DNA from: an uncultured Pseudomonadales bacterium
Lineage (GTDB): Bacteria; Pseudomonadota; Gammaproteobacteria; Pseudomonadales; JAUIET01
DNA length: 57,386 nucleotides
Direction: 5' to 3'
Assembly: GCA_964352475.1 (NCBI GenBank)
Contig: CAYGSL010000023.1
Coordinates: forward strand, 1 to 57,386
Shown: positions 1 to 57,386 of the stretch, piece after piece
How positions within the stretch are numbered: the first letter of the stretch is position 1
How the letters are laid out: each line of letters begins with the position of its first letter
Notes under the pieces: model-generated
Seen by the model: the letters and a program-made list of their open reading frames with translations, nothing else
Database searches by the model: none
What the model was told of the DNA's origin: nothing
Translations under genes and position numbers: made by a program

Positions 1-208
1 CACGAGGCGTTTGCGGCCCAAAGCCCTGGCAGCTTTGCTCGCTCTGAGCATGATCATCGGCCAAAGTTGCAACCGCGAAAAGAGACGTCAGCGTGAACGC
101 AGCTAACACAAACCGCCATCTTTCGATCTGTACTGTTTCCATTGTTGCGGCCGCTGCAACGGCAGGCTGCTTGTTTTCGTTTCTATTGTATCCATAGTGT
201 TTGTGCAT
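1..208 (-). CDS. Delta-class carbonic anhydrase family protein, N-terminal part (runs off the window's left edge)
   Basis: Not in the ORF track. ATG at 208 with GGAGG RBS upstream; open frame to position 1: MHKHYG...RWRFVLAAFTLTSLFAVATLADDHAQSEQSCQGFGPQTPR(D). Signal-peptide-like stretch, then the C-x-GFGPQTPRD motif I recall from bacterial delta-CA (TWCA1-like) homologues. Alternative start at 142. Confidence 0.65.
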   Translation of the reverse strand, partial: MHKHYGYNRNENKQPAVAAAATMETVQIERWRFVLAAFTLTSLFAVATLADDHAQSEQSCQGFGPQTPR

Positions 209-449
209 CGTCTTCCTCCAAAAGCCTTTAGTGGTGTGTTGTTTTTTCTGCAGTAATTAGTTCGGTGACCAATGTTAAGTACGGTGAGTCTAAGTCATTG
301 GTTCACGTGATATTAGTCGATCTAAACTGATGATTGAATCGTTAACTGCGAATTGTTCGAACTACGCATTTGGCTAGACTTCTTAAAGCGGTTTTTCGCT
401 GGTACGAAAACTGTGCAACAGCAACATGATGCCTGTTTGGGAGAAGTCT

Positions 450-1598
450 ATGAATAGCTTGACCGTTGGAATTCTTGGGGCGGGTCAATTGGGCGCTTTC
501 TTGTGTGAAGCGGCGCGTAATCTGGGTTTGCAGACTGTCGTACTCGCGCAGAACCCGAAAGACCCGGCGGTAGCTTTGGCCGACCGCTGCGTTTTCGGCG
601 ATTTGTCCGACCCGGACGCCTTAAAGGAATTACGCCAAATAGCCGACGTCGTCACCTTTGAGCGCGAGGATATCGGCGCCGAAGTGTTGAGAGAGTTGGA
701 ATCTGCTGCGCAGCTTGATTCGTACAGGGTTGCGCCACGACCACATGTGCTTAGATTGCTGCAAGACAAGGCTAAACAAAAGCACTGGTTGGTGCAAAAT
801 GGTTTCCCTACGGCCGCATTTCTTGATGGAGATTTGTTTACACAAGAGCAAATGTTAAAGCAATTTGAATTGCCAATTGTGCAAAAAGCGAAACGCGGTG
901 GGTTTGACGGGCGTGGTGTGCAAATTCTTGACGCATCCAATCTCGATCAGTTTTGGCGTAGCGGAGCGATCGTAGAGCAATGTGTGCCCTATGCGAAAGA
1001 GCTGTCGACCCTGGTTGCCCGTGATGCCTCGGGCAATCTGGCTTTTTACCCGGTAATCGAAGCAATTGCCAAGCCAGGCGAGCAAGTGTTGGATTGCGCT
1101 CTGTCACCGGCAAGAATATCGAAGAGTCAGAGCGCGAAAGCCTTACGACTTGCCGCCAATATTGTCACAAAACTGCAGGGCGTTGGCGTATTCGCCATTG
1201 AAATGTTTCTGACACCCCAGGGAAATCTGCTGGTGAACGAGATATCGCCACGTGTACACAATACCGGACACTTGACCTTGCACGCATCGGAGACCTCACA
1301 ATTCGAGCAGCACTTACGCGCAATCTGTGGCTTGGGGCTAGGGTCTACCCAGCAATCTGTTGCTTCTCTCTGTAAGAATATTCTTTATGACGCTAACCAT
1401 AGCGATTTTGAAGACGGTCCATTTGCCTGTCATCAATTGGGGCAAGGTGTGTGGTTGCACTGGTATGGCAAAGAGCAGCTTACTCAAGGCCGGAAACTTG
1501 GACATATTAGCTGCACCGCCAAATCAGTAGACGAAGCTATTTCATTACTGGAAACCTATCAGTCCCCTGACAATTCTGACAAAGCGCAAGCTGCATGA
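450..1598 (+). CDS. purK: N5-carboxyaminoimidazole ribonucleotide synthase (ATP-grasp)
   Basis: GILGAGQLG, VVTFERE, RGGFDGRG, NEISPRVHNTGH, HWYGKE...GRKLGHI; ATG at 450 after GGAGA RBS; overlaps purE (ATGA). Confidence 0.92.
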   Translation: MNSLTVGILGAGQLGAFLCEAARNLGLQTVVLAQNPKDPAVALADRCVFGDLSDPDALKELRQIADVVTFEREDIGAEVLRELESAAQLDSYRVAPRPHVLRLLQDKAKQKHWLVQNGFPTAAFLDGDLFTQEQMLKQFELPIVQKAKRGGFDGRGVQILDASNLDQFWRSGAIVEQCVPYAKELSTLVARDASGNLAFYPVIEAIAKPGEQVLDCALSPARISKSQSAKALRLAANIVTKLQGVGVFAIEMFLTPQGNLLVNEISPRVHNTGHLTLHASETSQFEQHLRAICGLGLGSTQQSVASLCKNILYDANHSDFEDGPFACHQLGQGVWLHWYGKEQLTQGRKLGHISCTAKSVDEAISLLETYQSPDNSDKAQAA

Positions 1599-2092
1599 CT
1601 GCCATTGCACGCGTTGGCATTGTGATGGGCAGTGACTCTGATTTGCCGGTGATGCAAGCAGCTGCCGATGTGCTGGAAGAATTGAAGGTTAGTTGCACGG
1701 TCGATATTGTCAGCGCGCACCGCACTCCAGATCTACTCTACGATTACGCAAGCAGAGCGGAGGAGCGTGGTTATGAGGTGATCATTGCTGGCGCAGGCGG
1801 GGCCGCACATCTGCCTGGTATGCTGGCGTCAATCAGTTGCCTGCCTGTGATCGGCGTGCCAGTCAGTGCCACAAAACTGGAAGGGCAAGATGCCCTGTTA
1901 TCGATTGTGCAAATGCCCGCAGGTGTGCCGGTTGCTTGCGTAGCAATAGACAACGCGAAAAATGCGGGCATTCTCGCGGCACAGATGGTCAGCATTGCTG
2001 ACCCAGAAGTGCGTGAAAACCTGCGTGCTTTTAAACGCGCCTTGTCAGAGAGTGTTATGCAGAAGGCCGCCCGTATAAGCAGCGGTAAGTAA
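1595..2092 (+). CDS. purE: N5-CAIR mutase
   Basis: MGSDSD, SAHRTP, IIAGAGGAAHLPGM, PVIGVP, SIVQMPAGVPVA. Confidence 0.97.
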   Translation: MTAIARVGIVMGSDSDLPVMQAAADVLEELKVSCTVDIVSAHRTPDLLYDYASRAEERGYEVIIAGAGGAAHLPGMLASISCLPVIGVPVSATKLEGQDALLSIVQMPAGVPVACVAIDNAKNAGILAAQMVSIADPEVRENLRAFKRALSESVMQKAARISSGK

Positions 2093-2098
2093 CAGCGC

Positions 2099-3076
2099 GT
2101 GGATTCACTGTTTTTCAGTAATTTAACATCACCGCCGCTTCTATTCTTTTTGCTTGGCGTGTTCGCGGTTGCGATTCGTTCGGACCTGGATATACCTGAC
2201 CAGGTTGCGAAATTCCTGTCATTGTATCTACTGTTTGCGATTGGTTTTAAAGGCGGCGTTGCTATAGCCGAAAGCGAGCTTACTGTGCTTGTTGCTCGCG
2301 ACTTATTACTGGCGACCGCATTGTCTGCCGTCATTCCATTCTATGTTTACTATGCGGTGAAACGGCAGTTCGGATCGGCCAATGCTGCGGCCACGGCAGC
2401 CACCTATGGCTCAATCAGTGCTGTAACATTTGTTACGGCCATTAGCTATCTGGATGCAGGAGAAATCGAGTGGAGTGGCTATATGGTTGCCGCGATGGCC
2501 TTGATGGAATCACCTGCAATTATTGTAGGGTTGTTGTTGTACTACCGCAGTCAGTCCAGTGTGGACGAGAATAGTAGTGCAACTGTGGGCGAGATGGTCC
2601 ATGAGTCCTTGAGCAATGGTTCTGTCTTGTTGATAATCGGTAGCCTGGTGATTGGGTGGATATCCGGGCCCGCCGGCCTCGCTCAAGTCGACTTACTCGT
2701 CAAGGACCTGTTCATAGGCGTTTTGTGCCTGTTTCTACTTGATATGGGTATTGTTGCCGCCAGAAGACTGCAAGATCTGGGTAGCGCGGAAGTAAACATC
2801 TCTAAGCTGCTTTTCTGGGGTCTATTGTTACCTCTGGTCAATGCCGTTGTCGCATTAATGCTGGTTGTTGGATTCAGCCTTACTGAAGGCAATGCTCTTC
2901 TACTGGTTGTTCTGGCCGCGAGTGGCTCCTACATCGCGGTGCCAGCTGCAATGAGACTTGCTTTGCCGCAGGCTAGCCCCAGTGTTTACTTACCAATGTC
3001 GCTGGCGATCAGCTTTCCATTCAATCTGGTCATAGGAATACCACTGTATCATCAGCTCATAAACTGGCTTGCCTAG
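2099..3076 (+). CDS. sbtA: Sodium-dependent bicarbonate transporter family permease (short SbtA form)
   Basis: NLTSPPLLFFLLG, YLLFAIGFKGG, YGSISAVTF, MESPAII, SYIAVPA, FPFN..IGIPLY; about 10 TM; followed by a PII-like gene. Confidence 0.9.
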   Translation: MDSLFFSNLTSPPLLFFLLGVFAVAIRSDLDIPDQVAKFLSLYLLFAIGFKGGVAIAESELTVLVARDLLLATALSAVIPFYVYYAVKRQFGSANAAATAATYGSISAVTFVTAISYLDAGEIEWSGYMVAAMALMESPAIIVGLLLYYRSQSSVDENSSATVGEMVHESLSNGSVLLIIGSLVIGWISGPAGLAQVDLLVKDLFIGVLCLFLLDMGIVAARRLQDLGSAEVNISKLLFWGLLLPLVNAVVALMLVVGFSLTEGNALLLVVLAASGSYIAVPAAMRLALPQASPSVYLPMSLAISFPFNLVIGIPLYHQLINWLA

Positions 3077-3091
3077 AGAGGTTGCCACTGT

Positions 3092-3388
3092 ATGAAACCA
3101 TGTAAGCGTATTGAAATTGTTATAGAACACCCTCTAGCGCCAAGACTTGCCAAATTGCTGGTAAAACTAGGTGCGCCTGGTTACACAATGATTGATGGTG
3201 CGAGCGGTTGTGGTGACCGTGGCACGCGACGGGCGGATGAGATTACTGGTATCTCCAGCAACAGCGTTTTTATTATTGCCTGTGATGATGCTGAGCTTAT
3301 CGATGCAATTGTAGAGGGAATTAGGCCAATATTGTCCATATCCGGTGGCATGTGCTTAATCTCCGATGCACAATGGGTAAGGCACTGA
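3092..3388 (+). CDS. sbtB: PII-like regulator of SbtA
   Basis: 98 aa, KRIEIVIE...GYT...SGCGDRG PII-like pattern; directly downstream of sbtA; GAGG RBS. Confidence 0.85.
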   Translation: MKPCKRIEIVIEHPLAPRLAKLLVKLGAPGYTMIDGASGCGDRGTRRADEITGISSNSVFIIACDDAELIDAIVEGIRPILSISGGMCLISDAQWVRH

Positions 3389-3419
3389 GGCCGATCAGTT
3401 AAGGTTAAGCAACACACCT

Positions 3420-4631
3420 ATGCAAAATGAAACGACAAGCAACGACACGAATCAGCCACTATTAGCCGCGGTCAGAGAGTTCATGCGCATGGAGTCTACT
3501 GGCGGTGTACTGCTGTTATGCGCCGCTGTACTGGCGATGATTGCTGCCAATACTTCCCTGTCTGCTTATTACGACTCTTTGCTCGACACCTTGGTCGCAG
3601 TCACCGTCGGTGATTTTGCTATTTCCAAGCCTTTGCTACTGTGGATCAATGACGGTCTTATGGCCATCTTCTTCTTCCTGATTGGTTTGGAAATCAAGCG
3701 CGAGGTAATGGAAGGGGAGTTGTCATCGCCTTCGCAGATAATTCTGCCGGGCTTTGGCGCACTTGGTGGCATGTTGGTGCCCGCTGGTATCTATGCATGG
3801 CTCAATTGGAATGACCCAATTGCGCTAGATGGCTGGGCGATACCTGTTGCAACCGACATCGCTTTCGCTCTCGGCCTGTTAAGCGTTTTTGGTCGCAGGG
3901 TTCCAACGTCGCTGAAAGTATTCTTGCTGACGCTGGCAATCTTTGATGATCTCGCCGCCATTATCATTATCGCAATTTTCTATTCGGCGGATATTTCTCT
4001 CACCGCACTTACGATTGGTAGCATTGCATTAGCGGTGGCTGTGATTATGAACAGAACCGGCGTTACTCGCACATCCAGCTACATTTTTGTTGGCCTCATC
4101 CTTTGGGTGGCAGTGCTTAAGTCTGGTGTGCATGCAACCCTGGCCGGCGTTTTGATTGCGTTTTGTATTCCCATGCGCGATGAGAAAGGTCATTCACCTC
4201 TGCAAGATTTGGAACACAATCTTCACGGGCCAGTGGCGTTCGCAATACTGCCGATTTTTGCATTTGCTAACGCAGGTCTCGCCTTGGGTACCATGTCGAT
4301 GGATGATTTATTTCATCCAGTCACCTTGGGTATCACCAGTGGGCTGCTGTTGGGCAAACCAATAGGCATTCTGGCGTTTGTTGGTCTTGCAGTAGCGCTT
4401 AAGTTGGTTGCTCTGCCAAAGGATGTGAGCTGGGCTCAGTTGTTGGGAGTTTCCGCGGCGTGTGGTATCGGTTTCACCATGAGTCTGTTTATTGCCAGTT
4501 TGGCTTTCGAGCATGGCAGTGGCGCATATTTCCAGGGCGATCGCCTGGGTATTTTGTTAGGCTCAATTCTATCAGCAATGCTTGCATATCTGGTGCTGCA
4601 ATCCAGTTTGCCAAAAGAAGATAGTGCGTAA
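3420..4631 (+). CDS. nhaA: Na+/H+ antiporter NhaA
   Basis: WINDGLMAIFFFLIGLEIKRE, GWAIPVATDIAFALG, LAIFDDL, SGVHATLAG, GIGFTMSLFI. Confidence 0.96.
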   Translation: MQNETTSNDTNQPLLAAVREFMRMESTGGVLLLCAAVLAMIAANTSLSAYYDSLLDTLVAVTVGDFAISKPLLLWINDGLMAIFFFLIGLEIKREVMEGELSSPSQIILPGFGALGGMLVPAGIYAWLNWNDPIALDGWAIPVATDIAFALGLLSVFGRRVPTSLKVFLLTLAIFDDLAAIIIIAIFYSADISLTALTIGSIALAVAVIMNRTGVTRTSSYIFVGLILWVAVLKSGVHATLAGVLIAFCIPMRDEKGHSPLQDLEHNLHGPVAFAILPIFAFANAGLALGTMSMDDLFHPVTLGITSGLLLGKPIGILAFVGLAVALKLVALPKDVSWAQLLGVSAACGIGFTMSLFIASLAFEHGSGAYFQGDRLGILLGSILSAMLAYLVLQSSLPKEDSA

Positions 4632-4633
4632 GT

Positions 4634-5035
4634 CTATGTGTCAGTTCGACACATATCGGCCATAGGTTTGAAAGCGTCCATAAGTGCTCGTTGCCAGTGC
4701 GGGTCCAAATCACTTTGATCCAAAGCGTGTTGCATACACATTAACCATTGGTCACGTTCTGCGTCGCCAATTGCGAACGATGAGTGTGCAGCGGGTATCA
4801 CTACTGAACCGAACTTTTCCTGGTAGCGTCGCGGGCCGCCCATCCAGCCGATAAGAAACGTTGCCAGCTTGTCTATCATGGGCTCCAGGTCGCCTTTATG
4901 CATTTCGCGTATGGGCTTGCACTCCGGTAGTTCATCCATTTTTTGGTAAAACACTCTGACCATCTGACGCACCGCAGCTTCGCTGCCAAATGCTTCAAAC
5001 GGAGTAGCCGCATCTGATGTTGAAGCTGCGGTCAT
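4634..5035 (-). CDS. glbO: Group II truncated haemoglobin (trHbO-like)
   Basis: VRVFYQKM, FLIGWMGGP.RY, proximal His in PAAHSSFAI, ERDQWL.CM; last gene of the kshA operon. Confidence 0.85.
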   Translation of the reverse strand: MTAASTSDAATPFEAFGSEAAVRQMVRVFYQKMDELPECKPIREMHKGDLEPMIDKLATFLIGWMGGPRRYQEKFGSVVIPAAHSSFAIGDAERDQWLMCMQHALDQSDLDPHWQRALMDAFKPMADMCRTDT

Positions 5036-5078
5036 TGCGACAAGTTGCCCGATGACAACACTGAGCTACAATCCGCAA

Positions 5079-6293
5079 TCACAGGAACGTATCATCGTTT
5101 TCCAGGCCCATCATCGTCCTACCCAGATTCCGACCAATCTTTCCAATGTTGTTTGCAACATGGTTTCTACCGGCATTGATATCCAGCCAGGCACGATTGA
5201 TGGGGTGGTCGCGATAAATACCTTGCGCACCTGAGAACACGTAGAGTTCGTTCACTGCTTCAGCGCAGCGAGGTGCCACCTGGGCAGCGTCGAAACGCAT
5301 CTTTAAACGTTGATCCAGGTCTACTTGCTTACCCGAGGCGGCGTGCTCCAGCATAATGTCGAAATTCTTGTACATTATGGTTTTACATTCGTCGATAGTG
5401 GCTCTGGCGCGAGCAACTGATAACTGCGCCCCAGGGTCTAACGAAACATTCTTGCCGTCATTCAAACCAACTCGGTCTCGATTAATTTTTACAAAAGCGT
5501 CCAGCGCGCTTTGCAAAGCCCCGATTGAGGAGGAGCTTACGGCGCGCACAAAAATCTGACCAAATGGTATGTGATATAAAGGCGCAGAGTTCAGTGCATT
5601 CCCAGGACTCTGGCAGGCAAACCCGTCCAGCGCACGGTGTGTGCGGTGTTCCGGCACGAATTTGTTCTCAACCACAATATCATTACTTCCGGTACCCTCC
5701 AGACCGCTCACGTTCCAGTTATCAACAATGGTGTAATCGCTGCGCGGGACCAGGAATGTGCGATAGTCTGGCGCTTCCCCAGGTTCGCCTCGAGGCACCA
5801 TGGCGCCCAGGAAAACCCAGTCACAATGTTTGGAGCCGCTGGAAAAACTCCAGTGTCCCGACAATTGATAGCCGCCGTCTGTGGGTACTACTTTGCCTAC
5901 CGGCATATACGATGACGAGACTAATGTGCTGGCATCCTTGCCCCAAACGTCTCTTTGCGCCTGCTCCGGGTACAGTGCTAATTGCCAATTGTGAATGGCA
6001 ACCACACCCAGCACCCAGGCCGCTGACATGCAACCTTCTGCCAGTTTGATTTGCACGTCAAAAAAATCTTTTGGTGCTAACTCAAGGCCGCCATGGCGTA
6101 GTGGTTGCAGAATTTTGAAAAAACCAGCGGCTTGCATTTCGTCGATGGTTAGTTGTGGCAGTTTGCCCAATCGCGCTGTCTCTTGTGCTCTTGAGCGCAG
6201 AGCAGGAACCATAGCTTCCGCACTTGCAAGCAGTTTGTTGCGCATGTCGTCTCGGCTATAGGTTGTTTCAGTAGTGTGAAGTGCTTGGGCCAT
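5079..6293 (-). CDS. hsaA: Flavin-dependent monooxygenase oxygenase component, HsaA/TesA1-like (3-hydroxy-9,10-seco-steroid 4-hydroxylase)
   Basis: Acyl-CoA-dehydrogenase fold: WVLGVVAIHNWQLAL, VWG.D...VSSSYMP, GHWSFSSG..HCDW, GLEGTGSND; ATG at 6293 with AGGAG RBS. Confidence 0.82.
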   Translation of the reverse strand: MAQALHTTETTYSRDDMRNKLLASAEAMVPALRSRAQETARLGKLPQLTIDEMQAAGFFKILQPLRHGGLELAPKDFFDVQIKLAEGCMSAAWVLGVVAIHNWQLALYPEQAQRDVWGKDASTLVSSSYMPVGKVVPTDGGYQLSGHWSFSSGSKHCDWVFLGAMVPRGEPGEAPDYRTFLVPRSDYTIVDNWNVSGLEGTGSNDIVVENKFVPEHRTHRALDGFACQSPGNALNSAPLYHIPFGQIFVRAVSSSSIGALQSALDAFVKINRDRVGLNDGKNVSLDPGAQLSVARARATIDECKTIMYKNFDIMLEHAASGKQVDLDQRLKMRFDAAQVAPRCAEAVNELYVFSGAQGIYRDHPINRAWLDINAGRNHVANNIGKIGRNLGRTMMGLENDDTFL

Positions 6294-6339
6294 GATAGGT
6301 GCTCCTGGTAGCAATGAGTCAGTAGATTAGGGATTCGTA

Positions 6340-7248
6340 TCAGGTACCCCAATAGTGTCCCCAGACGCTGGGTTTCGCACTGCGAGTAGGGGTGAATGAT
6401 GCCCAATCACACTGCAGGCCGCCGAAGCCGATTTCTATCGCAAATCCTGAAGGAGATTCCACGTAAGTGGATACCATTTGGTCGTTGGTGTGGCGCCCCA
6501 GCGGCGTTACAACCTTTACTTCGTTTTGCCTGATGCGATCCATCATTAACCCCAATTCATCCATGTCAGCGACCTCGACCATCAGATGCACCAGATTGCC
6601 ATCGGCCGGTTGATCACTTTCAAACAGGGCGATGCTGTGATGACGCGGATTGTTGCAGTGCAAAAAGCGCAAGCCCTGGCCCGGGTGGTTGGCGTCGTCC
6701 GGATTGAAGTAGAAATGCATGTAGTCTGTGAGTCCAAAACCAAGAACCGATACGAAAAAATCGTGACTCACCTGCAAGTCGGGCGTTGCCACCGCTATGT
6801 GGCCCAAACCCATATCTCCAAACCGGCCAGTGACAAATTCCTTAACACCTACAGGTGACTGAAGCGGTTGATAGTCAAGCATGGGGGTATGGCACAATTC
6901 GAGTTCAATACCACCTGGTGCTTGTAAGCTGACAAAGTCATCAACCTGGCGCAGGTTCGCTTCGGTCTTTGAGCCCTGAGTAAAATCGATGCCCTTTTCT
7001 GTGAGTTCGATTAGCGCATGCTTGAAATCGTTTTCGTCTTGTAACTGCCAACCGGCGAGCTTAAAGCGGTTTTCCGAACTTTCAGCGATAATAAAGCGGC
7101 AGGCGAAGTCATCCATTCTAATGAACTTGAAACCAGGTTGGTCAGATCGTTCGAATACCGGCATGCCCAGAACGTTTTGCGCAAACCGCTGCCAATTTTC
7201 AAGATCAGTTGTTTCAATGACAACGTAAGCCAGTGATCGTACGTCCAT
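6340..7248 (-). CDS. hsaC: Type I extradiol dioxygenase, HsaC/TesB/BphC family
   Basis: MDVRSLAYVVIE start, GLGHI, HCNNPRHHS, HLMVEV, LGRHTNDQMVSTY..PSGFAIE (Fe ligands His, His, Glu). Confidence 0.85.
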   Translation of the reverse strand: MDVRSLAYVVIETTDLENWQRFAQNVLGMPVFERSDQPGFKFIRMDDFACRFIIAESSENRFKLAGWQLQDENDFKHALIELTEKGIDFTQGSKTEANLRQVDDFVSLQAPGGIELELCHTPMLDYQPLQSPVGVKEFVTGRFGDMGLGHIAVATPDLQVSHDFFVSVLGFGLTDYMHFYFNPDDANHPGQGLRFLHCNNPRHHSIALFESDQPADGNLVHLMVEVADMDELGLMMDRIRQNEVKVVTPLGRHTNDQMVSTYVESPSGFAIEIGFGGLQCDWASFTPTRSAKPSVWGHYWGT

Positions 7249-7254
7249 GTAAAA

Positions 7255-8316
7255 CTATCCTAAGGTCACATGCTCTTTGCGTTTTTGCAATTGTGCTGGG
7301 ATATCAGCAACATCCATATAAAACTGGCTATACCATTTGCGTACCAGGTTTATCGGGCCATCGCCGTCACACAAAACCGGATTGTCAACACGTACCTTGT
7401 TGTTCCAGATTTCAACATCCTGAATAAAGGAATCTATATTCATTTGAGTATTTTCTTCTACTCTTTGTTGATTTTCCTCTTCAGACAGCCGAGGATCTTT
7501 GCGCATCATCACACCGAAACGTATATCAAAAGAATCTAATGTTACCGGCGTATGACTAACCAGAAGGTGAACCTTGGTATCTTCCCCATCCATACTGCCA
7601 GTCATGGTTGTTGTCATGTAGGCGGGGCCTTCGTATGTTGCGACACTGGTCATCGGTGTGTCACCCTCGGTCAGGATTTCATGCCCGCCTTCCATGAACT
7701 GCGTGAAGGTATGACCATCGAGCAAATTACTAAACTTGGCCACCTTGGAGTAATGCACTGGGCCAAAATGCCCCATATCAGCCATGTTATCCACCAGCTC
7801 CCGGCAGTTGCTGTCGATGCGAATGGTGGTCATTGTCCAATCTGTCCATTCCTCGGAATGCCAATCGTCATTGCGTCGTGGTTCCTGCTCAGCGATTGAT
7901 GGTTTGCGCTCATGGTCATGCCATACAAACACCAGTCCGTTTTTTTCCAGAACTTCCCAGCCGCGAATCTTCGCCTTGTCCGGAATTTTATTGGCATAGG
8001 GTATGTCGGTGCATTCGCCATCGCCATTCCATGACCAGGCATGGAACGGGCAAACAATGTCATTGCCGTGCACGCAGCCCTTACTCAAGTCAGCACCCAT
8101 GTGCGGGCAGTAAGCGTTTATAGCGTGAACGGTATTGTCTTCTGCACCGCGCCAGACGGCAATTCGTGTGCCGAAGCACTCAATCATTTTGGGTTTCGTG
8201 CTGAAGTCATGCTGCGAGCCAATAACGTGCCAACCGCGCGCGTATCTGTCTTCAACTTCCGACGCGATAATGATGTGTTCCTTACTCAGGTTCTTCAGTT
8301 TTTGCTCGGCGGTCAT
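7255..8316 (-). CDS. kshA: 3-ketosteroid 9-alpha-hydroxylase oxygenase subunit (Rieske)
   Basis: RYARGWH, Rieske CPHMG...CPFHAW, NCRELVDNMADMGHFGPVH, DVEIW.NK...NPVLCDGDGP. Confidence 0.87.
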   Translation of the reverse strand: MTAEQKLKNLSKEHIIIASEVEDRYARGWHVIGSQHDFSTKPKMIECFGTRIAVWRGAEDNTVHAINAYCPHMGADLSKGCVHGNDIVCPFHAWSWNGDGECTDIPYANKIPDKAKIRGWEVLEKNGLVFVWHDHERKPSIAEQEPRRNDDWHSEEWTDWTMTTIRIDSNCRELVDNMADMGHFGPVHYSKVAKFSNLLDGHTFTQFMEGGHEILTEGDTPMTSVATYEGPAYMTTTMTGSMDGEDTKVHLLVSHTPVTLDSFDIRFGVMMRKDPRLSEEENQQRVEENTQMNIDSFIQDVEIWNNKVRVDNPVLCDGDGPINLVRKWYSQFYMDVADIPAQLQKRKEHVTLG

Positions 8317-8376
8317 TAGGTTTCTCTGTCAGCGTTAAGGTTGCAAATAGCTTAGTAAGTACCCATCTATTTGAAA

Positions 8377-8390
8377 TTGATCTAGATCAA
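8377..8390 (-). promoter_or_regulatory. FNR box upstream of the kshA operon
   Basis: Perfect TTGAT-CTAG-ATCAA; -10-like TAAGCT on the minus strand (8354-8349) 22 nt away, i.e. class II (-41.5) geometry. Confidence 0.8.
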
Positions 8391-8464
8391 CCGGGCAGGT
8401 TTGTGAACTTTCCTACATCCAATCTCAAATGCCGGCAGCGTATGCACTGCCTGTCGCCACTCAG

Positions 8465-8478
8465 TTGATCCATGTCAA
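8465..8478 (+). promoter_or_regulatory. FNR box upstream of hemN
   Basis: TTGAT-CCAT-GTCAA; TAGTCT at 8501-8506, 22 nt downstream. Confidence 0.8.
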
Positions 8479-8539
8479 TGTCGAACGGAGCATCTGCGCC
8501 TAGTCTTTAATCCTGACAAATTCGCTGGGTTCCAAAAAT

Positions 8540-9988
8540 ATGCGTCAAAACATCGCCCATAAAACGGTGCCTTACAGTCAACAGCTGGATCGTCAGATTT
8601 TCCAACAGCCGTTAACTGCACCCGAATGGAGTACCGAGACACTAAGTCGCTACAATCTTCGCGGTCCTCGCTACACTTCCTATCCTAGCGCCAACGAATT
8701 TAAAGACGCCTACAACCCTGAACTTTACAAGCAGGCATTGACACAGGCGCAGCACAGCGAAGACGCTCTGTCGCTGTATATCCACATTCCATTTTGCGAA
8801 AACATTTGTTACTACTGCGCATGCAATAAAATAGTCACCCGCGACCGCAGTAAGGCTGACACATACCTTGACTATTTATACAAAGAAATAGCAATGATCG
8901 CCAAATTGCTGGGCAATAAACGTGAAGTCAAGTCGCTGCACCTTGGCGGTGGAACGCCAACTTTTCTTGACCATGCGCAGCTTACAGAACTTATCTATCA
9001 GCTGGCCGCCAGGTTCAACTTAAGCAGTTCCGATCAACGTGAATTCAGTATCGAAATTGATCCGCGAACAGTACACAACGATACGCTGAATTTGCTCCGG
9101 GGCCTTGGTTTTAATCGCCTAAGTCTTGGTGTGCAAGATTTTGATGAAGGAGTGCAGAAAGCAGTTAACCGGATACAGGCGTTTGAGCACGTGAGCGACC
9201 TGGTTGCTCAGGCTCGTGTTACCGGCTACGAGTCTATTAGCTTTGATTTGATTTACGGCCTACCAAAACAGAACAGCAGGTCTTTCGAGAGAACTATCGA
9301 TCAGGTGTTGGACTTAATGCCTGATCGAATCTCTTTGTACAATTACGCACATTTGCCCGCGCAAGTGTCGTCACAGCGTTCCATTGATCGTATGCAATTG
9401 CCCAGCGCAGATGAAAAGCTGGCGATGTTATGCATAGCCGCAGAAAAGCTACAGCGGAATAACTACTGCTATATTGGCATGGACCATTTTGCGCTAGCCA
9501 GTGATGAAATGTCGATTGCAGCATCCACTGGGCGGCTGCAGCGTAGCTTTCAGGGTTATTCTGTTGTGCACGCGCCGGAAACGATTGGTATGGGGGTTTC
9601 GGCAATTAGTTCTTTAGCCGATATGTACGTACAAAACCTTAAAGTGCTTGATGAGTATTACGCTGTGCTCGATCAGGCCCAATTACCGATTGCACGTGGT
9701 TTGAGTCTTTCAGGCGATGATAAAATCAGGCGAGATGTTATCAATCAGATCATTAGCACCCTGTCTTTAGACAAAAATGCGTTCAAGCAACAAGTGGGTC
9801 AGGATTTCGATCAATACTTTGAGGCAGCACAAGAAGGCTTGCGTCAAGCTGAGCGCGACGGCCTTGTTAAGCTAAGTTCTGATGCTGTTGTCGTTACTGA
9901 AACAGGACGCTTATTATTGCGCAATATATGCATGCTGTTTGACGATTACCTGCCTACTTCCAGCGGTCAGTTCTCGCAGACTATTTAG
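8540..9988 (+). CDS. hemN: Oxygen-independent coproporphyrinogen III oxidase (radical SAM)
   Basis: GPRYTSYP, LYIHIPFCENICYYCACN, GGGTPT, IGMDHFA, QRSFQGY. Confidence 0.96.
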   Translation: MRQNIAHKTVPYSQQLDRQIFQQPLTAPEWSTETLSRYNLRGPRYTSYPSANEFKDAYNPELYKQALTQAQHSEDALSLYIHIPFCENICYYCACNKIVTRDRSKADTYLDYLYKEIAMIAKLLGNKREVKSLHLGGGTPTFLDHAQLTELIYQLAARFNLSSSDQREFSIEIDPRTVHNDTLNLLRGLGFNRLSLGVQDFDEGVQKAVNRIQAFEHVSDLVAQARVTGYESISFDLIYGLPKQNSRSFERTIDQVLDLMPDRISLYNYAHLPAQVSSQRSIDRMQLPSADEKLAMLCIAAEKLQRNNYCYIGMDHFALASDEMSIAASTGRLQRSFQGYSVVHAPETIGMGVSAISSLADMYVQNLKVLDEYYAVLDQAQLPIARGLSLSGDDKIRRDVINQIISTLSLDKNAFKQQVGQDFDQYFEAAQEGLRQAERDGLVKLSSDAVVVTETGRLLLRNICMLFDDYLPTSSGQFSQTI

Positions 9989-10099
9989 GACTCTGTAATT
10001 ACCAAGACCAACGCTGTAAGCGCAATCAATAATGTTCTTATCGCACGTAGCGGAAGGACGCATTTATTCTCGGAATTACTGACCTCGGAAACATAGACA

Positions 10100-10837
10100 A
10101 TGTTAAAAAGTAGTGAAAGCCCCGCTTGCCCGCACAACGCCAACGTCAGCTGTGGAGATTGCCGCTTGTCCAGCATTTGTCTGCCGTTGTCCTTAGACTC
10201 TGAAGACATTAGCAAACTTGATCAGATAGTAGAGAAAGGCGCTCAACTGCAGCGTGGTGAAATCCTCTATAAACAAAATGGTGAGTTTCGTTCTGTGTAT
10301 GCGGTGCGTGCTGGTGCGATAAAGGCTTATCACATAGACAGCGGTGGTCAGGAGCAGGTAGTGGGTTTCTATCTTCCGGGTGAAATTTTGGGCACAGATG
10401 GCATTGGCGGGCATCGCTACAACAATACAGCGGTTGCTTTAGACACAACAGCTGTATGTGAAATACCGTTCGCGCAGCTTGAAAAGTTAAGCACAGAGTT
10501 ACCTTTTCTACAGCGTCACTTTTTCAGAATCATGAGCCGCGAGATTACCGACGACCAGAAAATGCTGACTCTGATTAGTAAAAATACGGCTGATGAACGC
10601 TTGGCCTCTTTCCTGATCAGTTTGTCTACCCGTCATGCGCAGCGGCAGCTTTCTGGAAGCCAATTTCTGTTGCCCATGTCACGACAAGATATAGGCAATT
10701 TTCTAGGCCTGACTGTTGAGACAGTGAGCCGTGTTTTCACGCGTTTTCGTAAAAAACTACTGATTGAAGTTGACGGAAAACAGGTTCAAATACTCAACAT
10801 TGATGCGCTCAAAGAAATAGCCCGTGTTGCGCCCTAG
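10100..10837 (+). CDS. fnr: FNR/ANR O2-sensing transcriptional regulator
   Basis: CGDCRLSSIC Cys cluster, VCEIPF, HTH LGLTVETVSR. Confidence 0.95.
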   Translation: MLKSSESPACPHNANVSCGDCRLSSICLPLSLDSEDISKLDQIVEKGAQLQRGEILYKQNGEFRSVYAVRAGAIKAYHIDSGGQEQVVGFYLPGEILGTDGIGGHRYNNTAVALDTTAVCEIPFAQLEKLSTELPFLQRHFFRIMSREITDDQKMLTLISKNTADERLASFLISLSTRHAQRQLSGSQFLLPMSRQDIGNFLGLTVETVSRVFTRFRKKLLIEVDGKQVQILNIDALKEIARVAP

Positions 10838-10889
10838 ACAGTACACGTAAGCCAATAATACAGGGCGGTTTCCTCTACCATGCTTGCCG

Positions 10890-11003
10890 TTACACGGCTA
10901 CGGATATTGAAATCAGTAGGATTGCGGTAACGCCCACCATAGCAAGAACGCATTTACCAAGACGTCGTAGCGCAGTGGTGTCATCTATCGAAGTGTGTTG
11001 CAT
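10890..11003 (-). CDS. Small (37 aa) single-TM protein
   Basis: Below the ORF-track cutoff. AGGA RBS 7 nt before ATG; MQHTSIDDTTALRRLGKCVLAMVGVTAILLISISVAV*. Confidence 0.55.
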   Translation of the reverse strand: MQHTSIDDTTALRRLGKCVLAMVGVTAILLISISVAV

Positions 11004-11242
11004 GAGTTTGTCCTGTTGTTTACCGATTTACTCTGTAGCTACCACGCTAGTATTTGGTTTCTAGCCAGTAAGTAGCGAAGTATCAGCATGGACCAGGTTG
11101 GGTGTTTTGCCATTGATCTGCGTCAATCATTTGCCATTCCTTGTGCCCATCCTGGGTATCCGTTTGACGTTGTTTAACATGCCGGAGCTCACCGCACCCA
11201 GCAATGGGATTGACAGATGGATGGGGCCACTTAGGGGGCGGG

Positions 11243-11851
11243 TCATGGCTCGTAAGTGATACGCTTCCACTCATCACCGTGCAACTCATAGGCAATACGG
11301 TCTTTAATGTTACGCCAGCCAGCGCGCCAGAACTCAATTCGACCGGGCACTACTCTATAAGCTATCCAATTCTCCGGAAGCGGAACCTCGTCATAGCCAA
11401 ACGATTCTCGCGTCTTACTAAGGCGTTCTTTATGCGAGTTTGCACCACGTGAGTGATCTGATTGGTTGCTGGCCCACGCGGCAATTTGCTTGGTTCTGTC
11501 TCGTTTTCGCCACAGGGTGTCGGCTTCTGCCAAAGAGGTGGCTATGGCCTTGCCTTCAATAATGAGTTGTTGACCCAGCGTATTCCAGTAGAAACAAATC
11601 GAAACTTGTGGGTTCTCTGATAGCTGAATTCCCTTGCCAGAGTTTTTATTGGTAAAGAATGAAACGCCGTATTCGTTGATGTCAGCGGCCAGAATATACC
11701 GTACCGATGGTTTAGCGTCCAAGCCACAGGTAGCCACTGACATTAGCATTATGTCCTTCTCACCAGCGCTCTTGGCGTCTTCCAGGCAATCCACTAATTG
11801 AGAGTAAGCATCATCCGGCATTCTGGGATCTTCTGAGTATGAGGTATTCAT
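11243..11851 (-). CDS. pdxH: Pyridoxine/pyridoxamine 5'-phosphate oxidase family protein
   Basis: MSVAT...PSVR, FFTNKNSGKG.QL.ENP, AWASNQS, PLPENW.AY.V.P.RIEFW. Confidence 0.8.
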   Translation of the reverse strand: MNTSYSEDPRMPDDAYSQLVDCLEDAKSAGEKDIMLMSVATCGLDAKPSVRYILAADINEYGVSFFTNKNSGKGIQLSENPQVSICFYWNTLGQQLIIEGKAIATSLAEADTLWRKRDRTKQIAAWASNQSDHSRGANSHKERLSKTRESFGYDEVPLPENWIAYRVVPGRIEFWRAGWRNIKDRIAYELHGDEWKRITYEP

Positions 11852-11910
11852 TGTGGCTCAATGGCATTATTCATGATGTTCAAATTTAAGCAGATGCTTC
11901 GGAAATCGCC

Positions 11911-11924
11911 TTGATTCATATCAA
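11911..11924. promoter_or_regulatory. FNR box between divergent pdxH and CDF genes
   Basis: Perfect TTGAT-TCAT-ATCAA; TACTTT (+, 11947-11952) and TAAATT (-, 11888-11883), each 22 nt from the box. Confidence 0.8.
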
Positions 11925-11975
11925 GCTCACAAGCTTTCCATCACACTACTTTAGTTCTGGTAAACTTGAGGGATA

Positions 11976-13106
11976 ATGAACGAACGATATAAAGAATTGC
12001 GCAAGGTCACGATTATTGGTGCGATCGCCGATTTCTTGCTGGGTGTGGCAAAACTGACAGTGGGGTGGCTGGCAAATTCCCAAGCATTGGTTGCCGACGG
12101 AATACACTCATTTTCAGATTTGGCTACCGATGCGTTTGTACTGTACGCCGCAAAGCATTCAAACAAAGAGGCTGATGCAGAGCACCCTTATGGGCATGGT
12201 CGCATTGAAACTTTGGCAACGGTTGTTCTGGGCGCAACCTTGATTTTGGTTGCCCTTGGAATCGCGGCAGACGCTATCATGCGTTTAATCAATGCCAACG
12301 AGTTACTCACACCCGGAGCCTTGGCGTTGTTGGTCGCCGCTCTGTCCATTGCCAGCAAGGAATGGATATATCACTACACAATTCGCGCTGCAAAAAAGTA
12401 TAAGTCTGACTTGTTACGGGCCAATGCCTGGCACAGCCGCTCGGATGCAGTGTCTTCCATCGTTGTGTTGATTGGCATAGGCGGGGCCATGCTTGGTTAC
12501 CCATTACTGGACGCGGTTGCAGCGGTGGTTGTTGCTGTAATGATCGCTAAGGTCGGTTTTGATCTGGCGCGCTCCAGCAGCGAGGAGCTGATCGATTCCG
12601 CGCTGGATGAAGAAGAAACAGAAAAGCTTCAACAAATAATGCGGGCCGTTCCCGGAGTACGGGCAGTGCATGAATTGCGTACCCGCACTAGCGCTGGCGA
12701 TGCATTTGTGGATGTGCACATACAGGTAGACCCTAAACTGAGCGTTTCAGAAGGCCATCAAATCGGAGACTCAGTACGTAGCGCATTGTTGAATGGGAGT
12801 GAACACGTCAGTGATGTAACGGTGCATATAGACCCGGAAGACGATGAGAACGAACACCTCAACGCGGCTTTGCCCAGTCGACAAAGCTTGATAGAGTCCT
12901 TGTCTGAATGCTGGCCGAACGTTCCAGTTTCAGAGCTGAACAATGTGCGCTTTCACTTTCTGTCTGGTTCGGTGCATGCTGAGCTGATACTGCCTATCAG
13001 TGTGCTCTCCAACAGCGACGATGCTGAACAATACGTGAGTGAATTGCGCGAAGATATCGTTACGCTGCCCTACGTATCTGAATTGAAAGTACTGTTCAAA
13101 CCATAA
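11976..13106 (+). CDS. Cation diffusion facilitator transporter with C-terminal extension
   Basis: SQALVADGIHSFSD, HPYGHGRIE, AWHSRSD, SVSEGHQI, VTVHIDPE. Confidence 0.9.
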   Translation: MNERYKELRKVTIIGAIADFLLGVAKLTVGWLANSQALVADGIHSFSDLATDAFVLYAAKHSNKEADAEHPYGHGRIETLATVVLGATLILVALGIAADAIMRLINANELLTPGALALLVAALSIASKEWIYHYTIRAAKKYKSDLLRANAWHSRSDAVSSIVVLIGIGGAMLGYPLLDAVAAVVVAVMIAKVGFDLARSSSEELIDSALDEEETEKLQQIMRAVPGVRAVHELRTRTSAGDAFVDVHIQVDPKLSVSEGHQIGDSVRSALLNGSEHVSDVTVHIDPEDDENEHLNAALPSRQSLIESLSECWPNVPVSELNNVRFHFLSGSVHAELILPISVLSNSDDAEQYVSELREDIVTLPYVSELKVLFKP

Positions 13107-13110
13107 TGAT

Positions 13111-13124
13111 TTGACCTGGATCAA
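13111..13124 (+). promoter_or_regulatory. FNR box upstream of usp
   Basis: TTGAC-CTGG-ATCAA; TACACT at 13146-13151, 21 nt downstream. Confidence 0.75.
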
Positions 13125-13181
13125 GGGTTTTGACTGCAAAGTCTTTACACTTTGAGCTGTGAAATCAGGAGGTGTGGAACA

Positions 13182-13619
13182 ATGAGTGCTTACAAAAAGA
13201 TCCTTGTTGCAATTGATACTTACGGAGAAAATGAATACAACACAGTTATTCAACGTGCGCAGGAGTTGGCTAGCGAAGAATCTGAACTCAGCCTGATATA
13301 TGTGCATGAGCCTTTTTACTATGGCGATATGTTGTATGCAGGTAGCGTTGAAATTGAAAAGCAAACCAATGCCAGAGCTAAATCAGTACTCGCTGAAGTA
13401 GCGCAACCTCTGGGTATTCCGGAAGACCGCCAGTTTGTAGAAACTGGCCGACCTGCCAGCGAAATACACGCTAAGGCTGAAGAGATTGAAGCCGATTTAA
13501 TCGTGCTGGGTACTCATGGTCGCCATGGTTTGCAGCTGATGCTCGGCTCAACCGCAAATGCCGTGTTGCATGGCGTAAAGTGCGATGTTTTGGCGGTACG
13601 AGTGCCGGCTGACAAATAG
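13182..13619 (+). CDS. Universal stress protein
   Basis: YKKILVAID...GRP..EI...ADLIVLGTHGRHG...LGSTANAVLH..CDVLAV; AGGAGG RBS before ATG 13182. Confidence 0.92.
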   Translation: MSAYKKILVAIDTYGENEYNTVIQRAQELASEESELSLIYVHEPFYYGDMLYAGSVEIEKQTNARAKSVLAEVAQPLGIPEDRQFVETGRPASEIHAKAEEIEADLIVLGTHGRHGLQLMLGSTANAVLHGVKCDVLAVRVPADK

Positions 13620-13622
13620 GTT

Positions 13623-14954
13623 TTACTTCATTTCCCGAAATAATCCTATAGCCATACGAGCGGTAAAAATAGCAGCCACGGCAAGCAATAACCAGAGCGC
13701 CCAGGTTAACCAGGGTAGGGTGGGAGTGGCGAATTGCCTTTGCGCGCCGCCGGACGTTTCGCTAATCGCAATGTTTGCTTCATAAGCAGCACCGATATCC
13801 GTATTGCCATTGAGCACATCGCGCAGTAACTGAGCGGGTGGCTCGGCTTCAAAATTACCCCAGTAGAGTGAGTAAGGTGGTGTTCCATTAGCAAGGAACA
13901 ATAGCTCGTGGCGCTTGTAGCCTAGTTCAAGCTGTGGCGCGTTGTTCAGCTTAGCGTCGGATGCAAACCACCAATTGGCATAGCGCCGGCTTGGTAGAGC
14001 GTATGAGGGGCTTTCAATAATGTTGGCGGCAGGGGCAAGACTGTGTTGTTGAATATTTGGGAACAGCGTGCGCTTGTTTTTGTATTTCTCGCCGGCAAAG
14101 ATTGATCCCTTGATGATCTGGTTTTGCTGTGCTGGCTTTAAACGCAAACGCGTTGGTAACACACCTTCTGGCAATGCGAACCGATACAAATTTTCCCCAT
14201 GCGAATCTATTTCCAGAGAAGCGTGCGCCAACCATTCGATAGTTTGCAAGGTTGGCTCCTCGTACAAACCGTTTACTCCGTTAAGTGTGATTGCCAGCTC
14301 AGGGTCTGCGCTGCTTATTCTTATATAGCGCTTTGAAGATGGAATATCATTTACAAGCTGCCAGTCACGGCTTCTATCGGCCTCAGCTTTGTTCTGCGCC
14401 AAGGTTAGCCTGCTGTGCACTGTCTGCCAGTTATTCAGGCTATCGCTGGCCTCAATACGTAACACCAGTAGCTGCGAGCTGTCTTTTGTTGTCCAGTCCA
14501 TCCGCAAGGCATTGATGCCAAGGGCCATTTGATATTCACTAAGTTCTACGATAAATGCATTGCTTGCTTTGGCAAGTTGCACTGTTTCGGTAGTTTGTAT
14601 TGTTGAACGTGAATCTTCTGAGCGGCTCTCATTAGTCGCTGTTACTGTTTTGGAGCGAGATCCGCTGTATTCGTTAAACGTGTGGAAATCGAGCGGAACC
14701 TCAATCACCTCATTGACTTGCTGTAATGGCCGCACCCAACTTGGAAGCGCCGCACCGTTGGTATCAAGAACCACCAGATCGCCAAAGTCGTTTCGACCAA
14801 GGCCTTTGATAACATCGGCACCAATCACCAATTTGTTAAGCTCACCGTTCTTGCTTTCAAGTGATGCTTTCCAGGCGTACTCAGCTGGGGCGGCGTAAAG
14901 CACATGGCTATGCAAAATGACGGTGATCACCAGGCAATACTTCATGATGTTCAT
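13623..14954 (-). CDS. DUF3999 family exported protein with C-terminal membrane anchor
   Basis: Signal peptide, DLVVLDTNG..LP, VEASD-like IEASDSLNNW, FLANGTPPYSLYWG, C-terminal TM; coupled to DUF2339 gene. Confidence 0.7.
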   Translation of the reverse strand: MNIMKYCLVITVILHSHVLYAAPAEYAWKASLESKNGELNKLVIGADVIKGLGRNDFGDLVVLDTNGAALPSWVRPLQQVNEVIEVPLDFHTFNEYSGSRSKTVTATNESRSEDSRSTIQTTETVQLAKASNAFIVELSEYQMALGINALRMDWTTKDSSQLLVLRIEASDSLNNWQTVHSRLTLAQNKAEADRSRDWQLVNDIPSSKRYIRISSADPELAITLNGVNGLYEEPTLQTIEWLAHASLEIDSHGENLYRFALPEGVLPTRLRLKPAQQNQIIKGSIFAGEKYKNKRTLFPNIQQHSLAPAANIIESPSYALPSRRYANWWFASDAKLNNAPQLELGYKRHELLFLANGTPPYSLYWGNFEAEPPAQLLRDVLNGNTDIGAAYEANIAISETSGGAQRQFATPTLPWLTWALWLLLAVAAIFTARMAIGLFREMK

Positions 14955-17614
14955 GCTGTTTCCTCCGCCGGTGTGGGTTGCTCTATTCGATCCGGTATCG
15001 GCGAAAAATAGCCAAGTGCCACCAGCATACCTCCAACAACCATAAACGAAATGATTCGCTCTATAGTGCCAGCCGCGTCAAGGTCAACAAAGAACATCTT
15101 CACCAACACAACACCTATTAATGCTGCGGCTGCAATCCACAATGGTCTAAGCGAACGTTTTGATGCCAGCAACATGCCCGCCATACCAATGGCGGTCCAT
15201 AGAATCGACAGCGCAGTCTGCACCTTGGCACTGTCCAGCAATGCTGACATTTGATACGGCACATCCATATAGTGATGTATAGAACGCATTAACACGGCAC
15301 TTAGCCAGACAAATGCTATGGCACCTACGCCAATCATTGCTGTGTTACCCGACCCTGGCCATTGTTGATCAATCGAAGGTAATGCTTTGATCATCATCAT
15401 TAATGCGGCAGCGCAAGCCAAATCAATCGGGTTCAAAAACGGCAAGTAGGGTAATGGCGCTGAGTCAGCTGAATTTCCAGTAGCAATCGCCAGTGACCAG
15501 AAGCCCAGCACCAGACACGCAGATAGCAGCATGCTCAGCTGCAGTGTGTCACCCAGGCGTTGAATCGCCGGTACGCTTCGTTGCAGGACGAGCCACGCCA
15601 TTACTATCACGGGCAATACTATTAAGGCGGTATACGCTGAGCCTGCCGACGGCAAATGGTTTTCGATTAGGTGATAAAGATCAAAGCCAACAATCAGAGC
15701 CAGCAAAAACGCAAAACCTGTGTGAAGCGCATATTTAAATCCGGGTTTCCACTCTGAGTCTTCAATTTGCACAATGATCCAGTAATTGATGGAAGCAGCG
15801 ATGCACCAAAACAGTAGTGCGGGCCAGGCGAGAACGATCTGTCCGTTATCAATAGTCTCAACAGCGATGCTGAACAGTAGCGGTAACAGCGCAGCGCCTA
15901 GCAACAGACAAGAATTCCATTGCCAATCGAATCGCTTGTTTGAATAGACCAGAGCGCCTGCGGTGAGTGCACTTAATAGTAGCCACGCATTGAGTGATCC
16001 TTGTAGGTAGTGCTCTATTTGCGTACCGAAACCTATAAACCACCAGGCCACGGCCCATACAAAAAACACGCCATGCAATAGACGGCTACGATCACCACTG
16101 GCAAGATCGTAGAGAATTTTTGAAGTGATCATCGCACCGATGGCGATGAATACCGAGCCCATAAACGCGGGGTTAAACCACGCCCGATCGCCCATATTGT
16201 CGGCGCTGCTTGCTGCAAACAAAAAGCCGGCCCCAAATTGCACCAAAATCGCAAACCATTTCGCATAGTTACGGTGCTGGCGAACGGATACCCACAAAAT
16301 GCCGGCGGCTTCCAGTGCCCAGGTAGCGCTGGTCCAGTGGCCATCCAAGGCATAGGGAATTGCCAATGTTGCGAATACCACGCCGATTGCCAGCATCGCC
16401 TCGGCCAACAAGCGTAAAGGTTCGCCAGCTCGCCGCCATAAGAAACGACTGACCGCAACGTAGTACACCCCGAGAGCCGCGGCCGTAACCGCAATGCCAT
16501 AGTCGTAATGCCTGAACATAGCCATCATCAGGCTGGAAGCGATTACGGGCGTGCCAAATACCAGGGTTCCGTCAATCAGGCCGCGCAATTTGTGATCTTG
16601 CTTGAGCGCGTAGAACACACCGATCAAGCTGTACATAAGGAAAAACAATACGAGGAAGCCGCTAGTTGGCAGCAACATCTCGTCCTGATACTCGAAAACG
16701 AACCAGGTGGTGAATGTTAGAAACGTAAATACAAACCCGATAAGGTTGAGCAAACGCCAGGATTTCTTCCACGCGATGATGAAAATGCTGGCATTCAATA
16801 ACGCGAAGTAGGAAAACAGGCCAATGTAATTGCCGCTACCTGAGGAAGCCAGAAATGGTGCGAGGAAACCACCAACGCTTGCAAACACAGCCAGACCGCG
16901 GGCGTTTTGCATAACGGCGAGAGCCGCCGTTAACAATGCAAACGTGACCAGTAACAAAAAGGTGAGCGCAGAAGGCAGTAGATTCGATATCTGAAATGCC
17001 GCAAAGATCGTGATGTACACAATACCTATGCCGCCACCTTGCAGCAGAAGCGCGTACACCCGATTTTTTTGCCTGAGACGCCAGCCTGCACCTAGCAAGC
17101 CCATACCCACCAGCGCGGCAGCGATAAATCGCAGTTCGAGCGGAACCAGTGAGTGTTCTGCTGCATAGCGGAGCAAGAACGCAACGCCAAAAAACAATAC
17201 AAGCAAGCCGATGCGCACGAATATGTTGCCATCAGTAAAATACGACCAGACCAGAGCTTTTGCTTTGCTGACGAAGTGGTCAAGTGGCCCTGGTTGGGCC
17301 GGCGGCAGATTTACTCTGCTAGTGCTTGGCTGTTTAGGCGTGGCCTTGGCGACAGATTCGACGGGGTCAGGCATAGAGTGACTCGCCGTGTCAGACTCTT
17401 CGCTGGCGCTTTCCGCCTCTGCGCTGCTTTGCCTGGGCTTCTGGGCAGGGGTTTGCCGCAGTTGTTGGATTTCGCGTTCCAGGCGACTGATTTCTCCGCC
17501 TGTGTGGCGCTGTAAAGCAAACATGCCGGCGACCAGTCCAAACAGAAGCCCAATCTCCAGACTTCCCAGCGACGAGCCTAGCGCTGTAGCAACAATTGCT
17601 ATGAGAATAGGCAT
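14951..17614 (-). CDS. DUF2339 family polytopic membrane protein
   Basis: GNIFVRIGLLVLFFGVAFLL.YA, GGFLAP.L.S.GSG, many TMs, K.FFVDL...GTIERIISF..VG..L...GYFSP.P. Confidence 0.82.
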   Translation of the reverse strand: MPILIAIVATALGSSLGSLEIGLLFGLVAGMFALQRHTGGEISRLEREIQQLRQTPAQKPRQSSAEAESASEESDTASHSMPDPVESVAKATPKQPSTSRVNLPPAQPGPLDHFVSKAKALVWSYFTDGNIFVRIGLLVLFFGVAFLLRYAAEHSLVPLELRFIAAALVGMGLLGAGWRLRQKNRVYALLLQGGGIGIVYITIFAAFQISNLLPSALTFLLLVTFALLTAALAVMQNARGLAVFASVGGFLAPFLASSGSGNYIGLFSYFALLNASIFIIAWKKSWRLLNLIGFVFTFLTFTTWFVFEYQDEMLLPTSGFLVLFFLMYSLIGVFYALKQDHKLRGLIDGTLVFGTPVIASSLMMAMFRHYDYGIAVTAAALGVYYVAVSRFLWRRAGEPLRLLAEAMLAIGVVFATLAIPYALDGHWTSATWALEAAGILWVSVRQHRNYAKWFAILVQFGAGFLFAASSADNMGDRAWFNPAFMGSVFIAIGAMITSKILYDLASGDRSRLLHGVFFVWAVAWWFIGFGTQIEHYLQGSLNAWLLLSALTAGALVYSNKRFDWQWNSCLLLGAALLPLLFSIAVETIDNGQIVLAWPALLFWCIAASINYWIIVQIEDSEWKPGFKYALHTGFAFLLALIVGFDLYHLIENHLPSAGSAYTALIVLPVIVMAWLVLQRSVPAIQRLGDTLQLSMLLSACLVLGFWSLAIATGNSADSAPLPYLPFLNPIDLACAAALMMMIKALPSIDQQWPGSGNTAMIGVGAIAFVWLSAVLMRSIHHYMDVPYQMSALLDSAKVQTALSILWTAIGMAGMLLASKRSLRPLWIAAAALIGVVLVKMFFVDLDAAGTIERIISFMVVGGMLVALGYFSPIPDRIEQPTPAEETA

Positions 17615-17744
17615 ACCTTCGATCTCTCTAAAGCCAATAATGAGTATGGGTCTGAAGTGAAGCGGGGTCTATTTGATATTACCAAGTAGCGTGTTCGGGC
17701 ACAAAAGGTATTGCATTTTAATACTTTTTTGCCCCCGGTAGCGT

Positions 17745-18431
17745 TTATTCTGTTGTAATCAGCTTGTAACCTACACCTCTGATATTGGTCAGCAGATCTG
17801 CGTTGGTGTGCGAACTTAACTTGCGGCGAATGTTGCTTACGTGCATATCCAGGCTTCGGTCATAAGCGGTGATGGTTCGGCCCAGGGCATGCTCATAAAG
17901 ATACTCTTTTTCAACAACTTCATTCGCCCGCTGCATCAACAACAGCAAAATATTGTATTCGGCTTTGGTCACGCCGAGATCTTGCCCGGCATAATGAATT
18001 TGATATTGCAGTCGCAACGCTGTCAGTTGGCCTGCTTCAACGTCCTGCTCCGCTTCGTGCTCAGGTTGCGAGTGTGTTCGCCGCAGAACTGCTTTTATGC
18101 GGGCCAGTAGCTCACGGGGGTTGCAGGGTTTGGGCAAGTAATCATCAGCACCAAGTTCGAGGCCAATGATTCGATCAAGGTCGTCGCCTTTTGCCGTTAG
18201 CATAATGACCGGAGTATTTGATTGCTGGCGTAAGTTTTTCAGTACTTCTATGCCATTCATGCCCGGCAGCATAATGTCTAGCACAATGGCCGTATAGTCG
18301 CTGGCAAGAGCTTGCTTTAGCCCATCTTCTCCATTGTGCACTTGCTCAACGGCAAAACCTTCATTGCTCAGGTAGGTGTTGAGTAATGCTGTTAGTTCCG
18401 GGTCGTCGTCGACCAGTAGCAGTTTTTCCAT
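17745..18431 (-). CDS. OmpR-family response regulator, CpxR-like
   Basis: LLLVDDDPEL, LDIMLP, GLELGADDYLPKP, RSLDMHVSNIRRKL, IRGVGY; divergent from a Spy/CpxP gene. Confidence 0.88.
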   Translation of the reverse strand: MEKLLLVDDDPELTALLNTYLSNEGFAVEQVHNGEDGLKQALASDYTAIVLDIMLPGMNGIEVLKNLRQQSNTPVIMLTAKGDDLDRIIGLELGADDYLPKPCNPRELLARIKAVLRRTHSQPEHEAEQDVEAGQLTALRLQYQIHYAGQDLGVTKAEYNILLLLMQRANEVVEKEYLYEHALGRTITAYDRSLDMHVSNIRRKLSSHTNADLLTNIRGVGYKLITTE

Positions 18432-18469
18432 AATGAAATTATACGTTGAATGACCGCCAAGGACTCGGT

Positions 18470-18516
18470 CTTACCATGGTTTACGTAAACTTTACGTAGC
18501 CTAGACAGACATTTAC
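18470..18516 (-). promoter_or_regulatory. Tandem CpxR-type direct repeats
   Basis: Minus strand GTAAA(18516-12)...GTAAA(18495-91)-N6-GTAAA(18484-80)-N5-GTAAG(18474-70); resembles GTAAA-N5-GTAAA. Confidence 0.6.
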
Positions 18517-18567
18517 AGGGCGTTGGCCTAGGATTCACACTGTACTTACCACTATTGGAAACGAGTC

Positions 18568-19092
18568 ATGAAAAATCAAACTGCCAAGCGAATATATGTT
18601 TGTCTGATGACAGGCTTACTCTCTGTCTTTGCGTTCATCGGTACAACTCACGCTGAGCCCGGCAAGCACTTTGACGCCGACAAGCAAGGCCGAATGTTCG
18701 AGCGCATAGCCAAGCGTCTTGATCTCACCGAAGAGCAGCAAACAGCGGTTGAACAGCTGCGCGAACAATTTCGTGCCGAACAGAAACCGCTTAAAGAGCA
18801 ACTAAAGGCTACCCGCGATGAATTGAAAGGTTTATCTACTGTTGATAATTATGATGAAGATGCCGTTGCCGATCTCGCCGACCAACTCGGTGAACTCACC
18901 CGGGACCTTGCGGTAGGCCATGCGAGTTTCAGAAACCAGCTGCAACTGTTGCTTACAGACGAGCAGCGTGCGCAAATGGCAGAGTTTCATGAAGAGATGG
19001 GTGGCAGAATGGAGCGCAAGGCGCGCAAAATGGAAAAGCGCAAAGAACGAATGGAGCGGCGCCAGGCCCGACATGAGGCCTATTCTGAATAA
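18568..19092 (+). CDS. Spy/CpxP family periplasmic chaperone
   Basis: Signal peptide; two LTxxQ motifs (LDLTEEQ, LLTDEQR). Confidence 0.88.
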   Translation: MKNQTAKRIYVCLMTGLLSVFAFIGTTHAEPGKHFDADKQGRMFERIAKRLDLTEEQQTAVEQLREQFRAEQKPLKEQLKATRDELKGLSTVDNYDEDAVADLADQLGELTRDLAVGHASFRNQLQLLLTDEQRAQMAEFHEEMGGRMERKARKMEKRKERMERRQARHEAYSE

Positions 19093-19225
19093 GTTGTTTT
19101 TTTGTACGATTCTGAACATGGCGCTTGAGCAAAGTCTGCAAGCGCTACGCTTCTGAGTTAGAATCTTTTTGCAATGGCTGTCGCATCGATGGCGTATGAC
19201 TCGTTTCTAACTCAGGATATTTACC

Positions 19226-20101
19226 ATGAACCGAACACTTGGCCTATTTGCTGCCATTATTCTCACCGCCTGCCAAACCGGAAGCGGTGTATCTGACCAA
19301 GAAGCCCAACAAGCGGCTGCAAGCACAGCTCTGGCGGCGTCGCTTGCGGCACAGAGTGAAGAAGTACGCGCGCGCTATGATCAGCGACACCCTCAGGAAA
19401 CGCTGGAGTTCTTTGGTATTCAGCCGGGTATGACGGTTGTTGAGGCATTGCCTGGTGGCGGTTGGTATTCAAAAATATTGCTGCAATACCTTGGAACAGA
19501 AGGCAGCTTGCTGGGTGCGGATTACCCGATCAGTTTGTATTCAAATTTCGGCTTTATGACTCCCGAAAGGTTGAAAGCCAAGGAAACCTGGATTGCAGAT
19601 TGGTCGGCGGGCGCCAGAGAGTGGGGCGTTGCAAACAGTGCGGCCATAGACGCATTTGTGCTGGGCGACTTACCCGAGAGCATGCACGGCAGCGCGGATG
19701 CCGTGTTGTTTGTGCGCGCATTACATAACTTGGCGCGCTTTTCAGACAACGTAGATTACCTTGGCCAGGCGATTGCAGACGCCCATACAGTATTGAAACC
19801 AGGCGGAATCGTGGGCGTTGTTCAACACCATGGTGCTGAAGACATGCCAGATGACTGGGCGACTGGATTAAATGGCTACCTTAAAAAGTCATTTGTAATT
19901 GCTCAATTCGAAGCGAACGGATTTGAGTTAGTTGCGGAAAGTGACATTAATGCAAACGCTAAAGACCAGCCTACAAGCAGTGACTTCGTCTGGCGACTAC
20001 CACCTAGCTTGCAAACCAGCCGTGAAAACCCTGAATTGATGGAGCAATTGAAAGAAGTGGGTGAGTCAAACCGCATGACGTTGAAGTTCAAAAAAATATA
20101 G
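19226..20101 (+). CDS. Class I SAM-methyltransferase-like lipoprotein (COG4798-like)
   Basis: Lipobox LTAC; RHPQETLEFFGIQPGMTVVE..PGGGWY, LKPGG..GVVQH, SDINAN.KD, VWRLPP, GESNRMTLKF. Confidence 0.8.
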   Translation: MNRTLGLFAAIILTACQTGSGVSDQEAQQAAASTALAASLAAQSEEVRARYDQRHPQETLEFFGIQPGMTVVEALPGGGWYSKILLQYLGTEGSLLGADYPISLYSNFGFMTPERLKAKETWIADWSAGAREWGVANSAAIDAFVLGDLPESMHGSADAVLFVRALHNLARFSDNVDYLGQAIADAHTVLKPGGIVGVVQHHGAEDMPDDWATGLNGYLKKSFVIAQFEANGFELVAESDINANAKDQPTSSDFVWRLPPSLQTSRENPELMEQLKEVGESNRMTLKFKKI

Positions 20102-20134
20102 GCGGGCAATTATTCTCTGGGTGAGCAATAGCTC

Positions 20135-20986
20135 ATGAACGTATCCATGCAAAACAAAGTAGTTCTGGTCACCGGGGGCGCATCCGGGATTGGGGCTGCT
20201 ATTGCGCAAGAGTTCGCACGACAAGGCGCTGAGGTGATCATTGCCGACAATAGTCAGGCGAGAATCGATAGCTTTAACACCGTTTGCAATGAGAATGGTA
20301 TATCTGTTCAAGCAAATCTTTGCGATGTAACTGTATCTGGCGAAGTGAAATCGCTGATGTTGGATATCAGTGATCGGTTTTCAAAACTCGATGTTCTGGT
20401 AAACAACGTGGGAGATTTTCTGGGCACCGTCAAACCATTTGAAAAAATGACAGATGACGACATAGACAATCTGTTTACGGTGAACCTGCGCCAGCTAATG
20501 GTGTGCAGTCGCGACGCGATACCTTTGATCCGTGCAGCAGGCGCGGGCAGCGCAATTATCAATATCTCCTCAATAGAGGGTTATAGGGCGATGCCAAACA
20601 TAGCGCCGTATGGGGCGTATAAACTAGGTATTGAAGGGTTCACCAAAAGTCTTGCGCTGGAGCTGGCTCCGGCAGGCATTCGTGTTAACGCGATAGCACC
20701 TGAAACCACAGAGACCGAGCAAGTAAGACCGAAAGACTGGATCGTCAAAGACGACTACGAACGCCCTAACCATTGGATACCATTGGGCAGGTTTGGCCTG
20801 CCCAGCGATATTGCTGGCTGTGCACTTTTTCTGGCAAGCGAGTTGTCGGCTTGGGTCACAGGTACCGTCATTCACTGTGACGGTGGCGCCTTGGCGGCCG
20901 CTGGTTGGTATCAAACCCCAGAGGGAGGTTGGACCAATACACCCATTGTTGATCGAAGCGGTATTCCGTCAATGGTGGTTGATTAG
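20135..20986 (+). CDS. Short-chain dehydrogenase/reductase
   Basis: TGGASGIG, LVNNVG, SS, YGAYK, IRVNAIAP. Confidence 0.92.
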   Translation: MNVSMQNKVVLVTGGASGIGAAIAQEFARQGAEVIIADNSQARIDSFNTVCNENGISVQANLCDVTVSGEVKSLMLDISDRFSKLDVLVNNVGDFLGTVKPFEKMTDDDIDNLFTVNLRQLMVCSRDAIPLIRAAGAGSAIINISSIEGYRAMPNIAPYGAYKLGIEGFTKSLALELAPAGIRVNAIAPETTETEQVRPKDWIVKDDYERPNHWIPLGRFGLPSDIAGCALFLASELSAWVTGTVIHCDGGALAAAGWYQTPEGGWTNTPIVDRSGIPSMVVD

Positions 20987-21027
20987 ATTCAGCTGCAGTC
21001 TTATCGCACAAGCATTACGCTAACGCA

Positions 21028-23472
21028 CTACTCATATCTTAACGATCGGATCGGCGGAAGTCTGGCTACCTTGAAAGCGTGCAGACTGACAATCATCCAG
21101 GCTGTTGCAATGCCAATAACACCAGCAACAAGCAGCACGGGAATAAGTGTGTCGATTTTGTCGGCAAAGAAGCCAAGATAAATGGAGCTTGCGAAATAAG
21201 CTGCGGGAATGGAAACCAACAGAGACCAAACCACTGGAATCGAAAACTGCCAAATTAGCAGGTAGGCTACCTGACTTGCTTTAGCACCGAGTACTTTACG
21301 AATGCCTATTTCCTTGGTGCGTCGTTCCGCCATAAAAGCGGCCAGACCAAACAAGCCGATTAGCGCGAGACTCAAGGCGATGGCGGCAAATCCTGAAAGC
21401 GTCATGCTCATTGCGCGAATAATCTTATAGGTTTCTTCAAACACTTCGTCCAGAAAGCGGCGCTGTATCGGATAGTCTGGAATCACGTCGTTCCAGGTGT
21501 TTTCAATATCGGCCAGTGTTTCATTCAGGTTTGCGGTGTTTAATCGAATTGACGCATGTGAGCGCCAGTCATCGCTGAACATAAATATCATCGGTTTGAT
21601 TGTGTTGTGAAGCCCCAGAAAATTCTGGTCTTCAACAACACCAATCACCGAATAGTCATACTGTTTGAATTCATCCTGCTTACTATCAGATGATTGTATG
21701 TTGTAGAAGGTTTTACCAATCGCTTGTTGCGCTGCACCTAGACCCAGCCTGGCCGCAGCCGTTTCATTGATAATCACGTTTACCTGACCGGGCTCATCTG
21801 TGCGTTTGTCATTTGCGTAGTCAAGGCTGTACTCGCGGCCAGCAAGTAGCGGAATGTTATAGGTACTGAGGAAATCCGCATCAACCCTTACCTGATTGAT
21901 TGAAATTTCTGCAGACTTGTCGCCGCGTGTGGGCGTTATGGGAAACGTACTATTGCTTTGGTCAAAAGGCACCTGGCTTGAGTAGCTTACGTCTTTTACT
22001 CCTTTCACATTGAGTAACTGCTGCTTCAAGGATTCGTGTCTGGCTCTAGTGCCCTCTATATCCAGGCGATCAAGCACGAGAACCTCATCTCTTGGGTAGA
22101 TGTAACTGGATTCCTGCATTTTTTCGCCTTGAAACAGCATCACCATAACCATGGCTAACATGAAGGTGGACATTGCAAACTGTAAACCAATCATAGTGCT
22201 GCGAAAGCGACCACCACTGCTGCCCAGCGCGTTATTGTTCTTCAAACTGTCTACGGGCTTTACGCCAGCTATTTGATAGGCTGGGTAGGCACCTGCGATC
22301 AGGCCAACGGCGAGCGCAACCAACAGCAGTAGCGGAAGAGTTTCCAGGTAGTAAATTTGTACGGCTTTGTCCAGAGCGTGGTTATACCAGGGTATGATCA
22401 ATTCAATTGCAGCTACAGCGATTAACAAGGCCAATACAGCGGTTGTTAAACTCTCGACTAAAAACTGTATTAGCAGCTGATTGCGGCTTGCACCAAAACT
22501 TTTGCGCAAGCCTACTTCCCTGGTGCGACTAAAGCTTTGCGCTGTTGCAAGATTCGTGTAATTGACACAAGCGATTAACAATACCATCAAGCCCAAAAGC
22601 CGCACTGATTCGATAATAGGCATACCAATGGCGTCAAATAAAATTGTATTCGCCTCCACCAATGGCCGAGCTCTGAACGTCGCGATAAAGTCCTTGCGTT
22701 CTTGATTCAGGTGTTCTTCGTACAATGCATCAACGCGCTGCTGCAGCCATCGTTGATCGTATTGCGTAGGTAAAAGTACGTACGTTCGATTTCCAAACGA
22801 GATATTGTTCCATTCGCCTTCCATTGAATAGTCCGCAATCTGCTTAAGTGCAGCAAAAGGGGCAATGAACTCAAGCTGGCTGTCATCAATCAACGCAGAA
22901 TTGAAATGGCTGTCTTTGCCGATGTCTTCAAACACGGCGCCAACGGTCATGCTGTGTTCGTGATCCAATTCCAATTGAGCGCCCACCACATCCGTTCGAC
23001 CAAAGTACTTTTCCGCAGCCGACCTTGAGAGAATGACTGACGTTGGGTTGTGAATAACACTGGCGTCACCGGCGATGTAGTCCAGGCGAAAAATCTTCGT
23101 AAAATCCGTATCAACGAATTTGATGCTTTGGTAGTAGTTATTAGCCTCTACCGTGACCAGGTATTCCCTGTCAATGCTGCGAGCCAATGCCTCAAGCTCC
23201 GGCTCTTGTGCGCGAAACAATGGGCCGAAAGCGCTTTGAACGGCGTCAATCGACCGAACACCTATGTCGGCCGATTTGGTAAATTCAACGCCAATGAAGT
23301 AGATCTGATCACGGTTTTCGAACATGTAATCGTGATTGGTTTCATAGCGTGCCAATAAAAGGCTGAGCAGGAATACAGTGAGTCCAATAGCCAACCCCAA
23401 AACATTGATTGCCGCATAAAAGCGATGCTTTAACAGATTTCGCAGTGCTACTTTTATGTAACTTAGCAACAT
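21028..23472 (-). CDS. ABC transporter permease, MacB/FtsX double-domain
   Basis: KVALRNL..INVLGLAIG, ACVNYTNL..R.REVGLRK..GA, RRTKEIGIRKVLGA, PIRSLRYE. Confidence 0.9.
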   Translation of the reverse strand: MLLSYIKVALRNLLKHRFYAAINVLGLAIGLTVFLLSLLLARYETNHDYMFENRDQIYFIGVEFTKSADIGVRSIDAVQSAFGPLFRAQEPELEALARSIDREYLVTVEANNYYQSIKFVDTDFTKIFRLDYIAGDASVIHNPTSVILSRSAAEKYFGRTDVVGAQLELDHEHSMTVGAVFEDIGKDSHFNSALIDDSQLEFIAPFAALKQIADYSMEGEWNNISFGNRTYVLLPTQYDQRWLQQRVDALYEEHLNQERKDFIATFRARPLVEANTILFDAIGMPIIESVRLLGLMVLLIACVNYTNLATAQSFSRTREVGLRKSFGASRNQLLIQFLVESLTTAVLALLIAVAAIELIIPWYNHALDKAVQIYYLETLPLLLLVALAVGLIAGAYPAYQIAGVKPVDSLKNNNALGSSGGRFRSTMIGLQFAMSTFMLAMVMVMLFQGEKMQESSYIYPRDEVLVLDRLDIEGTRARHESLKQQLLNVKGVKDVSYSSQVPFDQSNSTFPITPTRGDKSAEISINQVRVDADFLSTYNIPLLAGREYSLDYANDKRTDEPGQVNVIINETAAARLGLGAAQQAIGKTFYNIQSSDSKQDEFKQYDYSVIGVVEDQNFLGLHNTIKPMIFMFSDDWRSHASIRLNTANLNETLADIENTWNDVIPDYPIQRRFLDEVFEETYKIIRAMSMTLSGFAAIALSLALIGLFGLAAFMAERRTKEIGIRKVLGAKASQVAYLLIWQFSIPVVWSLLVSIPAAYFASSIYLGFFADKIDTLIPVLLVAGVIGIATAWMIVSLHAFKVARLPPIRSLRYE

Positions 23473-23483
23473 ACCAAGACTCC

Positions 23484-24167
23484 TCAGGACACGGCGCGCA
23501 GGTTTTCAACAACCACACGACCGTCAAATAAGTTAATAGTACGTTTGGCATAATCAGCGTGTGAAGCCGAATGCGTAACCATGATGATGGTTTTGCCTTC
23601 ATCGTTTAGAGCGCGCAACATTTCCATCACTTCCTGGCCATGGCGACTGTCAAGGTTTCCGGTGGGTTCGTCAGCAAGAATAATGGATTGTTCACCCACC
23701 ACGGCTCTAGCAACCGCAACACGCTGCTGTTGACCGCCGGAAAGTTGGCTAGGGCGGTGACCAGCGCGATGCGCAATGCCTATTTTGTCCATAACCGCAG
23801 CCACTCTGTGCTTTCTCTCTGCAGCAGAAATGTTGTGATAGAGAAGCGCCAGCTCAATGTTTTCCCGCACGCTTAATTCATCAATTAGATTGAAACTCTG
23901 GAAGACAAAACCAATATTGTGCTTTCGTAGTTCGCTCAACTGGTTTTCAGACTGCGTGCTTATATCCTTGCCATTGAAAATATATTGCCCGCTGTTTGCC
24001 ACGTCCAACATACCTACAACATTCAGCAGAGATGATTTCCCACAGCCAGAGGGGCCCATAATGGCAACGAATTCACCGGCTTCAATGTCTATATTGACCG
24101 CATCCAATGCGACTGTTTCGATATCGTCGGTGCGATATACTTTTGAGAGTTCCTGTAACTTGATCAT
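23484..24167 (-). CDS. ABC transporter ATP-binding protein (LolD/MacB-like)
   Basis: GPSGCGKS, LSGGQQQRVA, ILADEPTGNLD, MVTH. Confidence 0.95.
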   Translation of the reverse strand: MIKLQELSKVYRTDDIETVALDAVNIDIEAGEFVAIMGPSGCGKSSLLNVVGMLDVANSGQYIFNGKDISTQSENQLSELRKHNIGFVFQSFNLIDELSVRENIELALLYHNISAAERKHRVAAVMDKIGIAHRAGHRPSQLSGGQQQRVAVARAVVGEQSIILADEPTGNLDSRHGQEVMEMLRALNDEGKTIIMVTHSASHADYAKRTINLFDGRVVVENLRAVS

Positions 24168-24218
24168 GCAAATTTCCTATCGATAATCCACTGTTGTTAC
24201 TAAATCTTGGGCATAGCG

Positions 24219-25547
24219 CTAAGAGTCGTTGAGCTTGAGTCGCTCAACGTCTCCGAATGCAGCGTAGGAAGAAACAAGCACACGCTCTCCCTGCTCCAGA
24301 CCAGACACCACTTCTATATAGTTCTTGTTTCTTCGCCCTAAGGTTACCGAGCGCTTAACGGCTTCAGTTCCATCACTGTTCACTACAAATACCCAGCGAC
24401 CCCCCGAGTCCTGAAAGAAGTTTCCGTTCGGAATAATCAGTGCCTGCGTTGAATTGCCCAGCGTCAGTTGCGCTTGCAAGGTTTGCCCGCGTCTAATGCC
24501 CGAAGGTGCAGAATCTCCAAACAATAGATCAACGTCGAATCGACCATTGCTAACATCCGGATATATTTTGGAAACTGTCAGTTGGTAGTTGTCACCTTCG
24601 TGTTCCAAACTGACCGTTTGATCAAGGCTGACACGACCAAGATAATACTCATCAATTTCGGCCTTGAGCTTGAACTCATCTGGGCTGTCTATCTGGCCAA
24701 TGCGCTCGCCTCTGTTAATGCTCTGGCCAACCTCCAGGTTGAATCCAGAAAGCCGGCCAGCTACCGGGGCAGCTACATTAAGATCGTCAAGGCTCTTGCG
24801 TGCAAATGCCAGGTTGTCTTCCATGATGCCATTCTTTTCCGCGATGAAGGTCAGTTGGGAACGCATCATTTTTTCATCCGACGCCTGACTTTCAATGGTG
24901 ACGGCTTTTCTTTGCTCGTAGTAGTCCAGTTCATCTACGAAGGCATCGTATTCTGCCTGTGATATATGCTTTTTCTTTAGCAGCTCTTTCTGCCTGGCCA
25001 GGTCACGCCGCAAGCGCAGAATGTTGTATCTAATCTCTACTAGGGCACGCTTATGTCCCAGCCTGTTTTGTTCCAGCCTCAATTCCTGGTCGCGCATTGC
25101 ATTTAACTGTTCCATGACTCTGGATTCAGTATTCATAACACTGAGCTGCAAATCTGAGTTTGATAATCGCACTAGCTGTTGCTCAGCGCTGATCAATGCG
25201 CCATCTTCTATTAACACTTCCTCAACTCTGCCACCCTGCACAACGTCCAGATAAACTGTGCTCAAGGGCACAACTTGGCCACGCAATGGAATGTTGTCTT
25301 CAAATAATCCGCTCTTAACCGTGGCAATGCGTTGGCGCTCGCCATTAATGGTTAGAGAACGGCCTTGCATAGCGAACTGGTACAGGAAGTAAGCGGCAAC
25401 ACCGAGCACCAACAGTACAGCGGTTCCTTTTAGCCATTTGCTTGGGCCGCGCCGCTCAATTTTTCTATCCATACCAGAAGTCTGAGTAGCAGTTAGGGTT
25501 GATGGCTCTTTGATTGGAGCGGCAATTTTCAGATCGTTTGTTTTCAT
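24219..25547 (-). CDS. Periplasmic adaptor (membrane fusion) protein
   Basis: MDRKI, TM, GGRVEEV biotinyl-like domain, coiled coil, VEVVSGL..GERV; true start may be 25472 given the sigma54 promoter position. Confidence 0.88.
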   Translation of the reverse strand: MKTNDLKIAAPIKEPSTLTATQTSGMDRKIERRGPSKWLKGTAVLLVLGVAAYFLYQFAMQGRSLTINGERQRIATVKSGLFEDNIPLRGQVVPLSTVYLDVVQGGRVEEVLIEDGALISAEQQLVRLSNSDLQLSVMNTESRVMEQLNAMRDQELRLEQNRLGHKRALVEIRYNILRLRRDLARQKELLKKKHISQAEYDAFVDELDYYEQRKAVTIESQASDEKMMRSQLTFIAEKNGIMEDNLAFARKSLDDLNVAAPVAGRLSGFNLEVGQSINRGERIGQIDSPDEFKLKAEIDEYYLGRVSLDQTVSLEHEGDNYQLTVSKIYPDVSNGRFDVDLLFGDSAPSGIRRGQTLQAQLTLGNSTQALIIPNGNFFQDSGGRWVFVVNSDGTEAVKRSVTLGRRNKNYIEVVSGLEQGERVLVSSYAAFGDVERLKLNDS

Positions 25548-25558
25548 ATGGTTCTACT

Positions 25559-25574
25559 ATCAATCGTCGTGCCA
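25559..25574 (-). promoter_or_regulatory. sigma54 (-24/-12) promoter of the exporter operon
   Basis: Minus strand TGGCAC-GACGA-TTGAT (GA at -12 instead of GC); adjacent to a sigma54 activator gene. Confidence 0.65.
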
Positions 25575-25625
25575 GTTATTAACTAATTGAAATATATAGA
25601 AATTATGTTTGTGAGAGATGAAGTG

Positions 25626-25685
25626 TGTCCATTATCGAACACTGGCTATGGCCGATTCCGAACATCTACTGTACGATAACGAACA
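25626..25685. promoter_or_regulatory. Three TGT-N10-ACA-type enhancer sites
   Basis: TGTCCATTATCGAACA (25626-41), TGGCCGATTCCGAACA (25649-64), TGTACGATAACGAACA (25670-85). Confidence 0.65.
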
Positions 25686-25705
25686 CTTACTAGTGGTTTA
25701 CTGAC

Positions 25706-27106
25706 GTGCATACCGAATCCAAGATTCTCATCGTTGATGACGACAAGGACATTCTGACCGCGAGCAAATTATTGCTGAAGCGCCACGTAGACCAGGTTGT
25801 CACCTGCGCCTGGCCGAGTGAATTAACCGAGCTTATGCATGCGCATCAATTTGATGCCATTTTGCTGGATATGAATTTCTCTCCCGGCGACAGTAGTGGG
25901 GCTGAGGGCCTGTATTGGCTGCAGGAAATCTTGAAGTCCGACGCTGATGCTGTGGTGATAATGGTGACCGCACACGGCGGCCTGGACATTGCTGTTGAAG
26001 CAATGAAATACGGCGCTACTGACTTCATCGCAAAACCTTGGCAGAACGAAAAGCTAATCGCCACATTGTCTGCAGCTATGAAGCTGAGAGCTACTCGTTC
26101 CGAGGCAAAGCAACTCAAGCTCAGCAATGAAGCCCTGGCTGAGGTGTCTGGCGCATCACAAGCAATGATTGCCGACAGCGCTGCAATGCAGCAGGTGAAC
26201 TCCTTGATAGCGCGCGCGGCACCCACGGATGCAAACGTGTTGATACTTGGTGAAAACGGCACCGGCAAAGAGTTGGCTGCAAGAGCCGTACACGCGCAGA
26301 GCACGCGCGCCTCAAACGTGTTTATGGCAATTGATCTTGGGTCTGTCGCAGAGAATCTGTTTGAGTCGGAACTGTTTGGGCACAAGAAAGGCGCATTCAG
26401 TGGCGCTGATCGCGACCGCGTTGGTCGTTTACAGGCAGCGGATAAAGGCACTTTGTTTTTGGACGAGATAGGTAATATCCCTTTGTCTCTGCAAGCTAAA
26501 TTACTCACTGTACTGGAACAACGCCGGTTCACACCGGTTGGTAGCAATAGCAGTGTGCCATTTGACGTGAGAGTGATTGCGGCCACCAACGTGCCACGAG
26601 ACGTGTTGTATGGAAAAAGTGATTTTCGCGAAGACCTATTGTTCAGATTGAATACTGTGGAGATATCGCTACCTGCACTGAGAGAACGTCGTGACGATAT
26701 CCTTACTATCGCAAATCACTACGCCAAATTTTATGCGCGGAAGTATCGAAAACCCTCGCGAGAATTGTCAGAACAAGCGGCAGTCAGTGCAAGTAACTAT
26801 GATTGGCCGGGTAACGTTCGTGCTTTGCGACATGCAATTGAACGCGCAGTCATACTTGCCGAGGGCGAGTTTCTAGAGGCAGAAGATCTGCAGTTGCAAA
26901 ACACCCATTCAACACTTGTTGATAAGCGGCCAGAAGCAAATGCTCAAACGGAGCAACTGCAAGCAGATTTCAATCTTGAACGCATAGAGAAGAATACCAT
27001 TCAAGCTGCGTTACAGAGCCATGCGTACAATATTAGCCACACCGCCAAGGAGCTTGGTTTAACCAGGGCGGCTTTATATAGACGCATGGAAAAGCATGGG
27101 CTTTAA
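25706..27106 (+). CDS. sigma54-dependent response regulator (REC-AAA+-Fis HTH)
   Basis: ILIVDDD, LLDMNF, GENGTGKE, ESELFGHKKGAFSGA, LFLDEIG, WPGNVR.L, LGLTRAALYRR. Confidence 0.94.
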   Translation: MHTESKILIVDDDKDILTASKLLLKRHVDQVVTCAWPSELTELMHAHQFDAILLDMNFSPGDSSGAEGLYWLQEILKSDADAVVIMVTAHGGLDIAVEAMKYGATDFIAKPWQNEKLIATLSAAMKLRATRSEAKQLKLSNEALAEVSGASQAMIADSAAMQQVNSLIARAAPTDANVLILGENGTGKELAARAVHAQSTRASNVFMAIDLGSVAENLFESELFGHKKGAFSGADRDRVGRLQAADKGTLFLDEIGNIPLSLQAKLLTVLEQRRFTPVGSNSSVPFDVRVIAATNVPRDVLYGKSDFREDLLFRLNTVEISLPALRERRDDILTIANHYAKFYARKYRKPSRELSEQAAVSASNYDWPGNVRALRHAIERAVILAEGEFLEAEDLQLQNTHSTLVDKRPEANAQTEQLQADFNLERIEKNTIQAALQSHAYNISHTAKELGLTRAALYRRMEKHGL

Positions 27107-28478
27107 ACAATTTTCAGTTCTTGTCAGCATTCGAATAGGGCTGCTGGCACTAATTCTGTTTGTACTCGCCCTGACGATTGTGGGAGGTCACTATCCGGTC
27201 GCTGCATTCCTGTTGAGCCTGTTTGTAATATTGCAAACAGTTGAAGTGATTCGCTTTGTTCGCAAGACGAATAACGATCTCCAGCGCTTTCTGGACTCGG
27301 CCCGCTACGCAGACTTCAGTCAGCGCTTTAGCGCTCAGGTAACGGGTAGTGGTTTTGAAGAGTTAAATCAGGTGTTCAGCGATATTCTCCAGCGGTTCGA
27401 AGAAAACCGACATAGCAAGGAACAAGAATTACGCTACCTGAAAGCGCTCATTGAGCACGTACCCGTGCCGTCTTTATCATTGCATGCCGATGGCAGCGTC
27501 AGCTTCAACAACAACGCAGCAAGACGCCTGTTTGGCAATACGCTGGTAACACGAGTAGAACATTTCGACCAGTTCTCACCCGGTGCTTCCCAGTTGCTCA
27601 GCTCTCTACCGGTAGGGCAACGCGATCTGGTCACGCTAAAAATCGATGACCTGGAAAAACAATTCACTGTTGCCGCAGCGCAAGTCTCCGTTGGTGAACG
27701 TGTTGTTAAGCTCGTTAGTCTGCAGGATATTCAACCGGAATTAGACGAGGCACAGTTGGATGCCTGGCAAGCTTTGGTGCGCGTTCTAACCCACGAAATC
27801 ATGAACAGTATTACGCCCATCAGTTCGTTGGCTTCCACTACTACCGAAATGATTCGTGATGCCAGTGACAAGGCAACACAACTGGACAATAGTGCACCTG
27901 CCAATGCAATTCGAGAAGAGCTTGATGACGTGCGCGAAGCCGTCGATACTATTGCGCATCGCTCTGATAGCCTGACGCAATTCGTTCAGAGTTATCGCAA
28001 GCTAACTCGTTTGCCTCAACCTGATCGTAGAACCATCAAGTTGGAAGATATTTTCGACTCAATCAAAGCGCTGATGACGAGCGAGGCAGAGCAAGCCAAC
28101 GTTACGCTTACTTCTTCGTTATCACCAATGAGCCTAGAGCTGAACGCTGATCGAGACATGCTTGAGCAAGTGCTTATAAATCTTCTTCGAAACTCTTTCC
28201 AGGCCATTGAAACTAGTAAAGCGATTACAAAAGCTAAGGTGGAGTTGCTTGGCAGAATAAATAAGCGCGGCAACATTGTTATTGAGGTAGTGGACAATGG
28301 CCCTGGTATAGAAAGCGAAATTGTCAGCAGTGTGTTTGTACCATTCTTTACAACCAAAAGAGATGGTTCCGGAGTTGGGCTTGCGTTAACACGTCAGATC
28401 ATGACCGCGCATGGGGGGACCGTGTCTATTGGTGAGAGCGGCGCAGATGCTGGCACGCGCATAATGTTGACGTTTTAG
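27096..28478 (+). CDS. Sensor histidine kinase (NtrY-like)
   Basis: 2 TM, PAS-like region, VLTHEIMNSITPI, EQVLINLLRN, DNGPGI, PFFTTK..GSGVGL. Confidence 0.92.
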   Translation: MGFKQFSVLVSIRIGLLALILFVLALTIVGGHYPVAAFLLSLFVILQTVEVIRFVRKTNNDLQRFLDSARYADFSQRFSAQVTGSGFEELNQVFSDILQRFEENRHSKEQELRYLKALIEHVPVPSLSLHADGSVSFNNNAARRLFGNTLVTRVEHFDQFSPGASQLLSSLPVGQRDLVTLKIDDLEKQFTVAAAQVSVGERVVKLVSLQDIQPELDEAQLDAWQALVRVLTHEIMNSITPISSLASTTTEMIRDASDKATQLDNSAPANAIREELDDVREAVDTIAHRSDSLTQFVQSYRKLTRLPQPDRRTIKLEDIFDSIKALMTSEAEQANVTLTSSLSPMSLELNADRDMLEQVLINLLRNSFQAIETSKAITKAKVELLGRINKRGNIVIEVVDNGPGIESEIVSSVFVPFFTTKRDGSGVGLALTRQIMTAHGGTVSIGESGADAGTRIMLTF

Positions 28479-28673
28479 TTTTGGAATAGAATAAACGTAG
28501 GTATTTCGGTGACTTTCACTGATTGCTATTGGTACAGAGCAGCCTTCAAGATTGGTTGGTCCGGAACGAGTATTTAGAGCTATCGGGAGCAAACCAGACA
28601 TGTTTACTATTTCTATTGATCTCTACGCACACATTTCTCACTTCAGGCGCTTTGATTGTTAGAATGCATCCCT

Positions 28674-29597
28674 CTAGATTTGCGTACGCTCTTGTCGAAG
28701 CGATTCTGCAGCCTGCAATAGCTCCCCAATGTCAGAATCCTCAGTTAGCATTTGCTCAAAAATCTGTTCGACTTCGCCTATTACCTCAGAAAGTTTTGCT
28801 GCGTAGTTTACATGCCAGCTCTCATCAATCTGCCAATGCCTTTTCAAACCGGTGTTTACGTTCGCCAGCGAACTCTCTCTATCGGCTGGCAGCAGTAAAT
28901 CCGCTAACTCAATAGCAACCGCCAAAGTGGCGCCATACTCTGCGGATGCGTATTCTTTGCTACGCACCGTTTGATCACTGTGTCGGACAGATTCAACAAT
29001 GTCGTCGGGCAGCTGCCAGTGACTTAGTAACCAGGCACCCACTTCACAGTGATCGGTACCCAGGCGTGTGTTTTCATATTCGGTTAGTTTGGCGTGGTGG
29101 CGCTGTTCAGCCGGCTTAAGTGAATGATAGAAATCGGCGTCTACTTTATCCAACGCTATGATTCCAATGTCTTGCAGCAAGCCAATAAGAAAGGCTGTTT
29201 CGGGTTTCACTTTGCTTGCTGTCATTGCAATGAATTTTGCTGAAGTTGCTACTAGCAGCGAACGTCTCCAGAAAAGATCATAGTCAATACCGCTTTTGCT
29301 GTTGGCCAAAATTGAGCTGCGAAGCGAAAACCCTAGTGCTACAGCCGTTGCCCGGTCCATGCCTAGGGCTGTGACTGCTTGCAAAACCGTTTGGCTGGCA
29401 GAAACGCGATGAAAAAGAGGCGAATTGGAAACGCCTACTATCCTCGCGGAAAGTGCTACATCGAGAGAGAGAACGTCTGCGAGTTCTTCTGGCGACGCAT
29501 CCTGGTTATCCAGAAGCTCGATCAGTTTTGTAGCAACCAACGGCATGCTCGGCAGCGACGTGGCTGATTGCAGTTTCCTTGCTAAAGAATCGTCCAA
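28674..29597 (-). CDS. Stand-alone HDOD-domain protein
   Basis: LPSMP.VA, D.ALSARI..VSNSP, FWRRSL, AFLIGLLQDIG, HCEVGAWLL.HWQLP. Confidence 0.85.
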   Translation of the reverse strand: MDDSLARKLQSATSLPSMPLVATKLIELLDNQDASPEELADVLSLDVALSARIVGVSNSPLFHRVSASQTVLQAVTALGMDRATAVALGFSLRSSILANSKSGIDYDLFWRRSLLVATSAKFIAMTASKVKPETAFLIGLLQDIGIIALDKVDADFYHSLKPAEQRHHAKLTEYENTRLGTDHCEVGAWLLSHWQLPDDIVESVRHSDQTVRSKEYASAEYGATLAVAIELADLLLPADRESSLANVNTGLKRHWQIDESWHVNYAAKLSEVIGEVEQIFEQMLTEDSDIGELLQAAESLRQERTQI

Positions 29598-29759
29598 CCC
29601 TTATATCCTTTAGGTCATATTTTACAATTCATAGTAGGCGAGTAAGGGGCGCAATCCAAGTGACTTGTGCACATTGCGATAACGGACATTTCAGAAAGCC
29701 AGGCCCTTGATAACGAATACAAAACGCTGTTTGGAAAAATTCGTTTAGAAGCTTCGTTA

Positions 29760-29892
29760 TAGGTCGGTAGTTGACCTAGCCGTCCGATTGAATAGATATC
29801 GCACTTGGTCGGTCTCAGCCTGGCCATACATGTTTATGTATGGCGAGAGTGCCTGTTTGAGAAGCTTATACTACAGGCACAAACCGAGAGTG
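29760..29892. other. Multi-hairpin intergenic element (candidate structured RNA or repeat)
   Basis: Perfect stems TAGGTC/GACCTA, GCCATACAT/ATGTATGGC, GTGCCTGT/ACAGGCAC; the last two closed by CACT..TCGGT/ACCGA.AGTG. Confidence 0.35.
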
Positions 29893-30004
29893 AAATTCGC
29901 GAGCAGAGGCAAGAAGTTGTTGCGATGGAACAAACTCTGGTTTAAGCAAAACCCCTTACAAAAATTGCACACAATGTGTACCTAAACCAAAGGAAATTAC
30001 CCCA

Positions 30005-30502
30005 ATGCCGGAGATTACGCTGCTAGGATGGGCGCATACCATCATCGCAATTGTTGCACTGTTTGCCGGTTTTTATTCACTGCTTGTTTATAGAGTGATA
30101 CGAACGAACCGGCGCGTGGATCAGCTGTATTTGTTGTGTACATTCATTGCCGCCGTTACCGCACTCATGATTTACCAGCACGGTGGATTTGGCCCAGCAC
30201 ATGCTTTAGCAGTATTGACCTTGCTTGCACTGGTGGCCGGCGTAATGGTTACGAAGGTGCAGGCTCTTGCGGGCATGGCAAGCTACTTTCAAGCGTTTTG
30301 CTTTTCATCAACGCTGTTGTTCCACATGATTCCCGCCATCACCGATGGTTTGCTCCGCTTACCTGTGGGAGACCCGATTCTGACTGATCCTGAAGACCCT
30401 TTGCTACGAACGTTCTACTTGTCGTTCGTTGCAATTTTTGTTGTTGGCGCCGTTTTGCAGTTTCGATGGCTTCGTAAAAACAACCACGCGAAGATTATTT
30501 GA
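30005..30502 (+). CDS. Small polytopic membrane protein (DUF2306-like)
   Basis: LGWAHT, GGFGPAH, about 5 TM; AAGGA RBS. Confidence 0.65.
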   Translation: MPEITLLGWAHTIIAIVALFAGFYSLLVYRVIRTNRRVDQLYLLCTFIAAVTALMIYQHGGFGPAHALAVLTLLALVAGVMVTKVQALAGMASYFQAFCFSSTLLFHMIPAITDGLLRLPVGDPILTDPEDPLLRTFYLSFVAIFVVGAVLQFRWLRKNNHAKII

Positions 30503-30600
30503 CGGCTTAGGCCTCTTCAATGCCAGGACTGTCCGTGCCAATGCATTAACGCGAGAACTATTCATTACAATTGTTTTTCTGCGCACCAATAAGCGCAGGT

Positions 30601-31104
30601 TTATCGGGGCAGGCTTCGTAAGCGATGTGTGTACACCGAATCATCCGCATTAAGTATCAACTGATAAACGCGATCGTATTCATTGTTTTCGTCTATCTCT
30701 GCACCGGCTGCTCCACCCAAAGCCTTTACCAGGTCTTGCGTTGTGTCACTATGCCCCGATACGAAATAAATCCCGTGCTTACTGCGAAGAGTGTTTGCCA
30801 GGTCACCGAGACGGTCTGGGTCGTAAACACTAACAGTCTGGTTCAGTACATCAGCAAGGGGTTTGACCGTTGCCTGAGTGCGTATGTAGTCTGTTGAATA
30901 TATTCGTGTAATGCCTGCATCCCGAAACGAATCGGCGTACAGCCTGGCGCGATGTTGGCCTTTTTCTGTGAGCTCTGGATCTTTACCTTGATCCAGCCTT
31001 TTCTCGGCGTGGCGAACGAGGTAAATAACGGTATGTTCATCAGCGTTTGCTATTGGGGTGAGCAGGTAGGCAACGATCAAAAACCACAAGGCTTTAGGCC
31101 ACAT
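30601..31104 (-). CDS. Exported histidine phosphatase (SixA/phosphoglycerate mutase family)
   Basis: Signal peptide; IYLVRHAEK, LT.KG..RA, IYST.Y.RT..T, VSGHS. Confidence 0.85.
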   Translation of the reverse strand: MWPKALWFLIVAYLLTPIANADEHTVIYLVRHAEKRLDQGKDPELTEKGQHRARLYADSFRDAGITRIYSTDYIRTQATVKPLADVLNQTVSVYDPDRLGDLANTLRSKHGIYFVSGHSDTTQDLVKALGGAAGAEIDENNEYDRVYQLILNADDSVYTHRLRSLPR

Positions 31105-31150
31105 TGCTGAATCTCCTTGATTTTGAATCTTCGGTAGCCTCCATCATAGC

Positions 31151-31735
31151 CTAACGCTCCACCCCAATCCGTATTTCCTTGTTTGAGACGAAATACTGGG
31201 GAATATACATATCCGCAAGTTCAGCGCTTCTACTCCGGCCATTTAAGTCGTACACAAGATTGTTAGCCCACCAGTCACTGAGTGAGCCGCCACAACGAAT
31301 ACCGCCGGGCACGCGTTCATGTTGATACATGAAATCGCTTTGAGTGAATTGCATGCCCAGGCACGGCACACTGTGATCCCACCATTGAAAAGCAGGCAAC
31401 AGCAAGTATCCATAGCGCACTTCAACGGCAAGCACGCCAAACTCTCCTTGCTGGGTTCTATTGAAAGGCGGATCAACCACGTGCTTTTCTTTGACAAGGT
31501 CATAGAAGTAGATGTCATCATCGGCCGGTGACACTGCGCGATTTCGAAAAACGAGATACGCCTGATCGTCATCCTGGTAAAGAAAATACCCTTGGTCAGG
31601 CACGTCATTGGTTTTTACAACAACGTACCCTTTGTTTGCAGTACTGCTGATAAACCAAATCAAAAGCACAGCCGCCAGTGCCAGCAAGGCGTAGCGCGTG
31701 TTTTTTTTATGAAATAACTCAGTATCCAAAGCCAA
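31151..31735 (-). CDS. Membrane-anchored hypothetical protein, possibly a degenerate Rieske fold
   Basis: N-terminal TM; C-terminal GGIRC...YDLNGR...MYIPQY...IRIG resembles the PetA tail but lacks CxH/CxxH. Confidence 0.6.
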   Translation of the reverse strand: MALDTELFHKKNTRYALLALAAVLLIWFISSTANKGYVVVKTNDVPDQGYFLYQDDDQAYLVFRNRAVSPADDDIYFYDLVKEKHVVDPPFNRTQQGEFGVLAVEVRYGYLLLPAFQWWDHSVPCLGMQFTQSDFMYQHERVPGGIRCGGSLSDWWANNLVYDLNGRSRSAELADMYIPQYFVSNKEIRIGVER

Positions 31736-31819
31736 ATGCTTGCAGGCCGCTTCTGTTACACTTTAACCGCTGCGCTCAGCAGAAAAAAGTAGACATTGAA
31801 AAGGTTAGACAGTTAGTCA

Positions 31820-32347
31820 GTGAGTATGTTTCCGGTATTGCAGCCACAGAAGCCCTGGTTTTGGAGCCTGTTTATAGCCGCATCATTTGCAATGGTGATT
31901 GGCGCTCTGTTTTTTCAGTACTACCATAACGATCTTCCCTGTGAATTGTGCGTATATGTGCGGGCCTGGTTACTGGGCATTGGCTTACTCGCGATATTGG
32001 GTTTGATTGTTCGTCAATGGCGATGGCCTGCGCTGCTAGTGATTGTTCTTATGTTGTGGCTGACACTGGGACTTGCAGAAGATACCTGGATATTGCTTTC
32101 CATAGACCAGGGTTGGCCAACGAGTGGTGCGTGCTCTTTCGTTGCCTTTTTCCCGGAGTGGATGCCACTGGATAAATGGTGGCCAGCCATGTTCGAAGTA
32201 CAAAATTTGTGTCAACCCACGCCGGTTGTGTTGCTGGGCATATCAATGGCGCATGCTTTGAGTGCGGCGAGCGTTGGCTATGGTGTTTTGCTGATTGTTG
32301 GCGCTGTGCAAATAGCCATGCCTGGTCTTTTCAAGTCTGCTCAATAG
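31820..32347 (+). CDS. dsbB: Disulfide bond formation protein DsbB
   Basis: ALFFQY..LPCELCVYVR, second Cys pair GACSF...FPEWMPLDKWWP.MFE...C, 4 TM. Confidence 0.85.
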   Translation: MSMFPVLQPQKPWFWSLFIAASFAMVIGALFFQYYHNDLPCELCVYVRAWLLGIGLLAILGLIVRQWRWPALLVIVLMLWLTLGLAEDTWILLSIDQGWPTSGACSFVAFFPEWMPLDKWWPAMFEVQNLCQPTPVVLLGISMAHALSAASVGYGVLLIVGAVQIAMPGLFKSAQ

Positions 32348-33141
32348 CCAGCTTGTTGATCTTCCGATTCTTGAGGATTAAGGTAATGATTCGCCAGTTG
32401 GCGAACAGAAGCGGCTAATAAGGAAACATCAACGCCAACCCCCACAAAGTTTGCGCCCAGGCTAATGTAGTGTTTAGCCAGCTTTTCATCAACGGCTAAC
32501 ACGCCGGCGGCCTTGCCAGCTGCTTTAATCGTTGCGAAACCTTGCTCTATAGCCGCCACTACGTCCGGGTGGCCAGGATTACCAATATGCCCCATAGACG
32601 CCGATAAATCTGACGGACCAATAAACACGGCATCTACACCATCTACCTGAACAATCTCTTTCAGATTCTGCATCGCCAGTGCTGATTCAGCTTGAACGAT
32701 AAGGCAGATATCCTCATTGGCCTTGTGCAAGTATCCAGGAGTACCGTTCCAGTGCGCCGCTCGTGCCATAGACGTTCCCAGTCCTCTGTGACCTGCAGGA
32801 GGGTAGTTTACATCTTGTACAAGCTGTTTCGCTTGTTCGGCGGTATCCACCATAGGTACAAGGAACGTTTGTGCGCCAACATCCAGTAGTTGTTTGAGTA
32901 TTGCGGTTCGACCTTCCACAGGTCTTACTATTGCGGGCACACCATACGCTGCAATCGCTTGTAAATGATGCTGCACGTCCATCAGGCTGTAGGGTGCGTG
33001 TTCGCAATCAATCAACAGCCAATCGAAACCAGCGCCTGCAGCAATTTCTGCGCAACTGCTGTGCGGCAGGCCCAACCACATACCATATAGGGGCGTGTTG
33101 GTTTTGAGCGCTTGCTTGAAGATGTTCTTGTTGGCTTTCAT
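32341..33141 (-). CDS. hpaI: 4-hydroxy-2-oxoheptanedioate aldolase
   Basis: GFDWLLIDCEHAP, KQLLDVGAQT.LVPMV, VDAVFIGPSDLSASMG; hpa cluster context. Confidence 0.9.
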   Translation of the reverse strand: MKANKNIFKQALKTNTPLYGMWLGLPHSSCAEIAAGAGFDWLLIDCEHAPYSLMDVQHHLQAIAAYGVPAIVRPVEGRTAILKQLLDVGAQTFLVPMVDTAEQAKQLVQDVNYPPAGHRGLGTSMARAAHWNGTPGYLHKANEDICLIVQAESALAMQNLKEIVQVDGVDAVFIGPSDLSASMGHIGNPGHPDVVAAIEQGFATIKAAGKAAGVLAVDEKLAKHYISLGANFVGVGVDVSLLAASVRQLANHYLNPQESEDQQAGY

Positions 33142-33155
33142 TGGTCAGAGAACCT

Positions 33156-33959
33156 TTATACAAAGTTGCAGTGAATTTCACCAAGCGGTCCATAGTCGGC
33201 TCGAATCTGATCCCCCGCTTTAACCTTGAGAGGGCGAGTGAAAGAGCCAGCCAGTAGGATTTGCCCAGGCAGTAATGCAATACCGTGCGGTGCAAAGCGT
33301 TTTGCGATCCAGCGTATACCATTGGCTGGGTGGTCGAGTACACCCGCTGCCAGACCAGTTTCTTCCAACACATCGTTTAGATAACACAATGCGCCACACC
33401 ATCTCAGGTCTCGGTCGCGTGGTTTGATTCGTTCACTACCCGTGATGATGCCGGCATTGGCGGCATTATCGGATATGGTATCGAACACGGTTCGTGTATA
33501 GCCGGTATCCGGGTGAACGCGATGACTGCGTGCGGCAATGAGTTCCAACGCCGGTACTACATATTCAGTAGCATCCAGTACGTTATCAATGCTGATGTCG
33601 TCGCCATATAATTTATCTTTCAATACAAACGCCAGCTCAACCTCAATTCGCGGGTCAATAAAATCGCTGGCCTGAATGTCTGCGCCGTTCTCAAACTGCA
33701 TATCATCAAGTAGCACACCGTAATCAGGTGTGTCGATTTTCATCGCGTCTTGCATGGCGCGAGAGGTTAAACCAATTTTATAGCCAATAACCTCTCTACC
33801 AGCGGCTACTTTTTTATCAACCCAGGTTTTTTGAATCGCATACGCATCATCCATATCCATGTCTGGGTATGTCATGGTGACTGGGTCTATCGCCTGGCGA
33901 TTGATTTCTGCTGCGTACAGCTCGTCTGCTGCTTGTTGAACCTGTTCTTCAGTAAGCAT
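33156..33959 (-). CDS. hpaH: 2-oxo-hept-3-ene-1,7-dioate hydratase
   Basis: GYKIGLTSRAMQ, PDYGVL, PRIEVELAF, TISDNAANAG, EETGLAAGVLDHPANG. Confidence 0.93.
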   Translation of the reverse strand: MLTEEQVQQAADELYAAEINRQAIDPVTMTYPDMDMDDAYAIQKTWVDKKVAAGREVIGYKIGLTSRAMQDAMKIDTPDYGVLLDDMQFENGADIQASDFIDPRIEVELAFVLKDKLYGDDISIDNVLDATEYVVPALELIAARSHRVHPDTGYTRTVFDTISDNAANAGIITGSERIKPRDRDLRWCGALCYLNDVLEETGLAAGVLDHPANGIRWIAKRFAPHGIALLPGQILLAGSFTRPLKVKAGDQIRADYGPLGEIHCNFV

Positions 33960-34345
33960 TACTTAATGTAATCTCTAATGTTATTTGCATTGTGCCGTAG
34001 TTTTTCTGGCAGCTCATTCATCTCCACGGAAATCGCCAGAGCACGTGACTGATATAGGGCGTTCAAATGCTCCAGCAATACGCCTTTTACCAATTCAAAC
34101 GCATCGGTTTGTTCCTGCTCGCTGCGGCCTGTGCCAATCTTGAAATTAAGATGCACAAACGCATGTTCGGTATCGCCATTGGCAAGGTAATAGTCACTCG
34201 CGCAATACGCTCGGCTGCGCATACCGGCCAGTGGAAAAATTCCGCTGGCGGCTACTTTTTCATGCAAACTCGAAAATAGTTTTTCTATTGCCAAAACTTC
34301 AGTATCCAGATTGGCTGAATACTCCAGGATAAAATGCGCCATCAA
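33959..34345 (-). CDS. hpaF: 5-carboxymethyl-2-hydroxymuconate isomerase
   Basis: AHFILEYSANL, SGIFPLAGMRSRA, AFVH...IG.GRS. Confidence 0.88.
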   Translation of the reverse strand: MMAHFILEYSANLDTEVLAIEKLFSSLHEKVAASGIFPLAGMRSRAYCASDYYLANGDTEHAFVHLNFKIGTGRSEQEQTDAFELVKGVLLEHLNALYQSRALAISVEMNELPEKLRHNANNIRDYIK

Positions 34346-35169
34346 ACAACTCCTAAATCAACAACACCAACAGTGCAACCGACCGCAAAAATCGGTATGG
34401 GGCGGTAGTAATTCACAATGCCTTTAGACCCTTCGGTAGCTCCGGAAATAGCGATGAAATTGCGAATCTCAAATCCACCCTGGCCGGCGTCGAGATAGGT
34501 TTGCTCGTCGGTGTAGTCCAGCAGCGCGGCTTTGTTGTTTTCGCTCCAGCGTTGCAGAAAGTCTTGATCCCACTCGGCATCAATTTTGCCTGAATCCGGA
34601 GTGGCCGGCCAATGAGAGATACCGCCGGTTCCAACAATCGCAATGCGCTCAGGTACGCTCTCGCAGGCTTTTCTTAAGGCTTGGCCAAATGCCCAGGCCC
34701 TGTGCAGCGGCGTTAGTGGTGGCCCCTGGCAGTTTATATTTACGGGTATAACAGGTAGATCATAGCGTGGCGTAAGGAAATGCAACGGCACACTAATACC
34801 GTGATCGAACTTCCACTCTTCGGCATAAGCTAAATCAATGTCACCCATCACATGTTCGATCAGGCGTCGAGATAGGTCGACATTGCCTGGGATTGTTGTG
34901 CGCTGAATGCCAAGCCAATCCGGGTCTTCGATTGGACCGTAGTAATTTTCCGCCATGCCCATGCAATAAGCGGGCATGTTGTTCATAAAGAAGTTAGCGA
35001 AATGCTCGGCGGCTATCACAATTAACGCGTCTGGCTTACTTGCTTCCAGTTCAACACGCATCTGCTCAAGTGCTGCATAAAATGTTTCCACGTCATCCGG
35101 GTCGGCCATGTGTTTACGCCCGGTAATACCCGGCGCATGCGAACAAATTCCTGCGAATACCAGACTCAT
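34342..35169 (-). CDS. Class III extradiol dioxygenase, LigB-like catalytic subunit
   Basis: SHAPG, AAEHFANFF, FDHG..VPL, GTGGISHW, GQGGFEIRN; ATG at 35169 overlaps the upstream stop (ATGA). Confidence 0.87.
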   Translation of the reverse strand: MSLVFAGICSHAPGITGRKHMADPDDVETFYAALEQMRVELEASKPDALIVIAAEHFANFFMNNMPAYCMGMAENYYGPIEDPDWLGIQRTTIPGNVDLSRRLIEHVMGDIDLAYAEEWKFDHGISVPLHFLTPRYDLPVIPVNINCQGPPLTPLHRAWAFGQALRKACESVPERIAIVGTGGISHWPATPDSGKIDAEWDQDFLQRWSENNKAALLDYTDEQTYLDAGQGGFEIRNFIAISGATEGSKGIVNYYRPIPIFAVGCTVGVVDLGVV

Positions 35170-35480
35170 ATCGCTCCCTTGCCGTCGGTGGTGGCGTATA
35201 GCCCGGCACGCACATCGCCGTGTTCTTCCAGACCATCGCGCATAGATTGAATATACTCTGGCCATGCGTAGCCACACATGGCCGCGTAATGCATCAGAAT
35301 TTGGCCATTGACGCCCAGTACGTACAGCAGGCCAATGTCTGGCTTGGTTAATGCATTTTTCTCTTCGTCGGTGAGGGAAAAGTCTTTGAGCACCGAATCT
35401 TTGTCAGCGAAAAACTGCTTTTGCAGATCTTCGCTGCGATTCAATTCGTATAGCAGTTTTTGAACGTAATACAGGCTCAT
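35166..35480 (-). CDS. LigA-like small subunit of aromatic ring-opening dioxygenase
   Basis: MSLYYVQKLLYELN...F..D...L..F.LT.EE..AL...D...LY.LGV...L.H. Confidence 0.75.
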   Translation of the reverse strand: MSLYYVQKLLYELNRSEDLQKQFFADKDSVLKDFSLTDEEKNALTKPDIGLLYVLGVNGQILMHYAAMCGYAWPEYIQSMRDGLEEHGDVRAGLYATTDGKGAI

Positions 35481-35482
35481 AT

Positions 35483-37000
35483 TTATCGACCCAGCGCGGG
35501 TACCTTATGGGTACCGTGTGCGATGCAAACGTTTTTCGTTTCCATGTAAAAATCGAAGCTGTAATCACCACCATCCCGGCCAATACCAGACATTTTTACA
35601 CCTCCAAAGGGTGAGGGCAGGTTGCGATTGTTTTCTGAATTCACCCACAGCATACCAGCTTCCACATGCTTGGCCATACGCATGGCGCGACCGGTGTTCT
35701 CAGTCCAGATGTACCCGGCCAGGCCAAATTCAGAATCATTGGCTAGCTCAATGGCCTGCTCTTCAGAGTCGAAACTGATGCTGGTTAGGACCGGGCCGAA
35801 AATTTCCTCACGTGCAATGCGCATGGAGTTATCGGCGTTAGTAAACAGAGTAGGGGCCACGTAGTTTCCATCACCCAAATCTGCACGACGTTCACCGCCA
35901 ACGGCCACCGTGGCGCCATCTTCTTTGGCAATGCCCATGTAACTCATCACCTTGTTGAAGTGGCCGGTGTGAACCAGCGGGCCTACTTCAGTATCGGGGT
36001 CTAGTGGGTGACCAACGCGCAGATTCTTCACGCGTTGTTCAAGTGCAGCTATAAAGTTGTCGCGAATGCCGGATTGAATCAGTAATCGGCTGGAAGAGGT
36101 ACAGCGTTGGCCGTTTAGGCTGTAAATCATAAATACAACCGCATCCAGTGCGCGTTCAAAGTCGGCGTCGTCGAAAACAATCACCGGATTTTTGCCGCCC
36201 AATTCGAAGTGCATGCGCTTCAAGGTATCCGCGCCCTGGCGCATTATGTGGCTTCCGGTTGCGCTTTCTCCAACCAGGGCAACGGCTTTTATTGCCGGGT
36301 GCTCTGTAATACGCTTGCCGACCTCTTCGCCAAAGCCGTTAACCGTATTCCACACGCCATCGGGAAGGCCCGCGTCTTTGGCTATTTCAGCCAGCAACAT
36401 CGCTGACAATGGTGTTAGTTCAGCGGGCTTATGAACTACCGTACAACCAGCGGCGAGTGCGGGCGCTATTTTCCAGGTAGACAGCATAAACGGCGTGTTC
36501 CACGGCGTAATGATGCCCACCGGACCAATGGGATAACGCATGGTGTAGTTAGTGTGATCGTCTTGATACAAGGCAGCACCATTGGCCGCTTCTGGCGCTT
36601 TGTCTGCAAAGAAGCGGAAGTTGGCGGCACCGCGTATGGCGGCCGCTTTCATAAAGCGAATCGCCTGGCCGCAATCCATTGATTCCACCAGAGCAATTTC
36701 TTCCGCTCGCTCAACTACTTTGTCGGCGAAGTGATGAAGAATTTTCTTTCGCTCCGTACCACTTACATCACGCCAATCAGCGAAGGCCTTCTCTGCGGCT
36801 TCGCAGGCGCGGTCTGCATCTTCTACTGTGCCTTCCACTACTTGGCCTAGTGAGCTCTGATCTACTGGAGTTGTGTTGGTGTAGGTTTTGGCGTTGTCGG
36901 GTACCTCTAACTGGCCGCCAATAAAATGCCCTGTCGTAGTGGTCTGGAATCGTTTTAGGTATTGCGCTGCTTTTGCGGTGTTGTCGTCAAAGTCTGACAT
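35483..37000 (-). CDS. hpaE: 5-carboxymethyl-2-hydroxymuconate semialdehyde dehydrogenase
   Basis: ITPWNTPFMLSTWKIAPALAAG, FELGGKNP, IYSLNGQRCTSSSR, EEIFGPV, PFGGVK.SGIGRDGG.YSF. Confidence 0.9.
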   Translation of the reverse strand: MSDFDDNTAKAAQYLKRFQTTTTGHFIGGQLEVPDNAKTYTNTTPVDQSSLGQVVEGTVEDADRACEAAEKAFADWRDVSGTERKKILHHFADKVVERAEEIALVESMDCGQAIRFMKAAAIRGAANFRFFADKAPEAANGAALYQDDHTNYTMRYPIGPVGIITPWNTPFMLSTWKIAPALAAGCTVVHKPAELTPLSAMLLAEIAKDAGLPDGVWNTVNGFGEEVGKRITEHPAIKAVALVGESATGSHIMRQGADTLKRMHFELGGKNPVIVFDDADFERALDAVVFMIYSLNGQRCTSSSRLLIQSGIRDNFIAALEQRVKNLRVGHPLDPDTEVGPLVHTGHFNKVMSYMGIAKEDGATVAVGGERRADLGDGNYVAPTLFTNADNSMRIAREEIFGPVLTSISFDSEEQAIELANDSEFGLAGYIWTENTGRAMRMAKHVEAGMLWVNSENNRNLPSPFGGVKMSGIGRDGGDYSFDFYMETKNVCIAHGTHKVPALGR

Positions 37001-37045
37001 AGCGTGATCCCCCGGGCTTTATGCCCTTATCTATCGGTAACTTAG

Positions 37046-37130
37046 TAACACGTTAAGCTTATTTCAAAGACAATTCGCCTAATAAAGCTAATAAGTCATT
37101 TATCTATTGCAAATAAGATTAACATGTTAA
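37046..37130. promoter_or_regulatory. Two candidate HpaR operators
   Basis: TAACACGTTA (37046-55) and perfect palindrome TTAACATGTTAA (37119-30) in the divergent hpa promoter region. Confidence 0.55.
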
Positions 37131-37219
37131 ATACTTGTATGCAATTGCTTGGCACACACTGTGCCTGCAGCTTGAAAGCTACTGGCAAGCGGGAAACATC
37201 GGAGATTGGAGAAAGATTG

Positions 37220-38083
37220 ATGCGATTTGTAAGTTACAAGCATAAAGACGCCACGTCATGGGGAGCCATCACCGATAAAGGTGTTGTTGATCTGGGCACG
37301 CGCATGAATATGGATTTGCAAGCCGCGATAGAAAATGATCAATTGGAGCAGGCAAAACAGCTGGCGGGTTCGCAGAGTGCGGATATGGCGCTGGACGATA
37401 TCCAGTATCTGCCACCGATAGCCCGCCCTGAAAAAATAGCCTGCATTGGTGTGAATTACGCGAACCGCAATGCCGAATACAAAGATGGCTCCGAGGCCCC
37501 CAAGTTCCCTAGCGTGTTTATGCGCACGCCTGATTCTTTAACGGCTCACGATCAACCACTGTGGCGCCCGCCCGAGTCTGACAAACTGGATTACGAGGGC
37601 GAGATTGTTGTAGTGATTGGTAAGGGGGGAAGACGTATTTCTGAAGACAATGCCTACGACCACATCGCAGGGCTGACTGTCATGAACGAAGGCACTTTGC
37701 GCGACTGGGTACGTCACGCCAAGTTCAATGTTACCCAGGGTAAGAACTTTGTGCACTCAGGCTCAATTGGACCCTGGTTGGTAACGGCTGATGAATTCAC
37801 AGCCGCTGATTATGAAGACATGCGAGTGACCACAACCGTTAATGGCGAAGAGCGACAAAACGACACTACTGCCAGCATGATGTTTCCCATCAAATACATC
37901 ATTAGCTATCTGTCGCAGTTCTACTTACTGAAACCAGGCGACGTGATTGCCACCGGCACACCCAATGGCGCAGGCGCGCGGTTTGACCCACCAAAGTATC
38001 TTGCGCCTGGCGATATCGTTGAAGTGAGCGTGCAAGGCATAGGTACTCTATCCAACGGAATTATCGATGAGCCTCTCGACTAA
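37220..38083 (+). CDS. Fumarylacetoacetate-hydrolase family protein (probable HpaG-like decarboxylase)
   Basis: KIACIGVNY, LDYEGE, NEGTLRDW, QGKNF..SG.IGPW, PGDVIATGTP; ATG at 37220 after GGAGA. Confidence 0.85.
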   Translation: MRFVSYKHKDATSWGAITDKGVVDLGTRMNMDLQAAIENDQLEQAKQLAGSQSADMALDDIQYLPPIARPEKIACIGVNYANRNAEYKDGSEAPKFPSVFMRTPDSLTAHDQPLWRPPESDKLDYEGEIVVVIGKGGRRISEDNAYDHIAGLTVMNEGTLRDWVRHAKFNVTQGKNFVHSGSIGPWLVTADEFTAADYEDMRVTTTVNGEERQNDTTASMMFPIKYIISYLSQFYLLKPGDVIATGTPNGAGARFDPPKYLAPGDIVEVSVQGIGTLSNGIIDEPLD

Positions 38084-38107
38084 CAGAGCAGATAACAAGA
38101 CCTTGCT

Positions 38108-38614
38108 ATGAAGTCTGCATCTATTAAACACCTGCCGAAACGTGAACGCCCCGCCAGCTTGAGGGGGTTCGATCGATCTTTGCCTATGTCTCTGCTGCGA
38201 GCCAGGGAAGCGGTAATGAAGGAATTCATTCCGTCATTAAAGGAGTTTGGTCTTACCCCGCAACAATGGCGGGTCATTCGTTCGCTGGAGCAACATGGCG
38301 AACAGCCGTTGAGTACGCTTGCTGAGAACTGCTTCTTATTGATGCCGAGCTTATCGCGTATTGTGCAAAACCTTGAAGCGCGAGAGTTTGTCAGCCGCAA
38401 AGCCGTTGCTGGCGACCAGCGCAGCTCCATGATTGTACTAAGCGCCAGTGGTAAAGGCCTGTTTAAACGGATTGCGCCACGTTCTGCAGAGCGTTACGAC
38501 CGCATTACGGAGCGTTTTGGATATGGCAAGCTGGAGCTCTTGTATGAACTGCTGGAAGAACTGGTAGACCGGCTTGATGATGAGCAAGAATTGCTCGATT
38601 CCAGGTCCAATTGA
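38108..38614 (+). CDS. hpaR: Homoprotocatechuate degradation MarR regulator
   Basis: RSLPMSLLRAREAVM..F.P.L...GLT.QQWRVIR.L, PSLSRI, DQR. Confidence 0.88.
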   Translation: MKSASIKHLPKRERPASLRGFDRSLPMSLLRAREAVMKEFIPSLKEFGLTPQQWRVIRSLEQHGEQPLSTLAENCFLLMPSLSRIVQNLEAREFVSRKAVAGDQRSSMIVLSASGKGLFKRIAPRSAERYDRITERFGYGKLELLYELLEELVDRLDDEQELLDSRSN

Positions 38615-38700
38615 AACCGGATACTTTTACTCTTTTAGCCTTTGTATAAAGGCCTAACACTGCACTACACTAAAACGGAATTCCCACAGTCAAAAGGAGC

Positions 38701-38729
38701 TTGACGGGCGGTCACTTGGGCACTAAATT
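38701..38729 (+). promoter_or_regulatory. sigma70 promoter for the MFS gene
   Basis: TTGACG-N17-TAAATT about 50 nt before ATG 38780. Confidence 0.5.
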
Positions 38730-38779
38730 GCGCGCCCGCGGTCAGTATTGACGGCTCAGCATCTGTTCAGAGCATTCTA

Positions 38780-40861
38780 ATGATAGGTACTCTTGCCTCA
38801 TTGTTCTCACCGCTATTCAGTGGTTTCGTATTGATGATCGCCTATGGTCTGATCGGCATTCTATTGCCGGTGCGAATGGGCCTGGAACAGATGAGTACAG
38901 ACACTATAGGCCTGGTGTTGTCTATGTACGCCGTAGGTATGTTGTTTGGTGGACTGTACAGCAAGGCCATGATTAACCGCGCAGGCCATATCCGGGTATT
39001 TGCTGCCTCTGCGGCATTAGCCGCGATCAGCATTTTAGCCTGCAGTCTGCACACGGACCCCATTCTCTGGGGTGTGATGCGAATGTTGATGGGCTTCTGC
39101 AATGCCTGTGTGTTTACAGCCATCGACAGCTGGTTAAGCGGGCAGGCGACTCAGGAAACGCGTGGGCGAATTTTAGCGACCAATCAAATTTCAATCATGA
39201 CCGCTATTTTTATCGGGCAATTCGGCTTAAACATTGCAGACCCTGGTGGCAGCACATTGTTTGTGATGGCCGGAATGGTGCTGTCACTATCGGTAATCCC
39301 AATGGTGATGAGTCGCTCAGCGGGCCCTGCAATTGAGGATGGTGGCTCAATGCCATTCAAAAAACTCTTTATCAGTTCTCCGCTTGGCGTGATCACCTGC
39401 GTGTTTGCGGGTCTGCTCTACACAGGCGGTTTCAACATGCTGCCACTGTTCGCGTCACACCACGGTATTTCTGGGCTGCAATTGTCGCAATTTATGGGAG
39501 CGGCCGTATTCGGTGCATTGGCCTTACAGTTTCCGGTCGGTATGCTGTCTGATCGCATGGACAGGCGAACGCTGATGCTGGGTCTTTTGGTGGTCTGCAT
39601 GGTCGGTGGCCTGAGTGTTCCATTTTCCGCAGAAGCGGGCAGTTTGCCCCTCATGATGATTGGCGTGGCGTTTATGATAGGCATATCGGCCTGTTTATAC
39701 CCATTGGCCATATCGCAAACCTTTGACACCATTCAGCAGAAAGACCTGGTCAGCGCCATGGGTGGCTTGATTACAGTTTACGCACTCGGCAGCATCATTG
39801 GTCCGTACTCCGCCTCGCTGGTGATGAAAACCTTCGGCGTCAATAGTCTGTTTACATTTATGGCAATAGCTCAAACGCTGCTGCTATTACTGATCGTGTA
39901 CCGCATGTTTGTTCGCGAAGCCTTGCCTGTTGAAGATCAGGAAAGTTATGTACCTATGGTGTATGAAATAGGTAATGCCATCGAGCTAGACCCTCGTTCC
40001 GAATATCATGAGCCACACGAAATGATGGGTCTGGAGGCGCAATATGCATTGTCGATTGCGGATGAGCACCCGGGAGTAGCGGTCAATATTGCGAAAACCC
40101 TGGCTGAAATGTCGCCCAGTCAGGCGGCAAGGCTGGCCGGGTCAATCGCACAGGTTGATGGCGTGAACGCGGTGCGTCTATTTAATGCCATGAGCGATGC
40201 CTTGCCAGAATCCAATCTTGAACTTGCTGAAGCAGTAGCAATGGGTTCACCTCAGCATGCCGCAGAGATTATTCGCCAGGTCAGTCAGCGCTTTCCCGAG
40301 CAACTGAATGACTACGTAGCCGCAGTAACAAAAGCGGCGCCTGACGTAAGCGTTGATGTTATTGCCGCCGCCGCCGAGTCATTGGTGCTTGAGTCACCAG
40401 ATGAGGTGATGGAAATCGCGCAAGCGTATGCAAACTCACTGTCTGAAGGGCGTGATGACCTCAGGCCAATCGACCGTGAAGCCGAACACTCTGAAGAATG
40501 GGCTGGTGAAGTAGTTGGTCAGCTCAGCGAAATGTTGCCAGAGCAATCGGTGGAATTTGCGTCTACATTCGCACAGGCGATGCCTGAGGCCGTACCTCAT
40601 ATTGCCTCTGCTTACGCCGAACATCTCTCAAGCGCTCACGATAACGACGAAGACACACTGCAGGCGGATGCAGCCAACGAGTTTATAACCAGAATTAGCG
40701 AAGTGGCGCCTGAGCAAGCGGTTGACGCCGCTGCCACCCTTGTTGAGGCTATGCCTGAAGTTGCCTCAGAAGTGATCGACAGTCTGCACCAGGCTGACGA
40801 AGAATTTGAGCAGTTGTCTTCGAATATTAACGAAAAGCCGGAAGATTGGTCTTCCGATTGA
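38780..40861 (+). CDS. MFS transporter (YcaD-like) with long acidic helical-repeat C-terminal domain
   Basis: 12 TM with RAGHIRVFA, SWL....ETRG, SSPLG, QFPVG.LSDR.DRR; about 300 aa Ala/Glu/Pro-rich tail. Confidence 0.87.
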   Translation: MIGTLASLFSPLFSGFVLMIAYGLIGILLPVRMGLEQMSTDTIGLVLSMYAVGMLFGGLYSKAMINRAGHIRVFAASAALAAISILACSLHTDPILWGVMRMLMGFCNACVFTAIDSWLSGQATQETRGRILATNQISIMTAIFIGQFGLNIADPGGSTLFVMAGMVLSLSVIPMVMSRSAGPAIEDGGSMPFKKLFISSPLGVITCVFAGLLYTGGFNMLPLFASHHGISGLQLSQFMGAAVFGALALQFPVGMLSDRMDRRTLMLGLLVVCMVGGLSVPFSAEAGSLPLMMIGVAFMIGISACLYPLAISQTFDTIQQKDLVSAMGGLITVYALGSIIGPYSASLVMKTFGVNSLFTFMAIAQTLLLLLIVYRMFVREALPVEDQESYVPMVYEIGNAIELDPRSEYHEPHEMMGLEAQYALSIADEHPGVAVNIAKTLAEMSPSQAARLAGSIAQVDGVNAVRLFNAMSDALPESNLELAEAVAMGSPQHAAEIIRQVSQRFPEQLNDYVAAVTKAAPDVSVDVIAAAAESLVLESPDEVMEIAQAYANSLSEGRDDLRPIDREAEHSEEWAGEVVGQLSEMLPEQSVEFASTFAQAMPEAVPHIASAYAEHLSSAHDNDEDTLQADAANEFITRISEVAPEQAVDAAATLVEAMPEVASEVIDSLHQADEEFEQLSSNINEKPEDWSSD

Positions 40862-40916
40862 GTCCGCTACCGCAAACGGCGTATCATTGTTGCCTGAACA
40901 GCCATTGGTGAGTCTT

Positions 40917-41696
40917 ATGTTGCGTTTTCTCAGTGCTCTCTTGCTCGCTAGCTTGTTTGCCTGCAGTTCAAATACCGGCACCTCAGAACCACAGTATGCG
41001 CCTGCTAACGGCAAATCCATCGCGGTGTATGGAGCCAGCGGCAAAATTGGCGGTCTCATTGTTGATGAAGCATTGAAACGTGGCTACCAGGTGTTTGGCA
41101 TATCCAGAAGTCCTCTGGCATTAGAGCTTGAGGCGCCGGGTTTTCTCGCCGTTCGTGGCGATTTAACCGACCGCGACTCGGTACTAACGCTGGCAAAAAC
41201 AGTGGATGCAATTATTATTTCCGTGTCAGGCACTGGCGAAGGGAATCTGCCTGAGACTACGGTTCATGCGGTGGGTGCTCAACACATGGTAAGCGTGTTG
41301 TCGGAATTGGAGAATGCGCCCCGTGTGATTCAAATTGGTGGCGCCACCACCATGTTTGGCGACGCGGGTGCCATGTTGGAAAACATGCCGTTTCGTGCCA
41401 AACCAGGTTCACCCATGCATGCAATGCTGTTTGGCCATAGGGTTGCGCTAGACGCGTATATTGCCAGCGATATCAGCTGGACGGTTGTAACACCGCCGGT
41501 GAAAATTCTTGGCTGGACACCTAGAGAAATTAAAGACCCGGATACCAGCATGGGCGCTTACCGCACCTCAACCACAGAGTTAGTGGTTGACGATGAAGGT
41601 GAAAACTCAATTTACGTACGTGATCTTGCCATCGCCACTGTAGACGAACTGGATAACGCCAAGTTTGTTCAGCAGCGATTTACAGTTGGCTACTGA
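40917..41696 (+). CDS. NAD(P)H-binding oxidoreductase (COG2910-like) with lipoprotein signal
   Basis: Lipobox LFAC; YGASGKIG, ISWTVVTPP, SI.V.DLA.A.VDEL.......RFTVGY. Confidence 0.8.
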   Translation: MLRFLSALLLASLFACSSNTGTSEPQYAPANGKSIAVYGASGKIGGLIVDEALKRGYQVFGISRSPLALELEAPGFLAVRGDLTDRDSVLTLAKTVDAIIISVSGTGEGNLPETTVHAVGAQHMVSVLSELENAPRVIQIGGATTMFGDAGAMLENMPFRAKPGSPMHAMLFGHRVALDAYIASDISWTVVTPPVKILGWTPREIKDPDTSMGAYRTSTTELVVDDEGENSIYVRDLAIATVDELDNAKFVQQRFTVGY

Positions 41697-42529
41697 AACA
41701 ATTTCTGGAACTCATCCAGTAAAGACAGCGTTTTGTCCTCGTCGACTGACTGCAAACCAAATATCAATCTGTCTACGCCCATATCAACTAAAGAGCTGAT
41801 GGTATCCGGATCTTCTGGCGCGTAATACACGGATACTTCTATCTCAGCGCGGTCGCGACCGGCTTCCTTGCACGCCTCATCCAGCGCATTTAGCTGCTCA
41901 GCAAACCCTTCTGTAGCCCTACCCCAAATAGGCATCCAGCCATTTCCATAACTGATTGCGCGGCGCACCGCACCCGGAGCCGAACCACCTATATGAATTG
42001 GCGGGTGCGGTTTTTGCACTGGCTTTGGGTTTTGGTAGGTAGGCTCAAAATTAATCAGCTTACCGTGGTATTCGGCAATCTCATTGGTCCACAACGCCTG
42101 CATGGCTTCGATTACTTCGCGCATTCGCCGAAAACGCGTGTTCGGGTCTGTGCCATGGTCGCTCATTTCTTCAAGGTTCCAGCCGCCACCTATGCCCAGC
42201 ATAAATCGGCCTTTGGATACAACGTCCAGGCTGGCTACCTCCTTGGCCAGATGAATCGGATCGCGCTGAACAACCAGCGCAATACCAGTGGCCAGTTTCA
42301 AGGTGGAAGTATTTACTGCAGCCGCCGTTAAGGCCACAAACGGGTCCAATGTGTCGTAGTACATTTGTGGTAAGTCAGTGCCACCAGGCCAAGGCGATTT
42401 GCGACTTGCAGGAATATGCGAATGTTCGGCCAACCAAAGTGATTCAAACCCGCGCTCTTCCATCGCCGGGCCAAGTGCGGCAGTGGGCATGGAATAATCG
42501 GTGGGGAAGGTGCAAATGCCGTACTTCAT
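41690..42529 (-). CDS. LLM-class, probably F420-dependent oxidoreductase (Rv2161c-like)
   Basis: EERGFESLWLAEHSHIP, DPFVALTAAA..T..LKLATG, LAKEVASLD.VS.GRF.LGIG.GWN.EE, PKPVQKPHPPI. Confidence 0.82.
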   Translation of the reverse strand: MKYGICTFPTDYSMPTAALGPAMEERGFESLWLAEHSHIPASRKSPWPGGTDLPQMYYDTLDPFVALTAAAVNTSTLKLATGIALVVQRDPIHLAKEVASLDVVSKGRFMLGIGGGWNLEEMSDHGTDPNTRFRRMREVIEAMQALWTNEIAEYHGKLINFEPTYQNPKPVQKPHPPIHIGGSAPGAVRRAISYGNGWMPIWGRATEGFAEQLNALDEACKEAGRDRAEIEVSVYYAPEDPDTISSLVDMGVDRLIFGLQSVDEDKTLSLLDEFQKLFQ

Positions 42530-42598
42530 TGTTTTTTCCTAATTTGTATCATCAACAGCGGGTGATAAGGTACACCGCTAGCGTACAGGAAAACAACA

Positions 42599-43444
42599 AT
42601 GAAATACTGGCTTATCGTGCCGTGGACACCGGTTGAGGAAATGATCCAGATTGCCAAGCACGCAGATCAACTTGGATTTTATGGATTGATGGGCGCAGAC
42701 CATGGGTTTGTGCCGAAATCAATGGTGTCTGAGTACCCGTATACAAAAGACGGCGCACCGCCCATTGACGGCAGCATGCCATATCCGGAAGTTTGGACGT
42801 CCATTGCCGCAATGAGTGCGGTGACCAGCAAACTAAAATTTTCCACCGCGGTTTATGTGTTGCCGCTGCGCAACCCAATCGAGGTGGCCAAGGCAACCGG
42901 AACCATCGCCAACATCAGCGGCAACCGCCTGGTGCTGGGCGCAGGTGTAGGCTGGATGCCGGAAGAGTTTGCAACTTACGGTGTTGATTTTAAAACGCGT
43001 GGCAAGCGCATGAACGAGTGTATCGACGTGCTAAACCTGATTTGGGACGGCGGCTACGTGGAATACCACGGCGAATTTTTTGACTTCGAGCCATTGCAGA
43101 TAGCACCCGCACCTACCCAACGCGTACCAATTATAATTGGCGGTGCAAGCAAGCCCGCGTTGTGGAGAGCCGGCAGAGTCGCGCAAGGCTGGATGGGGAA
43201 TGGCAATGACCCGCAAGAGATGCCAACTATCTTCAAACACCTCAAAGACTCACGAGAATCGTTTGGTCGCAGCGATGAAGACTTTGACATTATTTTGGCA
43301 ATGAATGACTTTCCTTCGGCTGAGCAAATGGCCGAGTATGTGGGGCAGGGTGCTACCGGCACCTTTGTCGGTTTTCCAGACCACACTGTGCCAGTGTCTC
43401 AGAAACTGAAAATGCTTGATGGGATGGCAAAGGCCTTTCTGTAG
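42599..43444 (+). CDS. LLM-class, probably F420-dependent oxidoreductase (TIGR03619-like)
   Basis: ADH..VP...SEYPY, VYVLPLRNP..VAK, RLVLGAGVGWMPEEF, F.TRGKR..E, YHGEFFDF. Confidence 0.82.
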   Translation: MKYWLIVPWTPVEEMIQIAKHADQLGFYGLMGADHGFVPKSMVSEYPYTKDGAPPIDGSMPYPEVWTSIAAMSAVTSKLKFSTAVYVLPLRNPIEVAKATGTIANISGNRLVLGAGVGWMPEEFATYGVDFKTRGKRMNECIDVLNLIWDGGYVEYHGEFFDFEPLQIAPAPTQRVPIIIGGASKPALWRAGRVAQGWMGNGNDPQEMPTIFKHLKDSRESFGRSDEDFDIILAMNDFPSAEQMAEYVGQGATGTFVGFPDHTVPVSQKLKMLDGMAKAFL

Positions 43445-43465
43445 AACTTCGCGATTGCAGCTGCT

Positions 43466-43939
43466 CTATAAACCAAGATCACTCAAGCCAGGGTGATCAT
43501 CAGGTCGTCGACCTTGCGGCCATCGGAATTTTCGCTCGCTTTCAGCTATGGCAAGGTCATTGATGCTGGCGTGTCGCTCAGCCATTAAACCCTGCTCGTC
43601 AAACTGCCAGTTTTCGTTGCCGTAAGAGCGATACCATTGGCCGTTGTCATCATGCCATTCGTAAGCGAACCGTACGGCTATGCGATTTCCTTCAAACGCC
43701 CACAACTCCTTGATCAATCTGTATTCGCTTTCACGCTGCCATTTAGTTTCGAGAAACGCTTTGATTTGCTCGCGCCCAACTGGAAACTCATTGCGGTTGC
43801 GCCAGCGGCTGTCAGCGGTATAGGCCATGGCCACTTTATCAGGATTGCGTCCGTTCCAGCCGTCTTCCGCCATGCGCACTTTTTGCGCTGCAGTTTCTGC
43901 TGTAAAAGGAGGGAAAGGAGGGCGTGATTCATCGCTCAT
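43466..43939 (-). CDS. DUF1348 family NTF2/SnoaL-like protein
   Basis: [56 protein letters not shown]. Confidence 0.9.
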
Positions 43940-44032
43940 TGTGGTGGTCCTGGGTCAGTGATATTTCCATGGCCTCTATGACATCATGCTGCAGTTGATG
44001 TTCCCGAACACGGCGAATTGATGCCTGTGTGG

Positions 44033-44500
44033 TCAGCCGCTAAAGTCAGCTAAACCGCTGTTCTCAAAAAACTCGATCAGCAATGGATCACCCGGCCTCT
44101 CCATATAAGCCACCGCCAAACCCGGCGCAAAATCAGCACGCCAGATGGGTTCATAAGCAAACGGTTTCGCACGGTCAATGATCGTTTGTAAATCGTCTAC
44201 GATAAAACGCAGGTGATGCATGCCTTCACGTCCTGCGTCTATAAATTCCTTATGTGGTGTGCCACCCGAAACCCACTCAATAAGTTCAATTTCGATATCG
44301 CCACTTTTGCCAAATGCCAGTTTTACTTCCGCTTGTTCTGGTTGGCCACGAAACACATAGTCGTATGGACCAGGGTTCATACGCATGAACGGCCCAAATA
44401 GGGGTTCATACTTTGCGATAGCCGCCTCGATGTCTTTATAGACAAATCCAACCTGATCCATGGGTGGTAAATCCAGCGCTTGTTGTAATTCTGTGCTCAC
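44033..44500 (-). CDS. VOC family protein (methylmalonyl-CoA epimerase-like)
   Basis: DQVGFV..DIE.A, IEIELIE, EGMHHLRF.V.D, LIEF. Confidence 0.82.
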   Translation of the reverse strand: MSTELQQALDLPPMDQVGFVYKDIEAAIAKYEPLFGPFMRMNPGPYDYVFRGQPEQAEVKLAFGKSGDIEIELIEWVSGGTPHKEFIDAGREGMHHLRFIVDDLQTIIDRAKPFAYEPIWRADFAPGLAVAYMERPGDPLLIEFFENSGLADFSG

Positions 44501-44638
44501 GATAGTGCCTCCAGCGATCTGCCTGCGAGTCTAGCATAGTGAAAAACAACTGTAAGTGAGCTGTGTTTTGCAAAGCTGTTAGCACGGGCAAAGACGCGGT
44601 ATTCTATGCTCCAGATCATTAGCCAAAGGAATGTTTAT

Positions 44639-44833
44639 ATGCGGTGCGATGAAATTGATTTCGAGATTATTGGCCACAGCATGCAGATGGTTGAGATGGA
44701 GCTGGACCCGGGCGAAACAGTGGTTGCCGAAGCGGGGGAAATGAACTATCTGGAAGATGGTATTGAATACGAGGCTCGCATGGGTGATGGCTCGGTCCTT
44801 GGCGGTATTGGGTGTTTGCTGGATGGGAAATAG
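44639..44833 (+). pseudogene. AIM24/TIGR00266 family gene with large in-frame internal deletion
   Basis: 64 aa: family N-terminus ([29 protein letters not shown]...MGDGS) joined directly to family C-terminus (VLGGIG.LLDG). Confidence 0.7.
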
Positions 44834-44836
44834 ATC

Positions 44837-45943
44837 GTGCCAAATTATCATGACTTAAGACCCAAAGCGGATTACGAAGAGCGCGGTTATCCGCTGGTGT
44901 TCCCCAAAATGGGCGTTACTGAAAAGAAGCGAACCATCGCAGGATTATTGCGTCTGCGCGCCGGCTTGAGCGAAATAGCGACCAAGAAAACCGATAACAA
45001 TTTGTTGGTGGCCAGTTGGAACATCAAGGAATTTGGTCACACCACCCAACGCCTGAACGAAGCGTATTTTTATATCGCAGAAACCATCTCGGCATTTGAT
45101 CTAGTTGCTATCCAGGAAATCAAATCCACCCTGGTTGATCTGGATATCCTGATGCGCTTACTGGGTGAAGGTTGGGCTTATGTGATCAACGACGTAACCA
45201 ACGGTCGTGATGGAAATGCAGAACGCGGGGCCTACCTGTTTAATCGTGATCGCGTAAAATTGGCGGGGCTTGCAGGCGAAATTACTTTATGGGACGAGCT
45301 CACAAAAGATCGCAAAGTAAAGCAGTTAAAACGCACTCCCTACATCACCGGTTTTCAGGCGGGCTGGAAATCGTTTGCGATGATCAATCTGCATTTGCAT
45401 CCTGGCGATTCAAAAGACGATCTTGCCTACAGGCAGGCCGAAGTGAAATTGTTGTTGGATGCGTTCGCAGAAAAACGAAAGCGCGGTCACTTCTGGACTC
45501 AAAATTTGATTTTGGTCGGTGATTTCAATTTTTATAATACTGACGCTGAAACCGTGCAGATGATTGAAGACTCCGGTTTCTTTCAGATTATTAGTCTGGA
45601 TGGCGTGGACACAAACGCGTCAAAAACAGAAGCCTATGATCGCTTTTTTCTGACAAGAAATGATTATTTCAAGATCGAGAAAGACGCACAAGGCATAGAG
45701 CTGGCCGGTGTGTTTGATCCGTTTCAGTATGTGTATCAGGACGAATCGTTTAAGACATACCGACAGTCCATGTTGAAACAATACGGCGGCAAGAAGGATT
45801 TAGCCAATGACGACGCAGCCCTAAAGCGCTACTACAAAAACCCATGGCGTAAAAACCAGATTTCCGATCACTTCCCAATCTGGTTTACCCTGTGCATTGA
45901 CTCATCCGATCAATTCCTGCAGCAAAAGCTGGCCGCTTTATGA
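44837..45943 (+). CDS. Endonuclease/exonuclease/phosphatase (DNase I-like) protein
   Basis: ASWNIKEF, FDLVAIQE, ER..YLF, RTPY, LVGDFN, YDR, ISDHFPIW. Confidence 0.87.
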   Translation: MPNYHDLRPKADYEERGYPLVFPKMGVTEKKRTIAGLLRLRAGLSEIATKKTDNNLLVASWNIKEFGHTTQRLNEAYFYIAETISAFDLVAIQEIKSTLVDLDILMRLLGEGWAYVINDVTNGRDGNAERGAYLFNRDRVKLAGLAGEITLWDELTKDRKVKQLKRTPYITGFQAGWKSFAMINLHLHPGDSKDDLAYRQAEVKLLLDAFAEKRKRGHFWTQNLILVGDFNFYNTDAETVQMIEDSGFFQIISLDGVDTNASKTEAYDRFFLTRNDYFKIEKDAQGIELAGVFDPFQYVYQDESFKTYRQSMLKQYGGKKDLANDDAALKRYYKNPWRKNQISDHFPIWFTLCIDSSDQFLQQKLAAL

Positions 45944-46001
45944 GCATTAGTGCACGCTAAACAGGTTATAATCTCCGCACTGTGAATCGAAGAGAACAAT
46001 A

Positions 46002-46703
46002 ATGACTAAAACAAGCAAACTTCAAATTATCGCCATTGTAGTTGCCGTTATTGCCATGCTGGGTCAAAAGCTCGGTGTGTTGCCGTTCGGTATTGCCTTC
46101 CCCGGTTTTGGTCTGGCTCTTCTGGTGGTTGTGCTGATCGGTGTATTCGGCCTGCTCGCTTTGCTGTGGGGCCTGGTGCGCGGCAATAGTGACTCTAGGG
46201 GCCCCGCTGTACAAATGATGCTGGTAGGCCTGGTGCCACTTGCCGTAATAGCTTTAGTGGTAGGCCCGGGTTTGTCTGCGCCACCAATACATGACATTAC
46301 AACTGACATGTCGGATCCGCCCGAGTTTGTTGCTGGAAAAGCAGCACGCACGGAAGGGGAGAACAGTACGGATTACGAAGGCGAGGTAATCGCAAAGCAA
46401 CAACGTGAAGCGTTCCCTGAGTTGAGTTCGATACAAACAAGTCTGGGTCAGCAAGCGGCTTTTGATCGAAGTCTTGAAGTTGTGAATGAAATGGGCTGGA
46501 CGCTGCTTGAGAAAGACATTGTCAATGGCCGAATAGAAGCTTATGAAGAAACTGCATTATTCGGTTTTATTGACGACGTTGTGATTCGTGTTCGTGGCGC
46601 AGAAAATGGCAGCGTTGTTGATCTGCGTTCGAACTCGCGCGTGGGGCAAGGAGATTTGGGAGCAAATGCAGCGCGTATTCAGCGTTTTGTTGAGGCGTTT
46701 TAG
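46002..46703 (+). CDS. DUF1499 domain membrane protein
   Basis: 3 TM, then PPIHDITTD..DPPEF, GRIEA...FGFIDDVVIRV, VDLRS.SRVG.GDLGANA.RI. Confidence 0.88.
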   Translation: MTKTSKLQIIAIVVAVIAMLGQKLGVLPFGIAFPGFGLALLVVVLIGVFGLLALLWGLVRGNSDSRGPAVQMMLVGLVPLAVIALVVGPGLSAPPIHDITTDMSDPPEFVAGKAARTEGENSTDYEGEVIAKQQREAFPELSSIQTSLGQQAAFDRSLEVVNEMGWTLLEKDIVNGRIEAYEETALFGFIDDVVIRVRGAENGSVVDLRSNSRVGQGDLGANAARIQRFVEAF

Positions 46704-46783
46704 AGCCCTATCGCTTGAGTAATCACATTCCGCCATAGCTTTCGGCGTGGTCGGATACCACCTCCAGCCTTTTTCACACGATG

Positions 46784-47611
46784 TCAGTCGTAAATGGTAG
46801 GAATCGGAACCCGCTTGTGCTGGGTTTTCTCATAGATTCCAACCAACCGTTTGGCAACGTCTGGATCTACCGGCCTGCCTTCAAGAAAATCATCAATCTG
46901 GTCATAGGTCATGCCTAATGCCTGCTCATCCGCTTTCTGCGGTGACAAAGATTCCAGATCGGCAGTAGGCGCCTTTTTAACAATATGGGCAGGCGCGCCC
47001 AAATGTTCAGCCACTTGCCGAACCTGACGCTTATTCAAGCCAAACAAGGGAGCAAGATCACAAGCGCCGTCACCATACTTGGTATAGAAACCGGTAATGT
47101 TCTCTGCTGAATGATCTGTACCCAACACCAGGCCGTCGAGCATGCCGGCAATTTCATATTGGATGACCATTCGCGTTCTGGCTTTTACATTGCCTTTTAT
47201 AAAATCACGCTTGCTGTTGCTTTCTGGCAACAGCCCGTTGCCTTCCAGCGCGTGGCAAGTTTGTTCATGAATAGCGTCGGCGCCTGGTTGGACATTGACC
47301 GAAAGCGCCTGGCTGGGTTGTATAAAGTTGATAGCGTCCTGGGCGTCTGATTCGTCTTTTTGCACGTTATACGGCAAGCGCACGGCAATAAACTCGTAGT
47401 TAGTGTCTGAATCTTCGCTGTTCAGTTGATCCACTGCCAGCTGCGCAAGACGGCCCAAAGTACACGAATCAATACCGCCACTAATGCCCAGCACCAAGGC
47501 TCGCAGATTGGCGCCCTTAAGTTGGGCTTTTATAAAATCAACTCGCCGCGCCACCTCTTCTTCGGCATTAATTTCAGGTTTTACGCGCATTTCATCAATG
47601 ATGGATTGCAT
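46784..47611 (-). CDS. nadE: Ammonia-dependent NAD+ synthetase
   Basis: [50 protein letters not shown]. Confidence 0.96.
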
Positions 47612-47773
47612 GGATATAACTCTTCAATAATTGCTGAGGTTGAATTATCGCTGAAAATTCATATGTTTTCAGCATCCAGCTCGTAAAAGTAATTTTACTA
47701 ACGCTCGTTCGCGGACATCAGAGACTTAGGGCATACTTATTGTCAAAGAGTGCAAAACTTGTATGGAGTTTGC

Positions 47774-49033
47774 ATGAGTGATCTGAGGCAGCCATTCTTT
47801 CCACATCCGATACGTTGGCGAATATCCTGCGTGTTCATGGTCACGCTGTTTGTTGCATTCCTTGACCGGCTGAATATTTCTTACGCGCTGCCCTTGATGG
47901 CAGCTGAATACGGTTGGACCGAAGAACAGTTACAGCAGTACGGATCTCAGCTAATGGGCGCATTTTATGTTGCGTACGGCTTGGCAAATATCTTTCTGAC
48001 GCCACTGGCTGCGCGCTGGGGTACACGAAAATGTCTGATGGTCATTATTGTACTTTGGGCCGTTTTCACGGCAATGGGCGCGTTTGTCAGCCAGTTTATG
48101 ATGCTGTTTCTGTTGTCCAGAGTATTGCTTGGTTTGTCAGAAGGTGTTCATTTTCCGATGATGATGACAACCACCAAAGCCTGGTTCCCTCCTGGTGAAC
48201 GAAGCCGGGCGAACAGCATTGTGGCGGCCGGTATTTTTTTGGCGGCTTTGCTCACACCATTTTTTGTAGTGCCATTGATGGCAGAGTTTGGATGGCGCGC
48301 TGGTTTTCACTTACTGGCTCTTATTGGTTTGCTGATCAGCTTGCCGCTGGTTTATTGGTTTGTGTACGACATGCCGCGAGATCACCCATCTGTGAGTGCG
48401 GAAGAAACCGAAACTATTGAAGCCGCTTTGCTAGCAGAGGCTGCAGAGCAGGATGGCGAGTTAAGCCTTAAGCAGCTCATCCTATTACCCGGGTTTGCGT
48501 TGCTTTTATTCAGTGGTGCCGCCAACAATCTTATTGGCCTGGGTCTTACCAGCTGGTTGCCGACTTATTTCACGCACACCCGGGGTATTCCATTCGCCGA
48601 CATTACCTGGTTGGTAGCTGGGCCCACCGCATTTTCACTATTAGGCGTCGTCACATGGGCGGTTCTGGGTGACCGTTTCAACTTAAGAGCGTTAATGACC
48701 GGTACGGCGGCCATTATTGCGTGTATCGCACTTTACTTTGCGCTGACGGTGAACAGTCTCGTAGCAGTGATAGTACTGTTTTCGGTTGCAGTGTTTTGCC
48801 TGTCGTCTTATCAGGCCTCTGAGTTTGCCTTGCTGCAGCGAATTCTTCCCCAGCAAAAATTTGCGACTCTGGCCGGTTTGTATAACGGTGCATCAATAAT
48901 TATTGGCGGTGGGCTGGGTCCTTACCTGTTATCACCTATCGTTGGCAGCGGGGAGAACACCTGGATAGTGTCAGTAGTTGCACTTCTTTGTGGCGCCTTG
49001 CTAATCATGTTGCACCGAAGAGTGCACTACTAG
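47774..49033 (+). CDS. MFS transporter (anion:cation symporter-like)
   Basis: FLDRLNIS.ALP, R.LLGLSEG..FP, WFP..ERSRA, GWR; ATG at 47774 after GGAG. Confidence 0.88.
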   Translation: MSDLRQPFFPHPIRWRISCVFMVTLFVAFLDRLNISYALPLMAAEYGWTEEQLQQYGSQLMGAFYVAYGLANIFLTPLAARWGTRKCLMVIIVLWAVFTAMGAFVSQFMMLFLLSRVLLGLSEGVHFPMMMTTTKAWFPPGERSRANSIVAAGIFLAALLTPFFVVPLMAEFGWRAGFHLLALIGLLISLPLVYWFVYDMPRDHPSVSAEETETIEAALLAEAAEQDGELSLKQLILLPGFALLLFSGAANNLIGLGLTSWLPTYFTHTRGIPFADITWLVAGPTAFSLLGVVTWAVLGDRFNLRALMTGTAAIIACIALYFALTVNSLVAVIVLFSVAVFCLSSYQASEFALLQRILPQQKFATLAGLYNGASIIIGGGLGPYLLSPIVGSGENTWIVSVVALLCGALLIMLHRRVHY

Positions 49034-49072
49034 TTGTATATGGTGCAGCCGCTCAGGCGTTTGGAGGTCTTA

Positions 49073-50041
49073 CTACCTAACTCGCATTTCAACCACGCTC
49101 ATAAAAGGCCCTTTCTTGTTTGCGTAGCCAAGGAAGTGCATATCACCCACTGACATTGATTCGCTTTCAATAAATTCTGTTAAAGCCTGTCCGTACTGGG
49201 CTGTAAATGGAAGACTAAAGCCCAGTCCTTCATCCGTGTAATCGAGTAACTGTTTCATCCCGGCTGCCTTGCCCATTTTTACAAAATAGTCAGCGTAAAT
49301 ATCGGCCAGTAGTACACTGCCGCGCGCTGCGTTGTTGCGCACATCTTGCATGGTCTTACGTACGTTCGCCTCAGACAAGTAAAGCGTCACACCTTCCCAA
49401 AGGAATAGTGCCGGGCTGTTTATATCAAAGCCTGCTTCGTTTAATTTTTCGAAAATACTCTCAGTACTGAAGTTCATCTGCACGAACCGAACATGATCGG
49501 ATTGAATCCCGGCCTCACGCAGCGCTGTTTGCTTGTGGGATTGAACGTTGGCCTGGTCCAGCTCGAAAATCGTAACGCCTGCTGTTTTCAATTCTCCATA
49601 AGCCCGTGCGTCATAGCCCGCGCCAAGCACTATGAATTGACTTATAGTGCCAATATTTTTTTCTATTATCTGATCAAAATACTTGGTACGGCTTACCACT
49701 ATGTCGCCAAAGTTTTCCTTGCCCGGCTCAGGTTGCCGTGGGTACAGAAAAAGCTCGCCAGATATCTTAAACTTCAGCCACAAAGGGAATAGGGTGAGCC
49801 AAAGCCCATCAACAGAAGTGTTTGGCAGCACTCGTATTAGCTTATTAGTTGCGTCATCAGCGCGAATACCGAATACGTGCATGGTCCAACGAGCGTTTAT
49901 TACTTCAATTGCCGTTTGCGACACGCCCAATCTTTTGCTGATCACCAATTGCCGGTAAGCAACCAGTAAAACGCCAACAAGCATTAGCGGAATGAATGCG
50001 ATCTGCAATGGAATATACAGGGCGAGGCTAAGTAGTGACAT
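49073..50041 (-). CDS. SAM-dependent methyltransferase (leucine carboxyl methyltransferase family)
   Basis: RTKYFD, QFIVLGAGYDARAY, IFELD, FLWEGVTLYL. Confidence 0.85.
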   Translation of the reverse strand: MSLLSLALYIPLQIAFIPLMLVGVLLVAYRQLVISKRLGVSQTAIEVINARWTMHVFGIRADDATNKLIRVLPNTSVDGLWLTLFPLWLKFKISGELFLYPRQPEPGKENFGDIVVSRTKYFDQIIEKNIGTISQFIVLGAGYDARAYGELKTAGVTIFELDQANVQSHKQTALREAGIQSDHVRFVQMNFSTESIFEKLNEAGFDINSPALFLWEGVTLYLSEANVRKTMQDVRNNAARGSVLLADIYADYFVKMGKAAGMKQLLDYTDEGLGFSLPFTAQYGQALTEFIESESMSVGDMHFLGYANKKGPFMSVVEMRVR

Positions 50042-50175
50042 GGGTAATCCTATAGCTTATGCAACGTGCCCAGCGTACTGCAATCACGCCATGGCTTACC
50101 TTTACTTTACTGATTAATTCATTAAGGTGGGTGGTGCTGTGGCTTTAACACTTATCAAAGGAATACCAGTATACG

Positions 50176-51093
50176 ATGCTTAGCAAACCAACACTCTACC
50201 TACACTTTGGAATGTATAAAACGGCAACTACATCTATACAGAAACTGTTTACCAAACATCGATATTTGCTGCACCAGCATAATATATTGTACCCCACTAG
50301 CTTTCGAGATTCTGGCCATGCGCACTATGGTCTAAATGCCGCGTTCTCGTTCTTGCGCGGCGACACACTGGCGGTTGGGCGTTCGGGCTTTGATGCTGAG
50401 CTGGAAGAAAGTGGAGCGGGTAATGTGATCTTAAGCAATGAATTTCTCACGCCAACACGGTCTGAGCATTACGAGGAATTCTGGAATTACTTTAATGGGT
50501 ATGATGTCAAGATTGTACTGTTTTTACGCCATCATGTAGATTGGCTTGTGTCTATGTACAGCGAGTCTCTTGCCAGGCAAGAACCTATTTGGCAACCGGG
50601 CTTCAAAGAGTATTGCAAATTTCAGTTAGACTTTAATAAGCAGCCCTGGTTCTACTCCCAGCTGCTGGCCGAGTATGCCGCTATCTGCGGAAAAGAAAAT
50701 CTGATTGTCATTCCTTATGACCCATCCTTGTTTTATGGAGGATGTGTTGCGAAACAACTATTGGTCAGCACTGGGCTGGCTACACCGGGACTATTAGATA
50801 AGCTACCAGGAGCGGAGCGTCAGAATCGCTCGCTTGATCCAAGGTTGTTTCCAGTGCTTGAAGAATTAATAAGAGATCCGTCGCTTAATAAAGAACAACG
50901 GGACAGCGCAAGAAAAAAATTGATCGAAAGCGGAGTACCGGACTCAGAACCCGACTCTGAAATAGTTAATAATATGAAACGATTCGTTCTAGAGTTTATG
51001 AAGGATCACATCGCCGAGTACCCAGCCGTTGTTGATGAGTATATGCCTGCGTTTCAGCACAGTCTGTTTAACCGCGAATACGAGGTGAAATAG
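50176..51093 (+). CDS. P-loop sulfotransferase-like hypothetical protein
   Basis: LYLHFGMYKTATTSIQ, ILYP, VILSNE, IVLFLR...SMYSE, NRSL. Confidence 0.65.
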   Translation: MLSKPTLYLHFGMYKTATTSIQKLFTKHRYLLHQHNILYPTSFRDSGHAHYGLNAAFSFLRGDTLAVGRSGFDAELEESGAGNVILSNEFLTPTRSEHYEEFWNYFNGYDVKIVLFLRHHVDWLVSMYSESLARQEPIWQPGFKEYCKFQLDFNKQPWFYSQLLAEYAAICGKENLIVIPYDPSLFYGGCVAKQLLVSTGLATPGLLDKLPGAERQNRSLDPRLFPVLEELIRDPSLNKEQRDSARKKLIESGVPDSEPDSEIVNNMKRFVLEFMKDHIAEYPAVVDEYMPAFQHSLFNREYEVK

Positions 51094-51280
51094 CTACATC
51101 CCGGAGCGCGTTCGAAGGCCTCATCAATCAACTTTGAGCGTTGCTGTGCTACCGGCCTGTTTGTCCTGGTGGTTGTGCTCAGACTCAGAGATAAGAGTTT
51201 GAACGAATTTACCATAAGCGGTTAGGTAACAATCTGCGCTGTGAGCATTGCGTAGTGTGGGATGGGCTTTAGCGTTTAAG

Positions 51281-52780
51281 TTAGCCTGGCGATGCAAACA
51301 ATTTCTTTACATCGGCCTTGGTGATCTTGCCCATCGCATTCCTGGGCAGCGACTCAACGATATGCAAACGACGTGGAATTTTATAGTTCGACATTTGCTC
51401 GCCGGCCCATTGCTTTAAGTCCTCCAGATGCAGTGAGTGGCCGCTTTCCAGCGCAACAGCCACGGCCACTACTTCACCCCAGGTGTCGTCATCTACGCCA
51501 ACTACGGCACATTCATTGATGGCCGGGTGTGCCAGCAGGCTGTTTTCTATCTCCAGTGCCGAGAGTTTGTACGCGCCAGATTTGATAATGTCGACCGATA
51601 AACGCCCCATGATTCGGTAATAGCCATTTTCAAGTACGGCCATGTCACCTGTGCGAAACCATCCATCAATGAAACTTTCTTCTGTTGCGTCAGGCTTGTT
51701 CCAGTACTCCAGAAAAACCGTATCACTCTTTACCTGAATTTCGCCGGGAGTGTCCTGTTGGCCAGCAGCAATGATCGCTCCGCTTTCTTCCGCTAGACGA
51801 ATCTGCACACCTGGTAAGGGTTTGCCCACAGAGCCAGGCCGGCGCTCACCATGGAATGGGTTTGATAAGGCCATGCCGATTTCGGTCATGCCATAGCGCT
51901 CCAGTAATACCTGCCCAGTCAGTTCCTGCCATTGCTCATGAATACGTGCCGGTAAAGCCGCTGAGCCAGAAATCATTAACCTCATTGCAGAAAAACCTTT
52001 GCAAACGCGGGCCCGCTGCTCTTCACCACATTCGTTTAGTGCGGCAATCAGTTTTACGTATATCGTTGGCACCGCCATAAACACGGAATATTTCTGCTCG
52101 GCCACTGCATCCAATATACGTGGCAGCTTAAACCCTTCCGCATACGTTTCTATTCTGGCGCCTGCCCACAAACCGCAGGTGAGTACATTGATAATGCCAT
52201 GTACGTGATGCAATGGCAGAAATAGGGGGATGCTGTCGTCGGCTTGCCATTCCCAGGCTTCCAGCAGTGTCTCAACCTGGGCGGTGATATTGGCGTGTGT
52301 GCTCACCACACCCTTCGGTTTATTGGTAGTGCCGCTGGTGAAAATCATCATGGCACGGCGAGATGGATCAAGCTCAGGGAAATTGCTTACGCTGCCTGCG
52401 GGCACATTGTTGGCCAGCGTCATGTCTATTGCACGTTGCTCGCACATTGTTTCCAGTTTGTCGGCGCAGGAGTGGTGTGTAAGCAAACGCTTTACGCCGC
52501 CTGTTTCAATACAATGCTCAATCTCAGGAATTGTGGCGTGCACATTGAGTGGCATGGCAATACCACCGGCGCGCCAAATACCCCACTGGAAGGCTACGTA
52601 ATCAATGCCCGCTGGTGCTGCGAAGGCAATAATTTCCTCGTTGAGATCGCTACGGTCGTTCAACAGATACGCAGCTACGTTTTCTGATGCCCTTAATAGA
52701 TCCGCGTAGCTGAATTCTTGCTCGCCATCGTGCAGAGCAATATTCTGGTCAAACTGTGCTGCGAGTTGAAATAATTTCAC
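51281..52780 (-). CDS. Acyl-CoA synthetase, malonyl-CoA synthetase (MatB/ACSF3)-like
   Basis: FTSGTTNKPKG, LPLHHVHG, SGSAAL, LLERYGMTE, GWFRTGD, LPRNAMGK. Confidence 0.87.
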   Translation of the reverse strand: MKLFQLAAQFDQNIALHDGEQEFSYADLLRASENVAAYLLNDRSDLNEEIIAFAAPAGIDYVAFQWGIWRAGGIAMPLNVHATIPEIEHCIETGGVKRLLTHHSCADKLETMCEQRAIDMTLANNVPAGSVSNFPELDPSRRAMMIFTSGTTNKPKGVVSTHANITAQVETLLEAWEWQADDSIPLFLPLHHVHGIINVLTCGLWAGARIETYAEGFKLPRILDAVAEQKYSVFMAVPTIYVKLIAALNECGEEQRARVCKGFSAMRLMISGSAALPARIHEQWQELTGQVLLERYGMTEIGMALSNPFHGERRPGSVGKPLPGVQIRLAEESGAIIAAGQQDTPGEIQVKSDTVFLEYWNKPDATEESFIDGWFRTGDMAVLENGYYRIMGRLSVDIIKSGAYKLSALEIENSLLAHPAINECAVVGVDDDTWGEVVAVAVALESGHSLHLEDLKQWAGEQMSNYKIPRRLHIVESLPRNAMGKITKADVKKLFASPG

Positions 52781-52906
52781 GGTGCTCTCAAGTGTCTAAT
52801 TTGCGCCCAGTTTACTGAATTCAACGATTGAAGCCTATAGTATTTGCAAGCATGGCCGAGTCGGTCTGGCATAATAGGCCCTGGGCAAACTTATGAAGAT
52901 TCGGCT

Positions 52907-53500
52907 ATGAAACTACCTGCATTCAAATCGCTGCTGCTGATTGGCTTAACAAGCATGATGTTGACCGGCTGCGGTATCAACAATATTCCAAGCTACGACG
53001 AGGCCGTGGATGCGGCCTGGAGCCAGGTACAAAACCAGTACCAACGCCGCGCTGAGCTAATACCAAACCTTGTGAAAACGGTGAAAGGCTTTGCCGAGCA
53101 AGAAAAAGACGTATTAACCAGCGTTGTTGAAGCGCGTGCAAAAGCAACCAGTGTTCAGCTGCCAAGCGATATGCTCAGTAATCCCGAGGCATTTCAGCAG
53201 TTTCAGGCCGCGCAAGACCAATTGAGCGGTGCACTGTCCAAGTTGATGGTGGTGGTAGAGCGGTATCCTGAATTGAAGTCGAATGAGAATTTTCTGGCCT
53301 TGCAAAACCAGTTGGAAGGCACTGAAAATCGCATCTCGGTGGCGCGCAGGGATTACATTGAAGCCGTGAAAACGTACAACACCGAACTGCGAACGTTCCC
53401 AGGCCGCATTTGGCACAGCATTTTGTACTCTGAGCAGGAGCCAAGAGAAACGTTCTCGGTGCCCAAGGAAATGGAGCAAGTGCCTTCTGTTGAGTTTTAA
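52907..53500 (+). CDS. lemA: LemA family lipoprotein
   Basis: Lipobox LTGC; NQYQRRAELIPNLV, ERYPELKSNENF..LQ.QLEGTENRI.VAR. Confidence 0.93.
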   Translation: MKLPAFKSLLLIGLTSMMLTGCGINNIPSYDEAVDAAWSQVQNQYQRRAELIPNLVKTVKGFAEQEKDVLTSVVEARAKATSVQLPSDMLSNPEAFQQFQAAQDQLSGALSKLMVVVERYPELKSNENFLALQNQLEGTENRISVARRDYIEAVKTYNTELRTFPGRIWHSILYSEQEPRETFSVPKEMEQVPSVEF

Positions 53501-53542
53501 GCTCAACTCGCGCTTTTGATGCCGTATTTTCGCTCAGGATTA

Positions 53543-54403
53543 ATGACGCGAGCGCTGGACACTGTGCTTGCTGCGCTCGCGCTCCTTTTGTGCAGCACTG
53601 CATTTGCCGCACCTGATTTTCCCGCGCTGACCGGTCGAGTCGTCGATCAGGCGGGCATTTTGTCAGAACCCGTTCGTGCACAATTGGATGACATGCTGAG
53701 TGCGCACGAATCTGAAACCAGCAATCAGATTGTAGTCGTCACTCTTGCAGATCTACAGGGCTATGACATTGCCGATTATGGTTACCAGCTTGGCCGGCAT
53801 TGGGCCATTGGGTCTGCGGAGAATGATAATGGCGTGTTACTGATTATTGCACCGAATGAACGGCAGATGCGCATTGAAGTGGGCTACGGTCTGGAGGGCG
53901 CGCTAACGGATGGATTAAGCAGAACCATTATTCAACGTGAAATCACGCCCGCGTTCCGAGCGGGAAAATTTGATGAGGGTGTTTTGCTAGGCAGCAATGC
54001 GATTGTTCGTGCGATAAAGGGTGAATATGCGGCGCCCGAAGACACTCCAGGTAAGGTAACAGATGCGGGCGAGATGGTTCCCATTGTGTTCTTCAGCTTT
54101 ATGCTGGGCAGCGCGTTTCTGGGCAGAATAAAACGTAAGGGTTTGGCCAGTGGCATCGTAGGTGTTGGCGCAGGAACCGTGGCCTTGGTGATTACCAAGG
54201 TATTACTCACTGGCGCCGTTGTTGGCGTGTTGGCCGCTGTATTGTTTCTGATTTTTGGAGGCGGTAGCGGCGGTGGAAGAGGTGGACGCAGCGGTGGCTA
54301 TTATCCTGGCGGTTTTGGTGGGGGTGGCGGCGGCTTCGGAGGCGGCGGTTTCGGCGGAGGAGGCGGCTCCTTCGGTGGCGGCGGCGCCTCAGGAGGTTGG
54401 TAA
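53543..54403 (+). CDS. TPM-domain protein (YgcG-like) with Gly-rich tail
   Basis: LTGRVVDQA, RIEVGYGLEG.LTD, TMs, GGGGSFGGGGASGGW. Confidence 0.92.
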   Translation: MTRALDTVLAALALLLCSTAFAAPDFPALTGRVVDQAGILSEPVRAQLDDMLSAHESETSNQIVVVTLADLQGYDIADYGYQLGRHWAIGSAENDNGVLLIIAPNERQMRIEVGYGLEGALTDGLSRTIIQREITPAFRAGKFDEGVLLGSNAIVRAIKGEYAAPEDTPGKVTDAGEMVPIVFFSFMLGSAFLGRIKRKGLASGIVGVGAGTVALVITKVLLTGAVVGVLAAVLFLIFGGGSGGGRGGRSGGYYPGGFGGGGGGFGGGGFGGGGGSFGGGGASGGW

Positions 54404-55020
54404 TGCAACATCTTAGCGAGCAAAATAAACGGGATCTGTGTGAGCAGATTCGCTCCATTGAGGCCAGCTGCAATGCGGAACTGGTTACCGTGATTGCGCG
54501 GCAGAGCGATGAGTACTATTACATCCCCGTGTTGTGGGCCGCGCTTTCCGCATTACTGTTACCTGGCCTCATATCACTTCTCGATTTACCATTGAATGTA
54601 GGCGACACCTATTTACTACAGATTGCAGTTTTTACTGTGTTTGCAGTGCTGTTGAGTTGGCCACCGATAAAATTTCGAGTGATTCCAAAAAACGTGCAGT
54701 TCCGCCGCGCAAGGTTGCATGCCCACGAATTGTTTTTCATTGAAGGTCTGCACATAACCGAGAATCGATCCGGGGTGATGATTTTTGTGTCATTGGCTGA
54801 ACGTTATGTAGAAATTATCGCAGATCATGGCATTGCCGAAAAGATTGATCAGAGCGTATGGCAAGACATAGTGGATGATTTTATTGAGGATGTTAGGCGT
54901 GGCAATACAGCGAGCGGCTATCAACACGCTGTGGAACGCTGTGGAACCCTATTAAAAGAACACTTTCCTGGTGGGTCCAATGCTGCGAATGAACTACCCG
55001 ACCATTTGATCGAATTGTAG
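54403..55020 (+). CDS. TPM-domain membrane protein
   Basis: T.NRSGVMIFVSLAERYVEIIAD.GI, NELPDHLI; third gene of lemA-TPM-TPM. Confidence 0.9.
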   Translation: MQHLSEQNKRDLCEQIRSIEASCNAELVTVIARQSDEYYYIPVLWAALSALLLPGLISLLDLPLNVGDTYLLQIAVFTVFAVLLSWPPIKFRVIPKNVQFRRARLHAHELFFIEGLHITENRSGVMIFVSLAERYVEIIADHGIAEKIDQSVWQDIVDDFIEDVRRGNTASGYQHAVERCGTLLKEHFPGGSNAANELPDHLIEL

Positions 55021-55114
55021 CTTCTAGCTCTTGGTAGCCCGTAATGTAATCCCGATTGCTTCTCCCGTCTGTGAAATTTATGTATCCAAGTAGTTTTTCA
55101 AGCCGGGTGGTAGC

Positions 55115-55747
55115 ATGGACACGATCTCCACAGGCGAATACAACATGCACACACTAGACCCTTCAACTCAACTCTATGAAGGCAGCCAATTCGAAGGGTT
55201 GGATTGCGAAGAGCAGGAACTTGCTGGCTTGGAATTCGAATATTGTGTGTTCAAAAATTGCAACTTCAGGGAAGCGTTTTTTAATCGCTGTACGTTTCTG
55301 GACTGCCGTTTCGTCAATAGCGATCTTAGCCTGGCCAAGCTAGGATACAGCCGATTCTCTGAGATCAGCTTTGAAGATTGTAAGTTACTGGCACTGAACT
55401 GGACGCATGTGTCCTGGCCGTCATTTGTGCCTCGCGCCGTGTTGAGCTTCCATCGTTGCCAACTCAGTAATTCCACATTTTATGGCTTAACACTGAATGA
55501 GCTTGAGATGGTGGAGTGTCGAGTGCACGATGTTGATTTTCGCGAGGCTGATTTAAACAGCTCAAACTTCGCCGAGTGTGACTTCGCCAGCAGCTCGTTC
55601 AGTGGTACTGATCTTGCAACGGCAAACTTCGCCGGCGCCTATAATTACACAATCGATATTCAAAACAATAATGTGAAAGGTGCAACGTTTTCGCGCCTTG
55701 AGGCAACGTCATTGCTGGAGAGTTTGGGTATTACTCTGGTCGATTAA
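55115..55747 (+). CDS. Pentapeptide repeat protein
   Basis: Repeats such as CVFKN CNFRE AFFNR CTFLD CRFVN SDLSL; C-terminal LLESLGITLVD; start may be 55145. Confidence 0.88.
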   Translation: MDTISTGEYNMHTLDPSTQLYEGSQFEGLDCEEQELAGLEFEYCVFKNCNFREAFFNRCTFLDCRFVNSDLSLAKLGYSRFSEISFEDCKLLALNWTHVSWPSFVPRAVLSFHRCQLSNSTFYGLTLNELEMVECRVHDVDFREADLNSSNFAECDFASSSFSGTDLATANFAGAYNYTIDIQNNNVKGATFSRLEATSLLESLGITLVD

Positions 55748-55750
55748 TAC

Positions 55751-56392
55751 TTACTTATCTTCAACAAATGCCGAGATGTAAAATGCCTCGGCCTGCTCCT
55801 TTACCATGTAGGGTTTGCGTTCAATATGCAATGAGCTTATTTTCTTATCATTCAGCAACTGGATCAATTCTGACGCCGCAAACTGCTCGAAGTAATACGG
55901 CCGGCAGGTGAAATACAGCAGCCCACCAGGTTTCAATATTCTGCACATTTCAGGAAGAAATTGGTTTTCAAAATGATGTGTGTACACGCCAACGCTTATA
56001 ACGGCATCGTACTGCTGATCAGCAACGGCAACCGGTTTGCTGTAGTCGGCGTTAGCCAAAGAGCGGTATGACTCAGATGTTTTGGCGACCGCGAGCATAT
56101 CATCCGAAAAGTCCGCTCCATCAATAAGCTCAATGCCTTCGCCGCGTAGAAGCTTGGCTACTTGTCCGGTACCGCAGCCGGCGTCGTACACTGTGGCGGT
56201 AGCTCTGGGAGCGATACCATCCAAAAGCGTGCAAAACGCGTCAACAGCAAGTTTCGGGGCTATATAACCCTGTATTTCCAGGTCGCTGTCATAGCGCTGG
56301 GCCCATTGATGATAGAGGGCTTTTACTTCATCAGGATTGTCGGAAGCTGAAAGGCGGGCTATCAGTTCCTCGGCAGTGAGATCTGTATCCAT
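55751..56392 (-). CDS. Class I SAM-dependent methyltransferase
   Basis: Y..WA..YD.D...GY..P, VYDAGCGTG, DG.DFS..ML, YDAVISVGV, LKPGG. Confidence 0.88.
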   Translation of the reverse strand: MDTDLTAEELIARLSASDNPDEVKALYHQWAQRYDSDLEIQGYIAPKLAVDAFCTLLDGIAPRATATVYDAGCGTGQVAKLLRGEGIELIDGADFSDDMLAVAKTSESYRSLANADYSKPVAVADQQYDAVISVGVYTHHFENQFLPEMCRILKPGGLLYFTCRPYYFEQFAASELIQLLNDKKISSLHIERKPYMVKEQAEAFYISAFVEDK

Positions 56393-56403
56393 TGCGTTGT
56401 AGC

Positions 56404-57297
56404 TTAGCGTAATACTTGTTTCATTGTGGATGCCATCTTATGCTCGCCTGTGTGCGACCAGCCGGGCGGCAAAAGCAGGTAGGCCAGTTTATTCTTCAGG
56501 CCAGGTGCTCTCTTAACATCTTGCCACAGTTCAGCCATCTCACCGAACTGTACATCGCTCCAACTTTCAACGTTTACGTTTCTGGTGATCCCATACTGTA
56601 TTGGAACCTCGTCGCGCAGCGGCTGAAGCGTGCCCAATGCCCAGTCCCAAAACAATGTTATTGAGTTGTAGTTGGTGTCTATGTACAAGGGGTTTTTGGC
56701 ATGGTGCGCCCGGTGGTAGGAAGGCGTTTGCAAGAAACGTTCAAGAAAACCGTATTTCTTGCTTATTACTCCAGGGCTGGCATGTAGCATGCTGCCCCAG
56801 ATAATATCTACCATATTGATCACAATAATCATCTCTAATGGTACGCCACACATTGCCGGCATAAAGCCCGCAAAAAAAGCCATATAGGGCGCTTCCAGTA
56901 AATGATGGTTGTAGCCAACTACCATATTGATTGTGTCGGGTGCGTGGTGGGGCGAGTGAATGCACCAAAGCAGGCGAACCTTATGTGCTAAGAAATGTTG
57001 TACCCAGTACCAGAATTCGTAAATTAACAATGCCACCAGCCAAACATACCATGCATTGCCCAGCGTGAACGAGCTTAGTTCGCTTGCAATTATCGCCAGG
57101 GCGACGGCACTCAGCACGGGTAAAAACAAAACCGTTACAATGTTAACGCCAACAAAGTTTCGAAGTGGCTGGAAAAAATCGTGTCGGAAACTGACGCGTT
57201 TTTTGATCAGTGTTAGCCAGATCATTTCCGACATGCCATACAAAAACATGGCTAGCAGAGCCAGGTAGGCAAATGACGTAATAGTCGGTTGTTCCAT
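56404..57297 (-). CDS. Sterol desaturase / fatty acid hydroxylase family protein
   Basis: His boxes H.LAH, HSPHH, H, TPSYHRAHH; TNY....FWD..LGT. Confidence 0.88.
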   Translation of the reverse strand: MEQPTITSFAYLALLAMFLYGMSEMIWLTLIKKRVSFRHDFFQPLRNFVGVNIVTVLFLPVLSAVALAIIASELSSFTLGNAWYVWLVALLIYEFWYWVQHFLAHKVRLLWCIHSPHHAPDTINMVVGYNHHLLEAPYMAFFAGFMPAMCGVPLEMIIVINMVDIIWGSMLHASPGVISKKYGFLERFLQTPSYHRAHHAKNPLYIDTNYNSITLFWDWALGTLQPLRDEVPIQYGITRNVNVESWSDVQFGEMAELWQDVKRAPGLKNKLAYLLLPPGWSHTGEHKMASTMKQVLR

Positions 57298-57386
57298 CAG
57301 CTCAGCTGGCCGGTCAGATAGTAATTATCAGATAGATGCTAAGCGTGTCTTGCTGCGTACTCAAGTGAAAACACGCTCATGGTTTG

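What the first reader, a model, noticed from the sequence alone, without database searches (positions are those of the whole stretch)
1..4631. Bicarbonate-acquisition module wrapped around purK-purE in a heterotroph
Seen: a probable exported delta-carbonic anhydrase is divergent from a tightly spaced purK-purE-sbtA-sbtB-nhaA run (gaps -4, 6, 15, 31 nt). Known: PurK consumes HCO3- and ATP; SbtA is a Na+/HCO3- symporter regulated by the PII-like, adenylate-binding SbtB; NhaA exports Na+. Inference: this is a mini carbon-concentrating system (outside CA, importer, Na+ recycling) feeding a housekeeping carboxylation rather than RuBisCO. It may even form a loop, since SbtB senses adenylates, the pathway's end products. 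I do not know of this arrangement being described.
Basis: partly seen in the sequence, partly recalled or inferred. Interest (0 to 1): 0.82.

Follow-up and report, generated by a model that had tools for sequence, protein, structure and literature searches.

The report
Bicarbonate importer built into purine operon
A marine heterotroph carries a bicarbonate-transporter-like gene, its small regulator and a sodium pump in the same tightly packed gene run as the only bicarbonate-using step of purine synthesis, and related bacteria have made this pairing several times independently.

Summary
Window 426-4631 encodes purK, purE, an Sbt_1/PF05982 transporter, a PII-like protein and NhaA with gaps of -4, 6, 15 and 31 nt. 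The divergent ORF at 208..1 is the start of an exported delta-class carbonic anhydrase whose remainder lies on another contig. The genome has no RuBisCO or DabA match, and this purK is its only purK.

The linkage is not private to this genome. In an even sample of the order, purE-purK lie within 4.7 kb of the Sbt_1 gene in 26 of 60 genomes. They occur in four gene orders and in both deep clades of the transporter tree, and an AU test rejects a single clade. The linkage is rare elsewhere in the class (3 of 55 loci) and sporadic in other phyla. In Pseudomonas and Stutzerimonas the same transporter-PII pair follows a two-subunit pyruvate carboxylase. One congener lost the delta-CA, transporter, PII and most of nhaA but kept purK-purE.

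Best reading: Na+-coupled bicarbonate supply for PurK. A true concentrating mechanism and an adenylate feedback loop are not shown, and two cytoplasmic beta-CAs argue against "concentrating". Transport, co-transcription and CO2 response remain untested. Ten searches found no paper describing this linkage.

The parts
1..208 (-). 5' end (69 codons) of an exported delta-class carbonic anhydrase gene. The rest lies on contig C16 of the same assembly (G000:C16:80327-81067).
   Evidence: One search lists the ORF. One search shows the 55-nt identical overlap with the C16 end. Searches show the C16 part is PF10563, E 3.6e-74. One search finds His46, 48, 53, 107, 231 and four Cys invariant in 16 homologues. 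One search shows signal-peptide-like N-termini.
209..449 (.). Divergent intergenic region between the delta-CA gene and purK. It holds two blocks conserved in six genus-level relatives (about 312-319 and 349-359). These are a presumed promoter or operator of unknown regulator.
   Evidence: The alignment shows the blocks are also kept in G150, which lost the transporter. There is no Rfam match. The consensus promoter scan found no site here.
426..1598 (+). purK, N5-carboxyaminoimidazole ribonucleotide synthase, the bicarbonate- and ATP-dependent step. It is the only purK in the genome. Its likely true start is the ATG at 450.
   Evidence: TIGR01161, 338 bits, above cut-off. (single tblastn hit in the genome). 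(start). (a distinct PurK lineage shared by all purK-purE-transporter cassettes).
1595..2092 (+). purE, N5-CAIR mutase. It overlaps purK by 4 nt.
   Evidence: TIGR01162, 208.7 bits. A second, stand-alone purE (50% identical) lies at G000:C2:38066-38533 between dprA and tsaC.
2099..3076 (+). Sbt_1-family (PF05982) membrane transporter, 325 aa, a presumed Na+/bicarbonate symporter. It belongs to the short form of the family.
   Evidence: E 9.7e-110. (Synechocystis SbtA 7cye, E 1.9e-22, in two stretches that skip the chain's residues 156-197). (crossover motifs kept; 2 of 4 docked bicarbonate ligands identical). (clade I of the family tree).
3092..3388 (+). PII-like protein, 98 aa, presumed regulator or plug of the transporter.
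   Evidence: PF00543, E 3.4e-12. (best solved relatives 5d4n/5d4l at E 9e-8, then SbtB slr1513 at E 1e-4). A PII-like gene follows the transporter in 48 of 55 class-level loci and in 17 of 60 loci of the order. One search shows a conserved T-loop G-x-G-D-R-G and a C-terminal GG-x-C-L-x-S-D.
3420..4631 (+). nhaA, Na+/H+ antiporter. It is the last gene of the run, and the next gene (a globin, 4634-5035) is convergent.
   Evidence: TIGR00773, 476.8 bits. It is the only NhaA found in the genome by tblastn. nhaA adjoins an Sbt_1 gene in 7 of 60 loci of the order.

Best explanation
The run purK-purE-sbt-PII-nhaA is most likely one operon in which a Na+-coupled bicarbonate importer of the Sbt_1 family supplies bicarbonate to PurK. 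PurK is the only step of purine synthesis that uses bicarbonate, and this copy is the cell's only PurK.

The proposed roles of the other parts are:
- The PII-like protein gates the transporter, as SbtB does for SbtA.
- NhaA expels the co-imported Na+ and brings protons back in.
- The divergently encoded periplasmic delta-CA hydrates CO2 at the cell surface, including respiratory CO2 leaking out, so that it can be taken up as bicarbonate.

Shown here: gene identities, spacing, that purK is the sole copy, recurrent and independent linkage in other genomes, and joint loss of the accessory genes in one congener. Inferred: the substrate, the direction of transport, co-transcription, PII-transporter binding, and the role of the CA. 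I read the module as a supply line for a housekeeping carboxylation, not as a true concentrating mechanism.
For: 1. Anatomy. The gaps are -4, 6, 15 and 31 nt with the next gene convergent. Terminator-like and promoter-like sites do not exceed shuffled expectation (7 found against 7.1 expected; 4 against 4.9).

2. Housekeeping status. There is one purK in the genome. In 5 of 5 other genomes checked, the transporter-linked purK is the only match near the TIGR01161 cut-off. The linked purE is the only purE in 3 of those 5.

3. Recurrence. 62 of 201 genomes of the order have Sbt_1. I fetched 60 of them with +-7 kb flanks. purE and purK lie within about 2.1 kb of the transporter in 25 of 60 and within 4.7 kb in 26 of 60, spread over 17 family codes. 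The gene orders are transporter>purE>purK, purE>purK>transporter, purK>purE>transporter, and one divergent case.

4. Independence. The window's purK>purE>transporter group falls in transporter clade I, with cyanobacterial and Bacteroidota proteins. All purE>purK arrangements fall in clade II (split SH-aLRT 96). On a 137-row tree, linked versus unlinked status needs 21 changes, at least 16 of them forced by well-supported branches. The AU test rejects one clade for the 44 linked rows (delta lnL 1742, p 0.0004).

5. Other bicarbonate users. In Stutzerimonas stutzeri the order is biotin carboxylase, carboxyltransferase/biotinyl subunit, Sbt_1, PII, glutaminase, beta-CA. A biotin carboxylase lies near Sbt_1 in 4 of 60 (order) and 4 of 80 (wide II) loci. 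A beta-CA lies near it in 16 of 80 (wide I) and 8 of 80 (wide II) loci. One Cyanobium record has Sbt_1-PII directly upstream of csoS1-rbcL.

6. Joint loss. Congener G150 keeps purK-purE. It has no Sbt_1 match and no PF10563 match. At the locus it lacks the transporter, PII and the 5' two thirds of nhaA, and the dCA is reduced to a remnant. Its purK nests inside the genus clade. G004 has a decayed transporter remnant next to purE-purK.

7. Literature, passages read. purK is tied to growth at low CO2, and SbtA-family proteins of autotrophic Proteobacteria are active on bicarbonate (PMC10880623). Heterologous DIC transporters relieve 'bicarbonate starvation' of a CA mutant (bioRxiv 10.1101/2024.05.07.593039).
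Against: - No member of either transporter clade seen here has a measured substrate, as far as I could find.
- The window protein matches Synechocystis SbtA only at E 1.9e-22. Only 2 of the 4 residues docked to bicarbonate are identical: S114 and S324 are kept, while Y140 is Met and S327 is Ala.
- The genome has two cytoplasmic-looking beta-CAs that could make bicarbonate from CO2.
- Across the order, Sbt_1 is no more frequent in genomes without a beta-CA match (6 of 19) than in those with one (56 of 182). The transporter therefore does not look like a CA substitute.
- 34 of 60 Sbt_1 genes of the order, 52 of 55 class-level loci and 76 of 80 of the window protein's closest relatives are not next to purEK.
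- The dCA-purK adjacency is confined to one genus. 25 of 201 genomes of the order have a dCA, usually elsewhere in the genome.
- Co-transcription rests on spacing alone.
- Kin are not independent. The trees are quick searches (LG+G4, SH-aLRT only), and the AU group was defined after a first tree had been seen.
Confidence: 0.6

Rival explanations
1. An ion and pH homeostasis module that merely travels with purKE. On this reading the Sbt_1 protein and NhaA manage Na+, H+ and bicarbonate balance in an alkaline, salty habitat, and their position next to purKE has no metabolic meaning.
For: nhaA is the genome's only NhaA and is a general housekeeping antiporter. Most Sbt_1 genes are not next to purEK (34 of 60, 52 of 55 and 76 of 80). 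The cell already has two beta-CAs, and Sbt_1 presence is unrelated to beta-CA presence.
Against: Chance adjacency of one specific gene pair within about 2 kb of a given gene is of the order of 0.1% in a 4-Mb genome (my estimate). The observed rate is 25 of 60, in four gene orders and two deep clades, with a single clade rejected. The other enzymes found recurrently next to the transporter are also bicarbonate users or makers: pyruvate carboxylase subunits, beta-CA and a carboxysome operon.
Confidence: 0.15
2. The Sbt_1 protein carries something other than bicarbonate, for example another small anion or a purine-pathway-related solute. The family name would then mislead.
For: It is only distantly related to the one structurally studied SbtA (E 1.9e-22). 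Two of four docked bicarbonate ligands differ, and D325 is an invariant Tyr here. The family belongs to the broad CPA/AT transporter group (listing).
Against: The linkage is to purE-purK specifically, which form the carboxylation step; I looked only for these pur genes. It is also to pyruvate carboxylase subunits, beta-CA, delta-CA and a carboxysome/RuBisCO operon. The PII partner's nearest solved relatives are 5d4n/5d4l and SbtB. I recall 5d4n/5d4l as the carboxysome-associated CPII protein, which binds bicarbonate according to passages of bioRxiv 10.1101/762807. A review states that SbtA-family proteins from autotrophic Proteobacteria act on bicarbonate.
Confidence: 0.12
3. A genuine miniature carbon-concentrating mechanism. 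On this reading bicarbonate is pumped far above equilibrium to drive a PurK with poor bicarbonate affinity, and the PII-like sensor closes a feedback loop on adenylates.
For: The locus has the same parts list as the uptake half of a cyanobacterial CCM: an external CA, an Sbt-type importer, a PII-like regulator and Na+ extrusion. The accessory parts were lost together in G150.
Against: Two beta-CAs without signal peptides would let an accumulated pool leak away as CO2 if expressed. There is no RuBisCO, DabA or carboxysome gene at the locus. The PII-like protein lacks SbtB's C-terminal loop, and nothing is known of its ligands.
Confidence: 0.1

Closest known systems
Cyanobacterial SbtA-SbtB (Synechocystis slr1512/slr1513; PDB 7cye, 7cyf, 7egk)
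   Same: Same Pfam family (PF05982). The two crossover motifs that hold Na+ and bicarbonate in SbtA are recognisable: Y-G-S-x-S-x-x-T and S-A/G-S-Y-I-A-x-P are invariant or nearly so. A small PII-fold gene follows directly downstream. Na+ extrusion is encoded nearby.
   Different: The sequence match is distant (E 1.9e-22), and the chain's residues 156-197 lie between the two aligned stretches, unmatched. Two of four docked bicarbonate ligands differ. The PII-like protein has no C-terminal Cys-containing loop. The client enzyme is PurK in a RuBisCO-less heterotroph, not a carboxysome.
Carboxysome-associated PII protein CPII of Thiomonas intermedia (I recall 5d4n/5d4l as this protein; the PDB titles say only 'P-II')
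   Same: It is the best solved match of the window's PII-like protein (E 9e-8 over 93 residues). [quoted passage not shown] It is a PII-type sensor attached to inorganic-carbon uptake.
   Different: From recall, CPII accompanies a DAB-type CO2 pump in a chemoautotroph's carboxysome locus. Here the partner is an Sbt_1 transporter in a purine operon. Ligand binding by the window protein is untested.
DIC uptake that supports heterotrophic growth in air (DAB/MpsAB type), and carbonic anhydrase as supplier of bicarbonate for anabolic carboxylations
   Same: The physiological logic is the same: non-autotrophs need bicarbonate for biosynthetic carboxylases. Transporters can relieve 'bicarbonate starvation' of CA mutants (bioRxiv 10.1101/2024.05.07.593039, passages). 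A review notes that DIC transporter families are widespread in heterotrophs (PMC10880623).
   Different: Those systems are not described as wired into a particular pathway. Here the transporter is embedded in, or abuts, the operon of one client enzyme. It also coexists with beta-CA rather than replacing it. MpsAB details are recalled, not read here.
Diatom delta-carbonic anhydrase TWCA1 (Pfam PF10563)
   Same: Strong family match (249 bits), conserved His and Cys residues, and an extracytoplasmic location inferred from signal peptides.
   Different: This is a bacterial homologue. 25 of 201 genomes of the order carry one, and none of 14 model genomes does. I know of no enzymatic data for bacterial members, and the one search on this point was not read beyond its listing.

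Membership tests
Sbt_1 / PF05982 (Na+-dependent bicarbonate transporter superfamily) | Full-length match to the family profile above the curated cut-off | tested here: met
   367.1 bits against a cut-off of 27, profile positions 1-307 of 308.
Canonical cyanobacterial SbtA (orthologue of slr1512) | About 374 aa, with a sequence segment between the two repeats | tested here: not met
   The window protein has 325 aa. The alignment to 7cye is in two stretches that skip the chain's residues 156-197.
Canonical cyanobacterial SbtA (orthologue of slr1512) | Bicarbonate-site residues S114, Y140, S324, S327 (docked and mutated in PMC8352866) | tested here: inconclusive
   S114 and S324 are identical (window S107, S277). 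Y140 aligns to Met133 and S327 to Ala280. The published site is a docking model. Its supplementary alignment could not be seen.
Canonical cyanobacterial SbtA (orthologue of slr1512) | Na+-dependent bicarbonate uptake, induced at low inorganic carbon | not testable with these tools
   No RNA holder was listed.
SbtB-type PII-like regulator | PII fold, encoded directly downstream of the transporter | tested here: met
   PF00543, E 3.4e-12, 15 nt downstream of the transporter. A PII-like gene is adjacent in 48 of 55 class-level loci.
SbtB-type PII-like regulator | C-terminal redox loop with two Cys (Cys105/Cys110 in slr1513), and adenine-nucleotide binding | tested here: not met
   The protein ends at residue 98 with ...SDAQWVRH and has no such extension. 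The Cys105-Cys110 bond is from PMC8352866. Nucleotide binding is not testable here.
PurK (N5-CAIR synthase) | Equivalog model above cut-off, with ATP-grasp plus the PurK C-terminal domain | tested here: met
   TIGR01161, 338 bits against 318.4; PF02222, PF22660 and PF17769 all match.
PurE class I (N5-CAIR mutase) | Equivalog model above cut-off, adjacent to purK | tested here: met
   TIGR01162, 208.7 bits against 149.6. It overlaps purK by 4 nt.
NhaA Na+/H+ antiporter | Equivalog model above cut-off | tested here: met
   TIGR00773, 476.8 bits against 254.
Delta-class carbonic anhydrase (PF10563) | Family match, conserved metal-ligand candidates, and export | tested here: met
   249.2 bits against 26.3 on the C16-encoded part. 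Five invariant His and four invariant Cys in 16 homologues. Signal-peptide-like N-termini judged by eye. Which His bind zinc, and whether the protein is active, is untested.
Biophysical CO2-concentrating mechanism | Active uptake feeding an enclosed carboxylase, with no free cytosolic CA | tested here: not met
   No RuBisCO large subunit. No shell genes at the locus. Two beta-CAs without signal peptides.

The most novel reading that the evidence does not exclude
Sbt_1-PII pairs are dedicated bicarbonate feeders that heterotrophic bacteria have plugged repeatedly into the operons of ATP-grasp carboxylases: purEK many times, pyruvate carboxylase at least once. In this lineage a complete cassette arose with its own PurK lineage, comprising a periplasmic delta-CA, the importer, a PII sensor and Na+ recycling. 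In it the PII-like protein reads bicarbonate and adenylates, so that purine output feeds back on the supply of the pathway's inorganic substrate.
Probability: 0.2. Interest if true: 0.8.

Novelty: new variant of a known kind. Interest (0 to 1): 0.66.

Why it matters
Inorganic-carbon transporters are studied almost only as parts of autotrophic CO2-concentrating mechanisms. What the many homologues in heterotrophs do is largely open. A recurrent, independently assembled link to purEK gives a concrete client enzyme and a simple test: a purine- or CO2-rescuable growth defect in air. The parallel link to pyruvate carboxylase in Pseudomonas and Stutzerimonas points the same way. The finding suggests that bicarbonate supply can limit nucleotide synthesis in marine heterotrophs. 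It offers short Sbt-type transporters with natural PII partners for engineering work. It also points to bacterial delta-class carbonic anhydrases, for which I know of no characterisation. Culturable carriers appear among the record titles: a Kangiella MAG, Pseudohongiella sp. O18, Alteromonadaceae bacterium Bs31 and Stutzerimonas stutzeri 24a75.

Tried and rejected
- Complex prediction of the transporter with the PII-like protein (1:1, my own alignments A1 and A3) returned 'no answer' (score 0.02 against a mark of 0.32). This is neither support nor evidence against binding.
- The look-up of sequencing runs listed no RNA holder. Only DNA-type metagenome rows were returned, and none was laid, so there is no expression evidence either way and I draw no habitat claim.
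- Rfam found no match at E up to 1 on 1-5200, so no known riboswitch or leader is present.
- The consensus promoter and terminator scan found nothing above shuffled expectation.
- I asked whether the transporter replaces beta-CA. It does not: Sbt_1 occurs in 6 of 19 genomes without a beta-CA match and in 56 of 182 with one.
- I asked whether the delta-CA travels with the transporter in general. It does not. In G192, G084, G092 and G051 the dCA and the transporter lie far apart on the same contig. In G135, G175, G045, G093 and G187 they are on different contigs.
- I tried to show that a Cyanobium Sbt_1-PII pair (L144) is the orthologue of the characterised SbtA/SbtB of Cyanobium PCC 7001. Its PII-like protein has no PDB match at E 0.001, so I dropped the argument. 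Only its position upstream of csoS1-rbcL is used.
- A search of five cyanobacterial genomes for a separate long-form SbtA returned only short-form-like hits. The trees therefore have no canonical SbtA outgroup and are midpoint-rooted.
- I recalled a PurR-type box and looked for it by eye in 209-449. I did not recognise one, and I ran no motif search.
- Literature, 10 of 10 searches used: SbtA+purK, bicarbonate transporter+purK+purE, PF05982 (28), SbtA+SbtB+heterotrophic bacteria, SbtA structure, DIC transporters, purEK+bicarbonate+transporter+operon, SbtA/pyruvate carboxylase/P. stutzeri/Kangiella/mutant fitness, CPII, delta-CA. None of the listings or passages I read describes an Sbt-purEK or Sbt-pyruvate carboxylase linkage. 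The preprint 10.1101/072470 contains none of the words bicarbonate, carbonic anhydrase, purK or purE. Subscription journals and supplements were not visible. The supplementary tables of PMC10880623 and Fig. S7 of PMC8352866 could bear on this.
- Rows dropped. Of the 62 order genomes over the Pfam cut-off, G182 (a 43-residue fragment at a contig end) and G004 (a remnant) were not in the 60-locus count. L098 (a duplicate of L049), L084 and L097 (fragments) were left out of tree 1. The wide and class sets were thinned for the trees as written in the scripts.

Full report
**1. What is at the locus**

- purK, 426-1598 (TIGR01161, 338 bits, cut-off 318.4)
- purE, 1595-2092 (TIGR01162, 208.7 bits, cut-off 149.6)
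- a 325-aa Sbt_1/PF05982 transporter, 2099-3076 (E 9.7e-110)
- a 98-aa PII-like protein, 3092-3388 (PF00543, E 3.4e-12)
- NhaA, 3420-4631 (TIGR00773, 476.8 bits)

The gaps are -4, 6, 15 and 31 nt. The next gene, a bacterial-type globin at 4634-5035, is convergent. Consensus promoter and terminator scans show nothing above shuffled expectation inside the run, and Rfam finds nothing. Alignment with five genus-level relatives suggests that purK starts at the ATG at 450. It also reveals two conserved blocks upstream, at about 312-319 and 349-359.

**2. The delta-CA**

Only 69 codons of the divergent gene are in the window, and they match no family on their own. The window is the first 57,386 bases of contig C23. 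Its first 55 bases equal the last 55 of contig C16. The frame running off C16 overlaps the window ORF by 18 residues and is PF10563 'Delta carbonic anhydrase', E 3.6e-74. Contiguous contigs of near relatives carry the same divergent pair.

Sixteen homologues from the order share invariant His46, 48, 53, 107 and 231 and four invariant Cys. All have signal-peptide-like N-termini, and two have lipobox-like N-termini, judged by eye. In the order, 25 of 201 genomes have such a gene. None of the 14 model control genomes does.

**3. The genome**

The assembly is 97.6% complete in 133 contigs. It has no RuBisCO large-subunit match and no DabA match. It has two beta-CAs whose N-termini are hydrophilic and therefore presumably cytoplasmic.

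tblastn finds one purK, one Sbt_1, one PII-like protein of this type and one nhaA, all of them in the window. It also finds a second purE (50% identical) standing alone between dprA and tsaC on contig C2. The transporter therefore sits in the cell's only purK operon.

**4. Is the linkage private?**

It is not. PF05982 is over its cut-off in 62 of 201 evenly sampled genomes of the order. I fetched +-7 kb for 60 of them, dropping G182 (a fragment at a contig end) and G004 (a remnant). I annotated the loci with profiles built from the window's proteins.

- purE and purK lie within about 2.1 kb of the transporter gene in 25 of 60, and within 4.7 kb in 26 of 60. These loci span 17 of the tool's family codes.
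- The arrangements are transporter>purE>purK (the commonest), purE>purK>transporter, purK>purE>transporter (the window's own group), and one divergent case.
- A PII-like gene follows the transporter in 17 of 60.
- nhaA is nearby in 7 of 60.

In 5 of 5 further genomes checked, the linked purK is the only match near the purK cut-off. The linked purE is the sole purE in 3 of those 5.

**5. How far does it reach?**

- Class-level sample. 51 of 401 genomes have Sbt_1. Among 55 loci from the 50 other genomes, with +-4 kb flanks, purE and purK are adjacent in 3 of 55, a PII-like gene in 48 of 55 and nhaA in 2 of 55.
- Closest relatives of the window's transporter. Among the 80 closest in 185,579 species genomes, purK-purE-transporter-PII is found in 4 of 80. 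All four are Pseudomonadales or Gammaproteobacteria MAGs. The rest are cyanobacteria, Bacteroidota, Planctomycetota and others without purEK.
- Closest relatives of a clade II transporter. Among the 80 closest, purE is in the flanks in 14 of 80, 13 of them with purK. By record title these include an Alteromonadaceae isolate, a Kangiella MAG, a Pseudohongiella isolate, Chromatiales, Thiohalomonadaceae, Rhodocyclaceae, Burkholderiales and Nitrosospira MAGs. One MAG is labelled Klebsiella pneumoniae, one is labelled Akkermansia muciniphila (gene order purK>purE>transporter>PII), and one is a Planctomycetota MAG. The two species labels on environmental MAGs look doubtful to me.

The linkage is therefore concentrated in the window's order and occurs sporadically elsewhere.

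**6. One origin or several?**

A 92-row transporter tree (quick search, LG+G4, SH-aLRT) splits into two deep clades with support 96. The window's purK>purE>transporter group (8 rows, support 89) lies in clade I with cyanobacterial and Bacteroidota proteins. Every purE>purK arrangement lies in clade II.

With 137 rows, linked versus unlinked status needs 21 changes, at least 16 of them forced by well-supported branches. The AU test rejects a tree that holds the 44 linked rows together (delta lnL 1742, p 0.0004). The group was defined after a first tree had been seen, and kin are not independent.

A PurK tree puts the purK genes of all purK>purE>transporter cassettes into one supported clade of 13 rows (support 98). 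This clade includes G417, from another family of the class, and the Verrucomicrobiota-labelled MAG. It stands apart from the clade that holds most of the order's purK genes. That pattern fits a cassette inherited or transferred as a unit.

**7. Other neighbours point to bicarbonate**

In Stutzerimonas stutzeri (L256) the gene order is biotin carboxylase, carboxyltransferase/biotinyl subunit (PYC_OADA, HMGL-like, Biotin_lipoyl), Sbt_1, PII, glutaminase, beta-CA. The same biotin carboxylase neighbour occurs in 4 of 60 order loci and 4 of 80 wide II loci. A beta-CA neighbour occurs in 0 of 60, 16 of 80 (wide I) and 8 of 80 (wide II) loci. In one Cyanobium record the Sbt_1-PII pair lies directly upstream of csoS1 and rbcL.

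**8. Loss as a unit**

Congener G150 (96% complete) has no Sbt_1 match and no PF10563 match. Its purK-purE block aligns to window 283-2070. It is followed after about 120 nt by the homologue of window 3984-4616, the 3' third of nhaA. On the other side, only a remnant of the delta-CA is left. Its purK nests inside the genus clade, so this is a secondary loss on both sides of a retained purK-purE. G004 has a decayed transporter remnant beside purE-purK, while a genome of the same family (G108) has the intact arrangement.

**9. How close is this to the known SbtA/SbtB?**

The only solved relative of the transporter is Synechocystis SbtA (7cye and others), at E 1.9e-22. The alignment is in two stretches that skip the chain's residues 156-197.

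Passages of PMC8352866 place Na+ on main-chain atoms of F110, G111, A112, A320 and S322. They dock bicarbonate to S114, Y140, S324 and S327. In the alignment, S114 and S324 are identical, at positions that are invariant in my 16-row alignment. Y140 aligns to Met and S327 to Ala.

The PII-like protein matches 5d4n/5d4l best (E 9e-8) and SbtB slr1513 at about 1e-4. I recall 5d4n/5d4l as the carboxysome-associated CPII of Thiomonas. Passages of bioRxiv 10.1101/762807 say that bicarbonate binds CPII and alters its nucleotide affinity. The window protein ends at residue 98 without SbtB's Cys-containing C-terminal loop.

**10. Reading**

Taken together, the evidence makes Na+-coupled bicarbonate supply to PurK the best explanation (confidence 0.6). 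That evidence is the tight spacing, the sole purK, repeated independent recruitment next to purEK, a parallel recruitment next to pyruvate carboxylase, and joint loss of the accessory genes. NhaA would recycle Na+, the PII-like protein would gate the transporter, and the periplasmic delta-CA would trap CO2 as bicarbonate at the surface.

From general knowledge, not from any call: PurK uses bicarbonate rather than CO2, and at seawater pH bicarbonate exceeds CO2 by about two orders of magnitude. A review ties purK to growth at low CO2 and states that SbtA-family proteins of autotrophic Proteobacteria act on bicarbonate (PMC10880623, passages). A preprint shows that DIC transporters relieve bicarbonate starvation of a CA mutant.

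**11. What speaks against it, or is missing**

- The substrate, the direction of transport, co-transcription and any CO2 response are untested.
- No RNA run was listed.
- Two cytoplasmic-looking beta-CAs coexist with the module.
- Across the order, Sbt_1 is no more frequent in genomes without a beta-CA match (6 of 19) than in those with one (56 of 182).
- Most Sbt_1 genes are not next to purEK.
- The delta-CA and nhaA links are narrow.

For these reasons I reject 'concentrating mechanism' as worded and treat the adenylate loop as speculation.

**12. Novelty**

Ten full-text searches and the passages I read turned up no description of an Sbt-purEK or Sbt-pyruvate carboxylase linkage. Supplements and subscription journals were not visible. 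The idea that heterotrophs need bicarbonate and can use DIC transporters is already known. What is new is the wiring of an Sbt-type transporter into the operon of a named client enzyme, several times over. I file it as a new variant of a known kind, with interest 0.66.

Noticed in passing
G000:C2:38066-38533 (locus L003:5052-5558): A second, stand-alone purE (50% identical to the window's; TIGR01162, 193.7 bits) sits between dprA and tsaC, with no purK beside it. Congener G062 has only the transporter-linked purE.
   Followed up: partly
window 312-319 and 349-359: Two sequence blocks upstream of purK are conserved in six genus-level relatives, including G150, which lost the transporter. No Rfam match and no regulator identified.
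   Followed up: partly
L256:1520-7936 (Stutzerimonas stutzeri 24a75); also L251, L261, L267, L060, L063, L065: The Sbt_1-PII pair lies directly downstream of the two subunits of a pyruvate-carboxylase-like enzyme. In L256 it is followed by a glutaminase and a beta-CA. This is a second bicarbonate-dependent client for the same transporter family.
   Followed up: partly
L002:327-797 (-) and L002:2-307 (-), i.e. G000:C16 just beyond the delta-CA gene: A Rap1a-like immunity-protein homologue (PF18602, E 9e-11) and a cytochrome c' gene follow the delta-CA gene. The Rap1a-like region is kept in G150, where the delta-CA is reduced to a remnant.
   Followed up: no
window 4634-5035 (-) and 5079-6314 (-): A bacterial-type globin (PF01152, E 6e-27) converges on nhaA with a 2-nt gap. 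Next to it is an HsaA-like flavin monooxygenase (NF045629, 404.7 bits, below the 450 cut-off), which hints at steroid or aromatic catabolism.
   Followed up: no
L144:6968-10348 (Cyanobium sp. MAG): A short-form Sbt_1 gene and a 93-aa PII-like gene lie immediately upstream of csoS1 and rbcL. This PII-like protein has no PDB match at E 0.001, so it is not the characterised SbtB type.
   Followed up: partly
L232 and L266 (record titles): Two environmental MAGs that carry the linkage are titled Klebsiella pneumoniae and Akkermansia muciniphila. Their transporter and PurK proteins cluster with environmental Proteobacteria or with the cassette clade, so the labels look doubtful.
   Followed up: no
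L174:1542-4436 (Phycisphaeraceae MAG): Two Sbt_1 paralogues, each followed by a PII-like gene, lie in tandem downstream of a purK-like ATP-grasp gene.
   Followed up: no

Follow-up and report, generated by a model that had tools for sequence, protein, structure and literature searches.

A conserved operon of steroid-type oxygenases and a truncated haemoglobin behind a predicted FNR box: a candidate system for ring opening at low oxygen

Background

Actinobacterial ksh and hsa genes lie in large clusters controlled by KstR, and three of their products (KshA, HsaA and HsaC) carry out the three O2-consuming steps of the 9,10-seco pathway, in which rings A and B are opened. Hypoxia-adapted catabolic oxygenases are represented by the subfamily I.2.C extradiol dioxygenases of microaerobic BTEX degraders; we know of no FNR box or globin as part of these systems. 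In Pseudomonas aeruginosa, the FNR-type regulator Anr controls hemN and also raises the O2-requiring hemF when O2 is scarce. Group II truncated haemoglobins (trHbs) bind O2 very tightly, and peroxidase and NO-related reactions have been attributed to them; their O2 release is very slow, so that storage or chemistry fits them better than delivery. For Vitreoscilla haemoglobin (VHb, encoded by vgb), the text available from PMC3962134 describes activation of the globin promoter by FNR at low oxygen and presents VHb as a proposed O2 donor, the recipients being terminal oxidases and the Rieske enzyme 2,4-DNT dioxygenase.

Here we describe a real, conserved and apparently unreported operon in which oxygenases and a globin are placed under predicted FNR control. 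The oxygenases belong to the same protein families as actinobacterial KshA, HsaA and HsaC, share their catalytic motifs and have them as best solved relatives. Unlike the actinobacterial genes, those for the oxygenase components are gathered on their own in a single operon (kshA-hsaC-hsaA), with an FNR box before it and a globin gene after.

Results

The window, a 57,386-nt stretch of DNA from an uncultured marine Pseudomonadales bacterium (genome G000), was found to carry four co-oriented minus-strand open reading frames at 4634-8316. These encode, in order of transcription, a KshA-like Rieske oxygenase of the 3-ketosteroid 9alpha-hydroxylase family (7255..8316), an HsaC-like type I extradiol, or meta-cleavage, dioxygenase (6340..7248; PF22632, PF00903), an HsaA-like oxygenase component of a flavin-dependent phenol hydroxylase (5079..6293) and a group II (trHbO-type) truncated haemoglobin (4634..5035). 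The gaps of 6, 46 and 43 nt given in a preliminary description were reproduced, the second being counted from the hsaA ATG at 6293, which has AGGAG 8 nt upstream; from an earlier TTG at 6314, an alternative start, the gap is 25 nt. The minus strand of the 43-nt hsaA-globin gap was searched for terminator-like and promoter-like sites and none was found.

Genes for a reductase, KshB, HsaB, KstD or HsaD were not found inside the operon, so the substrate is assigned by homology. A profile search of the window likewise found neither kstD nor hsaD in the flanks (nhaA, an sbt-type transporter and a PII-like gene), as had been described. On the plus strand, the divergent neighbour is hemN, for an oxygen-independent coproporphyrinogen III oxidase (8540..9988; TIGR00538 551.4 bits, cut-off 325). 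It is followed on the same strand by fnr (10100..10837; NF008365 265.2 bits, cut-off 228), whose product senses oxygen and is the presumed regulator acting at the boxes; this gene was absent from the preliminary description.

The KshA-like protein was matched by PF00355 (75.2 bits) and PF19298 (225.9 bits, cut-off 23.3), and thus has both a Rieske domain with its CxH...CxxH motif and a KshA-type C-terminal catalytic domain. Among solved structures it comes closest to the KshA proteins from Rhodococcus and M. tuberculosis (E 1.4e-93 to 3.4e-81; residues 14-348 align to 4qdf at 1.4e-93), and the next family follows at 4e-18. The Rieske residues C70, H72, C89 and H92 do not vary among 35 orthologues and align with the KshA structures. 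D176, D180, H183, H188 and D300 are invariant in the same set, and the D/H/H/D columns, which we take to be the iron-binding site, are conserved. Together with a KshB reductase, this protein would catalyse 9alpha-hydroxylation of 3-ketosteroids.

The HsaC-like protein scored 245.3 bits on the NCBIfam HsaC model (NF045631), under the equivalog cut-off of 450, and had no lead over the sister BphC model (249.2 bits, itself under its cut-off of 366). Its best solved relative is 2zi8 (4.4e-52), presumably M. tuberculosis HsaC, compared with ~1e-38 for BphC-type chains. For the HsaA-like protein, HsaA (NF045629) is by far the top model, at 404.7 bits under the equivalog cut-off of 450, with p-hydroxyphenylacetate hydroxylase next at 232 bits; the 3-HSA hydroxylases 2rfq and 3afe are the best solved relatives (3.3e-80). 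All three oxygenases are therefore closest to a steroid enzyme among solved structures, in line with the steroid-type families first proposed. The globin was matched by PF01152 (Bac_globin; 94.7 bits, cut-off 21) and by the 2-on-2 haemoglobin 2xyk (7.6e-22), with other HbO chains next. F29-Y30, H46, H84 and W97 are invariant among operon-linked copies; we take Y30, W97 and H84 to be the B10 Tyr, G8 Trp and proximal His of a group II trHb. These matches establish the family-level identities of the four predicted gene products.

Box 1 (TTGATCTAGATCAA, 8377-8390) is a perfect TTGAT-N4-ATCAA palindrome centred 67.5 nt from the kshA ATG, and is the proposed site of class II activation for the oxygenase-globin operon. 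The -10-like hexamer TAAGCT (8349..8354, minus strand) starts 22 nt after it, which bears out the class II distance originally noted. Box 1 is also perfect in G002, and TAAGCT lies inside a block conserved with that genome. Box 2 (TTGATCCATGTCAA, 8465-8478), the hemN site, has one mismatch and is followed after 22 nt by TAGTCT (8501-8506). Both boxes lie in a single 223-nt intergenic region, at a distance of 88 nt from each other; the minus strand of this region was searched for a sigma-70-like promoter and yielded none. That hemN is divergent with a box of its own was upheld, but the haem supply ascribed to it is a matter of adjacency, and G001 and G003 have hemN-fnr but not the operon. In G001, which belongs to the same genus, the only box before hemN is TTGATCCACGTCAA, near-identical to box 2.

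Sites of this kind are enriched in the window, which has two perfect ones (box 1 among them) and ten with at most one mismatch, compared with 2.7 expected (0 of 100 shuffles reached ten). The whole genome has 29 perfect boxes, about 4.2 being expected from base composition, and boxes mark classic FNR-type targets (hemN, ompW with two boxes, cytochrome c and usp). A promoter-position box was found at none of the other KstD-, HsaD-, HsaB-, HsaA- or KshA-like genes of G000. The boxes share a genome with a bona fide FNR protein, in which Cys18, Cys21, Cys27, Cys120 and the E-x-x-S-R recognition helix (ETVSR) are present; we assume that these residues function as in E. coli FNR.

Conservation of the box next to kshA in relatives was borne out. 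A box with at most one mismatch stands upstream of kshA or hsaA at 33 of 36 non-redundant orthologous loci, the exceptions being L033, L068 and L190. These loci were pooled and de-duplicated from two sets (box at 18/20 in the first and at 16/17 in a further, non-duplicate set); other open reading frames in the same loci served as a control (14/226). The box is likewise present at every metagenome locus whose upstream DNA is visible (12/12), although these loci were not de-duplicated against the genome set. Nearly all boxed loci have no hemN nearby; in several lineages, the operon adjoins hemN or fnr. In a KshA tree, the sequences from boxed loci group in a single clade (SH-aLRT 100), of whose 19 rows 17 have the box. 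On this comparative evidence, the predicted link between FNR box and oxygenase operon is more than chance.

The whole unit, a box and then kshA-hsaC-hsaA-trHb, recurs in three families, which supports the globin as a member of it. The same four genes stand behind a perfect box in G002, G360, G066, G190, G286, G161 and G391, and G077 has kshA-hsaC-trHb. At 28 of the 36 loci, several of them on short contigs, there is no adjacent globin, which is therefore not an obligatory member. Every genome examined also has a separate, ordinary trHbO copy, and the operon-linked globins fall outside the clade of that copy. Locus comparison thus demonstrates that the predicted box and the globin are conserved across families.

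In 8/8 non-redundant trHb-operon promoters, the flanking sequence of which is unrelated, the box is followed at 21-23 nt by a TAnnnT hexamer; the same holds for 10 of 41 box-bearing promoters overall (0/41 in the mirror control). In the kshA promoters of Halieaceae, the box and the start codon are separated by 104-118 nt, and a palindrome lies between them. Given these placements and the 10/41 strict hexamers, promoter geometry is not uniform.

G360 carries two modules, one with the box and globin and the other with neither, beside HsaF/HsaG-type (meta-cleavage pathway) genes. The Zhongshania-type box-less modules have a 3/3 globin ~2 kb away. In G000, a search for a main tes/hsa (canonical steroid) cluster with paralogues, or for a second full module, found neither, and the operon holds the one gene that matches the HsaC model over its full length. 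Candidate steroid genes are scattered in this genome and all score below cut-offs; they include three KstD-like genes as well as HsaD-like genes, and there are six KshA_C paralogues. The suggestion of a dedicated low-O2 isoenzyme set is therefore supported by the paired modules of G360 but not by a second full module in G000.

Discussion

The operon is probably, though by our own estimate with modest confidence, an FNR-activated unit that supplies steroid-type ring-opening oxygenases at low oxygen together with a dedicated globin that serves them. At low oxygen, FNR with its iron-sulfur cluster would bind box 1, centred ~41.5 nt before the transcription start, and would recruit RNA polymerase to the weak TAAGCT promoter, which has no -35 element. 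The transcript would provide the oxygenase components for three O2-consuming steps on rings A and B of the steroid nucleus or a closely similar polycyclic compound: 9alpha-hydroxylation by the KshA-like protein, hydroxylation of the phenol to a catechol by the HsaA-like protein and meta-cleavage of the catechol by the HsaC-like protein. The reductases, dehydrogenase and hydrolase would come from elsewhere in the genome. The dedicated group II trHb would serve the oxygenases, most likely by holding or feeding O2 at low oxygen and less likely by protecting the ferrous-iron centres. FNR activation, a steroid substrate and a globin role in O2 capture or delivery are what we infer from gene content and promoter layout. 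Recurrence of the package in related families suggests a built-in way to run O2-needing breakdown when oxygen is scarce.

The globin may supply no O2 and instead act as a redox partner or protect the ferrous-iron and flavin enzymes, by removing NO or peroxide from uncoupled turnover, a possible but less than likely reading. Slow release and the peroxidase and NO chemistry of group II trHbs fit it, as does the NO sensitivity of non-haem Fe(II) oxygenases, and in the part available of a preprint on a steroid-degrading BD1-7 relative, trHbs are counted among the oxidative and nitrosative defences. A denitrification source of NO is, however, lacking in G000 itself (97.6% complete), since neither a NirS match nor a NirK match above cut-off was found there, and every genome examined already has an ordinary trHbO copy. 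The G360 globin also goes with the putative low-oxygen module and is missing from the box-less one, a tie that is qualified by the 3/3 globin near the Zhongshania-type box-less modules.

Rather unlikely, in our estimate, is that regulation is as proposed and the substrate is some other phenolic or polycyclic molecule, such as a terpenoid, biaryl or lignin-derived aromatic. It would agree with the scores of the HsaA-like and HsaC-like proteins under the equivalog cut-offs (the latter equal on the BphC model), with the six KshA_C paralogues of G000 and with close Pseudomonas and Burkholderia KshA homologues that have no neighbouring hsaA or hsaC. The module also moves as a free cassette, with unrelated housekeeping genes as its neighbours, and many loci have only kshA and hsaA. 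Against this, all three proteins are nearest to a steroid enzyme among solved structures (with wide margins for KshA and HsaA), the trio corresponds to the three 9,10-seco pathway steps, and KstD-like and HsaD-like genes are present in G000. The host families include cultured cholesterol degraders, growth on cholesterol being described for Zhongshania, Halieaceae and BD1-7 strains in the available portions of PMC5790920 and bioRxiv 10.1101/775916.

Repression of the operon by FNR, with the oxygenases off in anoxia and expressed in air, appears improbable. It would make sense as economy, O2-dependent enzymes being useless in anoxia, and whether FNR activates or represses cannot be read from the position of the box by itself: FNR-repressed promoters also have sites upstream of the start, the Halieaceae-type box lies 104-118 nt from the start codon, and strict class II geometry is confined to 10 of 41 promoters. 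In all eight four-gene operons, however, the box stands in for a -35 element at exactly class II spacing, and the search for an independent sigma-70-like promoter found none. A simple off-switch also predicts otherwise than is seen in G360, where the main-cluster module is box-less and the extra copy has the box and globin, and the proximity of the operon to hemN or fnr in several lineages also counts against repression.

That box 1 is merely a second, distal FNR site of hemN, placed before kshA by an accident of insertion, is highly improbable: the boxes are close together, P. aeruginosa hemN has tandem Anr boxes and the arrangement is limited within the genus to G000 and G002, yet the box is found at 31 of 34 non-redundant loci far from hemN outside those two genomes, G001 hemN-fnr has a single box-2-type box and G003 hemN-fnr has none within one mismatch.

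Within the preferred reading of FNR activation at low oxygen, a bolder and frankly speculative version is a natural oxygen relay, in which the FNR-induced trHb would catch nanomolar O2 and hand it directly to a matched set of high-affinity steroid ring-opening oxygenases, with a box-less paralogous module (as in G360) for use in air. If so, the 'aerobic' 9,10-seco pathway would be open to marine gammaproteobacteria within particles and sediments, inside animal hosts and in oxygen-minimum zones.

Set against the actinobacterial steroid enzymes, the operon is without KshB, HsaB, KstD and HsaD, and its HsaA-like and HsaC-like proteins fall under the NCBIfam equivalog cut-offs. With vgb it shares a bacterial globin under FNR at low oxygen, here predicted. 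VHb, in contrast, is a single-domain 3/3 globin that releases O2 fast; its gene stands by itself, and it was paired with catabolic oxygenases by engineering, whereas the globin here is 2/2 group II and its co-transcription with oxygenases is predicted to be natural; the tie seen here is one of gene linkage. The idea shared with the subfamily I.2.C extradiol dioxygenases is that of separate low-oxygen isoenzymes for aerobic ring cleavage; those enzymes are defined by kinetics and ecology, and the module pair of G360 would be a genomic version of it. Haem control by Anr/FNR in P. aeruginosa is a precedent for an FNR-type regulator that raises an O2-requiring enzyme, and hemN has a class II-spaced box here as well. 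That case concerns housekeeping biosynthesis, whereas the present locus would place a catabolic oxygenase set and a globin under the same type of regulator.

Gene content of the operon

Four co-oriented genes were listed on the minus strand of the window between 4634 and 8316. The first (7255-8316, minus strand) encodes a KshA-like protein in which a Rieske domain is combined with the C-terminal domain of KshA (PF19298, 225.9 bits). Among solved structures, this protein matched the 3-ketosteroid 9alpha-hydroxylase oxygenases of Rhodococcus and M. tuberculosis over nearly the full length (E 1.4e-93 to 3.4e-81), and the next Rieske family followed only at 4e-18. NCBIfam holds no KshA model, and KshA_C paralogues were judged by the Pfam cut-off, which they pass. 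The second gene (6340-7248, minus strand) encodes a two-domain, HsaC-like extradiol dioxygenase that scored about equally against the NCBIfam models for HsaC (245.3 bits) and BphC (249.2 bits), under the cut-off of each. Its top solved relative was 2zi8 (4.4e-52), which we take to be HsaC of M. tuberculosis, with biphenyl enzymes at about 1e-38.

The third gene (hsaA-like, minus strand) probably starts at the ATG at 6293, which has AGGAG ahead of it; using this start, the 46-nt gap to hsaC given in the preliminary description was reproduced. Its product reached 404.7 bits with the NCBIfam HsaA model (cut-off 450) and 232 bits with the second-ranked NCBIfam model, and its closest solved relatives were 3-HSA hydroxylases (3.3e-80). 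The fourth gene, trHb (4634-5035, minus strand), encodes a group II truncated haemoglobin (PF01152, 94.7 bits) with HbO-type chains as closest solved relatives. No terminator-like or promoter-like site was found on the minus strand between hsaA and the globin gene.

The operon is flanked in the window by nhaA, by an sbt-type transporter gene with a PII-like gene, and then by hemN and fnr. The FNR protein scored above its NCBIfam cut-off, and the N-terminal Cys-x2-Cys-x5-Cys, the central Cys and the ETVSR recognition helix were all present. At 2099-3388, this heterotroph has an Sbt_1-family gene (bicarbonate transporter-like) with a small PII-like gene after it.

FNR boxes in the window and source genome

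Boxes were defined as TTGAT-N4-ATCAA, perfect or with at most one mismatch. The spacer between kshA and hemN holds box 1 on the kshA side (8377-8390, TTGATCTAGATCAA) and box 2, with one mismatch, on the hemN side (8465-8478). Ten sites with at most one mismatch were present in the window against 2.7 expected, a count reached in 0 of 100 shuffles, and the source genome held 29 perfect sites against approximately 4.2 expected from composition. Perfect intergenic sites were located 40-120 nt before hemN/kshA, pdxH-like, CDF, ompW (two sites) and cytochrome c genes, among others, and typical FNR-regulon members are among the genes behind the perfect sites of this genome.

A TAnnnT hexamer follows each spacer box on its own side at exactly 22 nt (TAAGCT for kshA, TAGTCT for hemN), so that the spacer reads as two class II-type promoters arranged symmetrically. 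A search of this spacer for a sigma-70-like promoter with a -35 element found none. Between the two boxes, TTTGTGAACTTTCCTACATCC (8400-8421) was kept in a second genome of the genus (G002) while its surroundings vary, and a further regulator may bind this block.

Further FNR sites are abundant in the window. A perfect box (TTGATTCATATCAA, 11911-11924) separates two divergent genes, one for a pdxH-like pyridoxamine-phosphate oxidase (11243-11851, minus strand) and one for CDF cation efflux (11976-13106, plus strand), its centre 66.5 nt from one flanking start and 58.5 nt from the other. The PNP oxidase would be another oxygen-using enzyme behind an FNR box. One-mismatch boxes were observed directly ahead (13111-13124) of a universal stress protein gene (PF00582, 13152-13619) and at 11113, 15387 and 15671. 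Elsewhere in the source genome, an ompW gene (contig C31, 33768-34631) has two perfect boxes 70.5 and 119.5 nt upstream.

Conservation of the box in relatives

The operon is patchy within the genus, being found in one of five genomes besides the source genome (E ≤ 1e-125). The whole arrangement was kept in G002 with both boxes perfect, G001 carries hemN-fnr without the operon and with a single box nearly identical to box 2, and no box within one mismatch was found in G003.

The decisive evidence on box 1, which would assign it to the oxygenase operon, came from orthologues elsewhere. The first locus set comprised 80 genome loci with a KshA alignment, 20 of them with at least 59% identity to the window KshA, and a box was counted if it had at most one mismatch and was located no more than 260 nt ahead of kshA or hsaA. 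By this measure, 18 of the 20 loci had a box. A search of 401 genomes of the order recovered a close KshA in 30 and a box in 16 of 17 further non-duplicate loci; after pooling and duplicate removal, 33 of 36 loci had a box (misses: L033, L068 and L190), compared to 14 of 226 other ORFs of those loci used as a control. Conservation of the box at kshA, proposed earlier as a check, was borne out. Box density over all fetched loci was 0.054 per kb. Upstream DNA was visible in 12 of 15 metagenome loci with at least 59% KshA identity, and all 12 had a box; these loci may overlap the genome set, given that duplicates were not removed across the two sets.

Because the orthologous loci are kin, these counts overstate their independence. 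Even so, at least eight family codes are represented, and the genes around the loci are unrelated housekeeping genes; no conserved genomic context of the kshA/hsaC/hsaA module was found, neighbours varying by locus. In the KshA tree, the box-bearing sequences formed one clade of 19 rows (SH-aLRT 100), of which 17 carry it. The box is missing both from the sister clade (Zhongshania, Spongiibacter and Litorivivens type; G035) and from the homologues in Pseudomonas and Burkholderia.

In two other lineages, kshA has an fnr-like gene (47% and 55% identical to the window FNR) as its divergent neighbour, and in a third a gene resembling hemN stands immediately upstream of it (L186 of G322, 2-508; metagenome loci L220, 596-1291, and L221, 3-509). 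Association of the operon with FNR-regulon genes is therefore not limited to a single case.

A TAnnnT hexamer was present 21-23 nt past the box in all eight non-redundant trHb-operon promoters, with unrelated intervening sequence, and in 10 of 41 box-bearing promoters overall (mirror-image control, 0 of 41). Halieaceae-type loci have the gene order hsaA-(hsaC)-kshA, often with separate boxes for hsaA and for kshA. A distance of 104-118 nt separates their kshA box from the start codon, and approximately 22-38 nt downstream of the box comes the palindrome TCGTCC-N4-GGACGA or a near match (L047, L050, L052, L055, L056, L032, L044 and L186), which is absent from the source genome and G002. This palindrome resembles an operator for a second regulator, perhaps a substrate-responsive one.

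The globin as part of the unit

Three genomes of family code f3 (G360, G066 and G190) and three of f18 (G286, G161 and G391) share the order box, kshA, hsaC, hsaA, trHb, each with a perfect box, which upholds the membership of the globin in the unit. By tblastn, the globin match starts 2 nt past the end of the hsaA match in G066 and G190 and 6 nt past it in G360. Another f18 genome (G077) has kshA-hsaC-trHb. In G035 and G131 (locus L060), trHb is convergent to kshA-hsaC, and the L060 copy has its own perfect box.

Each of five genomes with the trHb-type operon carried two to five Bac_globin genes. In the globin tree, operon-linked copies fell outside the single clade into which the ordinary copies of these genomes group (support 87/94) and formed a polytomy that does not resolve single from multiple origin. 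A different globin family occurs beside the same kind of oxygenase module at the box-less Zhongshania type: a 3/3 single-domain globin (PF00042, 47.7 bits) lies approximately 2 kb downstream of hsaA, past a pyruvate kinase gene (L063, 15516-15977, minus strand; L067; L093).

Steroid-type genes elsewhere and paired modules

The source genome held six KshA_C paralogues, three HsaA-like genes, one HsaB-like flavin reductase, about three KstD-like genes and one or two HsaD-like hydrolases. These genes were scattered, and all those scored on NCBIfam equivalog models fell under cut-off. The only full-length HsaC-like gene was that of the operon, alongside an 87-residue fragment at a contig end (C19). 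Candidates for a main tes/hsa cluster were surveyed at the KshA_C loci on C3 and C13, the HsaA-like loci on C1 and C9, the HsaC fragment on C19, and the HsaD-, HsaB- and KstD-like loci on C21 and C12; none was a canonical cluster, and loci C14, C53 and C111 lay outside the survey.

No FNR box was found in promoter position at the other steroid-like genes of this genome. Given the scattered copies, the single full-length HsaC-like gene and the box-less promoters, it is not clear that the operon duplicates a main set; it may instead represent the sole ring-cleavage set, or another may be hidden by the assembly (133 contigs, 97.6% complete). A separate cluster on contig C1 (125000-133600; L039, 8146-16548) combines a distant KshA_C paralogue, a cytochrome P450, an HsaA-like gene, two SDRs, a zinc alcohol dehydrogenase and an epimerase/3beta-HSD-family gene, with no FNR box found nearby, and may be another steroid- or terpenoid-oxidising set.

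The predicted architecture, in which a main cluster includes the O2-independent steps and a low-oxygen set only the O2-consuming ones, was encountered in G360. This genome has two kshA-hsaC-hsaA modules 22 kb apart (contig C1, 607385-611052 and 630005-633324; L192 and L193) with 55% KshA identity between them. One module has a perfect FNR box and trHb and is followed by unrelated genes. The other, without a box or adjacent trHb, is located approximately 2.4 kb from 4-hydroxy-2-oxovalerate aldolase and acetylating acetaldehyde dehydrogenase genes (HsaF/HsaG-type, both well above cut-offs), with an HsaD-like gene a few kb beyond.

Proposed mechanism and possible role of the globin

In the best-supported mechanism, FNR would activate at low oxygen, in class II fashion, an operon for three O2-dependent ring-opening steps, with a helper globin encoded alongside the three oxygenases. 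The steroid substrate is predicted from homology, from how well the three enzymes fit the pathway and from published growth of related strains, Zhongshania, Halieaceae and BD1-7 strains growing on cholesterol according to the available portions of PMC5790920 and bioRxiv 10.1101/775916.

That the globin gene is apparently co-transcribed with the low-oxygen copy speaks for a role in O2 supply. Group II truncated haemoglobins release O2 slowly, which argues for storage or protective chemistry. Protection against NO is weakened as an explanation by the apparent absence of nitrite reductases from the source genome, in which NirS gave no match and NirK none above cut-off. A complex prediction for KshA, HsaC and the globin scored 0.00 where the mark was 0.32, which speaks neither for nor against binding.

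Novelty and comparison with known systems

All parts of the system are of known kinds, and the combination is the new element. As read from the compared genomes, it would be a naturally occurring, conserved operon in which catabolic oxygenases and a truncated haemoglobin stand together behind an FNR site, and in some genomes it also has box-less paralogues. Within the titles and abstract openings searched, supplements excepted, KshA was not linked to the FNR transcription regulator; where an abstract gives the meaning of FNR in the KshA literature, it is ferredoxin-NADP reductase. An operon linking a truncated haemoglobin to steroid oxygenases was likewise not found in the searched literature, supplements excepted, and the accessible text of a preprint on a steroid-degrading BD1-7 relative names truncated haemoglobins only among stress defences.

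Aerobic steroid breakdown uses O2 as a co-substrate at three early steps. A conserved operon that places the oxygenases of these steps and a dedicated haemoglobin under a low-oxygen regulator would offer a concrete, testable mechanism for oxygenase-dependent catabolism at very low O2. The physiological role of group II truncated haemoglobins is still debated, and the operon would give them a defined metabolic partner. Genomes with both box-plus-globin and box-less modules would provide a ready-made isoenzyme comparison. Steroid-degrading Halieaceae and Spongiibacteraceae are reported, in the available portion of PMC5790920, from oxygen-minimum zones, sediments and sponges. A known likeness is Vitreoscilla haemoglobin (VHb), which is activated by FNR and for which delivery of O2 to a Rieske dioxygenase has been proposed in engineered strains, according to the available portion of PMC3962134; the operon would be a natural counterpart of such engineered addition of VHb to pollutant degraders.
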